From the NCBI GenBank assembly GCA_030037955.1, contig JASHPT010000012.1, positions 2,429 through 66,428 on the forward strand: 64,000 nucleotides of DNA. Direction: 5' to 3'. Every line of letters starts with the position of its first letter. Positions within the stretch are counted from its first letter, which is position 1. This DNA comes from Thermoplasmata archaeon (lineage in GTDB: Archaea; Thermoplasmatota; Thermoplasmata; Lutacidiplasmatales; UBA184). Positions 1-64,000 of this stretch are shown in pieces. Position numbers and translations under genes: made by a program. The notes beneath the pieces are model-generated. The model searched no databases, had not been told where the DNA came from, and was given only the letters and a program-made list of their open reading frames with translations.

Positions 1-245
1 TCGACGTTCTCACAGACGGTGGGCGCGGAGAGCGCCAGGTGCCGAGCCACGGTACTGATCGAGGCGGACTCGAGGCTGGAGACCAGGTGCAGGGCCCAGT
101 ACTCCCCCTTCGAGAGGCCCTCCGCCTCCAGCGCCGGGTGGAGGTCGTGGTTCATCGAGCGGACGACCTCGAGGACGCTGTTGACCAGCGGCTCGGGGCG
201 ACCCGCGAGGCTCGGGCGCAGGGGGCGGGAGAGACTTGCGACCAT
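1..245 (-). CDS. MarR-family transcriptional regulator, partial (only the N-terminal ~81 aa lie in the window; the 3' end runs off position 1)
   Basis: Minus-strand translation from ATG at 245..243 gives MVASLSRPLRPSLAGRPEPLVNSVLEVVRSMNHDLHPALEAEGLSKGEYWALHLVSSLESASISTVARHLALSAPTVCENV..., a MarR-type winged HTH. An AT-rich TATA-like box aatataat lies at ~272-279 just upstream. This gene is not on the ORF track. Confidence 0.55.
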   Translation of the reverse strand, partial: MVASLSRPLRPSLAGRPEPLVNSVLEVVRSMNHDLHPALEAEGLSKGEYWALHLVSSLESASISTVARHLALSAPTVCENV

Positions 246-312
246 GGCTCCGAATGGTTAGGCCCCCTAACGATTCGGAAATATAATCATTTGGTTTCCG
301 AAAGATGTCGAC

Positions 313-777
313 CTACGCGAGGGCGTACCGGGCCAACTGGACCACGTCCGCGAACGGGAGCGAGTACTGCGCGCCGACCGGGTCCCCGCCCCACCGGGCC
401 TCGATCGCCCCCTCCGGGAACTGCGGGAGTTCGCCGGCAGCTCGGGCATCGAGGCCGGTCGGCATCCCGCGGCGGACGCACTCGCCGAGGAGGACCAGCG
501 CGCCGACGGGTCCCGAGGTCACGAGAAGGGTCTCCTGGGGCCCCGTCTGCCGCTGCTCGATGCGGGCGGTCTCGTCATGGTAGTACGCCAGTCGAGCGTT
601 CTCGGGTCGGTGGGCCGATGGTCCCCGGCCGGCCCGCGTGCCGGAGCGCCGGGGCGGCGCCGGCGGGGCGCGCCACTCGATGCCCCGCTCCGCCTCCAGG
701 AATCGCTCCAGCAGACCGGCGTCCACGGGGATGGCCCCCGAGGCCGGCGTCAGGAGGCCCCCCGCCGGGGCCGCCAT
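313..777 (-). CDS. hypothetical protein (154 aa), read from the C-terminal frame of the spurious 741-aa ORF
   Basis: ATG at 777..775 continues in frame to the stop at 313. The product MAAPAGGLLTPASGAIPVDAGLLERFLEAERGIEW...YYHDETARIEQRQTGPQETLLVTSGPVGALVLLGE...YSLPFADVVQLARYALA has globular-protein-like hydrophobic motifs. No family recognised. Confidence 0.35.
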   Translation of the reverse strand: MAAPAGGLLTPASGAIPVDAGLLERFLEAERGIEWRAPPAPPRRSGTRAGRGPSAHRPENARLAYYHDETARIEQRQTGPQETLLVTSGPVGALVLLGECVRRGMPTGLDARAAGELPQFPEGAIEARWGGDPVGAQYSLPFADVVQLARYALA

Positions 778-1628
778 AGGAGACAGTCGGGACGCACGAC
801 GCAGGGGCCGCAGACCCGCATGTCTCTCTCCTTCGGGCAGTCTCCCGAGATGCCGGTGTGGCAGAGCACAAAGTCGTACTTGATGGGGTCGACCGGGTCG
901 ACACGACGGAGGCCGGCGGTGACCTCCTCGACCGTCATCCAGTTCCGGGTACGGCGGTGGGTCAGCCCGAGATGATACGCGATCCAATGCACGTGGAGGT
1001 CGAGAGGGATCCGGAGCTCGGCTGCGGGGATCCCGGTCCATACCCCCAGGTCCGGAAAACCGGACCGGCTCATCCACCGGACGTACAGGGTCTCCCGTTT
1101 GCACGGACTGTGGGCCCCGTCGAGGGGGCTCGGAAACAGGGCCCGGTACCCCCGCGGTGGACGGCGGGGACCGTTTCCTCGAAGTCCCTGGGCCAGGCGG
1201 TCCAGGCCCCGGGCGAACCCGTCCTCTTCCAGCCCCGAACGGAACAGGTTCTCCAGCGAGCCATGTTCTCGGCGGAGTTCCCCGACGGTTCCCGCGAGGT
1301 GGGCGAGCTGGTCGCCCCGGATCCACCGGTGACGGAAGGTCCGTAGCGCCGAGCGGAACCTCGCTCCGGCGCCCGCTTCTCCCAGCGCTGCGAAGTCGTG
1401 ATCGACGCGGCGGTCGAGGTCGGCGAAGGCCCCCCGGATCGCGGTGACGTTCCCGATGGCCAGGGTCGCCGCGAAGATGCCGGCCACCTCGGCCGCCGCG
1501 CGATCCTTCGCGAGGGGCCGTATGCACGACAACGGGTCCTGGGCCAGCGACCGTTCGAACGGGAACTGCCGGTACAGGGCCTCGAGGTGCGCGGGGAACT
1601 GCGGTGTGGGATGATGGGGCGGGCTCAC
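750..1628 (-). CDS. conserved hypothetical protein, possibly DUF2400/TIGR02757-like (HhH-type glycosylase-like fold suspected)
   Basis: 292-aa ORF with high GC3. The product has an ...AEVAGIFAATLAIGNVTAIRGAFADLD... segment and C-terminal cysteines (CHTGISGDCPK...CGPC). The family assignment is from memory only. Confidence 0.5.
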   Translation of the reverse strand: MSPPHHPTPQFPAHLEALYRQFPFERSLAQDPLSCIRPLAKDRAAAEVAGIFAATLAIGNVTAIRGAFADLDRRVDHDFAALGEAGAGARFRSALRTFRHRWIRGDQLAHLAGTVGELRREHGSLENLFRSGLEEDGFARGLDRLAQGLRGNGPRRPPRGYRALFPSPLDGAHSPCKRETLYVRWMSRSGFPDLGVWTGIPAAELRIPLDLHVHWIAYHLGLTHRRTRNWMTVEEVTAGLRRVDPVDPIKYDFVLCHTGISGDCPKERDMRVCGPCVVRPDCLLWRPRRGAS

Positions 1629-1725
1629 GATGGGGGCGCGAGCCCGGCCGCTGATTTACCGTTGCCCGGAATGCCGGACGTCGCGATTCCGCGGCCGTAA
1701 GTAAGTCGCGGGCCTGAGGCGACCG

Positions 1726-2514
1726 ATGGCTTCGCCGAAGGAGACCCTGGCGGAAGGGATCGACCGCTCCTGGCTCCAACGGCAGGCCCAGAGTGATCCC
1801 GTCGCACATGCCTGGGCTCTGTGGGATATCGACCACGAGCCGGGCCGGTTCCGATTCGTCTCCCGGCTCCGGCAGGGTGTGACGGTCGGATACCTGCTCA
1901 TCTGGTACGCCGGAGACGTGCCCCGGGCCCACTGGATCAGCGACGAACTCGACGATGGGCTCCTCGCGCTCGGCCTCCCGCTTCCGCCGGTACTCGCGTA
2001 TGTGCCCGAGCGGGTCGCCTCGGCCGTCCAGGAGCGACTCGGTGCGCGCCGGTCGACACCGATGGACGTCCTCGTCTGTTCCGGCCGCACCGTGACGCCG
2101 CCGGACCCCCGGGTCCGCCGGCTCAGCCCGGCCGACTCGGCGGTTCTCTCGGAGTTCCTCGCCACGCATCCGGACACGGAACTCGGAGGCTTTGACCCCC
2201 AGGATCTCGATCATCGACCCGCCTGGGGCGCTTTCGAGGCCGGCCGTCTGGTGGCGGTAGCTCGGGCGGCCGTGCGCTTGCCGGCTGTCTGGATCGTGAC
2301 CGGGGTCTTCACCGACCCGGCCCACCGCGGGCGGGGCCTGGGCAGGGAGGTCACGACCGCAGTCACCACCGCCGCCTTGGCCGCCGGCGCCCGCGCGGCG
2401 CTCTACGTCCGTGCGGACAATGCCCCGGCGAAGACCATCTACCGGGAGATCGGCTACGAGCCCGTGGGCCGACGGGTGTTGATCGACGCCCGGCCCGAGG
2501 CTCCAGCATTTTGA
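1726..2514 (+). CDS. GNAT family N-acetyltransferase
   Basis: C-terminal acetyl-CoA-binding motif ...HRGRGLGREVTTAVTTAALAAGARAALYVRADNAPAKTIYREIGYEP. Its stop overlaps the downstream start as ATGA. Confidence 0.75.
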   Translation: MASPKETLAEGIDRSWLQRQAQSDPVAHAWALWDIDHEPGRFRFVSRLRQGVTVGYLLIWYAGDVPRAHWISDELDDGLLALGLPLPPVLAYVPERVASAVQERLGARRSTPMDVLVCSGRTVTPPDPRVRRLSPADSAVLSEFLATHPDTELGGFDPQDLDHRPAWGAFEAGRLVAVARAAVRLPAVWIVTGVFTDPAHRGRGLGREVTTAVTTAALAAGARAALYVRADNAPAKTIYREIGYEPVGRRVLIDARPEAPAF

Positions 2515-4229
2515 CCCGGGGCTCTCTCCCCGTCCCACCGACGATGTCTACGAACACCGAGGTCGCGAAAATCTTCTACGCGATCGCTGACCTGCTCGAC
2601 CTCCAGGGCGAGCGCTTCAAGCCGGAGGCCTACCGCCGGGCCGCGCGGTCCCTCGAATCCCTGGGCGAGGACCTCCGCAAGGTCGCCCAACGAGGCGGCC
2701 TCGACCAGATCCCGGGTATCGGAGAAGCGCTCCGGGAGAAGATCCTCGAGTACCTGCGCGACGGCAAGATCGGCTACTACGAGAAGCTCCAGGAGGCGTT
2801 TCCCCCCGGCGTCCTGGAGCTGATGCGGATCCCGGGAATCGGGCCGAAGACCACCGGTCGATTCTACCTGGAGCTCCACCTCGACAGTCCGGCTGCGCTC
2901 GCGCAAGCCATCGAGGAGGGCCGGCTCACCGGCCTGGCCGGCTTCGGGCCCAAGAAGATCGACAACCTGCGGGAGGCTCTCCGCGCCCGAACTTCCGCGG
3001 CACCGGCGGCCCGCACCCCCCTCGGGCCGGCGTGGCGACTGGCTCGCTCGATCGTCGAGGAGCTGTCCCGTCGGACCCCGGTCCATGACATCCTCGCGGC
3101 CGGGAGCCTGCGTCGGTGCCGAGAGACCGTCGGCGATCTCGATATCCTCGCCACGTCGGACCGGCCTCCCGAGACGATCGCGGAGTTCACGCGCCTTCCG
3201 ACCGTGCGGACGATCGTCGTGCAGGGAGACACCAAGGCGACCGTGATCCACGAGCCCGGCATCCAGGTCGACCTGCGCGTGGTCGAGCCGGCGAGCTTCG
3301 GAGCGGCGCTCCAGTACTTCACCGGCTCGAAGGATCACAACATCGAGCTGCGGTCGCTCGCCCGGGACCGCGGCCTCAAGATCAACGAATACGGCGTGTT
3401 CCGTGGCGAGGCCCGCGTCGCCGGCGCCAGCGAGGCCGAGGTCTACGCGAGCCTCGGCCTCGACTGGATGCCGCCCGAGATCCGGGAGAACCAGGGAGAG
3501 ATCGAGGCGGCGCAGCGCCACGAGGTTCCGGCCCTCGTCGAAACCCGTCACCTTCGAGGCGAGCTCCACCGCCACGTCCCGGTCGCCCTCAGCGAGACCT
3601 GGCTCCGAGGGGTCGTCGCCGAGGCGCGCCGTCTCAGCCTCCGGTACCTGGGACTCGTGCTTCCGCTGGGGTCGAGCCCCCGGTCCGCTGCGGCCCGCGT
3701 CTCGGAGCTTCGAGCGCTGTGGCCCCGGGCCGACCCGGGCCCGCTCCGGCTGCTCGTCGGCCACGAGGTCGAGCTCGGTGCCGAGGGGATGACGAACGTG
3801 CCGCCGGTGGATTACCGGGTCGCGGTGCCGGCAGCCGGGTCGTCCCCGGCGCCGCCTCGCTCCCCGACCCCGGTGCCGGTCCGGTTTGTCGGCCATCTGC
3901 GGTTCGCCCCAGAGGGCGGCGAGGTGCCGCGGGAAGTGGTGATGCCCTGGATCGAGTGGTGCCGGGCCCACGGAGTGGCCCTGGAGATCACGCCGGCCGG
4001 CGCGAGCGACGGGCTGGACGCGGCGGCCGCGCGATGGGCTCAGGACGCCGGCGTGAGTCTCGTGCTGAGCGCCGGCCCGGACGACCTGACCGAACTTGAT
4101 CTCACGACCGGCCGGGCCCGACGCGGGTGGGTGCGCGTCGAACAGGTCGTCAATTCACGGGACGACGCGGCTGGATCGACCGAGGGGGCGGGGTCGGTCC
4201 GGCGGCGGCGGTCGGCCGTCCGAAACTGA
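2511..4229 (+). CDS. polX: DNA polymerase X family protein (Pol beta-like N-terminal domain + C-terminal PHP phosphoesterase domain)
   Basis: HhH/8-kDa-domain signature KIFYAIADLLDLQGERFKPEAYRRAARSLE, IPGIGEALREKILEY and GIGPKT motifs, and nucleotidyltransferase GDLDIL. Length of 572 aa. The start may be 2511 (ATGA overlap) or 2544 (MSTNTEV). Confidence 0.85.
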   Translation: MTRGSLPVPPTMSTNTEVAKIFYAIADLLDLQGERFKPEAYRRAARSLESLGEDLRKVAQRGGLDQIPGIGEALREKILEYLRDGKIGYYEKLQEAFPPGVLELMRIPGIGPKTTGRFYLELHLDSPAALAQAIEEGRLTGLAGFGPKKIDNLREALRARTSAAPAARTPLGPAWRLARSIVEELSRRTPVHDILAAGSLRRCRETVGDLDILATSDRPPETIAEFTRLPTVRTIVVQGDTKATVIHEPGIQVDLRVVEPASFGAALQYFTGSKDHNIELRSLARDRGLKINEYGVFRGEARVAGASEAEVYASLGLDWMPPEIRENQGEIEAAQRHEVPALVETRHLRGELHRHVPVALSETWLRGVVAEARRLSLRYLGLVLPLGSSPRSAAARVSELRALWPRADPGPLRLLVGHEVELGAEGMTNVPPVDYRVAVPAAGSSPAPPRSPTPVPVRFVGHLRFAPEGGEVPREVVMPWIEWCRAHGVALEITPAGASDGLDAAAARWAQDAGVSLVLSAGPDDLTELDLTTGRARRGWVRVEQVVNSRDDAAGSTEGAGSVRRRRSAVRN

Positions 4230-5085
4230 CGGCCGGGGTCGGCGGACGCGGGACCGAGTGGTTCTGCACGCACGTGGCACACAGGTGTGCCTGGGGCCCG
4301 GAGGACGTCTTCCAGTAGCACCGGGCGCAGAGCGCGCGGCCACAATCGCCGCACGCCTCGAACCGGGGGGGCGAGCCAAGGGACTCTCCACAATCCGCGC
4401 ACCGTCGACCCGGAGACGACGGGAGGCCCGTCCCCCGGGGAGTGGGGATCTGGGAGAGCCGCTGAAGCAGGGTCACCGGCCCCGGCTCGGCGGGGGCTCG
4501 GGTCGACCGCGGGGGCGTGGGGGGAGGAAGGGGGGTGGCCCTTTGCAGGGCGTCCATCCGACCCACGAGTCCGGTCACGGTCTGGGGGGTCGGCGCTAGC
4601 GTACTGGAGGAGGGACCGGCCTCCGCGGCGAAGGGGATGAGCAGCGTGGAACCGGAGGTCGCCGCGGCGGCCAGTCCGACCGGGGCAGCGGTCGGAAGCG
4701 GCGGCGGAGGAGAAGCCGACGATGGAGTCCCCGTGTGAGCGGGAGCCCCGACGTCGTCCGACCCGTCGGACGTGACCAGAGCCGGGAGAGCCATCAGGCT
4801 GGCCCCGGCGTGGGAGGTTCGGGGCACGGGCGGGGCTCGCCCCCACGGGTCCGGCAGCGGGTCGAGGACGAGAACGAGGAGCGCGAGGAACAGGGCCACG
4901 ATCCCGGCGGCCAGGAGGGTCATCTCGACCCACGGGGCTCGCAGGCCGGTCGGGGCGAAGCGCCAGTCGAGGCCCAGGGCAGCCGCGGCGAGAAGGGCGG
5001 CGCCCAGGAAGAGGAGGCTTCCGAGGCGCAGCGCACGTTGCGTGGAGGGGGCGGTCATGGACTGCGGGCGGAAGGGGGTACCCAA
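4150..5085 (-). CDS. membrane-anchored protein with Pro-rich linker and C-terminal double CxxC zinc-ribbon
   Basis: Two N-terminal TM helices (LGSLLFLGAALLAAAALGL; MTLLAAGIVALFLALLVLVL), then CADCGES...CGDCGRALCARCYW...CATC. Codon usage is coding-like. It overlaps the polX 3' end by 80 nt. Confidence 0.4.
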   Translation of the reverse strand: MGTPFRPQSMTAPSTQRALRLGSLLFLGAALLAAAALGLDWRFAPTGLRAPWVEMTLLAAGIVALFLALLVLVLDPLPDPWGRAPPVPRTSHAGASLMALPALVTSDGSDDVGAPAHTGTPSSASPPPPLPTAAPVGLAAAATSGSTLLIPFAAEAGPSSSTLAPTPQTVTGLVGRMDALQRATPLPPPTPPRSTRAPAEPGPVTLLQRLSQIPTPRGTGLPSSPGRRCADCGESLGSPPRFEACGDCGRALCARCYWKTSSGPQAHLCATCVQNHSVPRPPTPAVSFGRPTAAAGPTPPPRSIQPRRPVN

Positions 5086-5179
5086 CCGGCCTCGAAAACG
5101 TTGTGTCCGTGGCGGAAACCGATGAACACTGCGAGTCCAGCACGAGATTCATGTACCGGAGCGGGGCGCTCGCAGACCC

Positions 5180-5554
5180 GTGTACGTCCGCCCGCGCTAT
5201 CGCCGGAAGGTGACCGCGGTCGAGCCGGTCTCCCCGGCGCCCGCCGCCGCTGCCGTTCAGCGCCGGTCGCACGTCGCAGTGGTCCCGGCCCTCCTCCTCC
5301 TGGGCGTGGGCTGGTACCTGGCTCGGTTCTCGATCCTGTTCCCGGCGCTCATCGGATTCTTTCTGCTGAGCGGAGCGCTCGGTCTCCTCGGGTCCCGTCT
5401 GAACCCGCTCTCGACGGCGTTCTACCTCACGACCAAGCCGTCCTGGAGCGCCATCGGAACGGTGTTCCTGGCGGGAGGGGCTCTGCTCTGGATGACCTAC
5501 GAGTATTACCTGCACTCGTGGGCGCCGGTACTGCCTCACCTGCCGGCGTTCTGA
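5180..5554 (+). CDS. small integral membrane protein (3 predicted TM helices)
   Basis: Hydrophobic segments VAVVPALLLLGVGWYLARFSILFPALIGFFLLSGALGLLG and AIGTVFLAGGALLWMTY. Convergent with nadA. Confidence 0.4.
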   Translation: MYVRPRYRRKVTAVEPVSPAPAAAAVQRRSHVAVVPALLLLGVGWYLARFSILFPALIGFFLLSGALGLLGSRLNPLSTAFYLTTKPSWSAIGTVFLAGGALLWMTYEYYLHSWAPVLPHLPAF

Positions 5555-5563
5555 CGAGCCGGC

Positions 5564-6469
5564 CTACGCCGCGATCATCCGCTCGAGGGCTTGGCGAGCC
5601 CGGGCGGCGACGGGCCCGGGCACGTCGATGACGTAGCGCATCTGGGCCAGGGAGTCCCGGACATCCGTGAGGTCGATCTCCTTCATGTACGGGCAGATCG
5701 CCCCGCGGGAGAGTGGGAGAAACTGGGTCGTAGGGTTGAGCTTCTGCATCCGGTGCAGGATCCCGACCTCGGTGGCGACGATCACCGTCGGGGCTCGTGT
5801 CTCCTCCGCGTAGCGGACCATCCCGTCGGTCGACAGGACCCGGTCGACATGCTCGAGCGTCCCGCTGGCGCAGCCACACTCAGGATGCGCGATGACCGGG
5901 GCGCCCGGATGGGCCTGCCGGGCCGTCTCGATCTCCTCCGGCCGCATCTTGGCGTGGACCGGACAGTCCCCGGTCCAGAGGTGCATCTTCCGGCCGGTCT
6001 TCCGGCGGACGTAGTCGCCGAGGAACATGTCCGGAAGGAACAGGATCTCCTGGTCTGCCGGCAGGGAGCTCACGGTCTTGATCGCGTTCGAGCTGGTGCA
6101 GATGAAGTCCGACTCCGCCTTCACGTCGGCCGAGGTGTTGATGTACGACACGACGACGGCGCCGGGATGTTGCGCCTTCCAACTGCGGAGCTGCTCGGCC
6201 GTGATCGAGTCGGCGAGACCGCACCCGGCCTTGAGGTCCGGCAGCAGGACGGTCTTGGTCGGGTTCAGGATCTTCGCCGTTTCGGCCATGAACTGGACGC
6301 CGGCGAAGAGGATGACGGGCCGGTCCGTCTCCGCCGCCTTCCGGGACAGGTAGAGCGAGTCGCCGACGAAGTCGGCGACCTCCTGCACTTCCGGCAGCTG
6401 GTAGTTGTGTGCCAGGAGGACGGCCCTTCGCTCCTCCTTGAGCCGGTGGATCTCGTCCTCGAGTGACAT
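5564..6469 (-). CDS. nadA: quinolinate synthase NadA
   Basis: Product (M)SLEDEIHRLKEERRAVLLAHNYQ...FAGVQFMAETAKILNP...DCPVHAKM...AHPEC is full-length NadA. The ATG start at 6469 is preferred over the ORF-track GTG at 6505, because a CTTAAG promoter box sits ~36 nt upstream of 6469. Confidence 0.9.
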   Translation of the reverse strand: MSLEDEIHRLKEERRAVLLAHNYQLPEVQEVADFVGDSLYLSRKAAETDRPVILFAGVQFMAETAKILNPTKTVLLPDLKAGCGLADSITAEQLRSWKAQHPGAVVVSYINTSADVKAESDFICTSSNAIKTVSSLPADQEILFLPDMFLGDYVRRKTGRKMHLWTGDCPVHAKMRPEEIETARQAHPGAPVIAHPECGCASGTLEHVDRVLSTDGMVRYAEETRAPTVIVATEVGILHRMQKLNPTTQFLPLSRGAICPYMKEIDLTDVRDSLAQMRYVIDVPGPVAARARQALERMIAA

Positions 6470-6528
6470 GGCCGGACCCGAGGTCCAAGGACGACGGAAC
6501 GGCACTTAAGCCGAGTGTGGGGGCCGCG

Positions 6529-7419
6529 TTACCTCGACCCACGGGGAGGGACGACCACCAGGTGGAACGGTAGGGCCGGGGCCGAGTGGGTCAGGCTCCC
6601 GAGGCTCGCGGCATCGGCGCCCGAGCGCGCGTAGGCCGCCACGTTCGTCCCATCGATCCCGCCCGAGACCTCGAGGTCGGCTGTGGCGCCCGCGGGGAAG
6701 CGGCGGATCGACCGGATGAGCCGATGGGCCGCTCGCGGGGAGAGGTTGTCGATCAAGAGGCTCCGCGCGCCGGCTCCCAGAGCCGCCCGAGCCTGAGCCA
6801 AGGAGTGGACCTCGACCTGGAGCGGCCGGCCATCGACCCGCCGTCGTCCCCGTCGGACCGCCTCGGCGACGGGGACGACGGCCAGGTGGTTCCCCTTGAT
6901 CAGTACCGCATCGGAGAGGTCTCGTCGATGCGGCTCGCCGCCACCGTGCACGACGGCAGCCTTCTCCAGGTCCCGGAGCCCGGGAAGCGTTTTCCGGGTG
7001 GCCCGGACCCGGAACCCGGGCCGGACCATCCGCGCGGCGCGGACCGCCCGCTCCGTCGCCGTCGCCACGCCCGAGAGATGCATCAGGAAGTTGAGGAGGG
7101 TCCGCTCGACCGACAGGATCCGGCGGAGGTCGCCCCGGAGCTCGAGCACGACGCTCCCCCGGTGCACCCGAGCGCCGTCGACGAGCCGGGCCGTGGCGCG
7201 GAGTCCGCCGATCCGTGCGATCATCTCGGCGACCTGCACGCCCGACAGCACCCCGGGGGCCTGGGCGATCACCTGCGCCCGAACGTCGAGTCGGCCCGGG
7301 AAGAGGGCTCGCGTCGTGGCGTCGTGGGTCCACCGGTCCTCTCGCAACGCCTCCCGGAGCTTCCCGGCCGTTCCCGGCGGGAGGCCGGGAGGTCCCGGCT
7401 CAGGACGCCGGTGCCGCAT
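6529..7419 (-). CDS. nadC: nicotinate-nucleotide pyrophosphorylase (quinolinate phosphoribosyltransferase) NadC
   Basis: Motifs ...LSGVQVAEMI...RKTLPGLRDLEKAAVVHGGGEPHRRDLSDAVLIKGNHL...LEVSGGI. Directly upstream of nadA on the same strand. Confidence 0.85.
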   Translation of the reverse strand: MRHRRPEPGPPGLPPGTAGKLREALREDRWTHDATTRALFPGRLDVRAQVIAQAPGVLSGVQVAEMIARIGGLRATARLVDGARVHRGSVVLELRGDLRRILSVERTLLNFLMHLSGVATATERAVRAARMVRPGFRVRATRKTLPGLRDLEKAAVVHGGGEPHRRDLSDAVLIKGNHLAVVPVAEAVRRGRRRVDGRPLQVEVHSLAQARAALGAGARSLLIDNLSPRAAHRLIRSIRRFPAGATADLEVSGGIDGTNVAAYARSGADAASLGSLTHSAPALPFHLVVVPPRGSR

Positions 7420-9835
7420 GTTCTCCCTCCCGCTCGGTCACCCGTCGCTCCAGGGAGCGGTAATCCTCGAGCAGGTCGGGGCGGAGGCGGGACAGGGAGC
7501 GGCGGTCGAGGTCGCGGATCTTGTCGCGCGCGAGGGCCAGGTCGTCCCGGGCCAGGTCGACCTCGGCGAGACGCAACACGACCTCGACCTCGTCGCCCGG
7601 GAGGTGCTCGTCCCGGAACAGTTGCCCGGCCTGCTCGAGCGCCCGCGTGGCGAGCTCGAGTTCGCCGGCGAGGAGGTGCAGCTTCCCTTCGTTGAGGTAG
7701 GTCTGGCCGAGACCGAACCGGTCTCCGATGCCCTCCAGGAGCTCCCGCGCGGTCTGGTTGTGCTTCTCCGCCTCGGGAAGCCGCTGCTGGACCCGTTCCA
7801 GGTCCCCGATGTTGAGGTGCGCCCAGCCCAGGCGTCGCAGGTCATGCGCCCGGTCCGCGAGCTCGGCGGCGATCACGAGCTCCTCGAGTCCCTGGTCCAC
7901 GTCCCCATGCTGGCTCAGCACCACGCCGTGACAGAGGTAGGCGTACGATGCCTCGGCGTTGTCCCCGAGGTCGCGCAGCGTCTCGCCGGCCTCGTGGTAG
8001 AGTGCGAGCGCTTCGACCTCCCGGCCGGGCGTCATCGACAGGACGTTCGCCAGTCGGACGCGTTGGATAGCGACCTCGTGCGGGTTCCCGGTCGCTTCGG
8101 CGGCGGAGAGCGCTTCCTGCTGGTGCTCGAGGGCCTCGGCGTACTCGGCCCGATAGAACAGAATCTCCCCGCGGAGGCGGAGACCGTAGACCTTCAGCAA
8201 CGGGTCGCTCGCGGCCTCGATGCTCGCGAGCGAGTCCCGCATCGTCCGGTCGGCCTCGTCCCAGCGGCCCTGGTCGGCCAGGATCCGTCCCAGGAGCAGT
8301 CCGAACAGCGCACGCTGGTCCGCCGTCGCCGTCGTGGGAACGGTCGGCCGTGCGAGGGTCTCGCGAAGCAGCTGCTCCGCCCGTCGGAGCTCCCCGACCC
8401 GGTCCCGTTCGAGCGCGATCTGCAGGATCAGGTCGAGTTCCCCGGCAAGATCGTCCGGGAACGCGCGCTGGTGGGCCTCGAGGGCCTGCTCGTAGTGGAC
8501 CAGCGCCACGTTCGACGTGTGCGCCCGGCGAGCGAACTCGGCCGCGCGTCGGTTGAAGTCGACGGCCTGAGCGTCGGCGCGGCCCAGATAGTAGTGTCGT
8601 GCGAGGGAGAAGATCGTCGCGAGGTCGGCGGCGCCGATCGATTCCGTCGCCTCACCGACCCGACGGTGCAGGAGCCTAAGCCGCGGCCCCGTGAGACGGG
8701 AATACAGCTCGAACCGGACATCCTCCCGGAGGAACTCGAAGACCTCGCCGGGCTTCTCCCGAAGGATCCCGAGGTCGACGAGACGCTCCACCTCTTCGGC
8801 GAGCGCCTCCTCCTCCTGGCCGGTCGCCTTGAGCAGGAGCGGGAACGAGACCTCGCGGCCGGCGACCGCCGCCAGGGTCAGGAGCTTGAGCTCGGGCTCG
8901 GTGACCTCCTGGAGGAGGGCCCGTGGCTCGAGAGCGAGCCGACGGTCCTCGTCCCCGCGGGAGGATCCGCGCACCGCCGCCTCGCGTCCGCGGATGAGCT
9001 GTTCGAGGAGCACCGGCACGCCACCGGTCGCCTCGAACCAGCGGCTGACCTCGGCCGCGTGGACCTCGCGCTTCGGGTCGACCCAGCGGATGAACTCCGG
9101 GACCTCCCGCTCGGTGAAGGGGCGGAGGGTCAGGCGCTCGGCCTGACCGGCTTTGACCCACTCCTCCAGCGACGTCGCGAGCTGGGCCGGCCATTGGGCC
9201 GCGGGAAGCGCGGTGGCGAACACCCACAGCGGCCGGTCGGCGAGCTTCGGGACCAGGAAGTCCAGGAACTCCACGGTGGCAGGGTCGACGAACTGCAGGT
9301 CGTCGATGGCGAGGAGCACCGGCCCCGACCGCGCGGCGAGCAGCAGCGGCTCGGCAAAGCCTTCGAAGAGGCGCTGCCGGCTCGACCGCAGGTCACCGGC
9401 ACCGTCGCTCGACGAGAGCAGGTGGGCGGCCAGCGGCGGAAGGTCGGTCCGGCCGTGCTCGGCCTCCGGCAGGAAACCGATCGGTACGACGGGGGCGCTG
9501 GCAACCCCGGCCACCTGCGCGAGGGAGGCCGGCGCCTCGTCGCCTCCCCGCGCCGCTGCCTCCTCGTCCGCCTGCGGCCTCAGGATCGCTTCCTGGAGCA
9601 CGAGGAACGGGGGCGGGTTCTCGAGCGAGACGGCCCGGGCGTGGAACACCCGGAACCCGCCCCGCTCGCTCTCCTCCACGAGGGCGGCGAAGAACGAGGA
9701 TTTGCCGACGCCGTTGGTCCCTTCCAGCACCGTGAGGCCGCCGGCGCCGCCTCGGGCATTCTCCCGACGGCGGAGGATCGCGTTCCAGACCTCCACGCGG
9801 CCGATGGGGGGGATCGAAGAGGGCCGGGCCTGCAT
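7400..9835 (-). CDS. AAA_16-type P-loop ATPase fused to TPR repeats (STAND-like NTPase), paralog 1
   Basis: Walker A LEGTNGVGKSSFFAAL near the N-terminus and Walker B VLLAIDDLQFVD, followed by ~500 aa of TPR-like helical repeats. No HTH or obvious effector domain. A TATA-like gtatatga at 9864-9871 lies ~30 nt upstream of ATG 9835. Confidence 0.8.
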   Translation of the reverse strand: MQARPSSIPPIGRVEVWNAILRRRENARGGAGGLTVLEGTNGVGKSSFFAALVEESERGGFRVFHARAVSLENPPPFLVLQEAILRPQADEEAAARGGDEAPASLAQVAGVASAPVVPIGFLPEAEHGRTDLPPLAAHLLSSSDGAGDLRSSRQRLFEGFAEPLLLAARSGPVLLAIDDLQFVDPATVEFLDFLVPKLADRPLWVFATALPAAQWPAQLATSLEEWVKAGQAERLTLRPFTEREVPEFIRWVDPKREVHAAEVSRWFEATGGVPVLLEQLIRGREAAVRGSSRGDEDRRLALEPRALLQEVTEPELKLLTLAAVAGREVSFPLLLKATGQEEEALAEEVERLVDLGILREKPGEVFEFLREDVRFELYSRLTGPRLRLLHRRVGEATESIGAADLATIFSLARHYYLGRADAQAVDFNRRAAEFARRAHTSNVALVHYEQALEAHQRAFPDDLAGELDLILQIALERDRVGELRRAEQLLRETLARPTVPTTATADQRALFGLLLGRILADQGRWDEADRTMRDSLASIEAASDPLLKVYGLRLRGEILFYRAEYAEALEHQQEALSAAEATGNPHEVAIQRVRLANVLSMTPGREVEALALYHEAGETLRDLGDNAEASYAYLCHGVVLSQHGDVDQGLEELVIAAELADRAHDLRRLGWAHLNIGDLERVQQRLPEAEKHNQTARELLEGIGDRFGLGQTYLNEGKLHLLAGELELATRALEQAGQLFRDEHLPGDEVEVVLRLAEVDLARDDLALARDKIRDLDRRSLSRLRPDLLEDYRSLERRVTEREGEHAAPAS

Positions 9836-9863
9836 CGTCCTCGCCCCTTATCGGCGGGGCCGG

Positions 9864-9871
9864 GGTATATG
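9864..9871 (-). promoter_or_regulatory. TATA-like element (tcatatac on minus strand) upstream of AAA-TPR paralog 1
   Basis: Lies in the 56-nt spacer between the two AAA-TPR genes, ~30 nt upstream of ATG 9835. This suggests paralog 1 can be transcribed independently. Confidence 0.45.
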
Positions 9872-9891
9872 AGGGTAGCTCGGCGGAGCGC

Positions 9892-12315
9892 TCAGCGGCC
9901 CGGACGCGCGGCCTTGCGCGAGCGCGGGAGCCGCCCGCGAAGCTCCTCGTAATCGTGGGTCAGGTCCGGACGAAGTTCGGAGAGCCGACGACGCTCCAGC
10001 TCCTCGACCTGCTCGCGCACCGCCGGCCACTCCTCCCGGGTGGCCGCGACCTCGGCGAGGCGCAGCAGCACCTCGACGATGTCGGCCTCCATGTTCTGTT
10101 CCTCGAAGATCGCGAGCGCCTCCCGGAGCGCGTGCTCGGCCCCGTCGGGGTCGTTCCTCGACCGGCGGATCTTGCCTTCGTAGACATAGGTCTGCGCGAG
10201 CCCGAATCGGTCCCCGACCCGTTCGAGCTGCTCCCGCGCCTGCCGGTTATGGGCATCCGCCTCGTCGAGGCGATTGAGGTCGTGGAGGGTGTCGGCGATG
10301 TCGAAGAGTGCCCAGCCGGTACGGCGGGGATCGTTCGCCTCCCGGGCCAGCCGGAGCGCGTGGTGGAACTCCGTGAGCGTCTTCTCGGGGTCGTGGGTCA
10401 TGCCGAGGGCCACGCCGATGTAGATGTGGGCCTCGGCCGCCTCGGCCTTCTCCCCCATGCGCTCAAGCTCGGTCGCGGCCTTCCGCAGTCGCTCGATGGA
10501 CGGCTCGAGCTCGCCGGGCCGCATCGTGAGCGACCTGGCGTACCGGACCTCCTCGAGCAGCGTCTCCCGGGGGTCTCCCATCTCCTTCGTGGTCGCGAGA
10601 CCCTCGGCGTGGTAGCGGAGGGCCTCCGGGTAATCTCCCCGGAAATAGGCGAGCTCGCCGGCGAGCCGGACGGCCACGAGCCGGACCGGCGCCTCCCAGT
10701 CCTGCTCGGCGCGCGAGCGGATGAGCTCCCCCACCAGGCGGTCCGCCTCTCCCCACCGGCCCTGGTCCGACCGCACGAGCGCCAGGTAGAGGGGGAGCAG
10801 GTCCCGCTGCTGGGGCGTCGCCGCCGCCATCATGTCGGAACGGTCCGTGACCTGGCGCAGCGCCCGCTCGGCCCGGTCGAACTCGCCCACCCGGCGGAGC
10901 TGCCGGACCATCTCGAACAGAAGCTCGATCTCCTCGCCGAGCTCCACCGGCCGGCTGCGACGATGCGCCTCCAGCGCCCGCTCGAGATGCACGAGCGCCG
11001 TCCCCGGCAGATAGGCATCCGCCGCGAACCGCGCGGCAAGTCGGTTGTACTCGAGCGACTTTGCGTCGACGCGCCCGAGATGGAAGTGCCGGGCGAGGGC
11101 GAAGACGGAATCGACCTCCTTGGGGGCGCCGGCTTCGATCGCCTCCGCGACACGACGGTGGAGGATCCGGCGTCGGGTGTCCGTGAGGCCGTTGTAGAGC
11201 TCCTCCCGCAGGTCGTCGCGCGGGAACTCGAAGACCTCGTTCTCCGACTCCCGGAGGAGTCCCTGATGCACGAGGCGTTCGACGGCCTCGGCGAGCTCCT
11301 CCTCGTTCTCGTCGGTGGTCCGCGTCAGGATCGAGAACCGGGCCTTCGGGCCCAGGACGGCCGCGATCGTGAGCACTCGCCGGTCGCTCTCCGAGATCGA
11401 CCGGATCTGGTGCCGTAGCTGGCCCACGGGGTCCTCCGGCTCGGCGCTCTCCGAAGGAGCCCGGGCGGGTGAGGCGTGGATGAGCTGCTCCAGGAAGAGC
11501 GGGTTCCCCGAGGTCTGGGCGAACCAGCGGTGCAGCTGCTCGGGCGGGGTGACCCGGTCCGGCCGGGCCCAGCGGACGAAGTCCACGACCTCGCGCTCGC
11601 TCAGCGGCCGGACGGTGAAGCGGCGGGCCCCGGCGGCGACGAGACGCTCGAGACCGGCCCGGCCCCGGGGCTCCAGGCTCTCGAACGGCGGCGTGGTGCC
11701 GACCCACCAGATCCGCCGGGCCTCGAGCCGAGGCGCCACCTGCTCGAGGAACTCGATCGACCCTTCGTCCGCCCAGTGCAGGTCCTCGACGGCCACCAGG
11801 AGCGGCACCTGGTCGGCGAGGGCGAACATCGGCCCAGCCATCTCCTCCATCAACTGGACCCGGTCGGCCTGGAAACTGTCCCCGAGGGCCACCGACCGGA
11901 ACAGCGAGGACGATTCCCCGGCCCCGCCGGGTCGGAGTACGGCGGCCGGCGCGGCTCCGACGCCGAGCGCGACCGTCGGAGACACGATCGGTTGGGCGAC
12001 GTACGGGAAGGCCAGCGAGGAGGGGGTGGTGGCGCCGAGCGCCGCCGCCTCCCGGTCCACCGCCCGAACCACCGCCCGGATCAGCTGGAACGGCGCGGGA
12101 GCCTGCGCCTCGGAGCGGGCGGTGACGAGCCGAAAGTTGTGGAGCTGGCTTTCCTGTCCCAGGGCGGCCAGGATCGTGGACTTTCCGACGCCGGTCTCCC
12201 CCTCCAAGAGGGTGATCCCGCCGCGACCCCCGAGGACCTCCTCCCGACGATGGACCAGCGACTGGTAGAGGTCGAGGCGACCGATGAGCGGCCGGTCCGC
12301 CCGCGACGACTCCAT
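9892..12315 (-). CDS. AAA_16-type P-loop ATPase fused to TPR repeats (STAND-like NTPase), paralog 2
   Basis: The true start is ATG at 12315 (MESSRADRPLIGRL...). The 1180-aa ORF 9892..13434 on the track is a read-through artefact. Walker A LEGETGVGKSTILAAL and Walker B LLVAVEDLHWAD. Same architecture as paralog 1. Confidence 0.8.
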   Translation of the reverse strand: MESSRADRPLIGRLDLYQSLVHRREEVLGGRGGITLLEGETGVGKSTILAALGQESQLHNFRLVTARSEAQAPAPFQLIRAVVRAVDREAAALGATTPSSLAFPYVAQPIVSPTVALGVGAAPAAVLRPGGAGESSSLFRSVALGDSFQADRVQLMEEMAGPMFALADQVPLLVAVEDLHWADEGSIEFLEQVAPRLEARRIWWVGTTPPFESLEPRGRAGLERLVAAGARRFTVRPLSEREVVDFVRWARPDRVTPPEQLHRWFAQTSGNPLFLEQLIHASPARAPSESAEPEDPVGQLRHQIRSISESDRRVLTIAAVLGPKARFSILTRTTDENEEELAEAVERLVHQGLLRESENEVFEFPRDDLREELYNGLTDTRRRILHRRVAEAIEAGAPKEVDSVFALARHFHLGRVDAKSLEYNRLAARFAADAYLPGTALVHLERALEAHRRSRPVELGEEIELLFEMVRQLRRVGEFDRAERALRQVTDRSDMMAAATPQQRDLLPLYLALVRSDQGRWGEADRLVGELIRSRAEQDWEAPVRLVAVRLAGELAYFRGDYPEALRYHAEGLATTKEMGDPRETLLEEVRYARSLTMRPGELEPSIERLRKAATELERMGEKAEAAEAHIYIGVALGMTHDPEKTLTEFHHALRLAREANDPRRTGWALFDIADTLHDLNRLDEADAHNRQAREQLERVGDRFGLAQTYVYEGKIRRSRNDPDGAEHALREALAIFEEQNMEADIVEVLLRLAEVAATREEWPAVREQVEELERRRLSELRPDLTHDYEELRGRLPRSRKAARPGR

Positions 12316-12338
12316 CGATGTACGATGGGTCTCTCCGT

Positions 12339-13550
12339 CTATTTCAGTCCGGGGTGCCCGGCGGGGACGAACGGGAGCGGAACGACCGTGGCCCCCACCG
12401 GCCGCCCCCGGATATCGACCGAGAGGCTCGAGCCGACCGACGCCACCGGGGTGGCGACATACGCGAGGGCGATGCCTCGTTGCAGGGTCGGAGAGAAGCC
12501 CCCGCTCGTGACCGAGCCGACGGGCTGGGCTCCCGAGAGCACGACCTGACCGTGGCGCGGGATCGCGGACGGCTCCGCGAGGGTCAGGCCCACCCACCGG
12601 ACCGTGGGCCCGGCGGCTCGCTGCTTCTCGAGCGCGTCGCGACCGACGAAGGCGTGGTCGAATTCGATGAAGCGGTCCTGACCGGCCTCGAGCGGCGTGC
12701 GGTCCTCGTGAAAGTCCTGTCCCGAGAGCAGGTAGCCCTTCTCGAGCCGCAGCGTGTCCCGCGCTCCGAGGCCGCAGGGTCGCACCCCCGCCCCGACCAG
12801 GCGCTCGGCGAGGGCATCGGCCTGCGCGCCCGGAACGAACAGCTCGTAGCCGAGCTCTCCGGTGTATCCCGTCCGCGACACCCAGGCGGCCGTGGCGAGG
12901 GGCTGCGGAAACGCATCGTCGAGCAGATGTCCGCCCGACCCGCCCGGTACCGGGGTCCACGGAAAGTAGGCTGCGTGGAACGGCCGGAGCTCCGCGAGCG
13001 ACCAGCCCCAGAGACGCTCCAGGGTCGTGCGGGACGCCGGGCCCTGGACCGCGAGGATTGCCACGGCGCCGTTGTGCGCCTCGATGTCGGTGTCGGGACG
13101 CCGATGCTCCTGCAGGAGGTCCCGGATCTTCTCGGCGCGGGCGGCGTTCGGGACCGCCACGAACGCCGGAGGCGCCTCGCCGGCGCCCGTGTCGGCACGC
13201 GTGAAGATGAGGTCGTCGACGATCGCGCCGTCCGCATCCAGCAGGAACGTGTACCGGCACTGACCGGGCGAGAGCTTCGCGGCATTGGCGGTCGTCCGTC
13301 GGGACAGCAGCGCCGGCCCGCTCGCGCCGCGGACGGTCAGGATGCCCATGTGCGACACATCGAAGAGACCGACGGACGAGCGCACGGCCCGGTGCTCCTC
13401 CACGATGCTGCCGTAGTGGAGGGGCATCTCCCACCCCGCGAAGGGCACCATCTGTCCGTGGTGTCGGAGGTGGAAGTCGTAGAGCGGAGTGCGACGGAGC
13501 GGCGCCGGGCGGGGCGGGGGCGCCTCCAGGATCGTCGGCCCCTGCGTCAC
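12339..13550 (-). CDS. gcvT: glycine cleavage system T protein (aminomethyltransferase)
   Basis: N-terminus (M)TQGPTILEAPPPRPAPLRRTPLYDFHLRHHGQMVPFAGWEMPLHYGSIVEEHRAVRSSVGLFDVSHMG is typical GcvT. GTG start. 4-nt overlap with the purP stop. Confidence 0.9.
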   Translation of the reverse strand: MTQGPTILEAPPPRPAPLRRTPLYDFHLRHHGQMVPFAGWEMPLHYGSIVEEHRAVRSSVGLFDVSHMGILTVRGASGPALLSRRTTANAAKLSPGQCRYTFLLDADGAIVDDLIFTRADTGAGEAPPAFVAVPNAARAEKIRDLLQEHRRPDTDIEAHNGAVAILAVQGPASRTTLERLWGWSLAELRPFHAAYFPWTPVPGGSGGHLLDDAFPQPLATAAWVSRTGYTGELGYELFVPGAQADALAERLVGAGVRPCGLGARDTLRLEKGYLLSGQDFHEDRTPLEAGQDRFIEFDHAFVGRDALEKQRAAGPTVRWVGLTLAEPSAIPRHGQVVLSGAQPVGSVTSGGFSPTLQRGIALAYVATPVASVGSSLSVDIRGRPVGATVVPLPFVPAGHPGLK

Positions 13551-14704
13551 GTCACGACCTCGGCGAGCCGCCCCTCGGCGAGAGCGGTTCGGATCTCGAT
13601 CGCGATCCGGCGTCCGGAGCTCATCGGTCCCCTCCAGAGCGCGTTGCCGTACGGGTGGCCGAGGGAGAGGTGGATGTTGGTGCCGCCGCCGATCCGCGCG
13701 GCGACGTCGAAGACGAAGGCCTTTCCGTCCCGGTCGATGCAGGTCTGGAGCGTGAACGGACCCAGAATCCCGGGAGGTGCCCGGCTCCGGGTGACCTCGA
13801 CGAACCGCTCCCCGTAGTCGAAGATCTCTTCCAGCAGCGATTCGCGCACGGTCAGGGTCCCGTGACCGACGACCGTGTAGTGCGGGATCGCATGCGAGCC
13901 CCGGATCTCGAGCTGCTGGGCCGCCGGCAATCGGACCAGGCCGTCCAGCGAACTTTCCCGTCGCTCGTCCACTCCGAGCAGCTCGAGGCCGTCCTCCCGG
14001 GGCACCAGGGGGGAGAAGAAGAAATTGAAATTGAACACCGGGCCCAGCACGTACTGCTCGATCCGCGCCTGCTCGAGGTCCGCCGCGGCGATCGTACCGG
14101 CGGCGATCAGCGAGTCGCTCTTCCGCTGGTACTCCTCGAAGCTCGCGGCGGTGAAGAAGCCGCGTTCCAGCCGGCGGGTGGCGTGCGGAAGCTTGACCAT
14201 CGCGAGCGACTCGATCTCCGGCGGCGACGGAATCCGCTGCGGGGTCGGGATCCCGGCGGCGGCCAGGAGGGCATAGTAGTTGTCCCGCTCGGTGCGCTCC
14301 TCGATCCTCAGGAGATTCCGGGAGCCGACCAGCGGGACACGGAAGGAGTCTTCGAGCACGTCCAGCGAAACGTAGGAGCTCAGGGCCCGGTTCGGAACCA
14401 GGAGGACCCCGTGGTCCCGAAGCCGCGCCTGGCTCTCCGGGGTTGCGGCGTCCGCGAACTTCGGAAAGCTCCAGACCTCGTCGACGCAGCCTCGCGTCAC
14501 GTGGCCGGCCGCATCGCGGTGGGCCCGATAGTAGACCGAGTAGGTACGGTCCCGGCCCTTCTGCGCGAGTACGAGGGTGCGAAAGCCCTCTTCGACCGCG
14601 CCATCGGCGATGTCCAGGGCGGAGTGGGAACCGATCGCGCCGATGACCGGCGGGTTCGGATACGCGTGGGCCAGAGACTGGAGTTCCGACCGCGGGAGGA
14701 CCAT
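13547..14704 (-). CDS. purP: 5-formaminoimidazole-4-carboxamide ribonucleotide synthetase PurP (archaeal ATP-grasp FAICAR synthetase)
   Basis: 385-aa ATP-grasp protein with strong full-length resemblance to archaeal PurP (MVLPRSELQSLAHAYPNPPVIGAIGSHSALDIADGA...). A CTTAAG box lies 25-30 nt upstream of the ATG. Confidence 0.8.
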   Translation of the reverse strand: MVLPRSELQSLAHAYPNPPVIGAIGSHSALDIADGAVEEGFRTLVLAQKGRDRTYSVYYRAHRDAAGHVTRGCVDEVWSFPKFADAATPESQARLRDHGVLLVPNRALSSYVSLDVLEDSFRVPLVGSRNLLRIEERTERDNYYALLAAAGIPTPQRIPSPPEIESLAMVKLPHATRRLERGFFTAASFEEYQRKSDSLIAAGTIAAADLEQARIEQYVLGPVFNFNFFFSPLVPREDGLELLGVDERRESSLDGLVRLPAAQQLEIRGSHAIPHYTVVGHGTLTVRESLLEEIFDYGERFVEVTRSRAPPGILGPFTLQTCIDRDGKAFVFDVAARIGGGTNIHLSLGHPYGNALWRGPMSSGRRIAIEIRTALAEGRLAEVVT

Positions 14705-14718
14705 TGGGGGTCCGGACC

Positions 14719-16914
14719 TTACAGGAGCTTAAGCGCTCGGGCCACGCGCTCCGGCGTCAGCGGGAGTTCGAAGACTCGCGTACCGGTCGCATCCGCGACG
14801 GCGTTGGCAACGGCCGCAGGCACCGGAATGATCGGCGGCTCGCCGATCCCTTTGGCGCCGAACGGCCCGGCACCGGCAAACCCCTCGATCAGGTCGACGT
14901 GGATCGGCGGCGCGTCCCGGATCCGGGGCAGCCGGTAGTCCAGGAGTCCGGGGTTCAAGAGCCGGCCGTCGGGCGTCCACATCATCTCCTCGGACAGCGC
15001 CGTGCCCAGCCCCATCACGACCCCGCCCTCGACCTGCGCCTCGACCGCCGGTCGGTCCACGGCGGTGCCGACGTCCTGGAAGGCGGCGTAGCGTACGATG
15101 CCGATGTGGCCGGTCTCCCGGTCCACGGCGACCTCGACCAGATGGACGGAGGCGGCGAAGTCGTTGTACGGATAGACCGTCCCCTCCAGCACCCGCGACG
15201 CATCGACCTTCTTCTCCGCCCCGTAATGCTTCCCGTGAGCCTCGAGGCCCCCGGCGGCCCGCTCCGCCGGCGTCAGCAGGTCGACCAGCTTCTGCCGGCG
15301 ACGGCCCGAGACGACCAGGACCTGCCCGTTCTTCGTCTCCAAGCGGACCTGCGGCGCCCCGACCCGAGTCGCCAGCGTCTTCTCGAGCGCTCGGGCCGCT
15401 TTCTCCACGGCCTGCCCCAGGGCCGCCAGGGTCCGGCTCCCGTAGACCCCGGAATCGAACGGCGCCGTGGCCGTGTCCCCGTACTGGATCCGGATCGCAT
15501 TCGCGGGGAGACCCAGCACCCGCTGCGCCACCACCGAGAGGCCGCGAACGACACTCCCGTTGCCGATCTCCCGCTCTCCCTCGAGGATCACGAGGCCATC
15601 CGGCTGGAGGAACAGGCGGGCCTCTCCGCCGGCTCCCACGCCCGTCGACCAGAAGCCACAGGCGACGCCGATGCCGTGCCCGGCCGGAATTCCGGTTCTC
15701 CAGACGGCGGCCGTGCGGGCCGCGGCCTCGAGGCCGGCTTCGAGGCCGAAGGGACCGACCGGCTGGTCGTAGGCGGTTCGGTCGTTCTCGCGCCACGCAT
15801 GGATCTTTCGAAACTCGATGGGGTCGGCGCCGAGGCGACGTGCCAGGCCGTCGATATGCGACTCGAGGGCGAAGACGGATTGCGGTGCGAACGGGGCCCG
15901 GTGGGGCCCGAACGGCGGCTTGTTCGTTCGGAGGGCGTAGCCCTCGATGTCGTAGGCCTCGGTGCGGTAGGGTCCCAGCAGGAAGCCAATCGAGTACCCG
16001 ACGGCAAAGTCCCGGCCGGGGAGGGACGCGCCGGTGTCCAGGAGCAGGCGCACACGACGTGCAACGATCCGGCCGCGGGCCACGGCCGTGTCGAGTCGGA
16101 TGACTGCGGGCAGGGTCGTGCGGCCGAGTTCGAACTCCTCGGCGTAGGTCAGGGCCAATTTGACCGGGCGCCCGCTCGCGACCGCCAGAAGGAGGGCGTA
16201 CGGTTCGATGAACGCCGACCCCTTGCCCCCGAAGCCCCCGCCGACCCAGCTCCCCTCGACGAGGAGCTTGGCCTCGGGAATTCCCAGGACGGAGGCTACG
16301 TCTTCCCGCAGTCCGAAGGGTGTCTGGGTCGAGGTGCGGATACAGAACGTGCCGTCCCGGATCTCGCCGAGGCAGGCGTGCGGTTCGAGCGCCACCTGAT
16401 GGACGCCGCTGGTACGATACGTCTCCGAGTGGACGAGCTCCGCGGTCCGGAACTTTCCGTCCACATCCCCGTGACGGGCATGCACGTGGCCCACCACATG
16501 CGGGTCATCCGCCGCCGCCGCGGAAGGCCACTCTGGAAAGATGTCCTCGATGCGGGCGTCGACCCGAAGGCTCTCGACCTCCACGGCAACGGCGGCGGCG
16601 GCCCGACGAGCCTGCGCGAGGGTCTCGGCCGCCACGGCGGCGACCGGTTCGCCCCGATAGCGGATCTCCTGGAGAGGGAACACGGGCCGCTCCACCTCGA
16701 GCGCGGCTTTCGGGAGCAGGGTGCGCAGGTCGTCCGGGCCGACCACGGCGACCACTCCGGGCATCTTGCGGGCGCCGGCCAGGTCCATGTGCACGATCCG
16801 GCCGTGAGCCACCGGCGAGCGGACCAGAGCGGCCCACAGCATCCCGGGCGCCTCGAGGTCGGTGCCGTACTCGAGCGCCCCACGGGCCTTCGGCTCCGCG
16901 TCGGAGCGCATCAT
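14719..16914 (-). CDS. xanthine dehydrogenase family molybdopterin-binding large subunit (CoxL-like)
   Basis: The true start is the MMRSDAEPKARGALEYGTDLEAPGMLWAALVRSPVAHGRIVHMD... methionines, which overlap the coxS stop as ATGA. Aldehyde oxidase/XDH a/b-hammerhead plus molybdopterin-binding domains. The substrate is not determinable from sequence. Confidence 0.85.
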   Translation of the reverse strand: MMRSDAEPKARGALEYGTDLEAPGMLWAALVRSPVAHGRIVHMDLAGARKMPGVVAVVGPDDLRTLLPKAALEVERPVFPLQEIRYRGEPVAAVAAETLAQARRAAAAVAVEVESLRVDARIEDIFPEWPSAAAADDPHVVGHVHARHGDVDGKFRTAELVHSETYRTSGVHQVALEPHACLGEIRDGTFCIRTSTQTPFGLREDVASVLGIPEAKLLVEGSWVGGGFGGKGSAFIEPYALLLAVASGRPVKLALTYAEEFELGRTTLPAVIRLDTAVARGRIVARRVRLLLDTGASLPGRDFAVGYSIGFLLGPYRTEAYDIEGYALRTNKPPFGPHRAPFAPQSVFALESHIDGLARRLGADPIEFRKIHAWRENDRTAYDQPVGPFGLEAGLEAAARTAAVWRTGIPAGHGIGVACGFWSTGVGAGGEARLFLQPDGLVILEGEREIGNGSVVRGLSVVAQRVLGLPANAIRIQYGDTATAPFDSGVYGSRTLAALGQAVEKAARALEKTLATRVGAPQVRLETKNGQVLVVSGRRRQKLVDLLTPAERAAGGLEAHGKHYGAEKKVDASRVLEGTVYPYNDFAASVHLVEVAVDRETGHIGIVRYAAFQDVGTAVDRPAVEAQVEGGVVMGLGTALSEEMMWTPDGRLLNPGLLDYRLPRIRDAPPIHVDLIEGFAGAGPFGAKGIGEPPIIPVPAAVANAVADATGTRVFELPLTPERVARALKLL

Positions 16915-17387
16915 TGAACGGCCTTCCGCGCCAAGGCCACCGCCCGCTCGATCGCCCGGTAGCCGGTGCACCGGCACAGGTTCCCTTCCAGGCCGTCGAC
17001 AAGCGACTCCACGTCCGGTGGGCTTTTGCTCCGGCCGAGCTGGGCCGCGAGCGCCACGACAAATCCGGGCGTGCAATAGCCACACTGCACGGCCCCGGCC
17101 TCGGCAAAGGCCTTGATGACTGCCTGACCGATCGGTACCGCCGCGACGCCCTCGATGGTGGTCACGGGCTCGTCACCCACCTCTCGGGAGAGGAGCAGGC
17201 AGGAGAGCGTCGGCTCGCCGCCCACGAGCACCGTGCAGGCGCCGCAGTCCCCGGTCCGGCAGCCCTCCTTCGTGCCCTTGAGGCCGGCGCGCCAGCGGAG
17301 CGTATCGAGCAGCCGCTCCGCGTCCGGGACCGACGCAAAGCGTCGGCTCTGACCGTTGATGTGGAGCGCCAGCGCCGCGTCGGTCAT
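16911..17387 (-). CDS. (2Fe-2S)-binding small subunit of molybdenum hydroxylase (CoxS-like)
   Basis: 158 aa with two 2Fe-2S motifs: CRTGDCGAC and CGYCTPG...CRCTGY. It is the C-terminal part of the fused 648-aa ORF on the track. Confidence 0.85.
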   Translation of the reverse strand: MTDAALALHINGQSRRFASVPDAERLLDTLRWRAGLKGTKEGCRTGDCGACTVLVGGEPTLSCLLLSREVGDEPVTTIEGVAAVPIGQAVIKAFAEAGAVQCGYCTPGFVVALAAQLGRSKSPPDVESLVDGLEGNLCRCTGYRAIERAVALARKAVQ

Positions 17388-18310
17388 CGAGACGGCTTCC
17401 GGGCCGCCGCGGGCCGCGGCATGCGGTCGATCGTGGTCTGCAGGGCCCGCCGTACCATGACCGCCACCAATCGGCGACGATACGACTCGGTGGCGCGCTT
17501 GTCGGAAACGAACTCCGCCCGCCGGGCCGCCTCCTGAGCCGCGAGCTCCTGCTCCAGGTGGGTCGGTCTGGCCGACCGCAGCACGGCCTCCGCCTCGCTC
17601 AGTCGACGGGCCCGGGGCTGAAGCCCACCCAGGGCGATACGCCAATGCGGCGCGTCCGGGAGGTACGCGGTCGCGACACCGACCTGAGAGATGTCGTTCA
17701 CGGGCTGCACCCGTTGCCACATGTAGGTCGACGGAGCCGCCGAGGGAAAGATCAGCGATTCGATGAGCTCTGCCGGTCCCAGGTTCGTTTTTCTCGACTC
17801 CTGCAGCACCAGATCGACCGGATGTTCCCGAACACCGCTCGGTCCGAGGATGCGAACGCGTGCGTCCAGCGCGATCAGCATCGGAAGCAGGTCGGAGGCA
17901 GGAGAGCAGCGGCCCACGTTGCCCCCGAGCGTCGCCCGGGCCCTGAGCGCGGGACTTCCGACGTCCCGGATCGCCTCCCAAAGGCCGGGCAACTGCTGCT
18001 GCACACGCCGATCGAGCTCGAGGGTTCGCAGCGGAAGCGTGCTCCCGACGACGAGACTGGATCCCTCCCATCGCAGGTACCGCCACGGCATCTTCCGGAG
18101 CGAGAGTACCTGCCGCGGAGAGGCCCGGGCCTGATCGATGTCGATCAGCAAGTCGGTTCCACCCCCCAGAACCGACATCTGGCCGGCCGACGCGCCCGCC
18201 AGCAGCCTCACAGCTTCCTCCGGAGTGGCCGGCTGGACCAGCTGAAAGCTCACGCGCACTCCGACCGGGCGGCGATTGATAGCCTTTCGGTGCGCGACGA
18301 GGCTCGACAT
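17384..18310 (-). CDS. FAD-binding subunit of molybdenum hydroxylase (CoxM-like)
   Basis: LGGGTDLL FAD-binding motif and CO dehydrogenase flavoprotein fold. ATGA overlap with coxS. The real start may be an internal GTG. Confidence 0.8.
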   Translation of the reverse strand: MSSLVAHRKAINRRPVGVRVSFQLVQPATPEEAVRLLAGASAGQMSVLGGGTDLLIDIDQARASPRQVLSLRKMPWRYLRWEGSSLVVGSTLPLRTLELDRRVQQQLPGLWEAIRDVGSPALRARATLGGNVGRCSPASDLLPMLIALDARVRILGPSGVREHPVDLVLQESRKTNLGPAELIESLIFPSAAPSTYMWQRVQPVNDISQVGVATAYLPDAPHWRIALGGLQPRARRLSEAEAVLRSARPTHLEQELAAQEAARRAEFVSDKRATESYRRRLVAVMVRRALQTTIDRMPRPAAARKPSR

Positions 18311-18860
18311 GTACTTTTATCCGCCAGACCGGCTTCGCTCCCCGTTCGTAATGCCGTTCGAGTTGACACTTCGTTACAGCACCCCACTCACGCCGCTCCC
18401 GGACGTCGACGAAGTGCTCCAGGAATTCCTCCGGATGATCGGCTACTTGCCGGAAAGTTACGATACGCGCGGCGGCACGGGGCCGGTCGAGAGCCGGGTG
18501 GCGTACCGACTGGTCCGGGACTGCCTGATCCGCGCCCCGACACGACCGTGGTACATCGATGAGATCGTTGCCGTCCTCAAGACGTCCAAACCGACGGTCT
18601 ACCGGCACATCAACAAGCTCAAGTCGCTCGACCTGCTCGAAGAGGTCGGCGGCTCCGCCGACGGCAAGGGCCGCAAGGGCTACCGACTCCGGTACGGGAA
18701 CCTCGCCCGAGCGTGGGACTTCACGGAAGCGAACGCGCAGAACGCGCTCAAGCGGTACCGGGAGACCGTGAATCACCTCCAGACCCTGCTCGACCGCGCG
18801 GAAACCCCGCCCTCGGTCGTGACCAAGGGCTCGGCGAGGGCCAAGGGAATCCTTCAATAA
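18309..18860 (+). CDS. winged-helix (ArsR/TrmB-like) transcriptional regulator, divergent from the Mo-hydroxylase operon
   Basis: HTH segment PWYIDEIVAVLKTSKPTVYRHINKLKSLDLLEEV. The start is uncertain (ATG candidates at 18309, 18354 or 18435). Confidence 0.6.
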   Translation: MYFYPPDRLRSPFVMPFELTLRYSTPLTPLPDVDEVLQEFLRMIGYLPESYDTRGGTGPVESRVAYRLVRDCLIRAPTRPWYIDEIVAVLKTSKPTVYRHINKLKSLDLLEEVGGSADGKGRKGYRLRYGNLARAWDFTEANAQNALKRYRETVNHLQTLLDRAETPPSVVTKGSARAKGILQ

Positions 18861-18890
18861 CTCCGCACGCGACTCTAGGAGCGAATCTCC

Positions 18891-19199
18891 ATGAGCGCAA
18901 CGTCGGCGCCAGGGTCGGCGAAGAAGAATGCGATCGCGCTGACCGTGGGCTCGAAGATCCGCGTGCGGTCGGCCAGCAGCGAGAACGAGTCGCTCGTATC
19001 GAACGGCGCGTTCCGGGGCCTTGTCTCTATCGGCGGCGACAGTTCGCTCGCCGTGGAGCTCGACGGCACGGTGGCGGAGGAGAAGGGGCGCATCCGATTG
19101 ATCCCACTCAACGCCCTGCTGGCCCTCGACGTCCTCGAGGCGGCGAAGGCCGAAGAGGAGAAGCGCGCCGACCCGGCGAGCCCCGGCTACTTTGGCTGA
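18891..19199 (+). CDS. small hypothetical protein (102 aa)
   Basis: ATG preceded by ggag ~10 nt upstream. No recognisable domain. Confidence 0.4.
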   Translation: MSATSAPGSAKKNAIALTVGSKIRVRSASSENESLVSNGAFRGLVSIGGDSSLAVELDGTVAEEKGRIRLIPLNALLALDVLEAAKAEEEKRADPASPGYFG

Positions 19200-19218
19200 G
19201 CCCCGGCCGCTCCGTCAA

Positions 19219-19325
19219 CGGGCTTGGTGGGAGTTTCGCCGCCCCGGTCGCGGCGACGGGCGGATTCGAACCCACGTCTTCGGCTTCGAAGGCCGAAAGG
19301 ATAGTCCAGACTACCCTACAAGCCC
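19219..19325 (-). tRNA. tRNA-Arg (anticodon TCG) with ~32-nt insertion separating the two T-stem halves (putative non-canonical intron near T-loop position 59-61)
   Basis: On the minus strand the acceptor halves are GGGCTTG (19325..19319) and CAAGCCC (19226..19220). U8-A9 are present, and the D-stem is GGGT/ATCC. The anticodon stem is TCGGC/GCCGA with loop CTTCGAA, giving anticodon TCG. The T-stem 5' half GTGGG and T-loop TTCGAAT are followed by about 32 nt (CCGCCCGTCGCCGCGACCGGGGCGGCGAAACT, which folds as a CGCCGC/GCGGCG hairpin). Only then comes the complementary T-stem 3' half CCCAC. The fold was done by eye only. Confidence 0.6.
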
Positions 19326-19387
19326 GCGGGCCGTCGGACGCGCGGCCGCCTATAAGGGGGTTCCCGGCGGCGGCTCCGCCGGTCGGC

Positions 19388-22300
19388 TCAGAGCTCGTCG
19401 GGCGGTTCGTCGACGGCCACCGGTTCCTGGAACGATTCGAGCGTGGTCTGCGCCAGGCTGCCGGGGAAGAGCGTCGCGAGGGACGTTTCGAGGAGCTGGA
19501 TCCGTTGTCGCAAGTACGGAGGGACGCCGGTCGTCGCCGCCAGCCGCTGGGAGAGACCGAGGTACTTCCGCACCGACGCCTCGAACACGGTGGGCTGGAG
19601 CAGTCCGTCGCACGGAGCCCCGGCGTGGGGCCGGGCGGTGCAGCGACCCGAGAGCGGCGGTCGGCGATACGAGGTGCCGCAGGTTTTGCAGCGGAACTTC
19701 TGGGTCGCGTAGCTCTTGAGATTCCCCATCAGGTCGGGGAGAAAGTGGGCGTTCAGCACCAACGAGACGGCCTCTCCGACGTCGACCGCGCGGATCTCGG
19801 AGGCGACCCGCAGGGATTGCTCGACGATGCGGTCCATCGACGGTGCTTCCCGGTACGCGGACCGGACCGGGCCCCCGGCGATGTCGCTCGTGTCGTGCGT
19901 GAACCCGTACCCGTGCAACGCCCGCTCGGTCCCGACCCGGGCGCCGACGGTCTCGATGAGGGCCTGCACCTCCTTGGCCGCCCCGCCCCGGGCCGCCGCC
20001 CGGTAGAACTCGACGGGATACCGGAACGCGATGTCGACGTTGTGTGCCTCGCTGTCGACCTCGGTGGCATTGAGCCGCGTCGTGAGCACGAGCGGCTTGT
20101 CCATCAACGCGCCCCGGCTCTCCGGGAGGAACGCCCGGGAGAAGTTGAGCAGCGCATCGAGGAGCAGGGTGACCGAGTCCTCGTCCCCGTCACAGTTTCG
20201 TCGCTTCGCGGCATGGAAGACCGGGTGCGCGAAGCATCCTTCCGCCGACGTGTAGCCGATCAGACGGCCAACGACGGCTCCCGAGGTGTGTGGCGCCAGC
20301 GCCGCGACGAGATGCCCGAGCAGGTCCTCGGGCCGGCTCGCCCGGTAGTACGATTCGAGGCCGTAGAGATGGGCCAACTCATCGTCGAGGAACTGGGCGA
20401 CCTGGGTGAGGTAGGTCCCGCAGGAGCGCGAGACGATGAGGTCGTGCGGCTCGAGTTCCAGCAGCTGGTCCGGGTCCGTGAGCGGCGCCCCGCGGTAGTC
20501 CTGGGTGTACCCGAGCGACCGGGCGCGTTCCACCGATAGCCCCACTTCTCGGGGCCGGAAATGCGTGAGGGGGAGGTCGGTGAGGTCGAACCGCGCCGTT
20601 CCGTCCTGATAGACCGAGACCCCGTGCGCCGCCCGCAGGATTCCCTTCTCGATCGGCTCCGGAACCTTGCCGCTGGAGAGGAGGCCCTTGACTCCCTTGA
20701 CGTTCGTCGGGGGACGCCGGAGCTGGAGCTGCTCGACCGCCTGGGCCCAAATCGGCGCCACGGAGACCTCCTGGGTGGTCACCTGGCCGGTCGCGCGCGT
20801 ATGGGCGCCGCACACGCATCGGGGCCAGACCGTCGACCGATGACAGGTGGGACACTCGCGTACTCCGAGCTGCGTCGGGAGGCCCCGGCCCTGACTGCGA
20901 CGCGCGGCCTCGGGAATCGAGCGCTGGGCGCCGCCGGCGTCTCCGACCGGGAAGAGCACGTGCACGTTGGGGCTCATCTTCCGCTGCCGGGCCTTCTCCG
21001 GCCGGCCCACTCGGGCTCCGATGCGGGAGGGACTCCGCGGAGGCACCCGGACCCCGGCCAGCCGGCTGACGTAGGCCATCGGGTCGATGTCGACCGGTTC
21101 GACCGGTACGACGCGGAGCAATCGGGGGCTGCCCGGGACCAGTCCGAGGGCAGCCACCAGCGCCTGGGACAGCTCCCCCTCGCCTTGGAGCGTCCCGTCG
21201 GCCCGGCGGGTATGAAGAAATCCGAGGCGAACCAGCACGTCGCGGACCTCCGCGTCGAACGGTACCTCGAGCGCACCGGCGACCCAGCGCCCCTCGCGTT
21301 CGACGTAGTCCGACAGGGCGCGTATCTCGCCCGAGGTGAGGTCGTGCCAGAACAAGAGGAAGCGCGGATGGAGGGGGACGTTCGAGGCCCGGGCGGTCTC
21401 GACCGCCTCGGCGTAGCTGGGGCGGAAGGCCTTGTCATCCAGCGGAACGCCCGCGGCCCGCAACTCCTCGAGATGCCACTCGAGCGAGTAGGTGCCCGGC
21501 GCGAGGGGCCGGTTGTTCTCGAGAAACTCGCCGAAGGGAACCAGCAGGCACCCCAGGTCGATGATGCGTCGGATCCTCGGGAGCAGCTCCTCGGCCCGGT
21601 CCCGGTCATGTACGGCTGTAAGGCTCCCGTCGTCCAGCTCGACGATGGGACCCTCGATCGTGTCACAGAGCGTCATCGCGGTCGCCTTGCCCGGATATTC
21701 GATCTTGACCTGGGTGCCCACCGCGACGAAATTTCGGAGCACGACCATCGTCGCCGGATTGACGGCGCAGGACGCCAGGCCGGCCGTTCGCGATCGGCCG
21801 TACAGGAGTCGGAAACCCCCCGGTCGATGCGGATAGGCGAGGACCGGACGGCCGCCGACCGCCTCCGAGAGATACTTCGGCCCCTGCGTGCCGCCGTTGT
21901 CGTCGGCGGTGGCGTGCCGACCCAGCTCGCCCAGGAACTCCCATCCGTCCAAGCCGAGCCGCTGCACGATCTTGCGCAGCTTCGGTGCTTTCTGGCAGAG
22001 ACCTTCGGCGATGACCAGGCAGGCACCGCCCCGCAGCCCGTTCGTCGGCACGCGCGGGAGGTTCCGGAAGGCGCTGACCTCGAGGTCTCCCTCGGTCGAC
22101 TCGCCCGAGATGCAGACCGGTACGTTCTCCACGACCGTCGAGACCTCCTCGGCGGTGGGCACGTACTGCAGGTGCTGGGAATGCTTGTACAGCGGGATCT
22201 CCTCGACGTAGCGCTCGACCTCCCCCGGCAAGGGTCGATACGGCGTGAGTCCCAGCTCTCGACGGGCGACGTCTGCGAGGAGGACGGACATCGCCTGGGC

Positions 22301-22738
22301 CGTTCCGCCCGCGGCGCGAATCGGGCCGGCGTAGAACAGCTCGATGTAGGCGGAGCCTCCCACCGGTCGGAGGTGTACCTCGGCCAGACCCTCGAGGGGG
22401 GCGACCAGGATGCCTTCGGTGAGAATCGCCAGCCCCACGCGCAGCGCAGCGTCCAGCCGGGCCTCGACCGACGCGCCCCGACGAGAATCGCGAACCATCG
22501 ACCGGACCATTGCGATCGCTACCTCGTCGCGCGGAAGGTCCCGCGCGAGGACCCGGATCTCCTCCGCGACCCCCTCGACCGGCAGGTGCGCCAGCAGTTT
22601 CTCGACTCGGGCGGCCATGTCCTGGGCCGGTGGGATCTCGGGATGGTCCTCGGGGTCGATCCCCGCAGCCCGGGCCGAGCGAGCTACTGCGTAGGCAGCC
22701 TCGATCGACCGATCGAGACGCTCAAAGTATGACGACAC
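19388..22738 (-). CDS. DNA polymerase II (PolD) large subunit DP2
   Basis: 1116 aa. The N-terminus MSSYFERLDRSIEAAYAVAR and the C-terminal zinc-finger CKTCGTSYRRPPLSGRCTARPHAGAPCDGLL are typical of DP2. A CTTAAG box lies ~30 nt upstream of the ATG. Confidence 0.9.
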   Translation of the reverse strand: MSSYFERLDRSIEAAYAVARSARAAGIDPEDHPEIPPAQDMAARVEKLLAHLPVEGVAEEIRVLARDLPRDEVAIAMVRSMVRDSRRGASVEARLDAALRVGLAILTEGILVAPLEGLAEVHLRPVGGSAYIELFYAGPIRAAGGTAQAMSVLLADVARRELGLTPYRPLPGEVERYVEEIPLYKHSQHLQYVPTAEEVSTVVENVPVCISGESTEGDLEVSAFRNLPRVPTNGLRGGACLVIAEGLCQKAPKLRKIVQRLGLDGWEFLGELGRHATADDNGGTQGPKYLSEAVGGRPVLAYPHRPGGFRLLYGRSRTAGLASCAVNPATMVVLRNFVAVGTQVKIEYPGKATAMTLCDTIEGPIVELDDGSLTAVHDRDRAEELLPRIRRIIDLGCLLVPFGEFLENNRPLAPGTYSLEWHLEELRAAGVPLDDKAFRPSYAEAVETARASNVPLHPRFLLFWHDLTSGEIRALSDYVEREGRWVAGALEVPFDAEVRDVLVRLGFLHTRRADGTLQGEGELSQALVAALGLVPGSPRLLRVVPVEPVDIDPMAYVSRLAGVRVPPRSPSRIGARVGRPEKARQRKMSPNVHVLFPVGDAGGAQRSIPEAARRSQGRGLPTQLGVRECPTCHRSTVWPRCVCGAHTRATGQVTTQEVSVAPIWAQAVEQLQLRRPPTNVKGVKGLLSSGKVPEPIEKGILRAAHGVSVYQDGTARFDLTDLPLTHFRPREVGLSVERARSLGYTQDYRGAPLTDPDQLLELEPHDLIVSRSCGTYLTQVAQFLDDELAHLYGLESYYRASRPEDLLGHLVAALAPHTSGAVVGRLIGYTSAEGCFAHPVFHAAKRRNCDGDEDSVTLLLDALLNFSRAFLPESRGALMDKPLVLTTRLNATEVDSEAHNVDIAFRYPVEFYRAAARGGAAKEVQALIETVGARVGTERALHGYGFTHDTSDIAGGPVRSAYREAPSMDRIVEQSLRVASEIRAVDVGEAVSLVLNAHFLPDLMGNLKSYATQKFRCKTCGTSYRRPPLSGRCTARPHAGAPCDGLLQPTVFEASVRKYLGLSQRLAATTGVPPYLRQRIQLLETSLATLFPGSLAQTTLESFQEPVAVDEPPDEL

Positions 22739-22764
22739 GCCCCGCGGCGAGCTACGCGCCGGGG

Positions 22765-22770
22765 CTTAAG
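22765..22770 (-). promoter_or_regulatory. CTTAAG promoter box upstream of the PolD DP2 gene (representative of a recurrent motif)
   Basis: ggggCTTAAGccc palindrome 27-32 nt upstream of ATG 22738. The same hexamer sits at equivalent distances upstream of purP (14728-14733), nadA (6505-6510 relative to ATG 6469) and the antiporter gene (ccttaaac, 44075-44082). Confidence 0.45.
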
Positions 22771-22820
22771 CCCTACCCGACCGGACGCGGTGCGAATCGC
22801 GTGCGGACGGTCCGCCCGGG

Positions 22821-23570
22821 TCAATCCGGCGCGGCGAGCTGGGAGACCGGGATGTACACCACGGTCGACTGGGGCGGGCCGGAGTAGATGATCTTGATGT
22901 AGCAATTGTTCGGCGGATTGTTCGACCCGGGCGTGGCGAAGCACCACGCAGGGATGCCGTGATAGTCGTCCGTGTCGGGCTTGGTGGAGCCCACGTCGTG
23001 TGGCGCGGTCGTGGAGTGGATGTAGAGCACGATGCTGTCACCGTCCGACAGGTAGGTGGCGTTCGGGGTCAGCTGCCAGAAGAAGCCGAGGCGGCTGAAG
23101 GGGATGTCGTAGCCGAACACCTCGGCCGGGTTGTAGTTCCCGCAGGTCTGCAAGCAGTTGCCGCCCGGCTCGACGCAGTTGAAGTTGGCGGCGTGGTTCG
23201 TCGTGGGGATGTAGAGCATGTTGGGCAGGGTCGACTCGAAGTAGACCGTTCCGTTACAGATGAAGTAGAAAGTGAGATCGGCGACCGGCATCAGACCGGG
23301 GGATTGCGTCGTGAAGATGATGTCGACCGCAGGCTGCTGGGCGCAGGTCGACGGGTCGTTCACGTTCGAGCAGTCCGTGAGGTCACCCCAGGTCGGGGCC
23401 GTCGTCCCCGTGTCAATGGTGTAGTAGATCGCACTGGTGGCCGTGGGAACCGGGGGCTTGAACGCCGCCAGGATCGCCACGGCGATGACGGTCATCGCCA
23501 CGAGGAGAATCACGGCGATGACGTTGTTGACTCCGCGGGAAGCGCGGCGGCGGAAAGTCCGCATGGACAC
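22821..23570 (-). CDS. archaeal type IV pilin-like protein (class III signal peptide)
   Basis: N-terminus MSMRTFRRRASRGVNNVIAVILLVAMTVIAVAILAAF has a basic region, a G/A cleavage site and a hydrophobic helix typical of PibD/FlaK substrates. The rest is Thr/Ser/Asn/Cys-rich. Local GC is lower than that of neighbouring genes. Confidence 0.7.
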   Translation of the reverse strand: MSMRTFRRRASRGVNNVIAVILLVAMTVIAVAILAAFKPPVPTATSAIYYTIDTGTTAPTWGDLTDCSNVNDPSTCAQQPAVDIIFTTQSPGLMPVADLTFYFICNGTVYFESTLPNMLYIPTTNHAANFNCVEPGGNCLQTCGNYNPAEVFGYDIPFSRLGFFWQLTPNATYLSDGDSIVLYIHSTTAPHDVGSTKPDTDDYHGIPAWCFATPGSNNPPNNCYIKIIYSGPPQSTVVYIPVSQLAAPD

Positions 23571-23688
23571 GTATGCCGACGAATAGAGCGCGGCACCCCC
23601 CCTTTAGCCTTGCGCTGCGCCGGAGGATTTTTCGCCCTCCCCGGAACGTCGGTGGCTCCCGGATGTTTTTCCGGCGGGGGAAGCCGTC

Positions 23689-24402
23689 TTGGGATGCCGC
23701 GTGTCTGGCCAACCCGTGCGCGTGATCGTGTTCGGTGCGACCGGGATGGTCGGAGGCGGGGTCCTCCGCGAATGCCTCCTGGACCCGGGCGTCGACGCCG
23801 TCCTCTCGGTAGGGCGCTCCTCCACGCAGATCCAGGCCCCGAAGCTGCAGGAGCTGTTGCGCCCGGACCTCATGGACCTTACCTCCGTCGAGGATCGGCT
23901 CCGAGGTTACGACGCGGCGTTCTTCTGCCTCGGAGTCTCGTCGGTTGGAATGCCGGAGGCGCAGTATCGTCGGGTCACGTTCGACCTGACCGTTCGGGTA
24001 GCCGAGACGCTGGCGCGTCTGAATCCCTCCCTGACGTTCGTGTACGTGTCCGGGGCGGGGACGGACAGCTCTGAGCACGGTCGCTCGATGTGGGCTCGCG
24101 TCAAGGGCCAGACGGAGAACGCGCTTCTCCGGATGCCGTTCCGGGCCGCGTACATGTTTCGACCGGGCATCATCCAGTCGAAGCACGGGATCCGGTCCAA
24201 GAGCCTCGCCTACCGGATCGGATACGTCGTTGTCGCCCCGTTCCTCCTGATCATCAGTGCCGTCGCACCGCAGTCCGTGACCACGACCGAACGGGTCGGG
24301 GCCGCGATGATTCACGTCGGCCGTGTCGGCTGGCCGACGCCCATCCTCGGGACTGCAGACATCAACGCCGCCGCGAAGCTTGAGTCGGGTCGGTCCGGCT
24401 GA
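23689..24402 (+). CDS. NAD(P)-binding Rossmann-fold protein (NAD-dependent epimerase/dehydratase family-like)
   Basis: VRVIVFGATGMVGGGVLREC dinucleotide-binding motif. The start may be an internal GTG rather than the TTG at 23689. Confidence 0.7.
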   Translation: MGCRVSGQPVRVIVFGATGMVGGGVLRECLLDPGVDAVLSVGRSSTQIQAPKLQELLRPDLMDLTSVEDRLRGYDAAFFCLGVSSVGMPEAQYRRVTFDLTVRVAETLARLNPSLTFVYVSGAGTDSSEHGRSMWARVKGQTENALLRMPFRAAYMFRPGIIQSKHGIRSKSLAYRIGYVVVAPFLLIISAVAPQSVTTTERVGAAMIHVGRVGWPTPILGTADINAAAKLESGRSG

Positions 24403-24750
24403 CGATTGACGGTCTCCTCTGGGACCGACCGTCTGCGTCGAGACCTTCTTCGTCAGCGGCTCGGAGGACGTTTGGCGGAGCGCCGCGCGGGAGGTGCGTC
24501 CGCCGCTCCACCGACTCTCGCACGCGAGGCTCTCCGCCACAGGCGAGTAGCTCCGGAATGGCGACTCCCGATTCCGGCGGCCGTATCTCCCGAACAAAAC
24601 TGCCCTGCGGAAAGACTTCCGCACCGCCGAAAATCTATCGGGCTGAGATTGCGAACGGTACCGATAAAAACCAACGTTTAAGTAGCAAATCCCGGGATTC
24701 TCCGCCGAGCGTATGACGCTCGTCCGACAAACGCAACGGAGAATCAAACC

Positions 24751-25884
24751 ATGAAATCGATCATCCAGGAAGCGATCGCGAAGCACCAGGAAAGCCAGCA
24801 GCTCGCGGAGCAGAAGCCGGACGCAGCGCCCGCCTACGGAAGTTCTGACGACGCGGAGCTCGCGAAGCTGGCGGAGACGCTGAAGGTCAACATCCGCATC
24901 ATCGGATGCGGCGGCGGCGGGTCGAACACGATCAACCGCTGTGTCGAAGAGGGGATCCAGGGCGCCGAGATGTGCGCCATCAACACGGATGCGAAGCACC
25001 TGCTGACCATCCACTCCCCGCGCAAGATCCTCATCGGCCGCCGAGCCACCAAAGGCCTGGGCGCCGGAGCTCGGCCGGAGATCGGCGAGGAGGCGGCCCG
25101 GGAGAACGAGGAGGAGATCCGCAACTTCCTCACCGGAGCGCACATCGTCTTTGTCACGGCAGGCATGGGTGGCGGCACGGGAACGGGCTCGGCCCATCTC
25201 GTGGCACGGATCAGCAAGGAAGCCGGGGCGCTCACGATGGGCGTCGTAACCATCCCGTTCGCGGCCGAAGGCGCCGTGCGCCTGGAGGCGGCGAAGGACG
25301 GACTCGAGCGGCTTCGCCGGGTCTGCGATACCACGATCGTGATCCAGAACGACAAGCTCCTCGAACTCGTCCCGCGGATGCCGCTCGATGCGGCGTTCAA
25401 GCTTGCCGATGCGGTCCTGATGACCGCCATCAAGGGAATCACCGAGATCGTGACCAAGCCGGGGCTCGTCAACCTCGACTACGCCGACATCATGACGGTC
25501 ATGAAGGACGGCGGCGTCGCGCTGATCGGACTGGGCGAGAGCGAGAGCGCGACCGACCGGGTCACCGAGTCGGTCACCCAGGCCCTGACCTCGCCGCTGC
25601 TCGGCAACGTCGAGATGAAGGACGCGACCGGCGCGCTCGTGCGCGTCGTCGGTGGCCCGACCATGACGGTCTCGGAGGCCGAGAAGGCCGCCGCGCTCGT
25701 CGGGGCAAAGATCTCGAAGCGGGCCCGCATCATCTGGGGCTGCTCGGTCGAGAACTCCTCGGAGATGGAGAACACCATCAAGGTGCTCCTCATCATCACT
25801 GGAGTAAAGGCCGCGAATCTCCTGGGCTCGCGCGGAGGCTACGCCGCCGGTGAGTCTGAAGAGGTCATCGACTTCGTACGGTAA
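24751..25884 (+). CDS. ftsZ: cell division protein FtsZ
   Basis: Tubulin/FtsZ signature GGGTGTG (VFVTAGMGGGTGTGSAHLVA) and NTD motif IGCGGGGSNTINR. ATG with upstream ggag. A TATA-like cgtttaagtag at ~24672-24682. Confidence 0.95.
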   Translation: MKSIIQEAIAKHQESQQLAEQKPDAAPAYGSSDDAELAKLAETLKVNIRIIGCGGGGSNTINRCVEEGIQGAEMCAINTDAKHLLTIHSPRKILIGRRATKGLGAGARPEIGEEAARENEEEIRNFLTGAHIVFVTAGMGGGTGTGSAHLVARISKEAGALTMGVVTIPFAAEGAVRLEAAKDGLERLRRVCDTTIVIQNDKLLELVPRMPLDAAFKLADAVLMTAIKGITEIVTKPGLVNLDYADIMTVMKDGGVALIGLGESESATDRVTESVTQALTSPLLGNVEMKDATGALVRVVGGPTMTVSEAEKAAALVGAKISKRARIIWGCSVENSSEMENTIKVLLIITGVKAANLLGSRGGYAAGESEEVIDFVR

Positions 25885-26230
25885 CTCTCTTCTCCGCCCC
25901 CGCTACCTCGGGGTCGAGGTGGCGGGGGACCCCTCTTTTTCTCCGAAGCGCCTCCTCCAGTGGCTCGCCGACCGGCTCTCCGACAGCGGGAGCCCGCCGA
26001 CGCTCCGGATCGTTCGCGTGGAGGGTCGTCGCGCGGTCGTGAGCCTCCCCCATACCTGGGTCCGGGCGGCCCGCGCCCAGTGGAACGGACGGTGGACGGC
26101 GGCGGACGGCACCCCGGTAGAAGTCCAGACGGTGCGGACCTGGGGGACCCTGGTGGGTGCGAAGCAGTGGCTGCGGCGACGGGACCCCTCCATCGAGGTC
26201 GGGGCTCTTAAATACGGGCGCCGGCCGTAA
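25850..26230 (+). CDS. RNase P protein component Pop5-like (Rpp14/Rnp2 family), tentative
   Basis: LRPRYLGVEV...TLRIVRVEGRRAVVSLPH...VQTVRTWGTLVGAKQWL resembles the archaeal Pop5 pattern (RYIAFEV ... IIRC ... VLGVSGTIK). It overlaps the ftsZ 3' end by 35 nt. No alternative start lies downstream of the ftsZ stop. Confidence 0.4.
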   Translation: MSLKRSSTSYGNSLLRPRYLGVEVAGDPSFSPKRLLQWLADRLSDSGSPPTLRIVRVEGRRAVVSLPHTWVRAARAQWNGRWTAADGTPVEVQTVRTWGTLVGAKQWLRRRDPSIEVGALKYGRRP

Positions 26231-26254
26231 ATTACCGGGCCGTCCGGTCCCCTT

Positions 26255-27793
26255 ATGCGTCGTGGTTGGAGGCTCCTCCGTCAGCACGGTCGTCGCGCAC
26301 GCTCGGCGCAGGTCAGCGCCGTGGCGACGCTGCTGGCCCTGATGCTCTTCGTCTCGTTCCTCGCGACCTTCGTGTTCGGGGAGTTGCCCTCGCAGATGGG
26401 CACGCAGGAGTTCCTGCACCAGTCCCAGGTCGAGGACCAGCTCGGGCGTCTCCAGGACTCGGTGATCGAAGCCGCCAACGCTCTCAACGGGAACGGCTCG
26501 AGCTACCTCTCGAACCCGGTCACCCTCAACTCCGGCGGCGTGCCTCCGTTCGGGACTCCCTCCACGGGCAGCATCGTGGTCGAGCCCACCTACGTCGGCG
26601 CGACCGCCGCCTTTGGGGTCTCGAACGTCACCGCCGCCAACGTCGGGTGGGGCCACGGCTCCTCGTGTTTCTCGACCGGGAGCGGAACCTGCACGACGGG
26701 CTCCGGGACGGAGGTCTACAACTTCTCGGGGAACAAGAGCACCGTCAGTCCCACCATCGCGGGCTGCGCGGCGGCGGGCTGCTCGGTCGTGTTTAACGTG
26801 ACGGGCAACTCGAATGCGCTCACGGTGACGCTGACCGGGGCGGCGATCAAGACGGTCCTCGTCCAGGTTTCCGGCAACTGGGACAACCTGACGCTCTCGG
26901 ACGGCGGGACCTGTAACCTCCACCAGAGCGTGGCCGTGGTCTTCTCCGGAAACAACGATAGCTACACGCTCACGATGACCGGGTGCACGACCGGACTCGG
27001 CGCCAATCTCAACACCACCTTCGTCGGCTCGTCGGGGTCGCTGTGCCCGTACGGGAACGCCGCCAGCTCGGACACGTGGAAGGGGGCGACCTGGGGATCC
27101 TCCACCGGGATCTTCCAGAACCTGACCTGGCAGAACGCCTTCGGCATCACCTCGCCGGAGAACTCGATCCCGGCGAACGGGGGCCACAACCACGTGACCT
27201 TCTCGAACCAGAGCGGCTACTTCCAGTGCCTGTTCACCACCGCGCAGACGAGCGGACCGTACACGCTCCACTTCCTCTCCGGGGTGCGGGTCCAGCTCAA
27301 CAATCGGTACACGCCCGTCACGTCGGTGGCCTACGACCAGGGCGCCGTCATCCTGGGACAGCAGAACGGGGGCTCGATCATGATCGACCCCCCGCAGTCC
27401 TCGTACGTGCAGCAGCCGTTCGGCGTCTCCTACGCGATCACGCTGGTGAGTCTCGTCGGGTCGACCGGCGCCGCGTCGGGGCTCGGCACCGTGGCCGTCG
27501 TCTCGAGCATCCTCTCCGAGCAGACGTACAACATCATCGACGGTCGGCACTCCAACACGTACCTGCCCTACATCTACCTCAACTTCACGACGGCGTTCCC
27601 GCAGGCCTGGGCCACCTACTTCTCGCACCAGACCGTCATCGACCCGGCCGGCGTGACCTGCACCCCGGGCCCGGGCGGTACGGTGGCGAACTGCCTCACC
27701 CCGCAGAACAACGGGCTCTCCACGATCTCGGTACCGATCAACGCGAGCGAGTTCACGCTCAACATCATCGTCGCGCAGGTCAGCATCGGCTGA
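26255..27793 (+). CDS. secreted/cell-surface protein with pilin-like N-terminal signal, rich in N-glycosylation sequons
   Basis: N-terminus RRARSAQVSAVATLLALMLFVSFLATFVF (class III-like signal). Numerous N-x-S/T sequons (NGS, NVT, NFS, NKS, NLT, NDS, NTT, NQS, NFT, NAS) and paired cysteines. Gly/Ser/Thr-rich. GC is lower than in the flanks. Confidence 0.7.
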   Translation: MRRGWRLLRQHGRRARSAQVSAVATLLALMLFVSFLATFVFGELPSQMGTQEFLHQSQVEDQLGRLQDSVIEAANALNGNGSSYLSNPVTLNSGGVPPFGTPSTGSIVVEPTYVGATAAFGVSNVTAANVGWGHGSSCFSTGSGTCTTGSGTEVYNFSGNKSTVSPTIAGCAAAGCSVVFNVTGNSNALTVTLTGAAIKTVLVQVSGNWDNLTLSDGGTCNLHQSVAVVFSGNNDSYTLTMTGCTTGLGANLNTTFVGSSGSLCPYGNAASSDTWKGATWGSSTGIFQNLTWQNAFGITSPENSIPANGGHNHVTFSNQSGYFQCLFTTAQTSGPYTLHFLSGVRVQLNNRYTPVTSVAYDQGAVILGQQNGGSIMIDPPQSSYVQQPFGVSYAITLVSLVGSTGAASGLGTVAVVSSILSEQTYNIIDGRHSNTYLPYIYLNFTTAFPQAWATYFSHQTVIDPAGVTCTPGPGGTVANCLTPQNNGLSTISVPINASEFTLNIIVAQVSIG

Positions 27794-27854
27794 CGGTCCG
27801 CCGCCGCACGACACCCTTATGGCCGTCGTTTCCTCCCCGTAGGGGAGCGAATCG

Positions 27855-29426
27855 GTGCCATCCGAGATCGACGGTCTCGTCCGGGTCCGACGAGCTCTTT
27901 TCAGCACCTCCGACCCCCGGGGGCTGGCCTCCCTGGCCCGGACCCTCGCGCGCTTCGACGTCGAGCTGGTCGCGACCGAAGGAACCCGCCGGCACCTGAC
28001 CCAGGAGGGCATTGCGAGCCGTCCGGCCGAGGAGCTCACGGGGGTCGGGGCCTGGTTCGGCGGCCGTCTCAAGACGCTCCATCCGGGCCTGCTCGGGGGG
28101 ATCCTGGCCCCCCGGTCACCGGCCGGCGAGCAGGAGCTCGAGGAGCGGCACCTCGTGCCCATCGACCTGGTCGCCGTGAACTTCTATCCGTTTGAGCAGC
28201 GGGTCCGGCCCGGTTCCCCCGACCACGAGATCGCCGAGAACATCGACATCGGCGGGGTGACCCTGGTCCGGGCCGCCGCGAAGAACTTCGAATCGGTCGT
28301 CGTCGCGAGCGATCCGGACGACTATCCGGCGCTGGAGGAGGAGCTCAAGCGGGAGACAGGTCGTGTGTCGGCGGCGACCCGACGCTCGCTGGCCGCCCGT
28401 GCCTTCGCCCGCACCGAACGGTACGACCGGGGGATCGGGGCCATCGTACGTGGCACTCCCGACGGCGACGGCGTGTCATTCCCCGAGACGCTGAGCTGGG
28501 CTCGCAGCGACCTATCGCTCCGGTACGGGGAGAACCCGCATCAGCGCGCGGCCGCATACGTCCCGACCGACCCCGGCCTCGTCCCGCTGACGCCGCCGTC
28601 CCTCGAGGTCCTCCAGGGTGGGGGCCTCTCGTACACCAACCTGCTGGACCTGGACACGGCGCTCGCGGCGGTGGCGGAGTTCGCCGAGCCGGCGGCGGCG
28701 GTCGTGAAGCATGCCACGCCCTCCGGCGTCGCGTGTGGCCCCACCCTGCGGGAGGCCCTCACGCGGGCCGTGGAGACGGACCCCGTCGCCCGGTACGGCT
28801 GCGCGATCGCGGTGAACCGGCCTCTCGAGGCGAGCGACTTCGAGCCGCTGCACGGGATCTTCGTGGACCTGCTCTCGGCCCCGTCCCTGACGGACGGCGC
28901 ACGGGCGGCGGCGGCCCGGCGGGCGAAACTCAAGCTGGTCCGGACCCCGGTGCCGGATATCCACGCCACCGGCTGGGAGGCGAAGAGTGCGGTGGGCCGG
29001 CTGCTCCTGCAGGAGGTCGACCGACGTGCGCTGACCGTCGGGGAGCTGCGCTGCGTGACGACCCGGACCGCGACCGCGGAAGAACTGGAGTCGCTGATCT
29101 TCGCCTGGAGGGTCGTGCGGCATGCCAAGTCGAACGCGATCGTGCTGGCGAGCGGCCAGCGGACGGTCGGCATCGGCAGCGGGCAGCCGACGCGGGTGAA
29201 GGCCGTGGAGCTCGCGGTGGAGGTGGCCGGCCCGCAGGCCGCCGGCTCGGTCCTGGCCTCGGACGCTTTCTTCCCCTTCGCCGACGGCGTGGAGGTCGCG
29301 GGCCGCGCCGGCATCCGGGCGATCCTACAGCCCGGCGGCAGTCTGCGGGATCCCGAGGTCATCGCGGTGGCGGACCGGGCCGGCCTGGCGATGTACTTCA
29401 CCGGCTGGCGGGTCTTCCGTCACTGA
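27855..29426 (+). CDS. purH: bifunctional AICAR transformylase / IMP cyclohydrolase PurH
   Basis: N-terminal MGS-like domain VRRALFSTSDPRGLASLARTLARFDVELVATEGT plus a C-terminal AICARFT domain. 523 aa. Confidence 0.9.
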   Translation: MPSEIDGLVRVRRALFSTSDPRGLASLARTLARFDVELVATEGTRRHLTQEGIASRPAEELTGVGAWFGGRLKTLHPGLLGGILAPRSPAGEQELEERHLVPIDLVAVNFYPFEQRVRPGSPDHEIAENIDIGGVTLVRAAAKNFESVVVASDPDDYPALEEELKRETGRVSAATRRSLAARAFARTERYDRGIGAIVRGTPDGDGVSFPETLSWARSDLSLRYGENPHQRAAAYVPTDPGLVPLTPPSLEVLQGGGLSYTNLLDLDTALAAVAEFAEPAAAVVKHATPSGVACGPTLREALTRAVETDPVARYGCAIAVNRPLEASDFEPLHGIFVDLLSAPSLTDGARAAAARRAKLKLVRTPVPDIHATGWEAKSAVGRLLLQEVDRRALTVGELRCVTTRTATAEELESLIFAWRVVRHAKSNAIVLASGQRTVGIGSGQPTRVKAVELAVEVAGPQAAGSVLASDAFFPFADGVEVAGRAGIRAILQPGGSLRDPEVIAVADRAGLAMYFTGWRVFRH

Positions 29427-29439
29427 GGGCCGGCCGCGG

Positions 29440-29772
29440 CTACTCGAACGAGAAGTGCTTCTGCAGGATCGACCGCAGCTCGCGCGGACCCACGATACCC
29501 ACCTCGCGGCCCTTCTCCCGTCCTTCGTCCAGGAACACGTAGGTCGGGATCGTGTGGATCCCGAACAGGTTGGCCACGGTCGCCGAGTCGTTGACATTCA
29601 CCTTGGCGAACTTGACCCGCCCGGTCAGGGACTGGGAGAGCGACTCGAGGGAGACCTCGGCGGCGCGGGACGGAACGCTCCAGTCGGCGTAAAAGTCCAC
29701 GACGACCGGCAAGCGGGACCGGATCACCTCGTCCTCGAAGGTGTCGTCGGTCACCAGCAGGATCCCGCTCAT
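29440..29772 (-). CDS. thioredoxin-fold protein with serine-substituted active site (WSVPS instead of WCGPC)
   Basis: 110 aa MSGILLVTDDTFEDEVIRSRLPVVVDFYADWSVPSRAAE...KFAKVNVNDSATVANLFGIHTIPTYVF is an unmistakable Trx fold. Both redox cysteines are replaced by Ser. The start ATG at 29772 was found by codon count (M67 of the 176-aa ORF). Confidence 0.75.
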   Translation of the reverse strand: MSGILLVTDDTFEDEVIRSRLPVVVDFYADWSVPSRAAEVSLESLSQSLTGRVKFAKVNVNDSATVANLFGIHTIPTYVFLDEGREKGREVGIVGPRELRSILQKHFSFE

Positions 29773-29817
29773 CACGCGTTGCCCATCGTCGCCGACGCGC
29801 GTTCGAGTTCGGGGTCG

Positions 29818-29827
29818 ATTATAGCCT
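29818..29827 (+). promoter_or_regulatory. TATA box (gattatagcc) upstream of mutY, in a divergent spacer with the trx-like gene
   Basis: 27 nt upstream of the mutY GTG at 29849. Confidence 0.5.
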
Positions 29828-29848
29828 TGTGGTTCGTGCGGCAGCTCC

Positions 29849-30979
29849 GTGCGTCGGCGGAGCCGATCTCTTCGCGCCGCCCGTTCCCTCGGGGCCGACG
29901 CGCGCGTCCGGGCCCTGCTCGACTGGTTCCCGGACCACCGGCGCCCCCTTCCGTGGCGCCGACGACGCACGCCGTACCGGGTATGGGTCTCGGAAGTGAT
30001 GCTCCAGCAGACGCGGGTCGCCCAGGCGGTCCCGTACTTCGAGCGCTTCCTGCGTCGGTTCCCGAGCCTCCGGGTCCTGGCGGCCGCATCCGAGGAGCAG
30101 GTCTTGAAGGTCTGGGAGGGCGCCGGCTACTACGCCCGGGCCCGGAACCTCCATCGAGCGGCCCGTCAGCTGGTTCGTGAGCAGGGGGGTCGCATCCCGC
30201 GACGGTCCGCGGAGTTGCGGAAGCTGCCGGGCGTCGGGCCGTACATCGCGGCCGCCGTCGCCAGCCTGGCCTACGGCGAGCCCATCCTGGCGCTCGACTC
30301 CAACGGGCGACGCGTTCTGGCCCGCTGGACGCTCGAGCGCTCTGACCCGTCGTCGGCGAGGTTCTCCCGGCGCCTCGAACGCTGGGCCGTCCGCCACGTC
30401 CCGCCTGAGCGACTAGGGGAGTTCAACGAGGCGCTGATGGAACTCGGTGAGACCCTCTGCCGACCCACGGGGCCGCAGTGTGCCGTGTGCCCCGCGGCAT
30501 CCGCGTGCCGGGCCCGGCAGGAGCTGCCCGACCCGGGAGCGATTCCGTCCCGCCGACGGCGTGGACCCAAGCCCCTGGTGGTCGGCGCCGTCACCGCGAT
30601 CGAGCGCAGGGGACGCTGGCTGGTGCTGCGTCGGCCGTCGGCCGGTCTGCTCGGAGGACTCTGGGAGTTTCCCGGCGGGAAGCTGGAGCCCGGAGAGAGC
30701 CCGGAGGCCGCCGGACGCCGGGAGCTTCGAGAGGAGACCGGCCTCACCGTGGGCGTGTTGGAGCCCGTGGCGACCGTCCGCCACGAGTACAGTCACTTCC
30801 GGGTCGCCCTGCACCTGTTCCGGTCCCGGTCTCCCCGGGGGAGGCTCCGGGTCCGGGGCCGGCGGCATCGCTGGGTCGGCATGAGGGAACTCCGGCGGCT
30901 CCCCCTGCCCCGGGCCACGCTCAAGATGATCCCCTTCCTGCGACCGGCCCGGGACCCGGGTAGAGTTTCCCGGGGTTGA
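29849..30979 (+). CDS. mutY: A/G-specific adenine DNA glycosylase MutY (HhH-GPD, 4Fe-4S loop and C-terminal NUDIX-like domain)
   Basis: Motifs PYRVWVSEVMLQQTRV, LPGVGPYIAAAV, and the C..C..C..C cluster CRPTGPQCAVCPAASAC. The C-terminus has GGLWEFPGGKLEPGES...GRRELREETG. GTG start 27 nt downstream of the TATA gattatagcc (29818-29827). Confidence 0.85.
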   Translation: MRRRSRSLRAARSLGADARVRALLDWFPDHRRPLPWRRRRTPYRVWVSEVMLQQTRVAQAVPYFERFLRRFPSLRVLAAASEEQVLKVWEGAGYYARARNLHRAARQLVREQGGRIPRRSAELRKLPGVGPYIAAAVASLAYGEPILALDSNGRRVLARWTLERSDPSSARFSRRLERWAVRHVPPERLGEFNEALMELGETLCRPTGPQCAVCPAASACRARQELPDPGAIPSRRRRGPKPLVVGAVTAIERRGRWLVLRRPSAGLLGGLWEFPGGKLEPGESPEAAGRRELREETGLTVGVLEPVATVRHEYSHFRVALHLFRSRSPRGRLRVRGRRHRWVGMRELRRLPLPRATLKMIPFLRPARDPGRVSRG

Positions 30980-32309
30980 GGATACCGTCCGGGTCACAAC
31001 GTCGCTTGAACGCCTCGAGCAGCGATACCCCCACGTCCCCGTGCTCGAGGACGAGGTAGGGAGCCTTCACGAGGCCGACGCCGTGCTCGGCGCTGATGGT
31101 CCCGCCGAGTCGCTTGGTGAGCTCGAGCAGCTCCCGTCGGACGGTCGTCGCCCGCTCGGAGGCCGGGTCGAGGACGAAGCCGGGGTGGAGATTGCCATCG
31201 CCGAGGTGACCGAACAGCCGGGTCGGGACCTCGTGCCGGGCGCCGATCGCCTTGGTCCCCTCGATGAGCTCGTCGAGCCGGGACCACGGCACCGCGATGT
31301 CCTCGTGGATCCGCACACCCTCTTGCTCGATCGCATCGCCGCTCTGCCCCCGCAGTGTCCAGAGCTGGTCGGCGTCCGGAAAGACGACCGGGTCGCCGGA
31401 GAAGCCTGACCCGGCGAGCCGTTCCGCGGCGCGTTCAAGGTCCCGTTCCTCGTCGGCGACGGTCGTCTCCAGCTCGAGCAGGACGAGTGCACTGTCGCCC
31501 GGCAGGCGTCCCGAGGCGAATCGGCTGAGCGCGGCGGCGGTCGACCGGTCGAGGTACTCGATCGCCGCGAAGGCCGGAGCCGGGGAGGCCAGCAACCGGG
31601 GCAGGGTGGTTCGGAACGAAAGGTCGTCCGGGACGGGGAGCACCAGGCCGACCCGGCGCTCGGGCGTCGGAGCGAGGGACAGCGTGATCTCGGTGAACAG
31701 GCCGAGCGTTCCCTCGCTCCCGACGAAGAAGCCGAGGAGGTCCGGCCCGGTGGACGCCTTTCGCGTCCGATGGCCCACCCGCAGGAACTCGCCGGTACCG
31801 AGGACGACCTCGATGCCCCGGACCCAGGCCCGTGTGGAGCCGTAGCGGAGCGACCGGGGGCCGGAGGCATTGGTCGCCGTGTTTCCGCCGATGGTCGACA
31901 TCGCCCACGAGCCCGGATTCGGGGGAAAGAACAGTCCGTGTGGGAGCAGGGCCCGGTGAAGTTCCCGGTTCACGAGACCCGGACCCACTCGGACCAGGCG
32001 GTCCGCCTCGTCGACCTCGAGGATGCGGGTCCAGCCGGAGAAGTCCACGACGACGCCACCGGGCGGCGGGACGGACTCGCCGTCGAGCGAACTGCCACCC
32101 CCGCGGCCGACCAGAGGGACCTTCCATCGCCGGGCCCACTGCACGATCCGCTCGACGTCCTCCCGGTCCCGGGGAGCCACGGCGGCGGCCGGCGTCCCCA
32201 CGAGGTGCGAGGCATCGCTCGCGAACCGAGTGAGCGCCTCAGGATCGTCGGTGATCGTACCCGCCACCTCGTCCCGCAGCGCCGCCGCCGAGGAGGGAGA
32301 CAGAGGCAC
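30921..32309 (-). CDS. FAD-linked oxidase (GlcD / D-lactate dehydrogenase family)
   Basis: FAD-binding PCMH domain (VVDFSGWTRILEVDEADRLVRVGPGLVNRELHRAL; GGNTATNASG) plus the C-terminal FAD-oxidase domain (HLGDGNLH). Confidence 0.8.
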   Translation of the reverse strand: MPLSPSSAAALRDEVAGTITDDPEALTRFASDASHLVGTPAAAVAPRDREDVERIVQWARRWKVPLVGRGGGSSLDGESVPPPGGVVVDFSGWTRILEVDEADRLVRVGPGLVNRELHRALLPHGLFFPPNPGSWAMSTIGGNTATNASGPRSLRYGSTRAWVRGIEVVLGTGEFLRVGHRTRKASTGPDLLGFFVGSEGTLGLFTEITLSLAPTPERRVGLVLPVPDDLSFRTTLPRLLASPAPAFAAIEYLDRSTAAALSRFASGRLPGDSALVLLELETTVADEERDLERAAERLAGSGFSGDPVVFPDADQLWTLRGQSGDAIEQEGVRIHEDIAVPWSRLDELIEGTKAIGARHEVPTRLFGHLGDGNLHPGFVLDPASERATTVRRELLELTKRLGGTISAEHGVGLVKAPYLVLEHGDVGVSLLEAFKRRCDPDGILNPGKLYPGPGPVAGRGSS

Positions 32310-32363
32310 GGGGGCCCGGAGCGACCCACCGAGATAGGGCTGACGCCCGAACGTGGCGGGGTC

Positions 32364-32819
32364 TCACGGAGGCGCCGGCGTGTCCGGGCCGGCGGGCGCG
32401 GTCGGTTCTGCCGGCCCCGACGGGGCGGCGGGCGGGGCGGGCGGCGGTGTGCTCGGAGGAGCCGAGGGAGACGGGCTGACCGCGTTGAGCAGCTCCTGGA
32501 TCGCGAACGGCCGTCGTACCAGGGCCGCCACCCCGAGGGAGCGGGCCTGCGTGTCCAGCCGGGCCGACCGGGTCGGCGTGAGGAGCACGACTCGGGTTCC
32601 GGCGTTGGCCCGCAGGACCTCCGGGAGGAACTCGTGCCAGCTCGGCTCCTTGAGGTCGGTGTCGACCAGCAGCACTGGGTCGGGGACCTGGCGCAGCATC
32701 TCCAGAGCCTGGGGGGCGGAGGCGGTGGCGCCGACGATCCGATGCTGGTGCAGCCGGAGCAATCCCCGGAGGATCAGCTGGGCCTCCTCGGTGCCGCCGA
32801 CGATCACGACGTTCGCCAT
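32364..32819 (-). CDS. CheY-like receiver (REC) domain protein with Pro-rich C-terminal tail
   Basis: MANVVIVGGTEEAQLILRGLL...PVLLVDTDL...TRVVLLT fits the REC fold with a candidate phospho-acceptor Asp. The acidic pocket and Lys positions are atypical. No output domain. Confidence 0.55.
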   Translation of the reverse strand: MANVVIVGGTEEAQLILRGLLRLHQHRIVGATASAPQALEMLRQVPDPVLLVDTDLKEPSWHEFLPEVLRANAGTRVVLLTPTRSARLDTQARSLGVAALVRRPFAIQELLNAVSPSPSAPPSTPPPAPPAAPSGPAEPTAPAGPDTPAPP

Positions 32820-33108
32820 CGGCTCACTGCCCTTCGTGCGTCGGCTCGCTCCTCTCGGCTCTCGTCCCGAGGACCCTCCCGGAGAGTCCGCGCCGGAGCC
32901 CGGCTCCGGTCGCTACGGGGTTCGAACGTCGTCCCGCCCGGCGGGCCGGCGTACCGCATCCGAAGGATGCGGGGGTGTCGGCTTGAAGGTTTCGCACGTG
33001 CGGGGGGCCGATGCGGGACACTGGATGCTTCGGTTGCGTCCGACCTCTCGACGGACCCCACGAGGCCCCGGAACCTTGACGGTGGCCACCCTCCGGAGGG
33101 GCCGGTAG

Positions 33109-33116
33109 CTATATAG
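33109..33116 (+). promoter_or_regulatory. TATA box (ctatatag) upstream of a hairpin-forming candidate small RNA
   Basis: Sits in the 450-nt intergenic region between the REC-domain gene and the wHTH/zinc-ribbon gene. A stable stem-loop (33150-33206) and a tttt tract (33213-33216) follow. Confidence 0.4.
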
Positions 33117-33276
33117 TCTCTCGCGGTGTACGTAGGTCGGCCTCGGGTACCGGCGGAAAGCGTCTCTTGGTGGCACCGTCCAAGAGACCGAGAGCCTTTC
33201 CGCCGGGACCCACTTTTGGCCCCGTGATTCTCCTCGAACGATACTTTTTCTACTCCGGTCCGGCCCACGTTATTCG

Positions 33277-34041
33277 GTGCGGCTTCCGTTCTGGCCCCGG
33301 CGAGCTCCGGAGGAGCGGCGGCACGCCATCGCGACCCTGCAGTCGCTCGGCACGACGTCGATCGCGGGCCTGGCGGCGGCACTCTCCTGGTCCGTCCCAC
33401 GGACCGAACGCGTCCTCCAGGAGCTGGTTCGCCACGGTCCTCCCGGACTGATCTACGATTCCCGGTCCGGAACGATACGTTGGGGGACCCCGGCCGCCTC
33501 CCCCGCTCGGTCGACTGCGACCGTGCCCTCCTCCGCCCGTACTCCCGGCTGGATCACCGCCACGGCCCGCAGTTCAGGTCGTTCAGGTCCCGCGCCGGCC
33601 GCCCCCTCCGTCCCGCCACCGGTGACCCCCGAGTCGCGTAGCCGGCCGCCGGTATCCTCACCGGCACGTGCCCCGCCCTCCCCGGCCACCGACTACGCCC
33701 TGCGGGAGTGTACGAAGTGTCACATCCCGCTGGTGCCGACCGGCGCGCCGGAGGAGTTCGCCTGTCCGATGTGCGGTCGCACGGTGACGAGCACCGGGGC
33801 CCGGGTCTCGTCGGCCGCCGCCCGCCCTTCGGCTCCGCCCGGACCCGACCCGAGAATCCAGCAGTTGATCGCCGCCTGGGCCACGGGCCAGCCGGCGCCC
33901 TGCCCCCACTGTCACCAGCCGCTCCGTCACACGGCGGACGGCGAGTTCCGTTGCGGCTCGTGTGGCGCACGGATCTCGTACGGCACGGCCCCGGCCACCG
34001 CCGGAGCCCCGGCCACACCCGCCGCCGGGTCCGCGCTCTAG
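33277..34041 (+). CDS. winged-helix + double zinc-ribbon protein (putative transcription factor)
   Basis: N-terminal wHTH-like AIATLQSLGTTSIAGLAAALSWSVPRTERVLQELVRHG, a Pro/Ser-rich linker, then CTKCHIPL...CPMCGRTV and CPHCHQPL...CGSCGARISYG. GTG start. Confidence 0.5.
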   Translation: MRLPFWPRRAPEERRHAIATLQSLGTTSIAGLAAALSWSVPRTERVLQELVRHGPPGLIYDSRSGTIRWGTPAASPARSTATVPSSARTPGWITATARSSGRSGPAPAAPSVPPPVTPESRSRPPVSSPARAPPSPATDYALRECTKCHIPLVPTGAPEEFACPMCGRTVTSTGARVSSAAARPSAPPGPDPRIQQLIAAWATGQPAPCPHCHQPLRHTADGEFRCGSCGARISYGTAPATAGAPATPAAGSAL

Positions 34042-35564
34042 AACGGCGTCGACGCTCGAACGGCCGCTACGAGGGAGCCGTCGGCAATCCCCGAGGCGAC
34101 CCGGTCGATATCGGGGGCCGGTGAGCGGTCCTCTGCCCACGGCTGGACGTGCGCGCGCAGCACCCGCAGCGCCGTTTCGGTCCCCGTGCCTCCGTGCCGC
34201 GGATGTCGGAGCTCGAGGGCCTGTGCGGCGACGATCCACTCGACGGCGAGGATCCGTTGCACGTTGGTGACGACGGCACGCAGCTTCCGACCGGCCCAGG
34301 CCCCCATGCTGACGAAATCCTCCTGGTCGGCCGACGTCGGGAGACTGCTCGCGCTCGCCGGATGCACGAGCGTCTGGTTCTCGTTCACCAGGGCCGCTGC
34401 GAGGTACTGCGGGATCATGAAGCCGGAGGAACGGCCCGCGGTCGGCGCGAGGAATGCCGGGAGCCCGCGGTTCAGCGCCGGGTTCACGAGGCGTGCGATG
34501 CGGCGCTCCGAGAATGCTCCGAGGGTGTGGACCGCCATCGCGAGCGCGTCGAGGGCGAGCGCCAGCGTCTCTCCGTGGAAGTTGCCGCCGCTCACGAACT
34601 GGTCCTGGTCGAAGACGACCGGGTTGTCGGAGACGGCGTTGAGCTCCGGCGTCAGCACCCGTTCTGCATACTCGAGGCCCTGACGGCTCGCGGCCAGCAC
34701 CTGCGGGACGCACCGGAGCGTGTACGGGTCCTGTCCGTGCCATTCCGCGGTGGACATCGCGAGCTCGCTGCCGTGGAGCAGCGTTCGGAGAGCATCGGCC
34801 ACGGCCCGCTGCTCGGGCAGGTTCCGCAATGCCCCCAGCCGATCGTCGAGGCTGCTCGGGTCCCCGAGCAGTGCATCGAACGAGGTGGCCGCAGCCACCT
34901 CGGCGGCCGCCAGGAGCTCGGCTCCGTCCGCCACCGACAGGGCGAGATAGCTCGTCATGAGCGAAGTGCCGTTGACCAGCGCCACGCCCTCCTTCTCCTG
35001 GAGGTCGAGCGGGGCGAGGCCGAGCTGCTGAAGGACGGCCCGGGTCGGCACCCGCTGGCCGTCGGGCGTGAGGATCTCCCCCTCGCCGAACAGCGTCAGG
35101 GACAGATGGGCCAGCGGCGCGAGATCGCCGGACGCACCGACCGACCCTTGTTCGGGGACGTAGGGCACCAGGCCGCGATTGAGGTACTCGAGCAGCCGTT
35201 CCACGAGCACCGGACGGACTCCGGAGTGTCCCCGGCTCAGGGCGTTGGCCCGGAGCAACAGCATCCCGCGAACGACCTCCGGCGGCAGCGGCAGGCCGGT
35301 GCCGCTGGCGTGGCTCCGGAGCAGCGAGAGCTGGAGCTGACGCGCCTCCTGGGCCGGAATCACCTGGTTCGATAGGCTGCCGAATCCCGTCGTGACCCCG
35401 TAGACCGGCCGCCCGGCGGCGACCGCGCGTTCGACGGCGGCGCGACTGGCCGCGAGGGCGGGCCGTGCCTCCGGGGACAGGTTCACGGCCCGGCCGCCCC
35501 GGACGACCGCGATGAACTGACCGAGCGTCAGGGCGCGTCCGTCGACCGGGACGGGCTCGGTCAT
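34038..35564 (-). CDS. hutH: histidine ammonia-lyase
   Basis: MIO-forming ASG triad in GSVGASGDLAPLAH. Full-length PAL/HAL fold (508 aa). Confidence 0.9.
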   Translation of the reverse strand: MTEPVPVDGRALTLGQFIAVVRGGRAVNLSPEARPALAASRAAVERAVAAGRPVYGVTTGFGSLSNQVIPAQEARQLQLSLLRSHASGTGLPLPPEVVRGMLLLRANALSRGHSGVRPVLVERLLEYLNRGLVPYVPEQGSVGASGDLAPLAHLSLTLFGEGEILTPDGQRVPTRAVLQQLGLAPLDLQEKEGVALVNGTSLMTSYLALSVADGAELLAAAEVAAATSFDALLGDPSSLDDRLGALRNLPEQRAVADALRTLLHGSELAMSTAEWHGQDPYTLRCVPQVLAASRQGLEYAERVLTPELNAVSDNPVVFDQDQFVSGGNFHGETLALALDALAMAVHTLGAFSERRIARLVNPALNRGLPAFLAPTAGRSSGFMIPQYLAAALVNENQTLVHPASASSLPTSADQEDFVSMGAWAGRKLRAVVTNVQRILAVEWIVAAQALELRHPRHGGTGTETALRVLRAHVQPWAEDRSPAPDIDRVASGIADGSLVAAVRASTPF

Positions 35565-35648
35565 GGGTGGCCGGGTGGGAGAGCGGGAAGGGAAAAAGGA
35601 GACCCCCGGGGAGTTCCGGCCCCCGGGGGTACGGGTCGAGCGACCGCG

Positions 35649-36176
35649 CTAGGCCGGATAGACGATCTCGCCGCCGGACTTCTGCATGGACGGGGCGCGT
35701 CGCGTCTGGGCGCCCTTGGTCTTCCAGAACAGCTCGGCGAACTCCTGCACCTGCTTGACCAGCTCCTGGGCATCGGCCAGCGCGATGCCCTGCCGAGCCT
35801 TGGACGCCTGCTTCATGATCTTCCAGACCATCTCGTGAGCCTGCGGGTACTGCTTCGCGTGGTCGGGGGTGAAGTAGTCGCCCCAGATCACCCGAACCTC
35901 CTGCTTCACCTTCTCGGAGTGCTGCTCCTTGACGGCCGTGTATCGGGCGAGCTTCGAGGCATACGCCGCCCGGTCCTCCGGCTTTGCGTCCATGGCCGGC
36001 ATCGGGAGCTCGCCGATGAGCTGGTCCATGCGCAGGACGGTCAGCGCGGCGATCTGCGCCTCGTGCGGGTCATAAATACCGCACGGAATGTCGCAGTGCG
36101 CGTAGACCGTGCGCGGGGCGACCAGAGCGTCTACGAGTCGGTGTCCGAGTTCCGTGGACCAGATGCGGCCGGGCAT
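35649..36176 (-). CDS. sodN: nickel-containing superoxide dismutase precursor (Ni-SOD, SodN) with N-terminal propeptide
   Basis: Propeptide MPGRIWSTELGHRLVDALVAPRTVYA precedes the Ni-hook HCDIPCGIYDP. WGDYFTPDHAKQYPQ and the C-terminal ...FAELFWKTKGA match Streptomyces SodN closely. The start was found by codon count and the 'cat' was confirmed at 36174-36176. Confidence 0.85.
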   Translation of the reverse strand: MPGRIWSTELGHRLVDALVAPRTVYAHCDIPCGIYDPHEAQIAALTVLRMDQLIGELPMPAMDAKPEDRAAYASKLARYTAVKEQHSEKVKQEVRVIWGDYFTPDHAKQYPQAHEMVWKIMKQASKARQGIALADAQELVKQVQEFAELFWKTKGAQTRRAPSMQKSGGEIVYPA

Positions 36177-36206
36177 GGCCCCGCGAGCCCGGAGAGTCGG
36201 ATAAGG

Positions 36207-36689
36207 ATGCCGGACGCGACTCCGGTATCCGTCCCGGACCCGCGTCCGGAACCTCGATGGCCGTTTCGCCGGATCCGGCACGTCCTCGTGGCCGACGAGA
36301 GCATGAGGCCAGCGCTCCGTCCGGGCGACCGGCTGCTTGTGGACCGGACCGCGTACCGCGAGGGACCCCCGCGGCTCGGTGACATCGTAGTTCTCGCGGA
36401 CCCGGCGCAGCCGGGCCGATGGCTCATCAAGCGCGTCGCTGCGGTCGGCCCTGGCCGGTTCTGGAAAACGCCCATCGGTCCCTTGCCGGCCGCGGGGCCG
36501 GACGTGGAGGAGACGCCCCCGCCCGGGCCGGCCGTCGAATCGGTCACCCTCGCTCCGTCCTCCGTGTACGTGCTCGGCGATGGCCCGGGATCCCGGGACA
36601 GCCGCGAGTTCGGCCCCGTCCCGCTGGCTGCTCTCGCGGGCCGGGCCTACCGATGCTATGCCCCACCCGACCGGCGCCGCGCATTGTAG
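36207..36689 (+). CDS. sodX: Ni-SOD maturation protease SodX (S26 signal-peptidase-like)
   Basis: 160 aa with catalytic Ser and Lys candidates in VADESMRPALRPGDRLLVD and RWLIKRVAAVGP, and GDGPGSRDSREFGPVP. Divergent from sodN with a 30-nt spacer. ggag lies 13 nt upstream of the ATG. Confidence 0.75.
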   Translation: MPDATPVSVPDPRPEPRWPFRRIRHVLVADESMRPALRPGDRLLVDRTAYREGPPRLGDIVVLADPAQPGRWLIKRVAAVGPGRFWKTPIGPLPAAGPDVEETPPPGPAVESVTLAPSSVYVLGDGPGSRDSREFGPVPLAALAGRAYRCYAPPDRRRAL

Positions 36690-36721
36690 AGTTATACTCC
36701 AAGGCCGCAAGCCTTTAACCG

Positions 36722-37891
36722 ATGTGGAATTTCGCCACATCGATGTCCGGTTCGTCCTCGCCGTCTGCGTCGCCACCGACCGCCCCGCCGGCCACCGCCT
36801 CCCGATCCGTGGTCGTGATCGTCGTGATCCTGGTCGCCCTGGGCGGCGTCGGCCTGGGGTTCGTCGCCGGCTACGAGTACCGGGGATCCCCGGCGGCTGC
36901 ACCGAGCGTGGTAGCGAACGATACCCTCTCCATCCTGGGCGCCGGCACCCTCATCAACATCTTCCCCAGCCTAGCGTCTGCGCTGGTGAACTACACCCCG
37001 AACATCTCCGCGCCGTCCGCCGCGCAGACGTACGAGGGCTCGCTCGACATCACGACCGCGATCACGACCCTGGCCTCGAAGGCCGATGTCGCCGCGGTCG
37101 CGGACTTCCGCCTCATCCCCTCGCTGCTCCAGCCCAAGTTCGCGAGCTACGAGGTCGTCTTTGGGACCACCGCCGAGGTGCTCTGTTACAACCCGTCCCT
37201 CAGCGTCTTCGACGGCATCAACTCGACCAACTGGGCGTGGAAACTCGTCCAGGACGTGAAGACTCCCGGCAATGCACCGTTCGCGATCTGGAACGCCTCG
37301 TCCGACCCGAACGGCTACAACGAGATCTTCAGCCTCATGCTCCAGGGCCTGCTCTACAACGACAGCGCCTCGATCTTCTACAACACGTTCTACTCCGGCG
37401 GGTCGTCGAGCCCGGCGGTCGGGAACTCGTCCACGACCGTGCTCGAGCACGAGTCGCACGCCACCAGCCTGCTGGCGGACGGCACGGCCTCCGCCCTGAT
37501 CACCTACCGGGCCTTCGCTGTCACGGACGCCGGCTGTCCCGCGTACGTCGAGATGAATCCGATCGTCGGCCTGGAGGCGAACAACTCCACCGCGCTCGCG
37601 GAGTACGCGAAGCTCTCCACGACGCTGTACTCGTCCTCGGGGGGGTACGCGACGGCAGTGCCCGCCCCCATCCTGTTCTCCGTGACAGTGCCGTCGAACG
37701 CGCCGAACCCGGCCCTCGGCGCCGCCTTCATCCATCTCCTGCTCTCTCCCCTGGGAGCGAAGATCCTCTCGGCCAACGGAGCCTTCGACGTCATCTTCCC
37801 CGGCTGGTCGAATGACCCCTCGGCGGTGCCGTCGGTTTTAGCCCCCGACGTGGTGGCCCTGCCATCGTGGGCGAGTCCGTTCCTGAGCTGA
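36722..37891 (+). CDS. ABC transporter substrate-binding protein, WtpA/ModA-like (tungstate/molybdate), N-terminally membrane-anchored
   Basis: Ser/Pro-rich N-terminus plus TM helix, then a periplasmic-binding fold (SILGAGTLINIFPSLASAL...). In an operon with a ModB-like permease, a ModC-like ATPase and a ModE-like regulator. Confidence 0.65.
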   Translation: MWNFATSMSGSSSPSASPPTAPPATASRSVVVIVVILVALGGVGLGFVAGYEYRGSPAAAPSVVANDTLSILGAGTLINIFPSLASALVNYTPNISAPSAAQTYEGSLDITTAITTLASKADVAAVADFRLIPSLLQPKFASYEVVFGTTAEVLCYNPSLSVFDGINSTNWAWKLVQDVKTPGNAPFAIWNASSDPNGYNEIFSLMLQGLLYNDSASIFYNTFYSGGSSSPAVGNSSTTVLEHESHATSLLADGTASALITYRAFAVTDAGCPAYVEMNPIVGLEANNSTALAEYAKLSTTLYSSSGGYATAVPAPILFSVTVPSNAPNPALGAAFIHLLLSPLGAKILSANGAFDVIFPGWSNDPSAVPSVLAPDVVALPSWASPFLS

Positions 37892-38772
37892 ACCCCGCGG
37901 GGGAGAGCGGGCCGCCGGTCGCCCGCCGGCGCTGGCGGGCCGGCGGGCTCTGGACCGGACTTCAGGTCGTTCTCTCGGCGTCGCTGCTGCTGCTCTTCCT
38001 ACTCCCGATCGTCGCGCTCTTCACCTACGCCCCGGTCTCGCACATCTTCGGGGCCGCGTCGAACGTCAATGTCCGAGCGGCGCTCTGGCTCACCTTCCTC
38101 GCCTCGGGCGTGGCCGTCCTCGCCGCGATCGTCTTCGGGATCCCCCTCGGCTATCTCCTGGCCCGACGGGCCTTCCCGGGCCGCGGCGTCGTCGAGGCGT
38201 TCGTCGCGCTTCCGGTCGTGATCCCCCATCTCCTCGTCGGCCTCGGCCTGTTCCTGCTCTTCATCCCGGGAACGCCGCTGTTCCGGTTCAGCCAGTCGAT
38301 CGGCTTCCCCGTCTACGACACGATCTGGGGCGTGGTGCTGGTGATGGTCTTCGTGAGCGCCCCCTACACGGTGCTCGCCAGCATGCTCTCCTTCCGCGCG
38401 GTCGATGGCCGGGTGCTGGAAGCCGCCCGGTCCCTCGGCGCGGGCAGCGCCGTCGCTTTTCTGACCGTCACCTTCCCGCTGGCGCTTCGGGGGATCGTGG
38501 CCGGGCTCCTGCTCTCGTGGGCGCGGGCCGTGAGCGAGATCGGCGGTCTGCTCGTCATCGCGTACGCGGTCTACCCGGGGGGCCTCTACACGGGCCCGGT
38601 CACGTCCACGATCTCGATCTACATCTACGACGAGTTCCAGGGCGGGAACCTGAGCGGCGCGGCCGCGGTGAGCTCGCTCTTTCTCTTGATGGCCTTCGCG
38701 CTGTTCCTGCTCGTCCGGGTGGGAGAGCGATCCGGCTGGCTGCCGTGGCACCGGGGGGAGCTCGCGCCATGA
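37867..38772 (+). CDS. ABC transporter permease (ModB/WtpB-like)
   Basis: 6-TM MetI-like permease. EAA-like loop LEAARSLGAGSAVAFLTVTFPLALRGIVAG. Stop overlaps the next start as ATGA. Confidence 0.8.
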   Translation: MGESVPELNPAGESGPPVARRRWRAGGLWTGLQVVLSASLLLLFLLPIVALFTYAPVSHIFGAASNVNVRAALWLTFLASGVAVLAAIVFGIPLGYLLARRAFPGRGVVEAFVALPVVIPHLLVGLGLFLLFIPGTPLFRFSQSIGFPVYDTIWGVVLVMVFVSAPYTVLASMLSFRAVDGRVLEAARSLGAGSAVAFLTVTFPLALRGIVAGLLLSWARAVSEIGGLLVIAYAVYPGGLYTGPVTSTISIYIYDEFQGGNLSGAAAVSSLFLLMAFALFLLVRVGERSGWLPWHRGELAP

Positions 38773-39809
38773 CGCGGTGGGTCGTCGAGCGGATGGAGAC
38801 GGCGCTCGACCGGTTCCAGCTCGGGCCGGTGAGCCTGGACCTGTCGCCCGGCTCCGCCGTCGCCGTGCTCGGTCCCTCGGGAGCCGGCAAGACGACGCTG
38901 CTTCGAACGCTCGCGGGCTTCCTCCATCCCCGGCAGGGTCGGATCCTGCGGGATGGCGTCGACATCTCCCGCTGGCTACCGGAGGAACGTGGGCTCGGCT
39001 ACGTCCCCCAGGGGCTCGGCCTCTTCCCGCAGCGGACCGTCGCCCGAAACATCCGGTATCCGTTGGAGATCCGCAACGCGTCCGATGCCGAGTCCCGGAC
39101 GCGGGAGCTCCTGGAGCGGTTCCACCTGAGTGCGCTCGCGGACCGGTACCCCTCGCGGCTGAGCGGAGGGGAGCAACAGCGGGTCGCGATCGCCCGGGCG
39201 CTGGCCGCCGGCCCGAGTCTCGTCGTCTGGGACGAGCCCTGGCAGGGCCTTGACGTGGTCGCACGCTACGAGCTCGGCCAGGTGCTGCACGACCTCCGGG
39301 AAACGGACCGGATCCCGATGGTCGTCGTGACGCACGACCCGTCCCTCGCCTTCTCGGTCGCGGACTCCTTCCTCGTGCTCCACGAGGGCCGCGTGCGGGA
39401 CCAGTGCGACGCCACGGCCCTCCTTCGCGCTCCCTCGGACGCGTTCGCGGCCCGCTTCGTGGGGTTCGAGAACGTCTACGACGCGGACGCCCTCCGAGGC
39501 GGCGCACCGGGGTCGTTCCGAACCTGGCTGCGACAGTGGGCGGGGCCGGAGGGTATCGCCTTCGCGAGCCCGGACCCGTCGGCCGTCGCCCCCGGCGGTC
39601 CCCTGTGGGACACGGTCGTCCGCAGCGCGCGCCCGGGCCCGACCGGGGTGACGATCGAGAGTCGGTGCGACGAGCTCTTGGTCACGCTGCGGGTCGCGCC
39701 GCCCGTGACCCCCCCGCTGCCCGCTCCGGGCACCCGACTCCGGTTCTCCCTTCGGCCGGAGTCTCTGCTCGCCCTGGGACCCGGGGCGTCCCGGGGCGTC
39801 GCGATATGA
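38769..39809 (+). CDS. ABC transporter ATP-binding protein (ModC/WtpC-like) with C-terminal TOBE-like domain
   Basis: Walker A GPSGAGKTTLL, signature LSGGEQQRVAIARAL, Walker B LVVWDEP, H-loop VTHD. The true start is ATG at 38769. The ORF-track 38517 start is upstream read-through. Confidence 0.85.
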   Translation: MTRWVVERMETALDRFQLGPVSLDLSPGSAVAVLGPSGAGKTTLLRTLAGFLHPRQGRILRDGVDISRWLPEERGLGYVPQGLGLFPQRTVARNIRYPLEIRNASDAESRTRELLERFHLSALADRYPSRLSGGEQQRVAIARALAAGPSLVVWDEPWQGLDVVARYELGQVLHDLRETDRIPMVVVTHDPSLAFSVADSFLVLHEGRVRDQCDATALLRAPSDAFAARFVGFENVYDADALRGGAPGSFRTWLRQWAGPEGIAFASPDPSAVAPGGPLWDTVVRSARPGPTGVTIESRCDELLVTLRVAPPVTPPLPAPGTRLRFSLRPESLLALGPGASRGVAI

Positions 39810-40495
39810 CGCCCCGACACCGGATCGTCACCGACACGGACGTCGCGCTCCTGCAGAGCCTGGCCCACGAGCGGTCCGTGGTCGCCGCCAGCCGGAGGAT
39901 CGGCATCTCCCGGGACCGGGCCGTCTACCGGCTGTCCCGTCTCGGCCAGGCGTTCGGCGGACCGGTCGTCACCGGGGTACGGGGCGGCCGCTCGTTCGGC
40001 GGGAGCCGGCTCACGCCGCTCGGCGACCGGATCGTGCGGGAAGGGTTCGATTCGGTGGAGCTGCTCAAGGCGCGGCCGCTCGCCAACCCCTCCCGGTCGA
40101 ACCTGCTCCATGGCGTCTTCCACCCGGAGCCCTCGCCCACCGTCGTCGTCGGGCCGGGCCTCAAGCTCCGCGTCTCGTTCGTGGCCGAGGAGGCGGAGCC
40201 GGTCTCCCTGCTCCTCGACCCCGAATCGATCCTGGTCGCCCGGGGCCGATTCGCGTCGAGCGCCCGCAACGTGCTCGCCGCGGTCGTCGACGAGATCCGG
40301 CCGGGACCGGGCGCCCACGGCCGGACGGTCCTGGCCCGCGTGGGCCGCGTGTCCCTCCGGGCGTCCGTGACCGAGGAGACGGTCGCCCAGATGCGTCTCG
40401 CGCGCGGCGCGCGGGTCTTCCTGTACGTGAAGGCCACGGCCCTGCGGCGGGTCGGTCTGCCCCGGAAGGCTACTCGCGGATCCCCTCGCCGGTGA
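39806..40495 (+). CDS. ModE-like molybdate-responsive transcriptional regulator (N-terminal HTH + TOBE domains)
   Basis: [46 protein letters not shown] resembles the ModE N-terminal domain. ATGA overlap with the ATPase stop. Confidence 0.65.
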
Positions 40496-41471
40496 GCGAG
40501 AAGACGGCCTCCCCTTCGGGCAGGTTGGGAGAATCGATCAGCCGGGCGATCCGCTTGGGCGGCTTCGACTTCCGCAGGTAGACGCGGTACGTCGCGGCGT
40601 GGGCGACGATGTTGCCTCCGATCGGCCGGGTGGGGTCGCCGAAGAGGACGTCCGGACGCGCCGACACCTGGTTCGTCACGACGATGGCGGCGTTGTACGT
40701 CGTGCCGAACCGGAGCAGCTCGTGCAGGTGCCGGTTGAGGAGCTGCTGACGGGGCGCGAGCTCCCCCCGGCCGACGTACTCGCTCCGGAAGTGGGCGGTG
40801 AGCGAGTCGACCACGATCAGGCGGATCGGCCGCTCCCGGGCGAGCTCCTGCGCCTTCGCGACCAGGAGCATCTGGTGATTCGAATTGAACGCCCGGGCGA
40901 TGTGGATCTTCCCCAGGACCTCCTGCGGGTCGAGGCCCACGCCCTTGGCCATGTCGACGATCCGCTCGGGTCGGAACGTCGATTCGGTATCGATGTAGAC
41001 GGTCTCGGAGGCGAGGCCGCCCTGGTCGACCGGGAGCTGAAGGTTGACGGCGATCTGATGCGCGAGCTGGGTCTTGCCGGTCCCGAACTCGCCCGAGAAC
41101 TCGGTGATCGCCTGCGTCTCGACGCCGCCGCCCAGGAGGTCGTCGAGGGACTTGGCTCCCGTCGTGACGCGACCGAGCTTCTGACGACGCTCGAGGAGCG
41201 TGACGCCGCTCTCGAAGCCGCCGACGTCGGCCTGCCGCCGGGCCTCGGCGATGATCTTCTGCGCCGTGGCGGTGCCGATCTCGGCCGCCTCCGCGACATC
41301 GCCGGGAGAGGCCACGGCGAGCTCCATGAGGTCGGTGTATCCCGCCTCCCGGAGCTTGTCGGCAATCGCTCCCCCGACCCCGGACAGGTCCTCGAGCGCG
41401 ACGGCGGGACGCGCGTCGGCGCTCTCCTCCTCCCCGGACTCGGTGGTACGGGGCCTCGCCTTGGCGGACAC
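40470..41471 (-). CDS. radA: DNA repair and recombination protein RadA
   Basis: HhH N-terminal domain [20 protein letters not shown], Walker [11 protein letters not shown] and the RecA core. The likely GTG start gives 333 aa. The 491-aa ORF on the track over-extends upstream. Confidence 0.85.
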
Positions 41472-41572
41472 GCCCTCGGCATCGGGGCGCGTGGGATAAC
41501 GCCTGTGGAGAGGGGATGAAACGGGTGGAAGGTGTCCGGGCCGGACCGGAGGGTGCCCGACGTCGTACCGGT

Positions 41573-42535
41573 CTACATCGGGGTGAACGGGACGCCGGTC
41601 AGGCGCTGGAAGACGGTCGTGTAGAGGCGGCTGACCTCGTCGACCAGGAGCGGGGGCAGGGGCGGGATGGGCGGCTCTTCCCGGTGGCCGTTCCGGGCCG
41701 CCGTCAACTGGTCGTAGTAGCCGGTCGTGCGATAGTGCTGACGGACAAACTCCTTCGAGAAGTCGACGGTCCGGCCCCGCTCGTAGGCGTCCTTGTCCCA
41801 GAACCGGTCCTCGTCGGCGGTGCCAAACGTGTCGACGACCATCAACCGGCCGTCGGAGTCGATCCCGAACTCCTTCTTGCCGTCGACATGGAGCAGTCCC
41901 CGGGGCTCGATCTCGGAGGCGAGTCCCCGGTCGATCTTGAGGCACATCTCCCGGATCTCGTCGAGCTGCTTGCGGTCGATGGCGGCGAGCTCGAGCGCCT
42001 CCGGGATCCCGAGCGGGCGGTCGACCGGCTCGAGCTTGGTCGTGAGCTCGAAGAACGGCTCGGGAAGCTGCGCCCCGTACTCGACGGTCTTCGACTTGGG
42101 ATATCCCAGGGCCTCGGGCCGGACGCTGCCGGCCTTGATCCGGTCCCAGATCGAGCCGGCGATGTAGTAGCGGACGATCACCTCGAGGGGCACGAGGTAG
42201 TTCTTGGGCCGGGGACCGAGGGTCCGCGGTTTCGGCACCACCTGGACCCGACGCACGCGCATCGAGGTCGGCGACGAGAGGCGCAGGAAGTGATGCGGCA
42301 CCTTCTGCCGGGTGCAGAGCTCGAACCAGAACGCCGCGGTCCGGGCGAGGGTCTCGCCCTTGTGCGGGATCTCGCTCGGGATGTGCTTGTCGAAGACCGA
42401 GATGTCGTTCGTGAAGCGGAACTCGAGCTCGGTCGGGGAGACCTCGTAGATCTCCTTGACCTTTCCCCGACGCAGGTAGCGGGGTTCGGCGGTCGGGGCC
42501 GGGGATGCGGGCTCACTCCGGGATGCGCGCGGCAT
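41573..42535 (-). CDS. purC: phosphoribosylaminoimidazole-succinocarboxamide synthase (SAICAR synthetase)
   Basis: [10 protein letters not shown]..., [11 protein letters not shown] and other SAICAR synthetase motifs. 320 aa, of the long archaeal/eukaryotic-like type. Confidence 0.85.
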
Positions 42536-42599
42536 GACACCGCGTTCGACCCGGCCCTCCTACATAGGCTTCGCGGGCCGACGGGTCCGGCGGCCGGCG

Positions 42600-44045
42600 C
42601 TAGGGAGCGGACGGGGGGCTCGGCGGCCGCCCGGTCTGGGGCGGCGGCGGGTTGTCGATCGCAGGCGCCAGCCGGAACGCCCGGCCCTGTCGCGCCGCGG
42701 GCATCCGCTCCGCCAGCTCGGCTCGGCTCTCCGGCGTGCTCCGCCAGGCCCAGAGGGCGCCCAGCGGCGAGACCAGCGTCGTGAGCAGTCCGACCAGAAC
42801 CACGATCGTGAACAGGCGCACCGAGAGGACCTTGTCCGCGAGGAGCAGCACGGCGATCGCGAGCTCCACCGCGCCCCGGCTCGTGAGCAGGAAACCCCCG
42901 GCGACGGAGTCCGGTCCCGAGAACTTGAGTACGCCCCGCAGGAAGATCGCGCCGGTCCCGAGCTTGGAGACGAGGGCCATGACCAGCAGGACGCCGACCA
43001 CGCCGAGGACCGCGACCCCCCCGAGCTCGGCGAGGTCCATCTCGACCCCGACCAGCGCGAAGAAGATCGGGATGAAGAACATCCAGGTCATCGTCGTGAA
43101 GATCGACACGAAGGAGGCATACGGGCCCGTCTCGGGCACGGGCTGGCTGATGAGCCGGCCCGTGGGGTCGAAGGTCGAGACGAAGGTCCGGGACTCCCGG
43201 GCCGGTCCTCCCATGGCCTGCGCCACCAGCAGTCCCGCGTAGAACGCTCCCACCAGGTACGTGAGGCCCAGGACCTGCGAGTAGAGCGCCGCCCCGAGCG
43301 CCATCGCCATGAGGATGGCGAAGCCGGCCTCCCGCGAGCGCCAGAGGTTTCCCATCCGGTTCGGCGTCCGACGCCACCAGCCGCTGGCCCGGATGAGGGT
43401 CACGATGCGGCTGGTCGCGAGGATCACGCCGAGGAACAGGCCGAGCTCGACGAGCGCGATCACGATCGCCGCGAGGTCGGAGTGGTTGGCGTTCCGAAGC
43501 TGGAGCAGGATCGCGAAGACCGTGACCGCGGTGAGTTCGTTGACGAGCGCGGCGCTCATCACGAGGTTGCCCAGCCGCCGGCCGGTGAGCCCGAACTCGG
43601 AGACCATGATCCCCATCACGGGGAGCGCGGTGATCGAGAGCGTCAGCGCAACGAAGAGGTCGGTCGTCGCGGCGAGTCCGGGCTCCAGCCAGGCGATCAC
43701 CCCGGCGCCGACGCCGAAGGGGATGGCGAAGATCGTCACCCCGAGGATGGCGGTGGTCGCCTTCATCCGGGTGAATTCGTCGGGGTTGACGTGCAGCCCG
43801 GCCATGAAGAGAATGAAGAACGTGGCCAGGAACTGGATCCCCGTGAGCTCGGCCGGCAGCGTCGAGGTGCTCAGGCCGATGTACGGGCCCAGGAGGGTGG
43901 GTCCCAGGACGATCCCCACGAGCAGCTGGCCGACCAGGGGCACGAGGCCGACCCGGCTCGCGACCTCGCCGGCCGCGATCGCCGCGAGCAAGAGGAGAAA
44001 CAGCTGGACGAGAAAGTCGTCCGCCGGCGGCACGAGGTTGATCAT
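42600..44045 (-). CDS. cation:proton antiporter (CPA1/CPA2 Na+/H+ exchanger family)
   Basis: 12-13 TM helices. Begins MINLVPPADDFLVQLFLLLLAAIAAGEVASRVGLVPLVGQLLVGIVLGP, typical of Kef/NhaP-type exchangers. Confidence 0.8.
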   Translation of the reverse strand: MINLVPPADDFLVQLFLLLLAAIAAGEVASRVGLVPLVGQLLVGIVLGPTLLGPYIGLSTSTLPAELTGIQFLATFFILFMAGLHVNPDEFTRMKATTAILGVTIFAIPFGVGAGVIAWLEPGLAATTDLFVALTLSITALPVMGIMVSEFGLTGRRLGNLVMSAALVNELTAVTVFAILLQLRNANHSDLAAIVIALVELGLFLGVILATSRIVTLIRASGWWRRTPNRMGNLWRSREAGFAILMAMALGAALYSQVLGLTYLVGAFYAGLLVAQAMGGPARESRTFVSTFDPTGRLISQPVPETGPYASFVSIFTTMTWMFFIPIFFALVGVEMDLAELGGVAVLGVVGVLLVMALVSKLGTGAIFLRGVLKFSGPDSVAGGFLLTSRGAVELAIAVLLLADKVLSVRLFTIVVLVGLLTTLVSPLGALWAWRSTPESRAELAERMPAARQGRAFRLAPAIDNPPPPQTGRPPSPPSAP

Positions 44046-44123
44046 CGAGTCCCGGGGGCGACCCGACGGTGGAGCCTTAAACCCACCGTCGGAGCGCCGA
44101 CCGATCCGCGAACTCCGGACGCC

Positions 44124-44657
44124 CTACAGGATCCGGGCGTGGTGGGCCGTGATCGGCCGGAACCCGCACTTGGCGTAGAAGCGGCCGGCGATCTCGTTCT
44201 GGGCCGGGAACTCGACCGTCACGATGCCGGCCCCGCGCTCCTTGAGCTCGCCGATCGTGTGCTCGACGAGGTACTGCCCGGCGCCGTGGCGGCGATAGAG
44301 CGGGAGCAGGTAGATGTCGAGAATGATGCCCTCGGTCTCCGGCATGTAGAACGGCCGCTCGCGGATCGCCGCCCGGACGACGCCGATGACCTTCCCCCGG
44401 TCCGGACCGGTGCCCTCGGCCGCGAGCACGAGGGCGTTCGGGTTCTGGATCTCCGAGCGGAGGATGGACTCGGCCTGCCCTTCGACGTCGGGACGGACCT
44501 TGAGCATCGGGTCGAATTCCTCGTTGAGCCGCTTCAGTCGGACCAGGAGGGGAACGAGGGCAGGCACGTCGGACTCGGTCGCGCGGCGAACATGGACCGG
44601 CGCCGGGGTTCGGTTCTCGGGATGGGTCTCTTTCGGCAGCGGGGTGCTTCGCTTCAT
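44124..44657 (-). CDS. GNAT family N-acetyltransferase
   Basis: 177 aa with ...IGVVRAAIRE...YRRHGAGQYLVEHTIGELKERGAGIVTVE...FYAKCGF. ATG at 44657, 4-nt overlap with the malic-enzyme stop. The 383-aa ORF on the track is over-extended. Confidence 0.75.
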   Translation of the reverse strand: MKRSTPLPKETHPENRTPAPVHVRRATESDVPALVPLLVRLKRLNEEFDPMLKVRPDVEGQAESILRSEIQNPNALVLAAEGTGPDRGKVIGVVRAAIRERPFYMPETEGIILDIYLLPLYRRHGAGQYLVEHTIGELKERGAGIVTVEFPAQNEIAGRFYAKCGFRPITAHHARIL

Positions 44658-46114
44658 CTCGACTTCCTGGACGGAACGGGTTCGTCCGGCATCGGTGCCA
44701 CGAGGTGGGAGGCTTCGAGGGCCTGCGCCAAGGCGGCCGGGCGCGCCATGAGGTCCCTCGCCCGGGCGTAGAACTCGTCCCGCGAGGCCTTCACCCGGGC
44801 GATCCCCAGCTTGACGGCGGCCTGGGCGACGGCGGCGGCGACGTGGGGAAACACCTCCCGCTCGTCCATGGTCGGCAGGAGATGGTCCGGCGAGATCCGG
44901 TCGGTCACGGCGGCGAGCTCCTGGGCCGCGGCGATCACGACCTCGTCCGGGATCGACCGCGCCCGGGCGTCCAGCACGCCCCGGAAGACGCACGGGAAGA
45001 TGAGCGAGTTGTTCACCTGATTCGGGAAGTCGCTGCGGCCGGTCGCAACGATGGCGGCACCGGCGGCGTGGGCGTCGGCGGGCCAGATCTCGGGCAGCGG
45101 GTTCGCGAGCGCGAACACGATCGGACGGGGCGCCATCGACTGGACCCACTCGGGCCGTATCGTACCGGGCTGGGGCGTCGAGGCCGCCAGCACCACATCG
45201 GCGCCGGCCATCGCATCGGCCACCGTCCCGCGTCGACCGCCGCCGTCGGTCTCGAGCGCCACGCGGTACTTCCACCGGTTGTGGAGCTGCATCTCGTCGA
45301 TGTCGGCCCGTTCGGCATGGAGGATGCCGCGGCTGTCCACGACGGTGATCGAGTGGGGGTCATGGCCCATCCGGATCAGGAGGCGCACGGTGACCAGGTT
45401 GGCGGCGCCGGCGCCCAGCAGGACCGTCCGCGTCGAGGAGATCGTCCGGCCGGTCAGGGCGAGGGCGTTGATGAGACCGGCCAGCGTCGCAGCGGCCGTC
45501 CCGAGCTGGTCATCGTGCCAGACCGGTATCGGTAGCCGACGCTGAAGCTCCTCGAGCACCTGGAAGCACTTCGGCGAGGCGATGTCCTCCAGGTTGATCC
45601 CGCCGAAGGCCGGGGCGATGCGAAGCGCCGTGTCGATCAGCGCCTCGGGCGTCGCGACATCGACGGGGAGCGCGACCGCGTCGACCCCTCCGAGATACTT
45701 GAACAGCAGCGCCTTCCCTTCCATCACGGGGAGCGCGGCCTGCGGCCCGATGTTCCCGAGGCCGAGGACCCGGCTGCCGTCCGTGAGGATGGCGATCGTG
45801 TTCCATCGACCGGTGAGGTCCAGCGACCGGCTGGGGTCCTTCTCGATCTCCCGCGAGACGGCCGCGATGCCCGGGGTGTACCAGAGCGAGAAGTCCTTGA
45901 GGCTCCGCACGGGCACCTTGGGCACGGTCTCGATCTTGCCCCGGTAGTACTGCGCGAGGCGCACGGCCCGTTCGTTGAGCGCCTCGGTCTGGCTCGCCTC
46001 CGCCTCGGCCGACTCCGCCGGGGGCGCCGCCGGTGGAGCGGCCGGCTTCCGAGACCGCGGGGGCACCGCCTCGTCCATGACGAACGTTGGGACGACCCTA
46101 CCCCCTTTAATCAT
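44654..46114 (-). CDS. NAD(P)-dependent malic enzyme
   Basis: Malic enzyme N-terminal and NAD-binding domains (YTPGIAAVSREI; VLLGAGAANL; FANPLPE). A TATA-like aatgattaaag lies upstream. Confidence 0.85.
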   Translation of the reverse strand: MIKGGRVVPTFVMDEAVPPRSRKPAAPPAAPPAESAEAEASQTEALNERAVRLAQYYRGKIETVPKVPVRSLKDFSLWYTPGIAAVSREIEKDPSRSLDLTGRWNTIAILTDGSRVLGLGNIGPQAALPVMEGKALLFKYLGGVDAVALPVDVATPEALIDTALRIAPAFGGINLEDIASPKCFQVLEELQRRLPIPVWHDDQLGTAAATLAGLINALALTGRTISSTRTVLLGAGAANLVTVRLLIRMGHDPHSITVVDSRGILHAERADIDEMQLHNRWKYRVALETDGGGRRGTVADAMAGADVVLAASTPQPGTIRPEWVQSMAPRPIVFALANPLPEIWPADAHAAGAAIVATGRSDFPNQVNNSLIFPCVFRGVLDARARSIPDEVVIAAAQELAAVTDRISPDHLLPTMDEREVFPHVAAAVAQAAVKLGIARVKASRDEFYARARDLMARPAALAQALEASHLVAPMPDEPVPSRKSR

Positions 46115-46186
46115 TCGGTCAACCGCGAACGATTCTATCGACAGTTGACGACCTCCGGGGCTGCGGCGGCCGTCCGTCGGGCCCTC

Positions 46187-47641
46187 TCAGGAGGTCCCCG
46201 ACCCCTTCTCCGGGCTCGGGTCGGACCAGTACTCGCGGCCCCGGAGCGCGGCGGGGATCAGCGCGACCAGCAGGAGGGCGGCCGAGACCGCGAAGACCGA
46301 GTGCGTGGCATCCAGGAAGTGCGAGATCGCCGTCGGCGGGATGATCGCGTGGGCGGTGCCGAGGAAGATCGCGCTCAGAGCGCCTACCGGGAGCGCGTTC
46401 GCCATCACGAGGATGGCGAGGCCCAAGCTGAGGGTGGAGCCGCTGTTGATGAGCGTGGTCCCGATCCCCCCCGCGACCCCCCGCCGGTCGGGCGGGACCG
46501 AGCTCATCATCGACGCGCGGTTCGGAGAGGCGAACAGGCCCATCCCCGCTCCCACGAGGATGAACGGTCCCACGAGCTGGAGGAACCCGGTCGTCGGGCC
46601 GATCTGCGTCAACCACACGAACCCGACGGCCGAGGTGATCAGCCCTAAGACGGCGAACGGCCGGGAGCCGTACCGGTCGGAGAGGGTGCCGCTGATGGGG
46701 CCGAGCGTCGCGAGGGAGGCCGAGACCGGCACCAGATAGAGGCCGGCGGTGAGCGGGCTCAGGTAGTGCGGCGGCCCCTGCAGGTAGAACACCATCACGA
46801 AGGAGAACGCTCCCCGGGCGAGGGCGTTCAAGAAGATGGCTGCGAGCGACGCGGAGAACATCCGGATCCGCAGCAGCGAGAGGTCGAACATCGGGTGACG
46901 GACCCGTCGCTCGATCCCCACGAAGAGCACCAAAAGCCCGGCCCCGAGGACGAGCAGCCCCACGAACAGCGTCTCGGACACCTGGCCGAGGGCGTAGAGG
47001 GTGACGGCGAGGAGGACGGACGCCAGCCCTCCGGCGAAGGAGAGGTTCCCGACCCAGTCGACAGTGTGTTCCTTCTGGGGTCTCGCGAGCTCCCGCAGAC
47101 CGGTGTAGGCCCGCCAGGTCGCGATCATGCCGATCGGGACGTTGACGTAGAAGATCGACCGCCAGCCGAGGAGGGAGGTGAGGATGCCTCCGAGCACCAG
47201 CCCGGTCACGGCGCCCGCGACGATCGAGACCTGGTTGATTCCGAGCGCGCGTCCCCGTTCGTTGGGCGGGAACGCATCGGTGATGATCGCGGCGGCGTTG
47301 GCGAACAGGAAGCCGGCCCCCACGGACTGGACCAACCGGAAGAGCACGAGCTCGGTACCGGTCTGGGAGAGGCCGCACAGCGCCGAGCCGACGGTGAAGA
47401 TCGCGAACCCGATGACATACAACCGGACCCGTCCGAACATGTCCCCCAGACGCCCGAAGTTGAGCAGGATCACCGAGGTGGAGAGTGCGTAGCCGAGCAG
47501 GATCCAGAGCAGCACGAAGACGGAGGTTCCGGGCAGCTCCCGTGCGATCGTCGGAAGCGCGATGATCACGATGTTGGAATCGAGCGACGCCATCAGCGTC
47601 CCGACCGTGGTGTTCGAGAGCACGACCCACTTGTACTGCAC
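46187..47641 (-). CDS. MFS transporter (DHA2-like, ~14 TM)
   Basis: Begins MQYKWVVLSNTTVGTLMASLDSNIVIIALPTIA. Multiple TM helices. Confidence 0.8.
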   Translation of the reverse strand: MQYKWVVLSNTTVGTLMASLDSNIVIIALPTIARELPGTSVFVLLWILLGYALSTSVILLNFGRLGDMFGRVRLYVIGFAIFTVGSALCGLSQTGTELVLFRLVQSVGAGFLFANAAAIITDAFPPNERGRALGINQVSIVAGAVTGLVLGGILTSLLGWRSIFYVNVPIGMIATWRAYTGLRELARPQKEHTVDWVGNLSFAGGLASVLLAVTLYALGQVSETLFVGLLVLGAGLLVLFVGIERRVRHPMFDLSLLRIRMFSASLAAIFLNALARGAFSFVMVFYLQGPPHYLSPLTAGLYLVPVSASLATLGPISGTLSDRYGSRPFAVLGLITSAVGFVWLTQIGPTTGFLQLVGPFILVGAGMGLFASPNRASMMSSVPPDRRGVAGGIGTTLINSGSTLSLGLAILVMANALPVGALSAIFLGTAHAIIPPTAISHFLDATHSVFAVSAALLLVALIPAALRGREYWSDPSPEKGSGTS

Positions 47642-47749
47642 CGGGCTGTCACCGCCTCCCGACGCGTCGGCCGCGACCGCCGACGTTCCCCCGACACTCC
47701 CTCCGTCCGTCTGCGTCCGACCGGACCGCGGCGACCGCCGCCACGCCGG

Positions 47750-48190
47750 TCACGTCAGCGAGGGCTGGTACCCCGAGATGTCGGCGGAGATCCGGTCGAT
47801 GTACGGGCGGAACGCTCGGATCACGTCCTTGGAGGTGATCATCCCGACGACGCGGCCCTGCTGCGTCACCACCATCCGGCGGACCTCCTCCCGGGCCATC
47901 CGCTCGATGACCTCATGGGTCGGAGTCTCCGTCTCGCAGGTCGCCACCGGGGAGGATGCGATCGCCGACACCGGCGTGCCGGCCGGGTCGGCCCCCTTGG
48001 CCACGACCTTGGCCAGGAAGTCCCATTCCGTGACGATCCCCTGGAGCTGGCTCCCCTGCACGAGGACGGCGTACCCCTTCCGGCTCTCGGCCATCCGCCG
48101 GGCGCAATCGAACGCGCTCGTCGACGGCTCGACGCTCAGCACGTCGGCGTGCATTATGTCACGAGCTTTCACTACCACGGGGGACGCCAC
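47750..48190 (-). CDS. CBS domain pair protein
   Basis: Two CBS motifs (DIMHADVLSVEPSTS...; MVVTQQGRVVGMITSKDVIRAF). Confidence 0.75.
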   Translation of the reverse strand: MASPVVVKARDIMHADVLSVEPSTSAFDCARRMAESRKGYAVLVQGSQLQGIVTEWDFLAKVVAKGADPAGTPVSAIASSPVATCETETPTHEVIERMAREEVRRMVVTQQGRVVGMITSKDVIRAFRPYIDRISADISGYQPSLT

Positions 48191-48284
48191 GGCCCCGGAG
48201 GCCTAAATCTCTCGCCCGTGCATGTCCCCCGCCGGTTTTGTTCCGAATCTTTCTTAGGCGCCGACCCGCGTATGCAACGAAGAG

Positions 48285-49358
48285 ATGCGAGAGGCGACCC
48301 CCCACCCGTACCCCCACCCGGTCGAACCGGAGCGGGTGGCGATCATCTCCCCGGACGAGCTCAAGGTCCGGCTCGACGGCCCCTCGCCGCCCTTCCTGCT
48401 CGACGTGCGCGTCAAGCCCGGACGGGACCTGGCGCACCTTCCCAACGATCACCACATACCGCTCACCGAGCTCGACCATCGGCTTGGCGAACTCCCGCGC
48501 AACCGGTCGATCGTCGTGTACTGTCAGTTCGGTGCCCGCGCTCGACAGGGCGCGGAGCTTCTGACACGGCGGGGGTTCCGGGACGTGGTCGCGCTCGAGG
48601 GCGGTCTCGACGAGTACTCCCGACGGATCGACCCGTCGATCCCGCGATACTGGACGACCCCCACCGCCGGGCAGCTCGTGCTCGAGCCGTTTCCTCGGCT
48701 CGACGCGGGCTGTCTCACGTACCTGCTCGCGGACCCGGTGGAGGAGGAGGCCGTCCTCATCGACCCCGGCCTCACCGTCGCCCCGTACCTGGACGTTCTG
48801 TCCCGCCGGAACTGGACGCTCACGGCGGTCATCGAGACCCACACCCACGCGGACCATCTCGCCGGGCACCACGAGCTGCATCGACGCACCGGTGCACCGA
48901 TCGTGGTGGGCGCCCACTCGCCGGCGGCGTATCCGCATCGGACCCTCGCCGATGGTGAGGCCTGGACCGTCGGTCGCGAGGAGATCGTCGTGCTCGAGAC
49001 GCCCGGGCACACCCGGGACCACATCACGCTCCATGCGGGTCCCGCGCTGTTCACCGGCGACACGCTGCTCATCGGCTCCTGCGGACGGACCGACCTCGGC
49101 GATGGCGACCCGGACCGGCTCTACGACAGCCTCACGGAGAAGATCCTTCGGCTCCCCGCGGAGACCGAGGTGCTCCCGGCGCACTACGGGCCCCGCCACG
49201 CCCTGCCCGACCGATACGTCTCTTCGCTCGCCTACGAGCGGGCGACGAACGAAGCGCTCCGACTGCCGACGCGGGAGGCGTTCCGCACCTACATGACCGA
49301 TGGATGGCCGCCCAAGCCCCGAGACTTCGACAGCATCGTCGCGGCGAACCTCCGCTGA
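48285..49358 (+). CDS. rhodanese domain fused to MBL-fold metallo-hydrolase (persulfide dioxygenase-like)
   Basis: N-terminal rhodanese with active-site Cys loop VVYCQFGARA. C-terminal beta-lactamase fold THTHADH ... HTRDH. Confidence 0.75.
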   Translation: MREATPHPYPHPVEPERVAIISPDELKVRLDGPSPPFLLDVRVKPGRDLAHLPNDHHIPLTELDHRLGELPRNRSIVVYCQFGARARQGAELLTRRGFRDVVALEGGLDEYSRRIDPSIPRYWTTPTAGQLVLEPFPRLDAGCLTYLLADPVEEEAVLIDPGLTVAPYLDVLSRRNWTLTAVIETHTHADHLAGHHELHRRTGAPIVVGAHSPAAYPHRTLADGEAWTVGREEIVVLETPGHTRDHITLHAGPALFTGDTLLIGSCGRTDLGDGDPDRLYDSLTEKILRLPAETEVLPAHYGPRHALPDRYVSSLAYERATNEALRLPTREAFRTYMTDGWPPKPRDFDSIVAANLR

Positions 49359-49459
49359 ACGTCGGGACGGTTTCCCGCAACGCAACCGACTTTCTCTCGG
49401 CGCACGCGGCTCCGAAACGACACGGTTAAAGTGGGAGCGGGGCTCGCGGAGGCTCCGCG

Positions 49460-50431
49460 ATGCAGGCGATCACCAGCCTGACGAGCGCCTTCCCGCGATC
49501 CGAGGCGCTCGTCGAGGCGACCCGAGATCTCGACCGGGGCCGGACCACCCCGGAGGCCGTTCAGGAGCTCTACCTCCGGACGGAGGCCGAGGTGGCCCGG
49601 CTCGAAGAGCGTCTCGGCCTCCAGCCCCGGACCGGTGGATACCTGCGCTGGCAGGACCTGTTCCGCCCCTTCGCCGAGTCCTGGGAGGGCTTCACGGTCG
49701 GCCCCCTCACGCGATGGTTCGAGACCAATCAGTTCTACCGGCAGCCGATCCTCCACGCCCCTCCGGCTCGGGTAGCCGGAGCCATCGCGAGCTGGCTTCC
49801 GCTGCCCCCGGGCGCCTCGGGGCCGCGCAAGGCGATCCTTCCGGGACCGTACACCTTCGCCGGCCTCCTCGATAACCGGTCGGGAGAGACCTCGGAGGCG
49901 CTCACGCATCGGTTGGGCCGCCTGCTCGCCGAAGAGGTACAGGAGCTCCGGGCCGCCGGCTACAGCGCTTTCCAGTTCCAGGAACCGTTGCTCGTCTACC
50001 GCCCTCCCGAGGGAGCCCGCGCCGAGGCCGTGGTCGCCGCCTACCAGGCGCTCACCACCGCCGCCGGCGGAGGGACCGTGGCCGTCTGGACCTACTTCGG
50101 CGACGCCCAGAACGTCTGGCCCCTGCTGAATCGATTGCCCGTGTCGCTCGTCGGCGTGGATCTCTCCGAGACCGACGCGCTGGCGTTGGCCCCGGCCCCG
50201 GAGCGACGGGGCCTCGGCCTGGGCGTCATCGACCCTCGTACGAGCCTGGTCGAGGACCCGGCGGAGGTGGTTCGCCTCGCCCGGTCGATCGCCGAGCGGC
50301 ATCACCCGACGACGCTGTGGATCGGGTCGGGTGCTCCCCTCGACCTGCTTCCCTGGGAGCCGGCGACGCGAAAGCTCCACGGCCTGCCCGCGGTCCGCCA
50401 GGGCATCGACGCGGCCTCGGGGGCCCGATGA
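49460..50431 (+). CDS. cobalamin-independent methionine synthase (MetE)-like UroD-fold protein lacking obvious Zn ligands
   Basis: 323 aa with a MetE-like TIM-barrel. Stop overlaps the start of the downstream MetE as ATGA. Confidence 0.6.
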   Translation: MQAITSLTSAFPRSEALVEATRDLDRGRTTPEAVQELYLRTEAEVARLEERLGLQPRTGGYLRWQDLFRPFAESWEGFTVGPLTRWFETNQFYRQPILHAPPARVAGAIASWLPLPPGASGPRKAILPGPYTFAGLLDNRSGETSEALTHRLGRLLAEEVQELRAAGYSAFQFQEPLLVYRPPEGARAEAVVAAYQALTTAAGGGTVAVWTYFGDAQNVWPLLNRLPVSLVGVDLSETDALALAPAPERRGLGLGVIDPRTSLVEDPAEVVRLARSIAERHHPTTLWIGSGAPLDLLPWEPATRKLHGLPAVRQGIDAASGAR

Positions 50432-51570
50432 CCGACCGACTGTTCCCGACGCAGGAGATCGGGAGCCTGATGAAGCCGCGCTGGCAGCTGCTCGGCCAGC
50501 GCGGGGAGGCCCTGGACGAGGCGGCCCGCGCCGACTTCGTCCACTGGAACGACCTCCTGCACTTCGTCCCGAGCGACGACCCGACGCTCCAGAAGTTCCT
50601 CGGAGACCGCTCCCGGGAGGTGGGGGCGGAGACCGTGCGCGACTGGGCCGCCCTGTTCCTGTTGCGCTACCTGGAAGCGACCGGGCTCGACCGCGTCTAC
50701 GACGGGGAAGCGCGGCGGATCGAGATGTACGAGTACCCGGTCCGCCAGATGAAGGGGTTCCAGTTCCTGGGCCACGTGCGCTCCTTCGACAACAAGTACT
50801 ACCTCAAGGCCGCTGGCACGGGGGAGGTCCGGCTCGACCGACCGTATCACGTCGAGGAGTTCGAGTTCGTCCGGGACCACGCCCGGGCCGTCCCGAAGCT
50901 CCCGATCACCGGCCCGTACACCCTGGCCGACTGGTCGTACAACGAGTACTACCTTCGGCGGCACGAGGGGTGGAAGGGACGCGAGGTACGCCGGCGGGCG
51001 CAACGGGACTTCGTGGTCGAGATCGCCCGCCAGGCGATCCGGCCGACCCTGGCCGCCCTCATCGAGCAGGGATGTCGTGTCATCCAGATCGACGAGCCGG
51101 CGGCCGGCACCCATCCGCAGGAGGCCGAGCTCGTCGCCGAGGGCTTCAACGCCGCCACCGACGGCCTGGACGCGGAGTTCTCGATGCACATCTGCTTCTC
51201 GGACTATCGCCCGCTCTTCCCGGCGCTGCTCGAGGCGAAGCGGTGCACCCAGTGGGCCTGGGAGTTCGCGAACCGCGACACCGACGGCCGGGATGGCTAC
51301 GAGGTCCTGAACCTGTTCCGGGAGTACGGAGACACCCGGCAGATCGGCCTGGGCGTGCTCGACCCCCATCGCGATGAGGTCGAGTCGCCCGAGCGGGTCA
51401 AGGACCGCATCCTTCGGGCGGTGAAGATCCTCGAGGACCCCCGACGGATCTGGGTGAATCCGGACTGCGGCCTGCGGACCCGGCGCCTCGAGATCGCGTA
51501 CGCCAAGCTCCAGAACATGGACCGGGGAGCGAAGCTCGCCCGAGCCGAGGTCGCCGGCACGGCCGGGTGA
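50428..51570 (+). CDS. metE: methionine synthase, cobalamin-independent, archaeal short form (MetE)
   Basis: MTDRLFPTQEIGSLMKPRW... N-terminus. Zn-ligand region ...HICFSDY... and C-terminal NPDCGL. The start at 50428 was found by codon count. The ORF-track start at 50317 is read-through. Confidence 0.8.
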   Translation: MTDRLFPTQEIGSLMKPRWQLLGQRGEALDEAARADFVHWNDLLHFVPSDDPTLQKFLGDRSREVGAETVRDWAALFLLRYLEATGLDRVYDGEARRIEMYEYPVRQMKGFQFLGHVRSFDNKYYLKAAGTGEVRLDRPYHVEEFEFVRDHARAVPKLPITGPYTLADWSYNEYYLRRHEGWKGREVRRRAQRDFVVEIARQAIRPTLAALIEQGCRVIQIDEPAAGTHPQEAELVAEGFNAATDGLDAEFSMHICFSDYRPLFPALLEAKRCTQWAWEFANRDTDGRDGYEVLNLFREYGDTRQIGLGVLDPHRDEVESPERVKDRILRAVKILEDPRRIWVNPDCGLRTRRLEIAYAKLQNMDRGAKLARAEVAGTAG

Positions 51571-51577
51571 CCGCTCC

Positions 51578-52456
51578 CTAGACCGCCGTCAGCACCTCGG
51601 CGCCGCTCGGGCCCACCAGGATCGTGTGCTCCGCCTGCGCGACCCACCCCCGACCGGTCTCCACAAAGACGGGGTAGGTCTGGAGCAGGCGTCGAGCCCC
51701 CTTGAGCGCCGCTCGCTCGGCGGGGTCCGTCACCCATCGGGTCGTGAACGGAAGGGTCCGGAAGCGAGCGAAGGCCCGGGCCAGGGCCGGGTCGCGGTTC
51801 CCGGGGTCGGCCCGAAACCGCACGATGTTGCCGAACGGCCCGTCCTCGATGTGCCCTTCTCCGTTGGTGACGAACGGCTCGATGGCCACCACCTCGCCCT
51901 CCCGGAGCGACGCGGTACTGTAGCCGCCCACGCTCGGGATGGACTTGCCCGCGTGGAGCAAGTAAGGCTCGATGCTGTGTCCCGTGAGATCGACCACGGG
52001 CTTGAACCCCTGGGCGTGCACCGCTCGCTCGATGGCCCGAGAGACCTCGTCCACGGCGCCGTTCGGCCGAACCGCCCGGATCCCGGCCTCGAGCGCCTCT
52101 CGGACGGCCCGCACCAGCCGGTCATGCTGGTGGGTCTCCCCGACCTCCACGGTCGCCGCCGTGTCGGCGATCGCGCCGTGGATATGGGCCCCGACGTCGA
52201 CCTTGAGGAGGTCGCCGGCGGCCAGCGCCACCTCGTCCGTGTCCGACGGGGTGTAATGCGCCGCCTCCCAGTTCCGGGACAGGTTCGTGGGGAAGGCCGG
52301 CTCCGCGCCGTGGCCCCGGATGTAGGCCTCGATCTGATCGGCGAGCTCCCGTCGGAGCACGCCCGGTCGGGCGAGGCGGAGGCCAAGCTCCCGAGCCTCG
52401 CCCGCGATCCGCCCGGCCCGACGCCACGCCTCGAGGTCCGCAGGGTACGGGCTCAT
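51578..52456 (-). CDS. map: methionine aminopeptidase, type II
   Basis: Pita-bread fold with metal ligands (DLLKVDVGAHIHGAIAD; HSIEPY). 292 aa, typical of archaeal MAP2. Confidence 0.85.
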   Translation of the reverse strand: MSPYPADLEAWRRAGRIAGEARELGLRLARPGVLRRELADQIEAYIRGHGAEPAFPTNLSRNWEAAHYTPSDTDEVALAAGDLLKVDVGAHIHGAIADTAATVEVGETHQHDRLVRAVREALEAGIRAVRPNGAVDEVSRAIERAVHAQGFKPVVDLTGHSIEPYLLHAGKSIPSVGGYSTASLREGEVVAIEPFVTNGEGHIEDGPFGNIVRFRADPGNRDPALARAFARFRTLPFTTRWVTDPAERAALKGARRLLQTYPVFVETGRGWVAQAEHTILVGPSGAEVLTAV

Positions 52457-52462
52457 GCGCGG

Positions 52463-53029
52463 TCAGCTCCGCCGGAGCACGGTCGGCCGGTTCCCCGTGA
52501 GCACCACGATCGTGGACGGTCGTCCGGACGGCGACGGCGCGCCAGAGAGGTAGGCACCGACCTCCGAACCGAAGATCCGACGACCGTCCCGGACCGACCG
52601 ACACGGGGGTTCTCCGTGTCGGTTCGCCGAGGTCGTTGTCAGCGGGCCCGTACGCGCGAGGAGGGCGCGGGCCGTCGGGTGGTCCGGGATCCGGATCCCG
52701 ACGGTCCCCGTCTCGCCGAGCACGGAGGGGACCCACCGGCGACGCGCCCGGGCGCTGGCCGGCAGCAGGAACGTGTACGGTCCTGGGAGGGTGCGACGCA
52801 GGAGACTCCGAGCACCGGGGGTCATGCGAACGAACGGCTCGGCCTCTTCGTAGGACGAGAAGGCGACCGAGACCGGCATGCCCTCGGGTCGGCGCTTCGC
52901 CGCATACAGGCGACGGACCGCGCTCGAGTCCGTGGGCCGTACCCCGAGGCCCCAGAGCGTGTCCGTCGGGTAGAGGATCGGCGTACCGGCTCGGACCGCG
53001 CGGACGGCGACGGCAATCCCGTCCGGCAT
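52463..53029 (-). CDS. L-threonylcarbamoyladenylate synthase (Sua5/YrdC/TsaC family)
   Basis: YPTDTLWGLG, LPGPYTFLL and TSANRHGEPP motifs. The start MPDGIAVAV... was found by codon count (M36 of the 223-aa ORF). Confidence 0.8.
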   Translation of the reverse strand: MPDGIAVAVRAVRAGTPILYPTDTLWGLGVRPTDSSAVRRLYAAKRRPEGMPVSVAFSSYEEAEPFVRMTPGARSLLRRTLPGPYTFLLPASARARRRWVPSVLGETGTVGIRIPDHPTARALLARTGPLTTTSANRHGEPPCRSVRDGRRIFGSEVGAYLSGAPSPSGRPSTIVVLTGNRPTVLRRS

Positions 53030-53033
53030 CGGT

Positions 53034-53492
53034 TCAGAAGAACTCCTGCTCCGCCCGGGCGTAGGAGTGGAAATCGTCCGGACGGAAGAACAGGGCGAGC
53101 TCGCGGTCCGCCGACGCGGGAGAGTCGGAGGCATGGATGAGGTTCGGCGTCATCGCGATGGCGAGGTCGCCCCGAACCGTTCCCGGCGCCGCGGTTGCCG
53201 GATTGGTGGCTCCGATCAACAGGCGGACCACCGCGATCGCGCCCCGGCCCTCGACGGCCAGGGCCAGGACGGGGCCGCTCGTGATGTGCCGGACCAGCCC
53301 CTCGTAGAACGGCTTCCCCACGTGTTCTGCGTAGTGCCGGCCGGCGAGGTCGGCCGAGACCCGCAGGAGCCGCGCCGCGACGATCGTGAGACCCTTGCGC
53401 TCGAGGCGGCCCACGATCTCCCCGGACAGCCCGCGCTTGACGGCGTCCGGCTTGAGGAGAACCAGCGTCCTCTCCGTTCCCGCTTCCGGCAT
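53034..53492 (-). CDS. ndk: nucleoside diphosphate kinase
   Basis: [16 protein letters not shown]...NLIHASDS (catalytic His). 152 aa after choosing M72 of the 223-aa ORF. Confidence 0.9.
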
Positions 53493-53550
53493 CGTCGCTG
53501 GTAGGGGTGCGCCGACAAAAGCTTTGACGCGCGCACGGTCCGCCGAGCCG

Positions 53551-54327
53551 GTGCCCATCGAGCGGAGTGCCCGCGTGGGATTCGACCGTGCGGCGGACCG
53601 GTACGAACGCAGCCGGCCGCAAGCGCCACCCGAGGCCATCGAGGCCTTGGTGGCTACGCTCGGGCTGACCCTGCGCTCGACCGTACTCGAGCTGGGTGCG
53701 GGCACGGGAAAGTTCGCGCGGCTCCTGGCGCCGCATGCCGGGCGGTACCTCGCACTCGAACCGGTCCCGGGGATGCGGGCCCAGTTTCACCGGAGCCTCC
53801 CGGGCATTCCGCTGGTCGCCGCCGTGGCGGAGAGAGTGCCTGTCCGGACCGGCCGGGTCGACGCGGTCGTCGCCGTTCAGGCCTTCCACTGGTTCGATGC
53901 GGCCCGGGCGATGCGGGAGATGCATCGGGTGCTGCGGCCCGAGGGCCAGGTCGCGCTCCTCTGGAACACGCGGGACGAATCGGTCGATTGGGTGCATCAG
54001 GCGACCCTCATCCTCGACCGGTACGAGGAGGGTAGCCCGCGGCAATCCCGGGCGGGTTGGCGGCGGTCGTGGTCCGAGAACCCCGGATTCACGCCGCTGG
54101 AGGAGCGCCGGTTCTCGTTCGTCCAGTCGCTGGACCGGGCCACCACGATCGACCGCTTCCTGTCGGTCAGCTTCATCGCCAGCTTGGACGGGCCCCGGCA
54201 CGCCGAGGCCGAAGCCGCCTTCGAACGACTCCTCGACACCCATCCCCAGACGGCGGGGCGGCAGGTGATCGAGCACCCATACCGGTGTGAGGTCTACACC
54301 GCGCGTCGGCTTCCGGACGCGAACTAG
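53551..54327 (+). CDS. class I SAM-dependent methyltransferase (Methyltransf_11-like)
   Basis: [11 protein letters not shown] motif I and [11 protein letters not shown]. The start is uncertain (GTG candidates ~53551 or 53572). It is oppositely oriented to the flanking minus-strand genes. Confidence 0.65.
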
Positions 54328-54836
54328 ATCGCCGCCCGGTCACAGGTCGCATTCCAGGGACATCGGCCGCACCGTCCCCGACTCGGGGTGGCCCGGCCAT
54401 CGTAGACCATCGTCATCTCCCGGCGCAGGTCCAGGAGCTCCGCGCGCAGGACGCCGTTCCACTCGACCCGAATCTCGGTCCCGTCTCCGTAGCGAAGAAG
54501 ACCGTACGGAGGGGGCCGCCCGGTCCACTCCTCGACGAGGAGACAGTACGCGGCCACCTGCATCCGGTGAGAGAACGGCGGCCCGGACCGGGGGGCCGGA
54601 CGTGACTTGAACTCGACCGGAACCCACCGCCCATCGGGCCGCTGCCGGATCTCGTCCGGCCGGCCCGCCAGCGCGTAGCGGGACGACCGAAGGAGTCGCC
54701 CGGGAGACGAGGGCAGGTCCGACTGCACCAGCCGTCCCTCCCTCCGGAGCCGGTGGCTTCGGACGGCGACGAACGTGCCGCCGATCAGCAACGCGCCGCC
54801 GACGAGGAACAGCAGGTCGGCGAGACCGACCGTCAC
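54324..54836 (-). CDS. Cas4/DUF83-like RecB-family nuclease, C-terminal part (TM helix + motifs II, III, QxxxY + CxxCx5C)
   Basis: Putative GTG start at 54836, overlapping the upstream stop as GTGA. Product (M)TVGLADLLFLVGGALLIGGTFVAVRS...GRPDEIRQRPDGRWVPVEFKS...QVAAYCLL...CGRCPWNATC. Confidence 0.5.
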   Translation of the reverse strand: MTVGLADLLFLVGGALLIGGTFVAVRSHRLRREGRLVQSDLPSSPGRLLRSSRYALAGRPDEIRQRPDGRWVPVEFKSRPAPRSGPPFSHRMQVAAYCLLVEEWTGRPPPYGLLRYGDGTEIRVEWNGVLRAELLDLRREMTMVYDGRATPSRGRCGRCPWNATCDRAAI

Positions 54837-55078
54837 AGTCCGCTCCCGAGGGCCCAGGCGAGTACGCAGAGCAGTATCCCCAGACCGAGCAGCCACCACA
54901 CCCAGCCGCCGCGGCCTTCCCAGCGGAGGCGCGACGTCAATTCCCGTTCGTGCACGAGACTCCCTCGGGAACGTGCCTCGATGCTCGCACGGGTCGGCCC
55001 GAGCGGCGGGGGGTGACGGCGGTACCAGAACGCCCGCGGACAGTACGCGTACTCCGCGAGGTCGCTGACGCTCACCCA
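54833..55078 (-). CDS. Cas4/DUF83-like nuclease, N-terminal part (YCPR Cys1 motif) ending in a hydrophobic helix
   Basis: (M)SVSDLAEYAYCPRAFWYRR...SLVHERELTSRLRW..., then GWVWWLLGLGILLCVLAWALGSGL and stop. The GTG start at 55078 avoids overlap with the upstream gene. The ORF-track ATG is at 55111. Confidence 0.45.
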   Translation of the reverse strand, partial: WVSVSDLAEYAYCPRAFWYRRHPPPLGPTRASIEARSRGSLVHERELTSRLRWEGRGGWVWWLLGLGILLCVLAWALGSGL

Positions 55079-56466
55079 CCCGGCGGTGTGGGGAGGGGAG
55101 GCGCCGCCCATGCGGGTCGCTCGGAGCCTGTGGCGCCTTCAAACCGGGGGGTGGAGTGGAAGCTGTCGGAGGGTGGGTCGGGGGCGGGGCCCGGCCGGGT
55201 GGGCCCGGGCCCGGGAGCGGCGCTCGCGCCCCGGCCCGGGAATTGCGGCGACCACTCCCGCAGGATGAGGATCAGGAGCGCGAGGAGGCCGACGCCGAAG
55301 AGGCCGCCCAGGCCCTCGGAGAATCCGCAGGCGCCGCTCTGCTGGCACATCGGGAGCGCCACCGTCGCGTCGAGGATCCCCACCGCGCCCAGGGCGAAGA
55401 GCCACCGGCCATACGCGGGTCCGAGGAGCGCGACCGGTACGAGCCAGATGAGGAAGTTCTCCGTGAACCGCTGCGCCACGAGCGCGACGATGACGGTGAG
55501 GAGGGCGACCGCCGGAACGGCCGACCAGCGTCGGAGATGCACGAACACGATCCCGGCGAGGAGCGCGAGCCCCTGGACCGCGATGAGCACGTCGGACGGC
55601 GGCATCATGTGAAGCGGGATCAGGACGCCGAACTCGTTGATCGAAAGGTCGGCGCGGGTCAGCTGCTGACTGAACAGCAGGCTGTAGGCGTAGTTGCCCC
55701 AGACGAGGCCCACCATGAGGCTGAGTCCGCCGAACACCACGATCGAGATCGCGAGCTCGCGCCAACGGACCCGGCCCGTTCCCGAGAGACCGCCCCAGAA
55801 CGGGAACAGCGACGGAAACTTCACCGTGGAGAGCAGCCCCGCCACGGCGCCGGCGGCCGGATTGCGACGGAGCGCCAGCCAGATCCCGAGCAGGGCCGTG
55901 ACCGGAACGATCGCGCTGTGACCCCCCTGGATCGACCCGACCACCAGCGGAGCAAACACCGGCGTGGTCGCCACGACGAGCGTCGCATACCACCGCTCCC
56001 GGACCGCCAGCGCCCAGGTCAGCGGGATCAGGCTGAGCGCGACGGCATTCCACACCAGCCAGATGCCGACCCGTCCCCCGAGGCTGCCGAGCGCGTCGAG
56101 GAGTACCGACGCGATCCCGTACGGAACGTGCACGGAGTGACCGCACTGGAACGTGACGAACGGATTGATCCCGGCGAGGAGGTTCTGCCCGGACTGCAGC
56201 AAGGCGAGCGTGTCGTCCTCCCCGGCCGAGCAGGGGATCGGTGCGGACTGGATCCAGGCCGCCAGCACGAAGACCACGCCCAGCACGACGGCCACGACCC
56301 GCCAATCCCACGGGATCCTCCGGAGGGAGCCGAGCGGCCGGACGAGGACGCGGTCTACCGCGGCACGGAATGCGGCTGCCCGGGGCCAGCCGTAGAGGAG
56401 CACCAACCCGCCGACGACACCGGCGACGAGCTCGGGCGCCGACGCCGCGAGAACCGAGGAGGTCAA
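55072..56466 (-). CDS. polytopic integral membrane protein, GT-C-like glycosyltransferase (DUF2029/GT87-like) suspected
   Basis: ~11 TM helices. Acidic EDD motif in the first extracytoplasmic loop (SAGEDDTLALL). Pro/Gly-rich C-terminal tail. Confidence 0.6.
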   Translation of the reverse strand: MTSSVLAASAPELVAGVVGGLVLLYGWPRAAAFRAAVDRVLVRPLGSLRRIPWDWRVVAVVLGVVFVLAAWIQSAPIPCSAGEDDTLALLQSGQNLLAGINPFVTFQCGHSVHVPYGIASVLLDALGSLGGRVGIWLVWNAVALSLIPLTWALAVRERWYATLVVATTPVFAPLVVGSIQGGHSAIVPVTALLGIWLALRRNPAAGAVAGLLSTVKFPSLFPFWGGLSGTGRVRWRELAISIVVFGGLSLMVGLVWGNYAYSLLFSQQLTRADLSINEFGVLIPLHMMPPSDVLIAVQGLALLAGIVFVHLRRWSAVPAVALLTVIVALVAQRFTENFLIWLVPVALLGPAYGRWLFALGAVGILDATVALPMCQQSGACGFSEGLGGLFGVGLLALLILILREWSPQFPGRGASAAPGPGPTRPGPAPDPPSDSFHSTPRFEGATGSERPAWAAPPLPTPPGG

Positions 56467-56528
56467 CGTTCACCCAGCAGTGGGGCGGTCCATACGACTT
56501 CCGCTCGCCCCTCTCGGGGGACCCTCCG

Positions 56529-56903
56529 TTACGTTGCGGGCTCGGTCGCGGCAGGCTTCTTGGGTCGCGGCTTCTTGGCCGGCGCCGCGGCCCCGGCCGG
56601 TGGGGTGGACTTCGGCTGGGCAGCCTTCTTGGGCGTCGGCTTCGTGCCCGCCTTCCCAGGCTTGGGCGCCGCCGGCGCTGGAGCGGCCTCGGACGTCGGC
56701 TGGCGGCGTTGTTCCGCGAGCCGCTTGAGCTCGTGCGCCCGGGTCCAGCGAAGCCGGTGGCCCACGCGACCGAGACCCAGCTGCTGCTTGCGGCACGACG
56801 AGGAGCAGAAGGCGAAGAGCGAGCCGTCCCGCTTGACGAACAGCTGGCCGGTGCCGGGTTCGATCTCCCCCGCGCAGAAGGAGCAGGTACGGTGGACGAC
56901 CAT
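56529..56903 (-). CDS. rpl24e: 50S ribosomal protein L24e
   Basis: RTCSFCAGEIEPGTGQLFVKRDGSLFAFCSSSCRK zinc-ribbon signature. Lys/Pro/Ala-rich tail. Confidence 0.9.
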   Translation of the reverse strand: MVVHRTCSFCAGEIEPGTGQLFVKRDGSLFAFCSSSCRKQQLGLGRVGHRLRWTRAHELKRLAEQRRQPTSEAAPAPAAPKPGKAGTKPTPKKAAQPKSTPPAGAAAPAKKPRPKKPAATEPAT

Positions 56904-56916
56904 CGGCGGAGCGGCC

Positions 56917-57132
56917 TCACCGCACCGACAGCTTGCGCGCTTCTCGGGCGGTCTCGCGCAGGACGAGTACGTCGCCGACGCGGATCGGTCCCATCACGTT
57001 GCGCGCGATGATCTTTCCGCGGTCCCGACCGGCGAGGACGCGGACCTTGACCTGGGTGGCCTCTCCGGCCATCCCCGTGCGGCCCACGAGCTCCACGACC
57101 TCCGCCGGGGAGCCCTTGTCTTCCTCCGCCAT
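56917..57132 (-). CDS. rps28e: 30S ribosomal protein S28e
   Basis: 71 aa [25 protein letters not shown]...[21 protein letters not shown]. Confidence 0.9.
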
Positions 57133-57163
57133 CGTCCGTCCCTCGGGTCGAGCTCGAGTCCCG

Positions 57164-57535
57164 TTACTTCTTGAGCGTCGCGAAGGCGCCGGTGAGCTCG
57201 TCGAGGATTCCCTTCGCCTCGCCGGCGTCGACCACGGCGACGCTCGCCGCCGACTTGGTGAGTCCGGCGGCCTGGCCGAGCCGCTGCTTCTTGGACACGT
57301 ACAGGTACGGGATCCGCTTCTCCTCGCAGAGCATCGGGATGTGGGCGAGGATCTCGATCGGGTCGACGTCCTCGGCCATCACGACCAGCTTGGCCTCGAC
57401 GCGTTCGCTCGCCTTCGTTACCTCGTTCGTCCCGATGCGGACCTTCCCGGTCTCCCGGGCGATCTGCACGAGCTGGAGGGCCTTGTCGGCGATTTCGGCG
57501 GGAGTCTCGAACCGGATATAGATCGCTCGCGTCAT
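57164..57535 (-). CDS. rpl7ae: 50S ribosomal protein L7Ae (K-turn binding)
   Basis: 123 aa with the ...[29 protein letters not shown]...IPYLYV signature. Confidence 0.9.
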
Positions 57536-57651
57536 GCTTGCCTCGCGTCAGCGGGAACCCGAGCGGGGTCCCTCGGCTCACGGGTGGAACGGTCGCTACG
57601 GCTCACGATATTTAACCCTGACATCCGCGCTCGCCCCGCGGCGGTCCAGCG

Positions 57652-58701
57652 CTACGGAAGGAGCGAGCCGGGGATGCTGCCGGGATGCTCGGCGAAGAAG
57701 CGCTTCGCCGGCTCCGTGACCCGCGCCAGGCCGGCCGCGACGGCCGCCTTGAGGTCCTGGGGATGCAGCGCACCGGACCGCCAGACCTTGAGGAACTCCT
57801 CCTCGCCGACGAGGTCGAGGGACCCGCCGTGCTTCGGGGCCCGGTCGACCGCGAGGTGGCCCTCCCACGGGATCACGACGTACCGTGCGAGCTCGACGAC
57901 CGGATTGCCGTCCACCTCCTTGGCGGGACAGTACGCCGCCGCCAGCCGGTCCGCGATGAGCTCGGGCTCGGCGTGGATCGGGATGCCGGCGTCCGGGTCG
58001 GACTTCGACATCTTCTTCTCGACGGTCAGGGACTCCGGGTCCATCCGGCCTCCTCCCTTGAGCGACGACACGAGCGGGGTGTGCACCCCGATCGGCACCG
58101 GCCACCGGTAGTGGTGCGCGACCTCGCGGGCCAGCACGTGCGCCCGGCGCTGGTCGACGCCGGCATAGGCGATATCGACGGGAAGCTGGAAGATGTCGGC
58201 GGCCTGCATCGAGGGGTAGAACAGCTTCGCCGTGTCGAGGTTCGCCTCCTCTTCGCCACGCCCCATGATCGGCAGGGCTCTCCGGGACCGTGCGAGGGAG
58301 GTCGCCTTCGCGACCCGGACCACCCGGTCCCAGTAGCCGGGCTCGGCCTGCAGCTCCTGAGCCCAGCGGAACCGCGTGCGCGCGGGGTCGACCCCGAGGG
58401 CGATGAACGCCTCCTGCATGTAGCGCCCGGCGTCCCGAATCCGATCCAGCGACCCGTCCAGCTTGTCGTTGATCCAGGCGTGCCAGTCGGCCAGGAATAC
58501 CGTGAGCTGGCAGCCGGCGTCCGTGAGGTCCCGCATCTTCCGCGCGGTGACCAGATGCCCGACGTGCAGGAGGCCGGAGGGCTCGAAGCCGATGTAGGCC
58601 CGGGGCGCCGACTCTCGCTCGAAGAGCGGCCGGAGCTCCTCCGGGGTCAGGACCTCCGCGGTGTTCCGAACGATGCGGGCGACGCGCTCGTCGAGGTCCA
58701 C
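57652..58701 (-). CDS. tyrS: tyrosine--tRNA ligase (archaeal type)
   Basis: AYIGFEPSGLLHVGH (HIGH) and KMSKS motifs. GTG start at 58701 (349 aa), 21-29 nt downstream of the TATA cataaatag. The ORF-track start at 58800 is over-extended. Confidence 0.85.
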   Translation of the reverse strand: MDLDERVARIVRNTAEVLTPEELRPLFERESAPRAYIGFEPSGLLHVGHLVTARKMRDLTDAGCQLTVFLADWHAWINDKLDGSLDRIRDAGRYMQEAFIALGVDPARTRFRWAQELQAEPGYWDRVVRVAKATSLARSRRALPIMGRGEEEANLDTAKLFYPSMQAADIFQLPVDIAYAGVDQRRAHVLAREVAHHYRWPVPIGVHTPLVSSLKGGGRMDPESLTVEKKMSKSDPDAGIPIHAEPELIADRLAAAYCPAKEVDGNPVVELARYVVIPWEGHLAVDRAPKHGGSLDLVGEEEFLKVWRSGALHPQDLKAAVAAGLARVTEPAKRFFAEHPGSIPGSLLP

Positions 58702-58721
58702 GTTTGCGCGAGGAACCGCGG

Positions 58722-58730
58722 CTCTATTTA
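58722..58730. promoter_or_regulatory. shared/bidirectional TATA element (ctctattta / taaatagag) between tyrS and the HExxH gene
   Basis: The only AT-rich element in the 52-nt divergent spacer. It lies 21-29 nt from the tyrS GTG (58701) and ~27 nt from the plus-strand ATG (58753), implying leaderless mRNAs on both sides. Confidence 0.5.
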
Positions 58731-58752
58731 TGCCCCCATGTTGAAACCCCCG

Positions 58753-59310
58753 ATGGGTCCCGAACTTTCTCCGACCCGCCGACTTTTGCGCTGGCCCCAC
58801 GCGCGCGAGCTTCTGGGGCCGGTCGCCCAGGTGTCCGCGGAGTTTCCAGAGCTCGTCGGCCTCCGCGTCCGGGTCGACCTACTGCCCTGGGGGTCGCGGC
58901 GGCTCGGCGCTGCCTCGATCCTCGAGCGGCCCCCGCGGGTCGCCTTCCACCCGGAGCTGGCACGTCGACCCGAAGAGCTGGCCGCGACCGCCGCCCACGA
59001 GTTCATGCATCTCCTCCAGTGGCCGCTCCAGCGGATTCCGAACGGGGAACGGGCCTGCGACCTGTTCGTGCTCGCACGATTCGGGACCCGGTTCCAGGGC
59101 CCTCCATACTACCTGCATGTCCCCCGTCGTGCCCGGACCCACTGGGCCGAGTGGGCTCCCCTCGCCCAGGAGCTCGCCGTACGGGCCCTCGACGAACGCC
59201 GTCAGGGACGGCGCCAGTATCTTCGGTGGTGGGAGGAGGAGTTCCGGTCCCGGATCCCCCCGGCGGTGTCGGGCGGCTGGGCCCCCGGTCTCTCCCTGGC
59301 GCCGGGGTAA
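58753..59310 (+). CDS. putative zinc metallopeptidase (HExxH motif; SprT/DUF45-like)
   Basis: AAHEFMHLLQW motif. ATG at 58753 (MGPELSP...), ~27 nt downstream of the shared TATA ctctattta. An alternative ATG lies at 58738. It is the C-terminal part of the otherwise antisense 541-aa ORF on the track. Confidence 0.45.
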   Translation: MGPELSPTRRLLRWPHARELLGPVAQVSAEFPELVGLRVRVDLLPWGSRRLGAASILERPPRVAFHPELARRPEELAATAAHEFMHLLQWPLQRIPNGERACDLFVLARFGTRFQGPPYYLHVPRRARTHWAEWAPLAQELAVRALDERRQGRRQYLRWWEEEFRSRIPPAVSGGWAPGLSLAPG

Positions 59311-59372
59311 GGACGCCGCCGACCGCCCACAGGTCTTAAAGTCGGTCGCCGCCCTTGTAACGGTGCTCTCGG

Positions 59373-61508
59373 ATGACCGACTCGACGGACGCCTCGGCCG
59401 AGACGGCCCCACCCCGCGACGAGGCCGGCTCTGAGCCCGCGAAGGACCGGAAGCCCGACCCCGACACGTCGGAGACCTCCCCTCCGAGCGGGGAGCGGAT
59501 CGTCGAGAAGTGGATGGCGACGGTGGGCAAGGCCGAGCGGCCCAAGCGCCACCGGATCGCCACCCCGACCAAGGGCTCGACCGACGTGCTCCGAAAGTGG
59601 GTCGAAGGCGACGATTCCGTCCTCGAGACCTGGATCCAGTCCTCCGAGCCGGCCCCGGTGCCGACGGCCCCGACCCCCGCGATCGCCGAGGAGCTCGGGA
59701 TGCCCGCGTTGCCGGCCGTCGGTCCGATCCCCTCCTCGACGGTCCCCGGGGAGCGCGCGGCTCCCGGGGGTCCGAGCACGACCACGAGCGAGCGCGAGGT
59801 GACCCTCGTCCGCTGGCTCACCGACCTGCTCGACCGCGTGAAGTCGGACCAGTTCGACCCGCACTCCCTCGTCGAAGAGCTGCAGGACATCCAGCGGCAG
59901 CTGTACGACGAGCGCCAGAAGCGGAAGCAGATGGAGGAGGAGCTGGAGCACGTCAAGCGCGGCTCCATCGCCGTCATCAAGTACGTCCGGAACCGGGAGG
60001 CCAAGGCGCGGGAGCAGCTCGTCCAGGAGATGGAGGGCCGGATCTCGGAGCTCCAGATGGCCCTCGACCGCACCGGCGCGGACATCGCGCCGGCGGCCGC
60101 CGCTCCCGTCGTGCCCGCGGCCGTCCCCGGGGTCGAGGCCCCGTCGGGAGAAGGGCCGACGCGGGAGTCGGAGGCCCGGATCCGGCAGGAGTTCGCCGAG
60201 CGGGAGCACGGTTACATCGACCGCGAAACGGAGCTCCGCCGCCGCCAGATCCAGCTCGAGGAGGAGATCCGGAACCTCCGGTCCGAGCTCGACCTCTCGA
60301 AGAAGCGACTCGACAGCGTCGGCGCCGATGAACGGTCGATCACGGAGTCCCTCCAGTCCCGCCTGAACACCGCCGACATGCGCGAGCGCGAGCTCGCCCG
60401 ACGGGAGAACGAGCTCCGCACGAAGTTCGAGGAGATCCGGCTCCAGACCGAGGACATCGAGCGTCGTCGCGCGCCGCTCGAGTTCAAGGAGAAGGAGCTC
60501 CAGGTCTGGGACCAGGAGCTGCGGATCCAGAAGGAGTCCGTCCAGGTCCAGCAGCGCCGTCTCGAGGAGGCCCGGCTCGCCGGAGAATCGATGGAGTCGG
60601 CGGAGAAGTCGAAGCGCCTCGCCGAGCTCCAGACGGAGGTCACGAAGAAGGAGGAGGAGCTCCGCGCCCGCGAGGCGTTCATGCACCAGCGGATGCAGGA
60701 GCTCGAGGGACTGGAGCGGAAGGCCGCCGAGGCGGACGCCGACCGGTCGCAGGCCGAGGTCACCGCCGCCGCGAGCACGAAGAAGGCGCGCACCGGTGTT
60801 CGCCGGCTGGACGACCTCCTGTTCGGCGGGATCCCGCTCGGCTCGCAGCTCCTGGTCAACGGTCCGGCGCACACCGGCAAGGAGGTGCTGGCCCGGGCCT
60901 TCGCGACCGAGGGACTGCGGAACGGCGGCGGCGTGATCTGGGTGCTGACGGACAAGACCTACCAGACCGTCCGCGAGGAGTCGACCGAGTTCCTCCCGAA
61001 CTACCTCGAGTTGGAGCAGAAGGGGCTCGTCAAGTACCTCGACCTCTACTCGCGGAGCCTCGGCCTGACCGAGGGGGAGCGCAACGCGATCCTGCTCTCG
61101 CTCACCGACAAGGGCGCGATCGACACCCTGACGGCGCGCGTGAACGAGTTCGCCCTGGAGTTCCGCCAGAAGTCCATCCCGTACCGGCTCGTCTTCGAGT
61201 CGGTCTCGACCCTGACGGCCTACCTCGACACGGCCGCGACGTTCCGGTTCCTGCAGCCGTTCGTCGGCCGTCGGAAGGTCGATGGCGCGGCCGGCTACTA
61301 CCTCATCGAGACCGGCATGCACAGCGAGGCCGACCTGCGGACCCTCGAGCACATGATGGATGGGTCGATCAACCTCAAGATCGACCAGCTGAAGAATTTC
61401 CTGTCCGTCCGGGGCATCACCGACGTCCAGTCCCGGGCCTGGGTCGGCTACACGTTCACGAAGCGCGCCTTCTCGCTGGGCTCGTTCTCCCTCGACCACA
61501 TCCGGTAA
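59373..61508 (+). CDS. long coiled-coil protein with C-terminal KaiC/RecA-superfamily ATPase-like domain (degenerate Walker A GPAHTGKE)
   Basis: N-terminal acidic and Pro-rich low-complexity region. About 300 aa of heptad-rich Glu/Arg/Lys/Leu/Gln coiled coil. Then RRLDDLLFGGIPLGSQLLVNGPAHTGKEVLARAFATEG...VIWVLTD (KaiC-like fold, COG0467-like). Confidence 0.75.
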   Translation: MTDSTDASAETAPPRDEAGSEPAKDRKPDPDTSETSPPSGERIVEKWMATVGKAERPKRHRIATPTKGSTDVLRKWVEGDDSVLETWIQSSEPAPVPTAPTPAIAEELGMPALPAVGPIPSSTVPGERAAPGGPSTTTSEREVTLVRWLTDLLDRVKSDQFDPHSLVEELQDIQRQLYDERQKRKQMEEELEHVKRGSIAVIKYVRNREAKAREQLVQEMEGRISELQMALDRTGADIAPAAAAPVVPAAVPGVEAPSGEGPTRESEARIRQEFAEREHGYIDRETELRRRQIQLEEEIRNLRSELDLSKKRLDSVGADERSITESLQSRLNTADMRERELARRENELRTKFEEIRLQTEDIERRRAPLEFKEKELQVWDQELRIQKESVQVQQRRLEEARLAGESMESAEKSKRLAELQTEVTKKEEELRAREAFMHQRMQELEGLERKAAEADADRSQAEVTAAASTKKARTGVRRLDDLLFGGIPLGSQLLVNGPAHTGKEVLARAFATEGLRNGGGVIWVLTDKTYQTVREESTEFLPNYLELEQKGLVKYLDLYSRSLGLTEGERNAILLSLTDKGAIDTLTARVNEFALEFRQKSIPYRLVFESVSTLTAYLDTAATFRFLQPFVGRRKVDGAAGYYLIETGMHSEADLRTLEHMMDGSINLKIDQLKNFLSVRGITDVQSRAWVGYTFTKRAFSLGSFSLDHIR

Positions 61509-61540
61509 GTACCGGCGCCGCCGTCGGCGCCCGGACACAA

Positions 61541-61548
61541 CTATATAT
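61541..61548 (+). promoter_or_regulatory. TATA box (ctatatat) for the SRP RNA gene
   Basis: Perfect AT-rich octamer in a >65% GC background, ~25 nt upstream of the proposed 7S RNA 5' end. Confidence 0.6.
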
Positions 61549-61568
61549 CCCGCGGCCCCGTGGAAATC

Positions 61569-61888
61569 CCGCTAGGCTAGACCGGGGGGTTGGGCGTCCC
61601 CTTTTACACCGAAACCGTCCTCAGCGGGGGTGACAGGCAGGAGCGACGCGCACCGAGGGAGTCCGTCTCGTTCGTCTCCGTCGACGCTCTGTTCCACTGG
61701 GCCGCGGGCACCGCGACGAGCGCTCGGAGGAGCGCCCTAGCGGTTACCCATCACGGGAACCGGGTCAGGTCCTGACGGGAGCAGCCTTACCGTGACCCGA
61801 CGACGCTGGTGGGGCGACGGGGCTGAGGAGCGGACGGGGTCTCCGGACCCTCCCGGTGCGCGGCCACCCTGCCGGCCTAGCACGGCGA
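61569..61888 (+). ncRNA. signal recognition particle RNA (7S / SRP RNA), archaeal type
   Basis: Begins ~25 nt downstream of the TATA ctatatat. The 5' CGCUAGGCUAGACCGGGGGG...ACACCGAAACCG is Alu-domain-like. Conserved helix-8 sequence GGUCAGGUCC-UGAC-GGGAGCAGCC at ~61762-61786. The 3' GCCGGCCUAGCACGG pairs with the 5' end. Overlapping plus-strand ORFs are spurious. Confidence 0.65.
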
Positions 61889-61958
61889 TCCTCGCCGCGC
61901 GGTCCTCGACAGAAGACAGGAAGGAAGAGGTTCTCGTTCCGTCCGGTGCGTCAGGGCC

Positions 61959-64000
61959 CTACGAGGGCGGTGGGGGCGGCGGAGGAGCTCCTCCGCCCGC
62001 GCCCGGAGGCACTCCTCCGGAGGCTCCCGCGGGTGGCGCGCCGGTGCCTGCCGCGCCTCCGCCCTGCCAGGCCTGGGGCGCCGGGGCAGGCTTCTTGCGG
62101 CGGGTCAGGAGCACCGCGAGCAGGATCACGATGACCGCGGCGATCACGCCGAGCAGCAGGTAGCCGGTGTCGCCGGAGAGGCCCAGGAAGCCGGTCGACG
62201 GCGCCGTCGACACCGTGATCTCGACCGCGGTGCTGGTCGCCGAGGCGCCGTTCGAGTCGGTCACCGTCGCGGTCACGTTGTAGCTGCCGGCTTTCGACGG
62301 CACGCAGGTGATCGAGGCGGCGTTCGAGGTCGTGCATCCCGTCGGGAGACCGGCCCACGCGTAGCTGTCTCCGCCGGAGCCGCCCGAGGCGGTCACGGTG
62401 AGCTTGAAGCTCGAGCCCGTCGTTCCTGACGAGGGCGCGGCGGTCGGCGCACCGATCGTGAGCGTCGGCGACACGGTGTAGCTGAACGCCGGGCTCGCGC
62501 CGGTCCCTCCGACGCTGTCGGTGACGGTCACTCCGAGGGAGAGCGCACCGGACGTGGTGAACGTGCACTGGACCGAGACGCCGGTCGGCGCGCCGCAGCC
62601 CGCTGGGAGGCCGGACCAGGCGTAGGTGAAGCCGGGGGTGCCGCCGCTCGGCGTGGCGCTCGTGAACGTGACGGTCTGCCCGACGTCGGCGCCCGACTTG
62701 GACGCCGTGATCGCCCCGACGGTCGGGAGCGGGTTCACCGCGAACGACAGCGAGGCGGACGCGTTCTGGGGGTAGGCGTCCGACGCGTTGACGCTGACCG
62801 TGTAGGTACCGACCGTGCTGGGCGTGCAGGCCACGCCGGCGGCCTCGGAGTTCGTGCAACCGGGCGGGAGCGCCGTCCAGTTGTAGGAGTAGGTTCCCTC
62901 GCCTCCGTAGGCCGTCGCGTTGAAGGTCGCGGCGAGACCGACGTCGGTCGCTCCGGAGGGAGTCGAGCTGACGGTCACCGTCACCGGGTCGGTCTGCAGG
63001 GCCACGATCCACGTGTTCCAGAGAGGGTCGGTGCCGACATACTCGCCCACCAGGTAGGCGACGGAGGAGGTCGGGTCGATCGCCCCGCCGGCATAGAGCC
63101 CCCAGTCGGCGTTGGTGGTGTACGAGGAGCTGTACATCGGCGCTCCGTAGCCGTTCGCGACCGTGTAGGGCTCGCCCGCGGACTGTCCGAAGGCGAACAT
63201 CCCCGGGTAGTAACTCGAGCTGCCGAAGGTCGAGATGATGGTGAGGTCGCCGCGGCTGTCCATCGCCATCGCGGGTACGATCAGGTCGGTCCCATCGAGG
63301 TAGACCTCCAGGTCCTGCCAGAGCGTTCCGTTCGAGGGCCAGCCCTGGTCGACCCGGACGGCGTCTTCCTCACCGTTGTAGGCATCCCAGACGCTCGAGA
63401 CGAGTCCGTTCTGCTGGTACGAGGAATCGATCGCCTGGGGAGTGCCGCCGTACAGGGTGTCGCCGGTCCCGTATTGCTCCACATCCTCCGGCGCCGCGTA
63501 GGGTCCCGTCGTCTCCATGTCGGTCTCGACGAACGTGGTCATGCCCGGCGGTGCATCGGTGACGTTCCAGGTGTCGTAGTATCCGATCGGATTGACGACA
63601 GCGAAGTACTGGCTCGGCGACTGCGTCAGCCCCTGGGTCGCCACGAAGTTGGGGACGAAGTCCCAACCGTCCGCGGAGTTCCAGTTGTCGTAGGACGTCT
63701 CCTCCCCGGCCTGCAGCTCCGTGTAGTTCAGCACCCAGAGATTGCTCTGGTAATCGCCCGTCGTCTCGTTGTAGTCGTCCAGACCGACGCCGACCATGAA
63801 CTCGCTCGTGCCGATGGTCGGGTAGTACGGGTACTCCTCCGACGGAGCGGGGATGCCCTCGTACTGCTCCCAGTCGCCGAGCGGGTTGGACGTGTCCGAC
63901 ACGGCGATCATCCAGGTGTCGGCGCTCTCGTCCGACGCCGAGGTGATCCACCGGCCGGTGAAGTTGTCGTACAGGATGTATGGGGTGATGATGAAGTCGG
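61959..64000 (-). CDS. cell-surface protein with three tandem PKD/Ig-like repeats, C-terminal TM anchor and Gly/Pro-rich cytoplasmic tail; 5' end lies beyond window
   Basis: The ORF-track start is M at 63911. The same frame stays open upstream to position 64000 (...DFIITPYILYDNFTGRWITSASDESADTWMIAVSD...), so the gene is partial. Repeats of ~87 aa (TYSYNWTALPPGC / FTYAWSGLPAGC / DSYAWAGLPTGC) at ~62210-63000. TM LLLGVIAAVIVILLAVLL, then a GGGAAGTGAPP...PPPPPPPS tail. Confidence 0.75.
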   Translation of the reverse strand, partial: DFIITPYILYDNFTGRWITSASDESADTWMIAVSDTSNPLGDWEQYEGIPAPSEEYPYYPTIGTSEFMVGVGLDDYNETTGDYQSNLWVLNYTELQAGEETSYDNWNSADGWDFVPNFVATQGLTQSPSQYFAVVNPIGYYDTWNVTDAPPGMTTFVETDMETTGPYAAPEDVEQYGTGDTLYGGTPQAIDSSYQQNGLVSSVWDAYNGEEDAVRVDQGWPSNGTLWQDLEVYLDGTDLIVPAMAMDSRGDLTIISTFGSSSYYPGMFAFGQSAGEPYTVANGYGAPMYSSSYTTNADWGLYAGGAIDPTSSVAYLVGEYVGTDPLWNTWIVALQTDPVTVTVSSTPSGATDVGLAATFNATAYGGEGTYSYNWTALPPGCTNSEAAGVACTPSTVGTYTVSVNASDAYPQNASASLSFAVNPLPTVGAITASKSGADVGQTVTFTSATPSGGTPGFTYAWSGLPAGCGAPTGVSVQCTFTTSGALSLGVTVTDSVGGTGASPAFSYTVSPTLTIGAPTAAPSSGTTGSSFKLTVTASGGSGGDSYAWAGLPTGCTTSNAASITCVPSKAGSYNVTATVTDSNGASATSTAVEITVSTAPSTGFLGLSGDTGYLLLGVIAAVIVILLAVLLTRRKKPAPAPQAWQGGGAAGTGAPPAGASGGVPPGAGGGAPPPPPPPS
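62210..63000 (-). repeat. three tandem in-frame ~260-nt coding repeats (PKD-like domains) within the surface-protein gene
   Basis: Protein-level repeat units with a conserved Y-x-W-x-G/A-L-P-x-G-C core and a T-V-T/S-D-S-x-G signature. Confidence 0.55.

Follow-up and report, generated by a model that had tools for sequence, protein, structure and literature searches.

A conserved pair of overlapping genes that probably encodes the two halves of a membrane-anchored Cas4-family nuclease

Two overlapping genes, ORF1 and ORF2, on the minus strand of a 64,000-nucleotide stretch of DNA from a Thermoplasmata archaeon (the whole stretch analysed, hereafter the window) probably encode the two subunits of one Cas4-family PD-(D/E)XK nuclease anchored in the cytoplasmic membrane, judging from profile, alignment and hydropathy comparisons. 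The first-pass annotation of the window had proposed a Cas4/DUF83-type Fe-S nuclease spread across two GTGA-coupled ORFs, and this proposal is borne out both by the complementary way in which the two products tile Cas4 profiles and by the conserved pairing of their homologues. By the comparisons reported here the two-gene split is evolutionarily conserved, in many archaea and some bacteria.

Organization of the locus

The whole pair occupies 788 nt and comprises the following features, given in window coordinates.

54833..55111, minus strand: ORF1, the N-half subunit, from ATG 55111 to TGA 54835-54833; 92 aa
54941..55075, minus strand: soluble Cas4 N-terminal segment of ORF1 (aa 13-57), with the YCPR cysteine motif and the GxxxH motif
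54845..54904, minus strand: predicted membrane helix 1, ORF1 aa 70-89 (W70-G89), WVWWLLGLGILLCVLAWALG, with 3 residues left after the helix
54843..54847, minus strand: GGGAG, resembling a Shine-Dalgarno motif, within the end of ORF1 and 6 nt ahead of the ORF2 GTG
54833..54836, minus strand: GTGA junction, in which the TGA stop of ORF1 overlaps the GTG start of ORF2
54324..54836, minus strand: ORF2, the C-half subunit, from GTG 54836 to TAG 54326-54324; 170 aa
54762..54824, minus strand: predicted membrane helix 2, ORF2 aa 5-25, LADLLFLVGGALLIGGTFVAV, followed by RSHRLRREGR
54339..54701, minus strand: ORF2 nuclease core, aa 46-166, with GRPD, ExK, QxxxY and CX2CX5C

ORF1 contains SDLAEYAYCPRAFWY at aa 16-30, which includes Cys24, and VHERE, which includes His54; ORF2 contains GRPDEI (Asp61), VEFK (Glu75 and Lys77), QVAAY (Gln93 and Tyr97) and the C-terminal CGRCPWNATC (Cys156, Cys159 and Cys165). 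All of the motifs listed in the first-pass annotation (the first Cys, a His/Glu motif, GRPDEI, VEFK, QVAAY and CGRCPWNATC) are thus present, and the span that it gave, 54324-55078, agrees with the motifs and with the end of ORF2 but stops about 33 nt short of the ATG at 55111. An alternative ORF1 start, GTG 55075, would overlap the stop codon of the 464-aa gene upstream in another GTGA. We favor ATG 55111 because Trp12 of ORF1, which is in frame, is present wherever homologues have been called with an N-terminal extension. The identical 92-aa ORF1 protein (P0121) occurs on at least 12 contigs.

ORF1 and ORF2 match complementary parts of Cas4 profiles

CRISPR-associated Cas4, one of the closest known systems, is represented by TIGR00372, PF01930/DUF83 and COG1468 and by the structures of SSO0001 (4IC1), Pcal_0546 (4R5Q), type I-C Cas4 (8D3L) and Cas4-Cas1 (7MI4). 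With PDDEXK_1 (PF12705, gathering threshold 22 bits), ORF1 aa 13-55 match profile positions 2-43 at 21.5 bits, just under threshold, and ORF2 aa 32-167 (counted on a 171-codon translation, from which 1 is subtracted for ORF2 numbering) match positions 107-247 at 36.7 bits. With TIGR00372 cas4, ORF1 aa 14-57 match positions 2-42 at 24.1 bits and ORF2 aa 48-165 match positions 60-178 of 180 at 52 bits, so that each half singly falls under the curated cut-off of 65 bits and neither polypeptide alone would be called a Cas4 by this model. The PADLOC Cas4 models are tiled by ORF1 and ORF2 in the same complementary manner, and this tiling is more than would be expected by chance. The HMM search that the first-pass annotation had recommended gave a divided outcome for ORF2, which clears the PDDEXK_1 threshold but, at 19.9 bits against a cut-off of 22.7, not that of PF01930. 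Unsplit relatives do exceed the TIGR00372 cut-off (P0164, 98.7; P0211, 94.8; P0191, 86.8).

Residue-level comparison points to the same fold. The family profile matches the Cas4 protein Pcal_0546 (4r5q) over FEYCPR...RGRILHERY, and the invariant Gly50-x3-His54 of ORF1 aligns with the RGRILHERY segment. The metal-binding His of the Cas4 N-terminal helix is His62 in SSO0001. The catalytic residues of ORF2 align with D99, E113, K115 and the QxxxY of SSO0001. In ORF1, D17, E20, Y21, Y23, C24, P25, R26, Y30, G50 and H54 are invariant, and in ORF2, Asp61, Glu75, Lys77, Gln93 and Tyr97 are invariant across 25 homologues, as are Cys156, Cys159 and Cys165 within the ORF2 family. The four cysteines are still invariant once unsplit relatives join the alignment, in which His54 of ORF1 is numbered His47 and is at least 90% conserved. 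The RecB-type motifs, the four cysteines and the His-bearing N-terminal helix of the Cas4/RecB nuclease fold are consequently all found, albeit across two polypeptides, and neither product singly holds a complete catalytic center or a complete four-cysteine site. Cys98 of ORF2 (in AAYC) is also nearly invariant and could in principle be an alternative ligand.

The invariance of the four cysteines, together with the lack of conserved nucleic-acid partner genes nearby, would also suit a protein that has lost nuclease function and serves as a membrane Fe-S sensor of redox state or iron, or as a structural protein. We consider this highly improbable, as the His, Asp, Glu-x-Lys, Gln and Tyr are invariant or nearly so in split and fused members alike, and such conservation would not be expected after loss of catalysis.

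The two-gene form is conserved across homologous loci

A search with the concatenated ORF1-ORF2 query retrieved 213 proteins, and an ORF1 search added 18; all 120 of the matches listed, out of the 213, cover the ORF2 portion, and almost every one has a length of about 170 aa. Related loci number 574 among GTDB species genomes. At 84 of 86 related loci the ORF2 homologue is immediately preceded by an ORF1 homologue, the remaining two loci being cut off by contig ends, and at 82 of these 84 the two-gene structure is retained, with protein identities of 46-92% and with ORF2 in the -1 frame relative to ORF1. Overlaps at the junction are most often 4 nt (n=36), 19 nt (n=18) or 16 nt (n=11), with 1, 10, 13, 22 or 28 nt in a few homologues each, and the junction sequences vary between species with both frames intact. 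In other lineages an N-half ORF lies directly upstream at all four loci examined (L089, L090, L091 and L095). The neighbors of L089 are bacterial-type.

The first-pass annotation had raised the alternative of a single gene disrupted by a frameshift, whether through sequencing or assembly error or through a fresh mutation that made a recent pseudogene. ORFs one frame apart with a 4-nt overlap are a possible outcome of a 1-nt indel, and a related genome, L066, does have a 1-nt indel in this gene. However, three other assemblies, made from different samples, match all 788 nt without a difference, GTGA junction included, the two-gene form recurs at 82 of 84 loci across a wide range of identity and with differing junctions and overlap lengths, and both products retain the invariant catalytic residues and the membrane helices. 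No true fusion was found among the word-indexed search matches in the clade of the UBA184 pair. An artefactual or decaying split is thus vanishingly improbable and, on these comparative sequence data, already refuted; the comparison with homologues that had been suggested as a check instead finds both the split and the two hydrophobic segments conserved.

Several apparent exceptions proved not to be genuine. P0005, a 251-aa protein that we considered as a natural fusion, is an over-extended gene call whose N-terminus is a wrong-frame read-through. The 272-aa ORF at 54324-55142 in the window is the same read-through. L066 was likewise rejected as a natural fusion, since its indel makes the reading frame bypass membrane helix 1, which remains encoded without damage in the other frame. 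P0171 and similar proteins, in which membrane helices come first and the N-half is absent, were rejected as members split at a different loop; P0171 is probably truncated, as it lies at a contig edge that begins with apparent sequencing-adapter sequence.

The gene is cut in the loop of a predicted membrane hairpin

The first-pass annotation placed a hydrophobic helix in each ORF, and hydropathy analysis recovers both segments in 79 of 79 homologous pairs. The 19-residue Kyte-Doolittle maximum has a median of 2.42 and a minimum of 1.58 for helix 1, and a median of 2.38 and a minimum of 1.74 for helix 2. Helix 1 is preceded by a mean of 2.9 Lys and Arg residues within 12 positions and followed by 0.5, and helix 2 shows the reverse, with 0.2 before and 4.05 in the 12 residues after. 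Hydropathy and this positive-inside pattern are consistent across the 79 pairs, and from the charge distribution around the helices we infer that the soluble parts of both products are cytoplasmic.

An AlphaFold2 model of the joined ORF1-ORF2 sequence (pLDDT 91.2, pTM 0.87), computed from an unpaired alignment of homologues plus natural fused relatives, has helices at residues 41-66 and 68-90, a loop at 91-94 and a further helix at 95-125; being an artificial fusion modeled with an alignment that contains natural fused relatives, it is no independent test of a heterodimer. In this arrangement a two-helix membrane hairpin sits between the soluble parts of ORF1 and ORF2, and the gene is cut in its very short loop, with the GTGA junction corresponding at the protein level to the loop that joins the two helices. 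The predicted fold is that of a Cas4/RecB nuclease, and Foldseek comparison of the joined model gave top matches in agreement with the other structure comparison; CRISPR Cas4 proteins rank first both by sequence and by structure, and the nuclease domains of AddB, AdnAB, Dna2 and Exo5 are strong structural matches.

Unsplit relatives and alternative roles for the split

Single-chain relatives occur in Methermicoccus, Methanofollis and Poseidoniia, some of them cultured archaea, with examples in Methermicoccus shengliensis (WP_052353351.1), Methanofollis formosanus (WP_220682637.1) and Poseidoniia (MDP6236266.1). They match the family by hmmsearch with E-values of 1e-30 to 1e-23 and have the same motifs, with 2, 4-6 or about 10-12 membrane helices inserted between the N-terminal and C-terminal sets. 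These proteins resemble the pair in family, motifs, helix insertion point and housekeeping context, and differ in being one polypeptide, whereas the clade of the UBA184 pair has the same parts in two genes. Split members outnumber fused ones among family representatives (about 107 versus 27), and a crude neighbor-joining tree implies at least seven changes of state between the two. The split is thus no one-off: two-gene members are the most frequent type among those sampled from this large family, which also includes single-chain proteins with a membrane hairpin inserted into the Cas4 domain.

Such relatives indicate that a fused product is viable, which raises the question of whether a programmed -1 frameshift or stop-codon readthrough could join the ORFs into a single chain with a membrane hairpin. 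The -1 relation of ORF2 to ORF1 at 82 of 84 loci would suit the former, and L089, where the ORFs are in the same frame with one stop codon and one further codon between them, would suit the latter. The homologous loci share no conserved slippery heptamer, though, and their junction sequences differ widely; the constant frame relation is a simple outcome of descent with overlapping genes; and in loci with overlaps of up to 28 nt a shifted product would have duplicated or scrambled residues. The start codons of ORF2 homologues, moreover, lie at the junction or close to it, and at 55 of 76 homologous loci the inferred ORF2 start has a Shine-Dalgarno-like motif between -14 and -4, against 19% of control windows; as start codons were assigned by rule, this enrichment is no more than suggestive. 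We judge recoding into one chain very unlikely.

A further alternative holds that ORF2 works alone and that ORF1 is a separate small membrane regulator, for example a docking switch, with the split as a control device. Most catalytic motifs do reside in the ORF2 core, and the excess of split over fused representatives, with repeated changes of state, could mean that the split has a selective advantage. Yet the invariant fourth cysteine and the metal-binding His are missing from ORF2; ORF1 supplies them, and in solved Cas4 structures these residues are part of the same domain. Overlapping coupled genes also favor equal, simultaneous synthesis over independent regulation. We therefore find an autonomous ORF2 unlikely; a variant in which assembly of the two subunits is regulated is compatible with the two-subunit nuclease that we propose.

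The locus lies in a housekeeping neighborhood

The gene order L7Ae-S28e-L24e-[pair]-NDK-Sua5 is found at about 70-80 of 85 loci, and G+C across the locus is uniform at 0.69-0.73. This synteny and composition speak against a mobile-element or island origin, and the association with viruses and mobile elements suggested in the first-pass annotation is not supported. Its description of a solo gene has held up: no CRISPR array was found in the 64-kb window, no cas gene was found among the called flanking genes at any annotated locus inspected, and the neighbors are housekeeping or uncharacterized. The pair is hence a Cas4-family gene outside cas loci, without the adjacent cas operon or array of a CRISPR adaptation Cas4 at the loci inspected.

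It might still be asked whether the pair serves CRISPR adaptation in trans, as the Cas4 partner of a cas1-cas2 module elsewhere in the genome, or is a Cas4 borne by a virus or mobile element, given that its top sequence and structure matches are CRISPR Cas4 proteins and that JGI labels its homologues as Cas4. The absence of an array from the window, the housekeeping flanks and the retention of the position between L24e and NDK under uniform G+C all speak against this, and a membrane tether is a poor fit with the soluble Cas4-Cas1-Cas2 complex, leaving little room for either version.

We found no conserved partner gene that points to a pathway, and neighbors differ between lineages. The 464-aa upstream membrane protein, which has no Pfam or PADLOC match, was rejected as a functional partner: of the roughly 64 loci whose upstream sequence is long enough, only 8 have it. 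Membership in a defense system was also rejected, as PADLOC returned only Cas4, Cas1-fusion and weak DruK nuclease-domain matches.

A proposed two-subunit nuclease at the membrane

By sequence and comparison, ORF1 contributes Cys24 as the first Fe-S cysteine and His54 of the active site, both on its N-terminal helices, and ORF2 contributes Asp61, Glu75-x-Lys77, Gln93...Tyr97 and the three C-terminal cysteines. In the mechanism that we propose, both soluble parts would be cytoplasmic, with the free ends at the hairpin loop (about 2 and 5 residues) outside; helices 1 and 2 would pair within the membrane, and a [4Fe-4S] cluster held by one cysteine from ORF1 and three from ORF2 would staple the halves into the canonical Cas4 fold. 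The overlapping stop and start codons and the Shine-Dalgarno-like motif may couple translation, giving joint synthesis of the two subunits. Once assembled, they would form a metal-dependent nuclease that cleaves DNA ends or single-stranded DNA, like Cas4, AddB and Dna2, with its activity restricted to the inner face of the membrane.

Placing a Cas4-type nuclease at the membrane would narrow its substrates to DNA at the cell boundary. We speculate that its role is CRISPR-independent action on DNA that meets the membrane, the likeliest targets being incoming linear DNA (viral, plasmid or imported) or membrane-proximal chromosomal ends; a role against incoming DNA stays speculative, as no partner gene is conserved and neighbors vary by lineage. 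A bolder and rather doubtful extension is that the pair represents a widespread, unrecognized class of two-subunit Fe-S nucleases integral to the membrane of archaea and some bacteria, with cluster and catalytic center formed across chains, that patrol the cytoplasmic face as a CRISPR-independent innate gatekeeper against entering linear DNA.

Comparison with known nucleases and significance

Nucleases of the Cas4 family are common outside CRISPR loci, and little is understood of what they do there. To our knowledge, the pair would be the first nuclease with an Fe-S staple and an active site spread across two chains. Relative to CRISPR-associated Cas4, it lacks CRISPR or cas context and has a two-helix membrane hairpin that separates the His-bearing helix from motif II; the gene is interrupted in the loop of this hairpin, such that active site and cluster site would span two polypeptides, and each half falls under the Cas4 model cut-off. 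The iron-staple domains of AddB, AdnAB, Dna2 and Exo5 share its architecture, with a cluster linking an N-terminal Cys to three C-terminal Cys around a RecB-type core, but are domains of large soluble helicase-nucleases, whereas the staple of the pair would join two membrane-anchored chains.

Solo-Cas4 proteins, including that of Methanosarcina mazei, are likewise encoded away from cas operons, and their cellular role is not understood (PMC5704561, PMC12501428); those described are single soluble chains, unlike the pair. The words "transmembrane" and "split" are absent from the 2017 survey of solo-Cas4 by Hudaiberdiev et al. (PMC5704561), as is "membrane" from the M. mazei paper (PMC12501428). 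In line with the first-pass remark that a split, membrane-anchored Cas4 had not been described, the open-access literature searched held no description of a membrane-inserted or split Cas4, although a prior description is possible. RmuC and COG4741 combine a membrane helix with a cytosolic PD-(D/E)XK domain, and a guard function against incoming DNA has been proposed for COG4741 (Kosinski et al. 2005, PMC1189080); their likeness to the pair is a functional analogy only, as they belong to other branches of the superfamily (McrC-like and YraN-like) and are unsplit proteins with one N-terminal helix and no Fe-S cluster.

The family is a distinct conserved architecture that current annotation reduces to "Cas4" or "PD-(D/E)XK nuclease family protein". 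As a natural split-protein pair with fused versions in relatives, it offers a system for studying how assembly is driven by membrane-helix pairing and cluster insertion. Score cut-offs set for single proteins lead annotation pipelines and Cas4 surveys to miss or mislabel both halves. The single-chain relatives, for their part, are annotated only as "Cas4" or "Dna2/Cas4 domain-containing protein".

Two overlapping genes encode complementary parts of a Cas4-type domain

The putative Cas4-type Fe-S nuclease is encoded by two genes, one for an N-half and one for a C-half subunit.

Gene pair in the window
55111 (ATG) to 54835-54833 (TGA), minus strand: ORF1, N-half subunit, 92 aa
54836-54834 (GTG) to 54326-54324 (TAG), minus strand: ORF2, C-half subunit, 170 aa

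The genes overlap in a GTGA tetranucleotide, as described in the first-pass annotation, and all of the motifs quoted there are present. ORF1 carries SDLAEYAYCPRAFWY (Cys24), VHERE (His54) and a hydrophobic segment, W70-G89; ORF2 carries a hydrophobic segment, L5-V25, together with GRPDEI (Asp61), VEFK (Glu75 and Lys77), QVAAY (Gln93 and Tyr97) and CGRCPWNATC (Cys156, Cys159 and Cys165). A Shine-Dalgarno-like GGGAG lies 6 nt upstream of the ORF2 GTG. The coordinates required amendment at the upper end, previously placed at 55078, slightly short of the ORF1 ATG at 55111. An alternative ORF1 start, GTG 55075, overlaps the stop of an upstream 464-aa gene in a second GTGA; we favor ATG 55111 because the in-frame Trp12 of ORF1 is retained in all homologues called with an N-terminal extension.

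Profile searches returned the expected nuclease family in complementary parts, with ORF1 matching positions 2-43 and ORF2 positions 107-247 of Pfam PDDEXK_1, and positions 2-42 and 60-178, respectively, of NCBIfam TIGR00372 (cas4, 180 positions). PADLOC Cas4 models gave the same pattern. Among solved Cas4 structures, the ORF2-homologue profile matches SSO0001 (4IC1) across GRADAI, IEIK and QLQIY, and the ORF1-homologue profile matches Pcal_0546 (4R5Q) across FEYCPR...RGRILHERY. Judged by these alignments, ORF1 and ORF2 are complementary parts of one Cas4-type domain, ORF1 supplying the His and one cluster cysteine and ORF2 the Asp, Glu-x-Lys, QxxxY and three cluster cysteines, with each product incomplete alone. 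Both fall below the score expected of a single-polypeptide Cas4, since each half is only part of the domain.

The split is conserved across related loci

The first-pass annotation had allowed that the pair might be a single gene disrupted by a frameshift. The exact 92-aa ORF1 protein is found on at least 12 contigs, and three other assemblies (GCA_030052295.1 and the Logan assemblies of SRR21679865 and SRR21679859) match the window exactly over all 788 nt of ORF1 and ORF2, including the junction. Querying with the concatenated protein gave 213 relatives. The 120 listed all align to the ORF2 part, and their lengths are nearly all ~170 aa. Searching with ORF1 returned 18 proteins of 79-95 aa. 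The lone match resembling a fusion, P0005 (a 251-aa protein called ‘Cas4’ in a JGI metagenome), was rejected because its gene call runs too far upstream, in the wrong frame. This over-extension is homologous to a spurious 272-aa ORF of the window (54324-55142, minus strand) that runs through the ORF1 region in the ORF2 frame; at ~71% G+C, long spurious ORFs open in other frames of the window.

A scan of one genome per GTDB species identified 574 loci with an ORF2 relative, the best 80 of which are nearly all from soil and peat ‘Thermoplasmata archaeon’ MAGs. In profile searches of stop-to-stop ORFs at 86 loci, the ORF2 homologue is immediately preceded by an ORF1 homologue in 84, the remaining two being cut off by contig ends, and ORF2 occupies the -1 frame relative to ORF1 in 82 of these 84. 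Junction sequences vary, with overlaps of 4 nt (36 loci), 19 nt (18 loci), 16 nt (11 loci) and, in a few loci, 1, 10, 13, 22 or 28 nt. Of 76 loci, 55 have a Shine-Dalgarno-like G-rich motif 4-14 nt ahead of the inferred ORF2 start, compared with 19% of control windows. The two exceptions to the -1 frame are L071, a short contig on which the start of the gene is unclear, and L066 (OY970259.1, a Thermoplasmata MAG chromosome, 3689-4426), where a 1-nt indel joins the soluble part of ORF1 in frame with ORF2. The L066 read-through bypasses membrane helix 1, still intact in the other frame, and its product would put the halves on opposite sides of the membrane; the indel has arisen either through a sequencing error or by very recent mutation. 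The identical junction in three assemblies and the two-gene form across related loci argue against a frameshift, and we conclude that the split does not originate from such an error.

Split and fused forms in the wider family

Among 1.84 billion cluster representatives searched with a family profile, 2327 matched at E <= 1e-3 and 855 at E <= 1e-10. Of the top 150, which we inspected, ~107-109 are ~170-aa proteins comprising one membrane helix and the C-half, and ~27 are single chains in which 2, 4-6 or ~10-12 membrane helices (crude counts) separate the N-half from the C-half. Single chains occur in cultured archaea (Methermicoccus shengliensis WP_052353351.1 and Methanofollis formosanus WP_220682637.1) and in marine Poseidoniia, and carry no annotation beyond Cas4 or ‘Dna2/Cas4 domain-containing protein’. 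Those with ~4-6 or ~10-12 helices between the halves (P0170, P0177, P0196 and P0285, 320-357 aa; P0191, P0200, P0215 and P0242, 557-596 aa) form a coherent clade with a distinctive C-terminal motif, HRNHxRxGKCRxCSRRxxCPERL, and look as though a polytopic membrane domain had expanded within a nuclease domain. A 243-aa protein, P0171, was considered as a differently split form and rejected; it is probably truncated, because it lies at the edge of a Logan contig (L096, SRR11308166) that starts with apparent sequencing-adapter sequence at positions 1-30 (…GTGTGCTCTTCCGATCT).

In all four 170-aa members examined from other lineages (loci L089, L090, L091 and L095), the ORF immediately upstream encodes an N-half with a membrane helix at its C-terminus. 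At L089 (GCA_020630175.1, 3750-4030), which has bacterial-type neighbors (FtsW, SSB, NAD kinase and a RecN-like SMC/AAA protein), the halves share a frame, with a stop codon plus one more codon between them (…RLVF*GMNAAG…), and stop-codon readthrough may join them. The annotator had missed this N-half ORF. A crude neighbor-joining tree of the C-half requires at least seven changes between split and fused states, with two-helix fused forms scattered among split forms and multi-helix forms grouped together. The two-gene form is the most frequent state within this sample, in which the hairpin loop looks like a permissive site of repeated fission or fusion.

Membrane topology and predicted structure

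The hydrophobic segments pointed out in both ORFs are retained across 79 homologous pairs, with median scores for the best 19-residue Kyte-Doolittle window of 2.42 (minimum 1.58) in ORF1 and 2.38 (minimum 1.74) in ORF2. Only ~2 residues follow helix 1 and ~5 precede helix 2. On average, the 12 residues leading into helix 1 hold 2.9 Lys plus Arg and the 12 that follow helix 2 hold 4.05, compared with 0.5 and 0.2 in the short tails. Under the positive-inside rule, this distribution suggests that both soluble parts are cytoplasmic and the two free ends outside, a placement that also fits the need for Fe-S cluster insertion in the cytoplasm.

We modeled an artificially joined ORF1-ORF2 chain (the two window sequences concatenated) with AlphaFold2, supplying homologues of ORF1, homologues of ORF2 and natural fused relatives as an unpaired alignment. 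The model is confident (mean pLDDT 91.2, pTM 0.87). In it, two helices (41-66 and 68-90) lead into a loop (91-94), which is followed by a helix (95-125) and the beta core; the gene boundary (residues 92/93) falls exactly within the loop. Structural matches to this model include Cas4 proteins and the Fe-S nuclease domains of AddB, AdnAB, Dna2 and Exo5, and Foldseek gave the same set. As the structural match exceeds the soluble part of ORF2 alone, the ORF1 segment is predicted to belong to the matched fold.

Proposed assembly of a two-subunit nuclease

Each of the two conserved, overlapping genes encodes one predicted membrane helix and part of the predicted catalytic center and cysteine set. 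The split falls in the hairpin loop, and single-chain relatives exist. Coupled translation would yield both subunits together, with their helices pairing within the membrane. The Cas4 fold would be locked at the cytoplasmic face by a shared metal site and by a [4Fe-4S] cluster that the two subunits ligate 1 + 3, and the assembled enzyme would cut DNA ends or ssDNA, as do other Cas4, AddB and Dna2 nuclease domains. We regard a two-subunit membrane nuclease as the probable identity of the pair.

A Cas4-like nuclease divided between two membrane-anchored polypeptides was considered undescribed in the first-pass annotation, and we found no description of a membrane-inserted or split Cas4 among open-access full texts: the 2017 Cas4 phylogenomics survey (Hudaiberdiev et al. 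2017, PMC5704561) does not mention transmembrane or split forms, nor does the M. mazei solo-Cas4 study (PMC12501428) mention membranes. The pair is real, conserved and widespread, and its architecture is unusual and testable.

Genomic context

The pair lies among housekeeping genes.

Neighboring genes in the window
57652-58800, minus strand: Tyr/Trp-tRNA synthetase
57164-57535, minus strand: L7Ae
56917-57132, minus strand: S28e
56529-56903, minus strand: L24e
55072-56466, minus strand: 464-aa multi-pass membrane protein, between L24e and ORF1
53386-54327, plus strand: methyltransferase, convergent, beyond ORF2
past the methyltransferase in window gene order: NDK, Sua5/YrdC, methionine aminopeptidase

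The ribosomal-protein and NDK/Sua5/methyltransferase neighbors recur in 69-80 of 85 related loci. G+C is uniform (0.69-0.73), and the only Rfam matches at the gathering threshold in the 64 kb, an archaeal SRP RNA (61570-61882, plus strand, 132 bits) and one tRNA (19251-19325, minus strand), confirm an archaeal chromosome. No CRISPR array was found in the 64-kb window, in agreement with the earlier reading. Fused relatives also sit amid housekeeping genes: THEP1, Trm1 and TruD in Poseidoniia, and RNase H and TrmO in Methanofollis. In M. formosanus (L086, CP037968.1, 5576-6825), the single chain overlaps the upstream RNase H stop by 4 nt and is followed by TrmO, the only nucleic-acid-enzyme neighborhood noted and one not conserved elsewhere. 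Across the split and fused loci examined, no partner gene is conserved between lineages. Motifs and fold place the pair in the Cas4 family, and context places it in the solo-Cas4 group rather than among CRISPR adaptation Cas4 proteins.

Because the nuclease would be membrane-tethered and independent of cas genes, it may, speculatively, act on linear DNA on its way into the cell or on DNA ends near the membrane. For COG4741 (PMC1189080), likewise a membrane-anchored PD-(D/E)XK family but unrelated to this one, a similar guard function has been proposed. Action on incoming DNA specifically seems to us doubtful.

The 464-aa membrane protein was considered as a partner and rejected: of the ~64 loci whose upstream sequence is long enough, only 8 carry its gene between L24e and ORF1 (65-83% identity), and the gene is therefore taken to be a lineage-specific insertion. 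The protein has no Pfam or PADLOC match.

At its 3' end, ORF2 meets the methyltransferase gene tail to tail in a CTAG palindrome (54324-54327), which holds both stops (TAG 54326-54324, minus strand; TAG 54325-54327, plus strand); the same 4-nt overlap is seen at the related locus L001, and one of 29 nt at L002. At its other end, the pair overlaps the 464-aa gene by 40 nt, counting ORF1 from ATG 55111. The C-terminal tail of the 464-aa protein is Pro/Gly-rich, and its coding region contains a 26-nt tandem duplication (55171-55221; two copies, 76% match).

Follow-up and report, generated by a model that had tools for sequence, protein, structure and literature searches.

Few protein modules of archaea have expanded as much as KaiC-like domains, and few are so poorly understood. 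A gene in a 64,000-nucleotide stretch of DNA from a Thermoplasmata archaeon (the window, meaning the whole stretch that was analysed) raises the question of what such a domain does when its nucleotide site has changed and a long coiled coil precedes it. We asked whether the gene is genuine, whether its product could still turn over ATP, and what role the coiled coil and the N-terminal region may have.

Conservation and surroundings of the gene

The open reading frame at 59373..61508 (+) starts with ATG and encodes a protein of 711 residues, as a preliminary description of this DNA had proposed, but the protein is too small for the label "giant" given to it there. GC3 is 0.95 for this frame and 0.69 for an overlapping antisense ORF of 778 aa, and the plus frame is therefore the coding one. 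The protein has 441 homologues, the best 120 of which are colinear with it at 50-99% identity and 90-100% coverage. Full-length colinear homologues were found in more than 100 independent assemblies (NCBI, JGI, ENA and Logan), and the gene is present as a single copy in at least 80 species-level genomes. The only paralogue within the window is a weak match, the canonical RadA encoded at 40470-41471 (-).

The loci of 80 species were examined for conserved gene context, and the gene for TyrRS is the divergent neighbour in all 76 that could be tested. In the window, the neighbours are TyrRS, ribosomal protein genes, a small HExxH ORF and surface proteins; when these were searched by tblastn against the 80 loci, TyrRS/L7Ae-S28e-L24e was the only synteny shared. 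Neither this search nor clustering of the downstream ORFs revealed a conserved operon partner, the downstream clusters being only variable convergent surface proteins and high-GC shadow ORFs, and the gene contexts of five distant relatives have nothing consistent in common. A TATA-like AT island upstream of the start codon (Table 1) may act as the gene's own promoter, with transcription predicted to begin about 10 nt ahead of the ATG. It is the sole AT-rich hexamer in a spacer of 70% GC, and the pattern CTTAA[AG] and a downstream CCCTTGTAAC-like box keep the same positions in loci L001-L005. A role in anti-phage defence was considered and set aside: PADLOC matched only LmuB, at the level of the coiled coil (E 3e-4), and the upstream ORF had no match.

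The preliminary description had worried that the fusion of coiled coil and C-terminal domain might stem from a misassembly. More broadly, the fusion could be an assembly or annotation artefact or belong to a decaying pseudogene, and the unusual Walker A motif, taken alone, could hint at decay; nothing else speaks in favour. The colinear homologues, found in more than 100 assemblies, and the conserved synteny rule out misassembly and annotation artefact; conservation, synteny and an intact frame with its GC3 of 0.95 rule out decay. The junction of coiled coil and domain (KVRTGVRRLDDL) is strongly conserved, and the deviant motifs are themselves conserved. We give an artefact or a pseudogene practically no chance and regard the fusion as genuine. 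The gene is real and conserved yet uncharacterised in soil Thermoplasmata archaea, and it is a core, vertically inherited gene of Lutacidiplasmatales (UBA184/TMEG) Thermoplasmata. It belongs to abundant uncultured archaea of acid soils, and its family comprises more than 100 sequence clusters across Thermoplasmatota, no member of which has been studied.

Table 1 Features of the gene and its product (window coordinates; AF2, structure prediction with pLDDT)
Feature	Residues	Position	Strand	Basis or remark
TATA-like AT island TTAAAG, candidate own promoter		59336..59341	+	37 nt upstream of ATG
Acidic disordered tail, poorly conserved	1-37	59373..59483	+	pLDDT <50; mean identity 0.22
Conserved block: basic patch ERPKRHR and Trp-acidic helices DVLRKWVEGDDSVLETWIQSSE	38-92	59484..59648	+	mean identity 0.60
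Pro-rich disordered linker	93-135	59649..59777	+	pLDDT <50 over 97-135; mean identity 0.20
First helical/coiled-coil block, CC1	136-237	59778..60083	+	AF2 helices, heptad signal; mean identity 0.67
Ala/Pro-rich flexible linker between helical blocks	238-262	60084..60158	+	pLDDT <50 over 238-260
Long coiled-coil block, CC2	263-468	60159..60776	+	mean identity 0.53
Single KaiC/RecA-fold domain, remodelled nucleotide site	469-711	60777..61505	+	Pfam, NCBIfam, PDB, AF2, Foldseek
Walker A GPAHTGKE, Glu for Ser/Thr	497-504	60861..60884	+	family-wide alignment
T-D-K at the KaiC catalytic Glu-Glu position (F-E-E-S)	526-528	60948..60956	+	profile alignment to KaiC
Walker B strand YRLVFES, Glu609 for Asp	604-610	61182..61202	+	aligns to KaiC KRVVIDS
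Tail LGSFSLDHIR, candidate inter-subunit contact		61476..61505	+	invariant in the order

Fold and nucleotide site of the C-terminal domain

Profile and structure searches agree with the KaiC/RecA-type assignment proposed earlier for the C-terminal domain. Pfam KaiC (PF06745) matches aa 473-675 with E 4.7e-18 (65.8 bits against a cut-off of 26.6), and Pfam DUF7504 (PF24336) matches over model positions 1-178 of 179 with E 1.8e-10 (42 bits against 27), the latter also in all 29 orthologues scanned. Sequence matches in the PDB include KaiC (4e-13) and PH0284 (8e-11), and a profile match was obtained to SSO2452, a KaiC-like RadA paralogue (3e-17). AF2 predicts the domain with pLDDT >90 over aa 470-711, and Foldseek retrieves KaiC CI/CII and PH0284 with E about 1e-14 and TM about 0.8. 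No other part of the protein is as well conserved as this domain, whose mean identity is 0.70 (regional means were computed over 118 homologues). In a census of relatives it always closes the chain, the median number of residues beyond it being 0. The residues of its tail recur widely among 140 diverse relatives (S704 in 115, F705 in 128, I710 in 121, R/K711 in 117), and the tail may take part in inter-subunit contact.

The best structural matches are PH0284 (PDB 2dr3) and other archaeal ATPases of the KaiC-like/RecA superfamily (PH0186, SSO2452), with TM about 0.8 and 23% identity over about 240 aligned residues. These are single-domain proteins, and 2dr3 was deposited as six chains, A-F. They are, however, stand-alone proteins of about 240 aa with canonical GK[ST] and Walker B, whereas the window protein carries 468 residues upstream of the domain and has altered catalytic residues. 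KaiC, cyanobacterial or from Rhodobacter, shares the homologous fold but has tandem CI and CII domains, canonical Walker A/B, a catalytic Glu-Glu, phospho-sites and KaiB/KaiA partners; the window protein has one domain, no kaiB and a remodelled site. Identity as a bona fide KaiC was rejected on these grounds, the score for NCBIfam circ_KaiC being 28.5 bits against a cut-off of 546, the sites GPAHTGKE, T-D-K and LVFES not being canonical, and a KaiB-like gene being absent from the conserved context of the 80 loci. ArlH/FlaH of the archaellum motor is likewise a single KaiC-like domain, binds nucleotide and works via oligomerisation and partner binding (PMC5019145; bioRxiv 10.1101/2021.03.19.436134). 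It differs in its canonical P-loop, its lack of a coiled coil and its place in the arl operon, and it was rejected as an identity for the window protein: NF052589 scores 17.9 bits against 215, and arl genes were not found nearby. Lutacidiplasmatales are reported to lack archaellum genes (PMC9287336).

The preliminary description had also pointed to the non-canonical Walker A, and the family bears it out. The pattern GP[AST]H[TS]GK[DE] is found in 116 of 118 full-length homologues. Among the 140 diverse relatives GxxxxGK is kept (first Gly in 135, second in 137, Lys in 130), and the next residue is Glu in 102, Asp in 14, Ser in 6 and Thr in 3, which makes it acidic in 116; judged from these alignments, the odd Walker A is a family trait. 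Profile alignment places "vltdkt" of the window protein opposite "VTFEES" of KaiC, and the census gives Asp 79, Ser 24, Asn 13 and Glu 3 at the first catalytic position and Lys 56 and Arg 32 at the second. At the Walker B position, E609 is invariant within the order, and the wider family has Arg 33, Leu 26, Glu 15, Asp 15 and Phe 8. Only 30 of the 140 relatives have an acidic residue here, and about 80% lack the Walker B Asp. The canonical active-site set is found in none of the 140. The trans-acting Lys/Arg positions of KaiC, K-L-R-G, read S-V-R-G here and vary across the family. By comparison, D557 is kept in 139 and H650 in 101 of the 140 relatives, and the P-loop Lys is strictly kept. Co-variation indicative of a salt bridge was sought and found unconvincing, Lys/Arg occurring at the catalytic or Walker B positions in 78% of sequences when the residue after GK is acidic and in 63% when it is not.

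Because GK[DE] is conserved within the most conserved part of the protein, we consider the remodelling of the active site to be selected and not a result of decay. The domain keeps the phosphate-binding loop GxxxxGK in a RecA-type KaiC/PH0284 fold and has exchanged every residue that would bind Mg2+ or activate water (Thr for Glu/Asp after GK, Glu-Glu for Asp-Lys, and the Walker B Asp for Glu here and for other residues in most relatives), and it is for this reason that we read it as an "inactivated KaiC". The family is a clean, strongly conserved case of such an exchange. Turnover of Mg-ATP in the manner of KaiC is unlikely, and the earlier suggestion of impaired or altered hydrolysis is strengthened by the Glu/Asp after GK, the change of Glu-Glu to Asp-Lys/Arg and the absence of the Walker B Asp in about 80% of relatives. 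The conservation of the P-loop Lys, D557 and H650 argues that a ligand may still be bound; this could be a nucleotide or phosphate, or the domain may be purely structural.

Another possibility is that the carboxylate after GK could coordinate Mg2+ directly and, with E609 and D527 remaining, permit slow or regulated hydrolysis; should the domain prove to hydrolyse ATP with a carboxylate where Walker A normally has a hydroxyl, its mechanism would be of interest to P-loop enzymology. The protein would then be a still-active, nucleotide-driven switch or autokinase of archaeal KaiC-like signalling, in which D527 and E609 would catalyse and the coiled coil would relay a conformational signal as in Rhodobacter KaiC. 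The strong conservation of the P-loop Lys, D557 and H650 in the most constrained part of the protein is consistent with such a switch, as are the acidic residues kept at the catalytic and Walker B positions in the window clade. A stand-alone relative, P0222, lies in a Roadblock/LC7-V4R-KaiC and small-GTPase operon typical of KaiC signalling hubs. In R. sphaeroides, a coiled coil joined to the KaiC rings stabilises and regulates their assembly, and shifts of its register regulate KaiC (PMC10076222); that coiled coil, however, is a C-terminal extension of roughly 50 aa, whereas the one of the window protein is N-terminal and roughly 280 aa long. Against a switch, most of the wider family has Arg, Leu, Phe or Met at the Walker B position, the catalytic Glu is kept in only 3 of 140 relatives and the canonical constellation in none, there is one domain in place of CI and CII, and KaiB, KaiA or another signalling partner adjoins the gene in none of the 80 loci. 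We regard an active switch as possible but on the unlikely side.

A loss of catalysis in this fold has precedent. "Inactivated KaiC-like ATPase domains" (iKaiC) are described as a recognised archaeal module in PMC5847659, which cites Makarova, Galperin & Koonin 2017, and NCBI names relatives of the window protein "DUF7504 family protein". As described there, iKaiC/DUF7504 proteins resemble the window protein in having a single KaiC-fold domain with disrupted catalytic motifs, variable N-terminal modules and a restriction to archaea, and the KaiC alignment shows GK-E, T-D-K and F-E-S at the three catalytic sites by which iKaiC is described there. The window subfamily differs in a signature of its own: it has GPx[FHY]xGK[ED] and T-D-[KR], its Walker B varies, and GSFxL[DE][HR]IR forms the last residues of the chain. 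It differs further in a characteristic coiled-coil stalk and N-terminal Trp-acidic motifs. In the literature as far as it was accessible, we found no description of the subfamily signature or the stalk and no papers on DUF7504.

The coiled coil and the N-terminal region

The coiled coil claimed in the preliminary description is evident both from heptad periodicity and from long predicted helices. Heptad segments at 164-197, 281-367, 373-401 and 410-445 exceed the 99.9% level of shuffles (heptad-register script), and the heptad mean over region 160-465 is 4.39, as against 2.82 +/- 0.26 in composition-matched shuffles (about 6 sd). It is not the single stretch of about 300 aa described earlier: the sequence is heptad-rich, but it forms two blocks separated by the Ala/Pro linker, which has a mean identity of 0.20 and varies in length among homologues. 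AF2 predicts helices 136-157 and 163-237 in CC1 (pLDDT about 85-93) and helices 261-318, 325-403 and 408-468 in CC2, which runs straight into the C-terminal domain; in sequence this rich in Glu and Arg, such models do not separate a dimeric coiled coil from single stable helices. CC1 holds the invariant motif EHVKRGSIAVIKYVR (aa 192-206, nt 59946-59990) as well as VRWLTDLLDRVKSDQFDP; E192-R206 is almost wholly invariant, and the motif is kept in distant relatives. Profile searches of the PDB with CC1 and the N-terminal motifs gave no significant match to a known fold, only generic coiled coils such as SMC (E 0.05).

An N-terminal extension had been thought unusual for a KaiC-like protein, but within this domain family it is the rule. 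Among 142 representative clusters in our census of architectures, 89 have 200 aa or more ahead of the domain; 81 of these 89 contain heptad-scoring segments, and in 76 the segments lie no more than 150 aa from the domain. Judged from this census, coiled coil plus domain is the ancestral architecture of the family. In proteins of the SMC/Rad50 type, an antiparallel coiled coil that bears a hinge or zinc hook divides an ABC head. The window protein was rejected as one of them: its score for SMC_prok_B is 10 bits against 567 and comes solely from the coiled coil, and the globular domain is of the RecA/KaiC type, not ABC.

The preliminary description had suggested a scaffolding or cytoskeletal protein, which is plausible. 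On the cytoskeletal reading, the protein would be a self-assembling coiled-coil filament like bacterial coiled-coil-rich proteins, with the KaiC-like end merely capping or bundling the filament. A heptad-periodic helix over about 280 residues, an inactivated ATPase site and a conserved, single-copy gene in a housekeeping-type context would all suit a filament, but the rod is short and broken by flexible Pro/Ala linkers, its Glu/Arg/Lys-rich sequence may make single helices or short dimers, and conservation is highest in the globular domain and in short N-terminal motifs, not in the rod. A filament of this kind seems to us improbable.

The N-terminal region had been described as about 190 residues of acidic disorder. 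Disorder is indeed predicted, but only at aa 1-37, 53-67 and 97-135; the rest includes conserved helices, and the chain is helical from aa 136 on. Nor is the region merely acidic and disordered: short motifs are conserved within it, and most orthologues have an (HhH)2 domain there as well. In the block at aa 38-92, AF2 predicts helices 40-52, 68-77 and 81-91 at pLDDT 71-87, and W76, V77, G79, D80, D81, E85, W87 and I88 are invariant in the orthologue alignment. A motif of the form L[KR][KR]W[LV]xG[DE][DE]..W[LI] recurs, at times twice, in relatives whose C-terminal domains are 40-57% identical. This block is probably a docking motif, and short conserved motifs amid disorder, as in docking peptides, count toward a scaffold role.

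Most orthologues begin with an (HhH)2 domain. In the window protein, the acidic tail stands in its place: the HhH block is missing from the window clade in the alignment, and a Pfam scan of the window protein gave no N-terminal match. Many relatives carry N-terminal HhH or zinc-ribbon modules, and Pfam matches to both occur in diverse family members; the window protein has neither, so that any link to nucleic acid rests on the orthologues and on the conserved basic patch that it keeps. The orthologue HhH profile matches the (HhH)2 of Topo V (4.5e-14), an eL32 extension (1e-6) and, far less well, the Rad51/RadA N-terminal domain (0.006-0.1), and hhalign against the N-terminal domain of the window's own RadA gave a probability of only 12%. 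Homology to that domain is therefore weak, and "generic (HhH)2 domain" is the better description of the orthologue module.

These modules bear on a further alternative, in which the protein would be a RadA-paralogue-like factor for DNA repair, recombination or chromosome tethering, with an (HhH)2 or zinc-ribbon tip binding DNA, a coiled-coil arm and a RecA-fold hub binding DNA or RadA. Like RadA/Rad51 and their paralogues, the protein has a RecA-superfamily core, and the HhH of most orthologues follows a pattern, GIGxxxAxxLxxAGYxT...LxxLGV, that resembles the RadA/Rad51 N-terminal domain. Distant members again show zinc ribbon and HhH, the basic patch is retained in the window protein, and SSO2452 is matched by profile. 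In RadA, however, the N-terminal HhH is joined directly to the core via a Phe polymerisation motif, whereas in the orthologues about 450 residues of linkers and coiled coil lie between HhH and a core closer to KaiC. The window clade has lost the HhH but kept all else and the same genomic position, the HhH profile is much closer to the HhH of Topo V and of ribosomal proteins than to RadA, and no repair genes were found in the neighbourhood, while a canonical RadA is encoded elsewhere in the window. Identity as RadA/RadB itself was rejected on the same evidence, the domain scoring 15.2 bits against the NCBIfam RadB cut-off of 278. We consider a RadA-like function doubtful.

A possible scaffold or tether

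The reading we favour, tentatively and at somewhat less than an even chance, is that the C-terminal domain forms a ring or hub of the "inactivated KaiC" type, borne on a coiled-coil stalk and serving as a non-enzymatic scaffold or tether with a possible link to DNA or RNA. Analogy with KaiC, PH0284 and ArlH makes it probable that the domain oligomerises into a ring, and the invariant tail GSFSLDHIR may help to assemble it. The two-block coiled coil of about 280 residues would project from this hub and offer the Trp-acidic and basic motifs of the N-terminal region to a partner. Most orthologues would display the (HhH)2 domain in this way too, as a nucleic-acid-binding module, and some distant relatives would display a zinc ribbon. 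The protein is probably a non-enzymatic assembly hub, then, and not a clock or motor ATPase. The family is mostly coiled-coil-linked and often bears nucleic-acid-binding tips, and the model, if true, would add a new one to the structural uses that prokaryotes make of the RecA fold. Experiments can draw on a defined set of motifs, namely GK[DE], KWVxGDD, KRGSIAVIKY and GSFxLxxIR.

A bolder version, which we think quite unlikely, is a so far unrecognised hub-and-spoke organiser found throughout Thermoplasmatota: a dead KaiC-fold ring locked by the invariant GSF..IR tail, with radiating coiled-coil arms whose tips bear (HhH)2 or zinc-ribbon modules and Trp-acidic peptides, would serve to tether or compact nucleic acid or to bring in a partner machine. 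If true, it would be a RecA-fold answer to a job usually done by SMC/Rad50-type proteins.

A RecA-fold pseudo-ATPase ring that serves as a non-catalytic scaffold is known in Elp4/5/6 (PAXNEB). These proteins are eukaryotic and lack the P-loop Lys and the coiled coil; the window protein has a weak PAXNEB match in the P-loop region (28.3 bits against 28), spanning only about 60 residues.

The C-terminal KaiC-like domain and its nucleotide site

The C-terminal domain of the 711-residue window protein is KaiC-like by every measure applied. Pfam KaiC PF06745 matches residues 473-675 (E 4.7e-18), DUF7504 matches the C-terminal domain (E 1.8e-10), and phmmer against PDB sequences returns KaiC (4e-13) and PH0284 (8e-11). 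In the AlphaFold2 model, built from an 81-sequence alignment, residues 470-711 have pLDDT above 90, and Foldseek with this segment retrieves KaiC CI/CII and PH0284 (E ~1e-14, TM ~0.8), PH0284 being the closest solved structure. These matches bear out the KaiC/RecA-type assignment of the preliminary description. The domain belongs to both the KaiC/RecA superfamily and DUF7504; NCBIfam models of archaeal KaiC-type, ArlH/FlaH and RadB proteins match below threshold only. Circadian KaiC was rejected (single domain, no Glu-Glu, no kaiB, 28 bits against an NCBIfam cut-off of 546), as were ArlH (18 against 215 bits), RadB (15 against 278 bits) and SMC (10 against 567 bits).

The Walker A sequence is GPAHTGKE (residues 497-504), and alignment to KaiC places Glu504 directly after Gly-Lys, as the preliminary description had read it; this residue is acidic in 116 of the 118 full-length homologues. 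An exhaustive domain-only HMMER scan of 1.84 billion cluster representatives gave 1966 matches, 113 with E <1e-30, and the domain invariably lies at the extreme C-terminus of the relatives. Among the 140 representative domains of our residue census (see table), none carries the canonical catalytic combination, and the positions of the trans-acting K-x-R-G of KaiC are also variable. The P-loop is intact but the catalytic residues are exchanged, a pattern that marks a domain which strong selection maintains for a purpose besides conventional Mg-ATP hydrolysis. It fits the iKaiC concept, the 'inactivated KaiC-like domain' known from signalling proteins of archaea (PMC5847659). As an alternative, we consider an active KaiC-type switch with carboxylate-coordinated Mg2+ rather unlikely.

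Features of the window and of the 711-residue protein. Identities are regional means against 118 homologues, KaiC comparisons are from profile alignment, and counts refer to 140 representative domains.
Feature	Position	Strand	Detail
Target ORF	59373-61508	+	ATG start, 711 aa
Antisense ORF	59202-61538	-	778 aa, spans entire target gene; high-GC shadow ORF by GC3
Canonical RadA	40470-41471	-	HhH N-terminal domain, GFESG polymerisation motif, Walker A GEFGTGKT
Synteny block	51578-58800		terminates at target gene
Cas4-like gene	54324-55142	-
L24e	56529-56903	-
HExxH ORF	~58768-59310	+	~180 aa
Surface protein	61959-63911	-	650 aa
N-terminal tail			identity 0.22
Trp/basic block	aa 38-92		identity 0.60
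Pro-rich linker			identity 0.20
CC1	aa 136-237		identity 0.67
Ala/Pro linker			identity 0.20
CC2	aa 263-468		identity 0.53
KaiC-like domain			identity 0.70
K/R-W-V-x-G-D-D...E-x-W-I	aa 75-88		invariant
VRWLTxLLDRV and FDP	aa 146-163		invariant
EHVKRGSIAVIKYVR	aa 192-206		almost completely invariant
LGSFSLDHIR	C-terminus		invariant
Walker A			KaiC G-T-G-K-T, window protein G-K-E504
Catalytic pair			KaiC F-E-E-S, window protein T526-D527-K528
Walker B			KaiC V-V-I-D-S, window protein L-V-F-E609-S
P-loop	G497 / G502 / K503		kept 135 / 137 / 130
Residue after GK			E 102, D 14, S 6, T 3
First catalytic Glu position			D 79, S 24, N 13, E 3
Second catalytic Glu position			K 56, R 32
Walker B Asp position			R 33, L 26, E 15, D 15, F 8
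D557			kept 139
H650			kept 101
Tail S-F...I-R/K			kept 115-128

Coiled coils and family architecture

AlphaFold2 predicts disorder at residues 1-37, 53-67, 97-135 and 238-260 and conserved helices at 40-52 and 68-91, so the 190-residue acidic N-terminus proposed earlier is not uniformly disordered. Long helices are predicted at residues 136-157, 163-237, 261-318, 325-403 and 408-468. The heptad-register score exceeds the 99.9th percentile of shuffled sequence at residues 164-197, 281-367, 373-401 and 410-445, and its mean over residues 160-465 is ~6 sd above composition-matched shuffles. The proposed coiled coil is therefore present, with ~280 residues of predicted coiled-coil-like helix, but as two blocks (CC1 and CC2) separated by an Ala/Pro linker, not as one continuous stretch. 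A self-assembling cytoskeletal filament is another possible reading of the protein, which we hold to be highly improbable. To our knowledge, R. sphaeroides KaiC is the sole characterised KaiC with a coiled coil. Its C-terminal extension of ~50 residues forms a 12-helix bundle connecting two hexamers (PMC10076222), whereas the window protein has the reversed topology, with an N-terminal and much longer coiled coil.

Most orthologues (745-796 aa) carry an additional N-terminal domain of ~60 residues with the pattern ELARxLGIGxxxAxxLxxAGYxTxExVRxLSxxxLxxLGV. Its profile hits topoisomerase V at the (HhH)2 repeats (4.5e-14) and archaeal eL32 at the HhH extension (1e-6), with weaker matches to the Rad51/RadA N-terminal domain and uS13; Pfam HHH_5 matches several family members. 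This domain has been lost from the window protein and its closest relatives (~710 aa), which retain the rest and the same genomic position. A DNA repair or tethering factor resembling RadA paralogues would draw on these HhH matches; the organism has a normal RadA besides the KaiC-like protein, as the canonical gene in the window indicates, and we regard such a factor as distinctly unlikely.

The N-terminal extension, described earlier as unusual, is common in the family. At least 200 residues precede the domain in 89 of 142 representative clusters; heptad-scoring residues number 56 or more in 81 of these 89 long members, and no more than 150 aa separate coiled coil and domain in 76. Judged from these sequences, the coiled coil plus KaiC-like architecture is a family trait. 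Beyond KaiC, DUF7504 and DUF7090, Pfam finds only N-terminal HhH families (best E 7e-13) and zinc ribbons in 62 diverse long members, one relative combining zinc ribbon, HhH, coiled coil and KaiC-like domain. The Trp-acidic motif L[KR][KR]W[LV]xG[DE][DE]xx[LF]xxW[LI], at times duplicated, and the CC1 motif EHV[KR][KR]G[ST][IV]AVIKY are kept in relatives with 40-57% identical C-terminal domains. Those members that have names come from MAGs of Thermoplasmata, Thermoplasmatota or 'Euryarchaeota', with the exception of one partial protein labelled Actinomycetota. This is a well-defined, uncharacterised Thermoplasmatota family; we found no publication on it in the searchable literature, and a 2017 survey of archaeal KaiC-like proteins may list such fusions.

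Short stand-alone relatives of the domain also occur. One of 246 aa (P0222; GPPFIGKE, Walker B Asp) lies in a Roadblock/LC7 - V4R - KaiC+Arf/Ras-like GTPase - KaiC-like operon (L086:567-3362), which connects the domain family at large with the KaiC signalling networks proposed for archaea. A metagenomic protein of 1257 aa (P0177) carries the domain, with the variant GPPFCGKQ, after an HD-CE domain and an nSTAND1 NTPase, a domain arrangement characteristic of conflict or signalling systems. Tandem paralogues of 1062 and 628 aa in another Thermoplasmatota lineage (L081:8001-13443, behind an M54 metallopeptidase gene) hint at hetero-oligomeric assemblies.

Tentatively, we lean towards an oligomeric scaffold or tether. 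KaiC, PH0284 and ArlH are hexamers, and by analogy the KaiC-like domain would oligomerise and serve as a hub that lacks efficient ATP hydrolysis; the coiled-coil arms would display docking motifs, joined in most orthologues by an (HhH)2 domain for nucleic-acid binding. The Lutacidiplasmatales (TMEG), acid-soil archaea with GC ~69% and genomes of ~2.1 Mb, are reported to lack archaellum genes (PMC9287336), which makes a role of the protein in the archaellum unlikely. For a role in defence, PADLOC offers no support.

Gene call and conserved locus

GC content is ~70% along the full window. The plus frame of the target is coding, because its GC3 is 0.95 against 0.69 for the antisense ORF, which was rejected as a gene; similar long shadow ORFs are numerous throughout the surrounding region. 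In the closest loci a TATA-like CTTAA[AG] box is kept 37 nt before the ATG, which suggests a candidate promoter of the gene's own.

A search of 5.8 billion proteins gave 441 homologues. The best 120 (identity 50-99%, coverage 90-100%, mostly 649-796 aa) belong to assemblies made independently of one another (NCBI, JGI, ENA and Logan), every one of them a Thermoplasmata MAG. Misassembly, named earlier as a possible origin of the fusion, is ruled out by these colinear homologues and the conserved locus; an artefact is practically inconceivable. Scanning GTDB species genomes gave 177 relatives. The 80 loci kept are each from a different MAG, Thermoplasmata archaeon UBA184 and Candidatus Lutacidiplasma silvani being two of these, and the organism is accordingly assigned to the Lutacidiplasmatales (TMEG). 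TyrRS is the divergent neighbour in 76 of the 80, followed by L7Ae-S28e-L24e; the other four contigs are truncated upstream. Comparison of the ORFs of related loci revealed no conserved operon partner downstream, solely variable, convergently transcribed surface-protein genes. The gene is conserved and single-copy, in a housekeeping context.

The 61959-63911 gene, convergent to the target, encodes a secreted or surface protein without an NCBIfam match. Its Ig/PKD-like modules are repeated and rich in Thr/Ser, and it has a transmembrane helix at the C-terminus as well as a Pro/Gly-rich tail. Different large surface proteins occupy this position in related genomes, which marks it as a variable region. 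Between TyrRS and the target lies a small ORF with a metalloprotease-like HEFMH (HExxH) motif, present in just 8 of 80 related loci and without a match in Pfam, NCBIfam, PADLOC or PDB; at the equivalent upstream position, the distant relative L081 has an M54 archaemetzincin gene.

The order-wide synteny block reads MetAP - Sua5/YrdC - (NDK) - SAM methyltransferase - Cas4-like - (membrane protein) - L24e - S28e - L7Ae - TyrRS. Its Cas4-like/RecB-family PD-(D/E)XK nuclease, with a C-terminal Cys cluster (TIGR00372 50 bits, under the cut-off of 65), has no CRISPR context and is kept in the block in 46 of 80 loci. L24e has a long C-terminal Lys/Pro/Ala-rich extension (...APKPGKAGTKPTPKKAAQPKSTPPAGAAAPAKKPRPKKPAATEPAT), reminiscent of histone-H1-like AKP tails, that brings it to 124 aa, ~2x the usual length.
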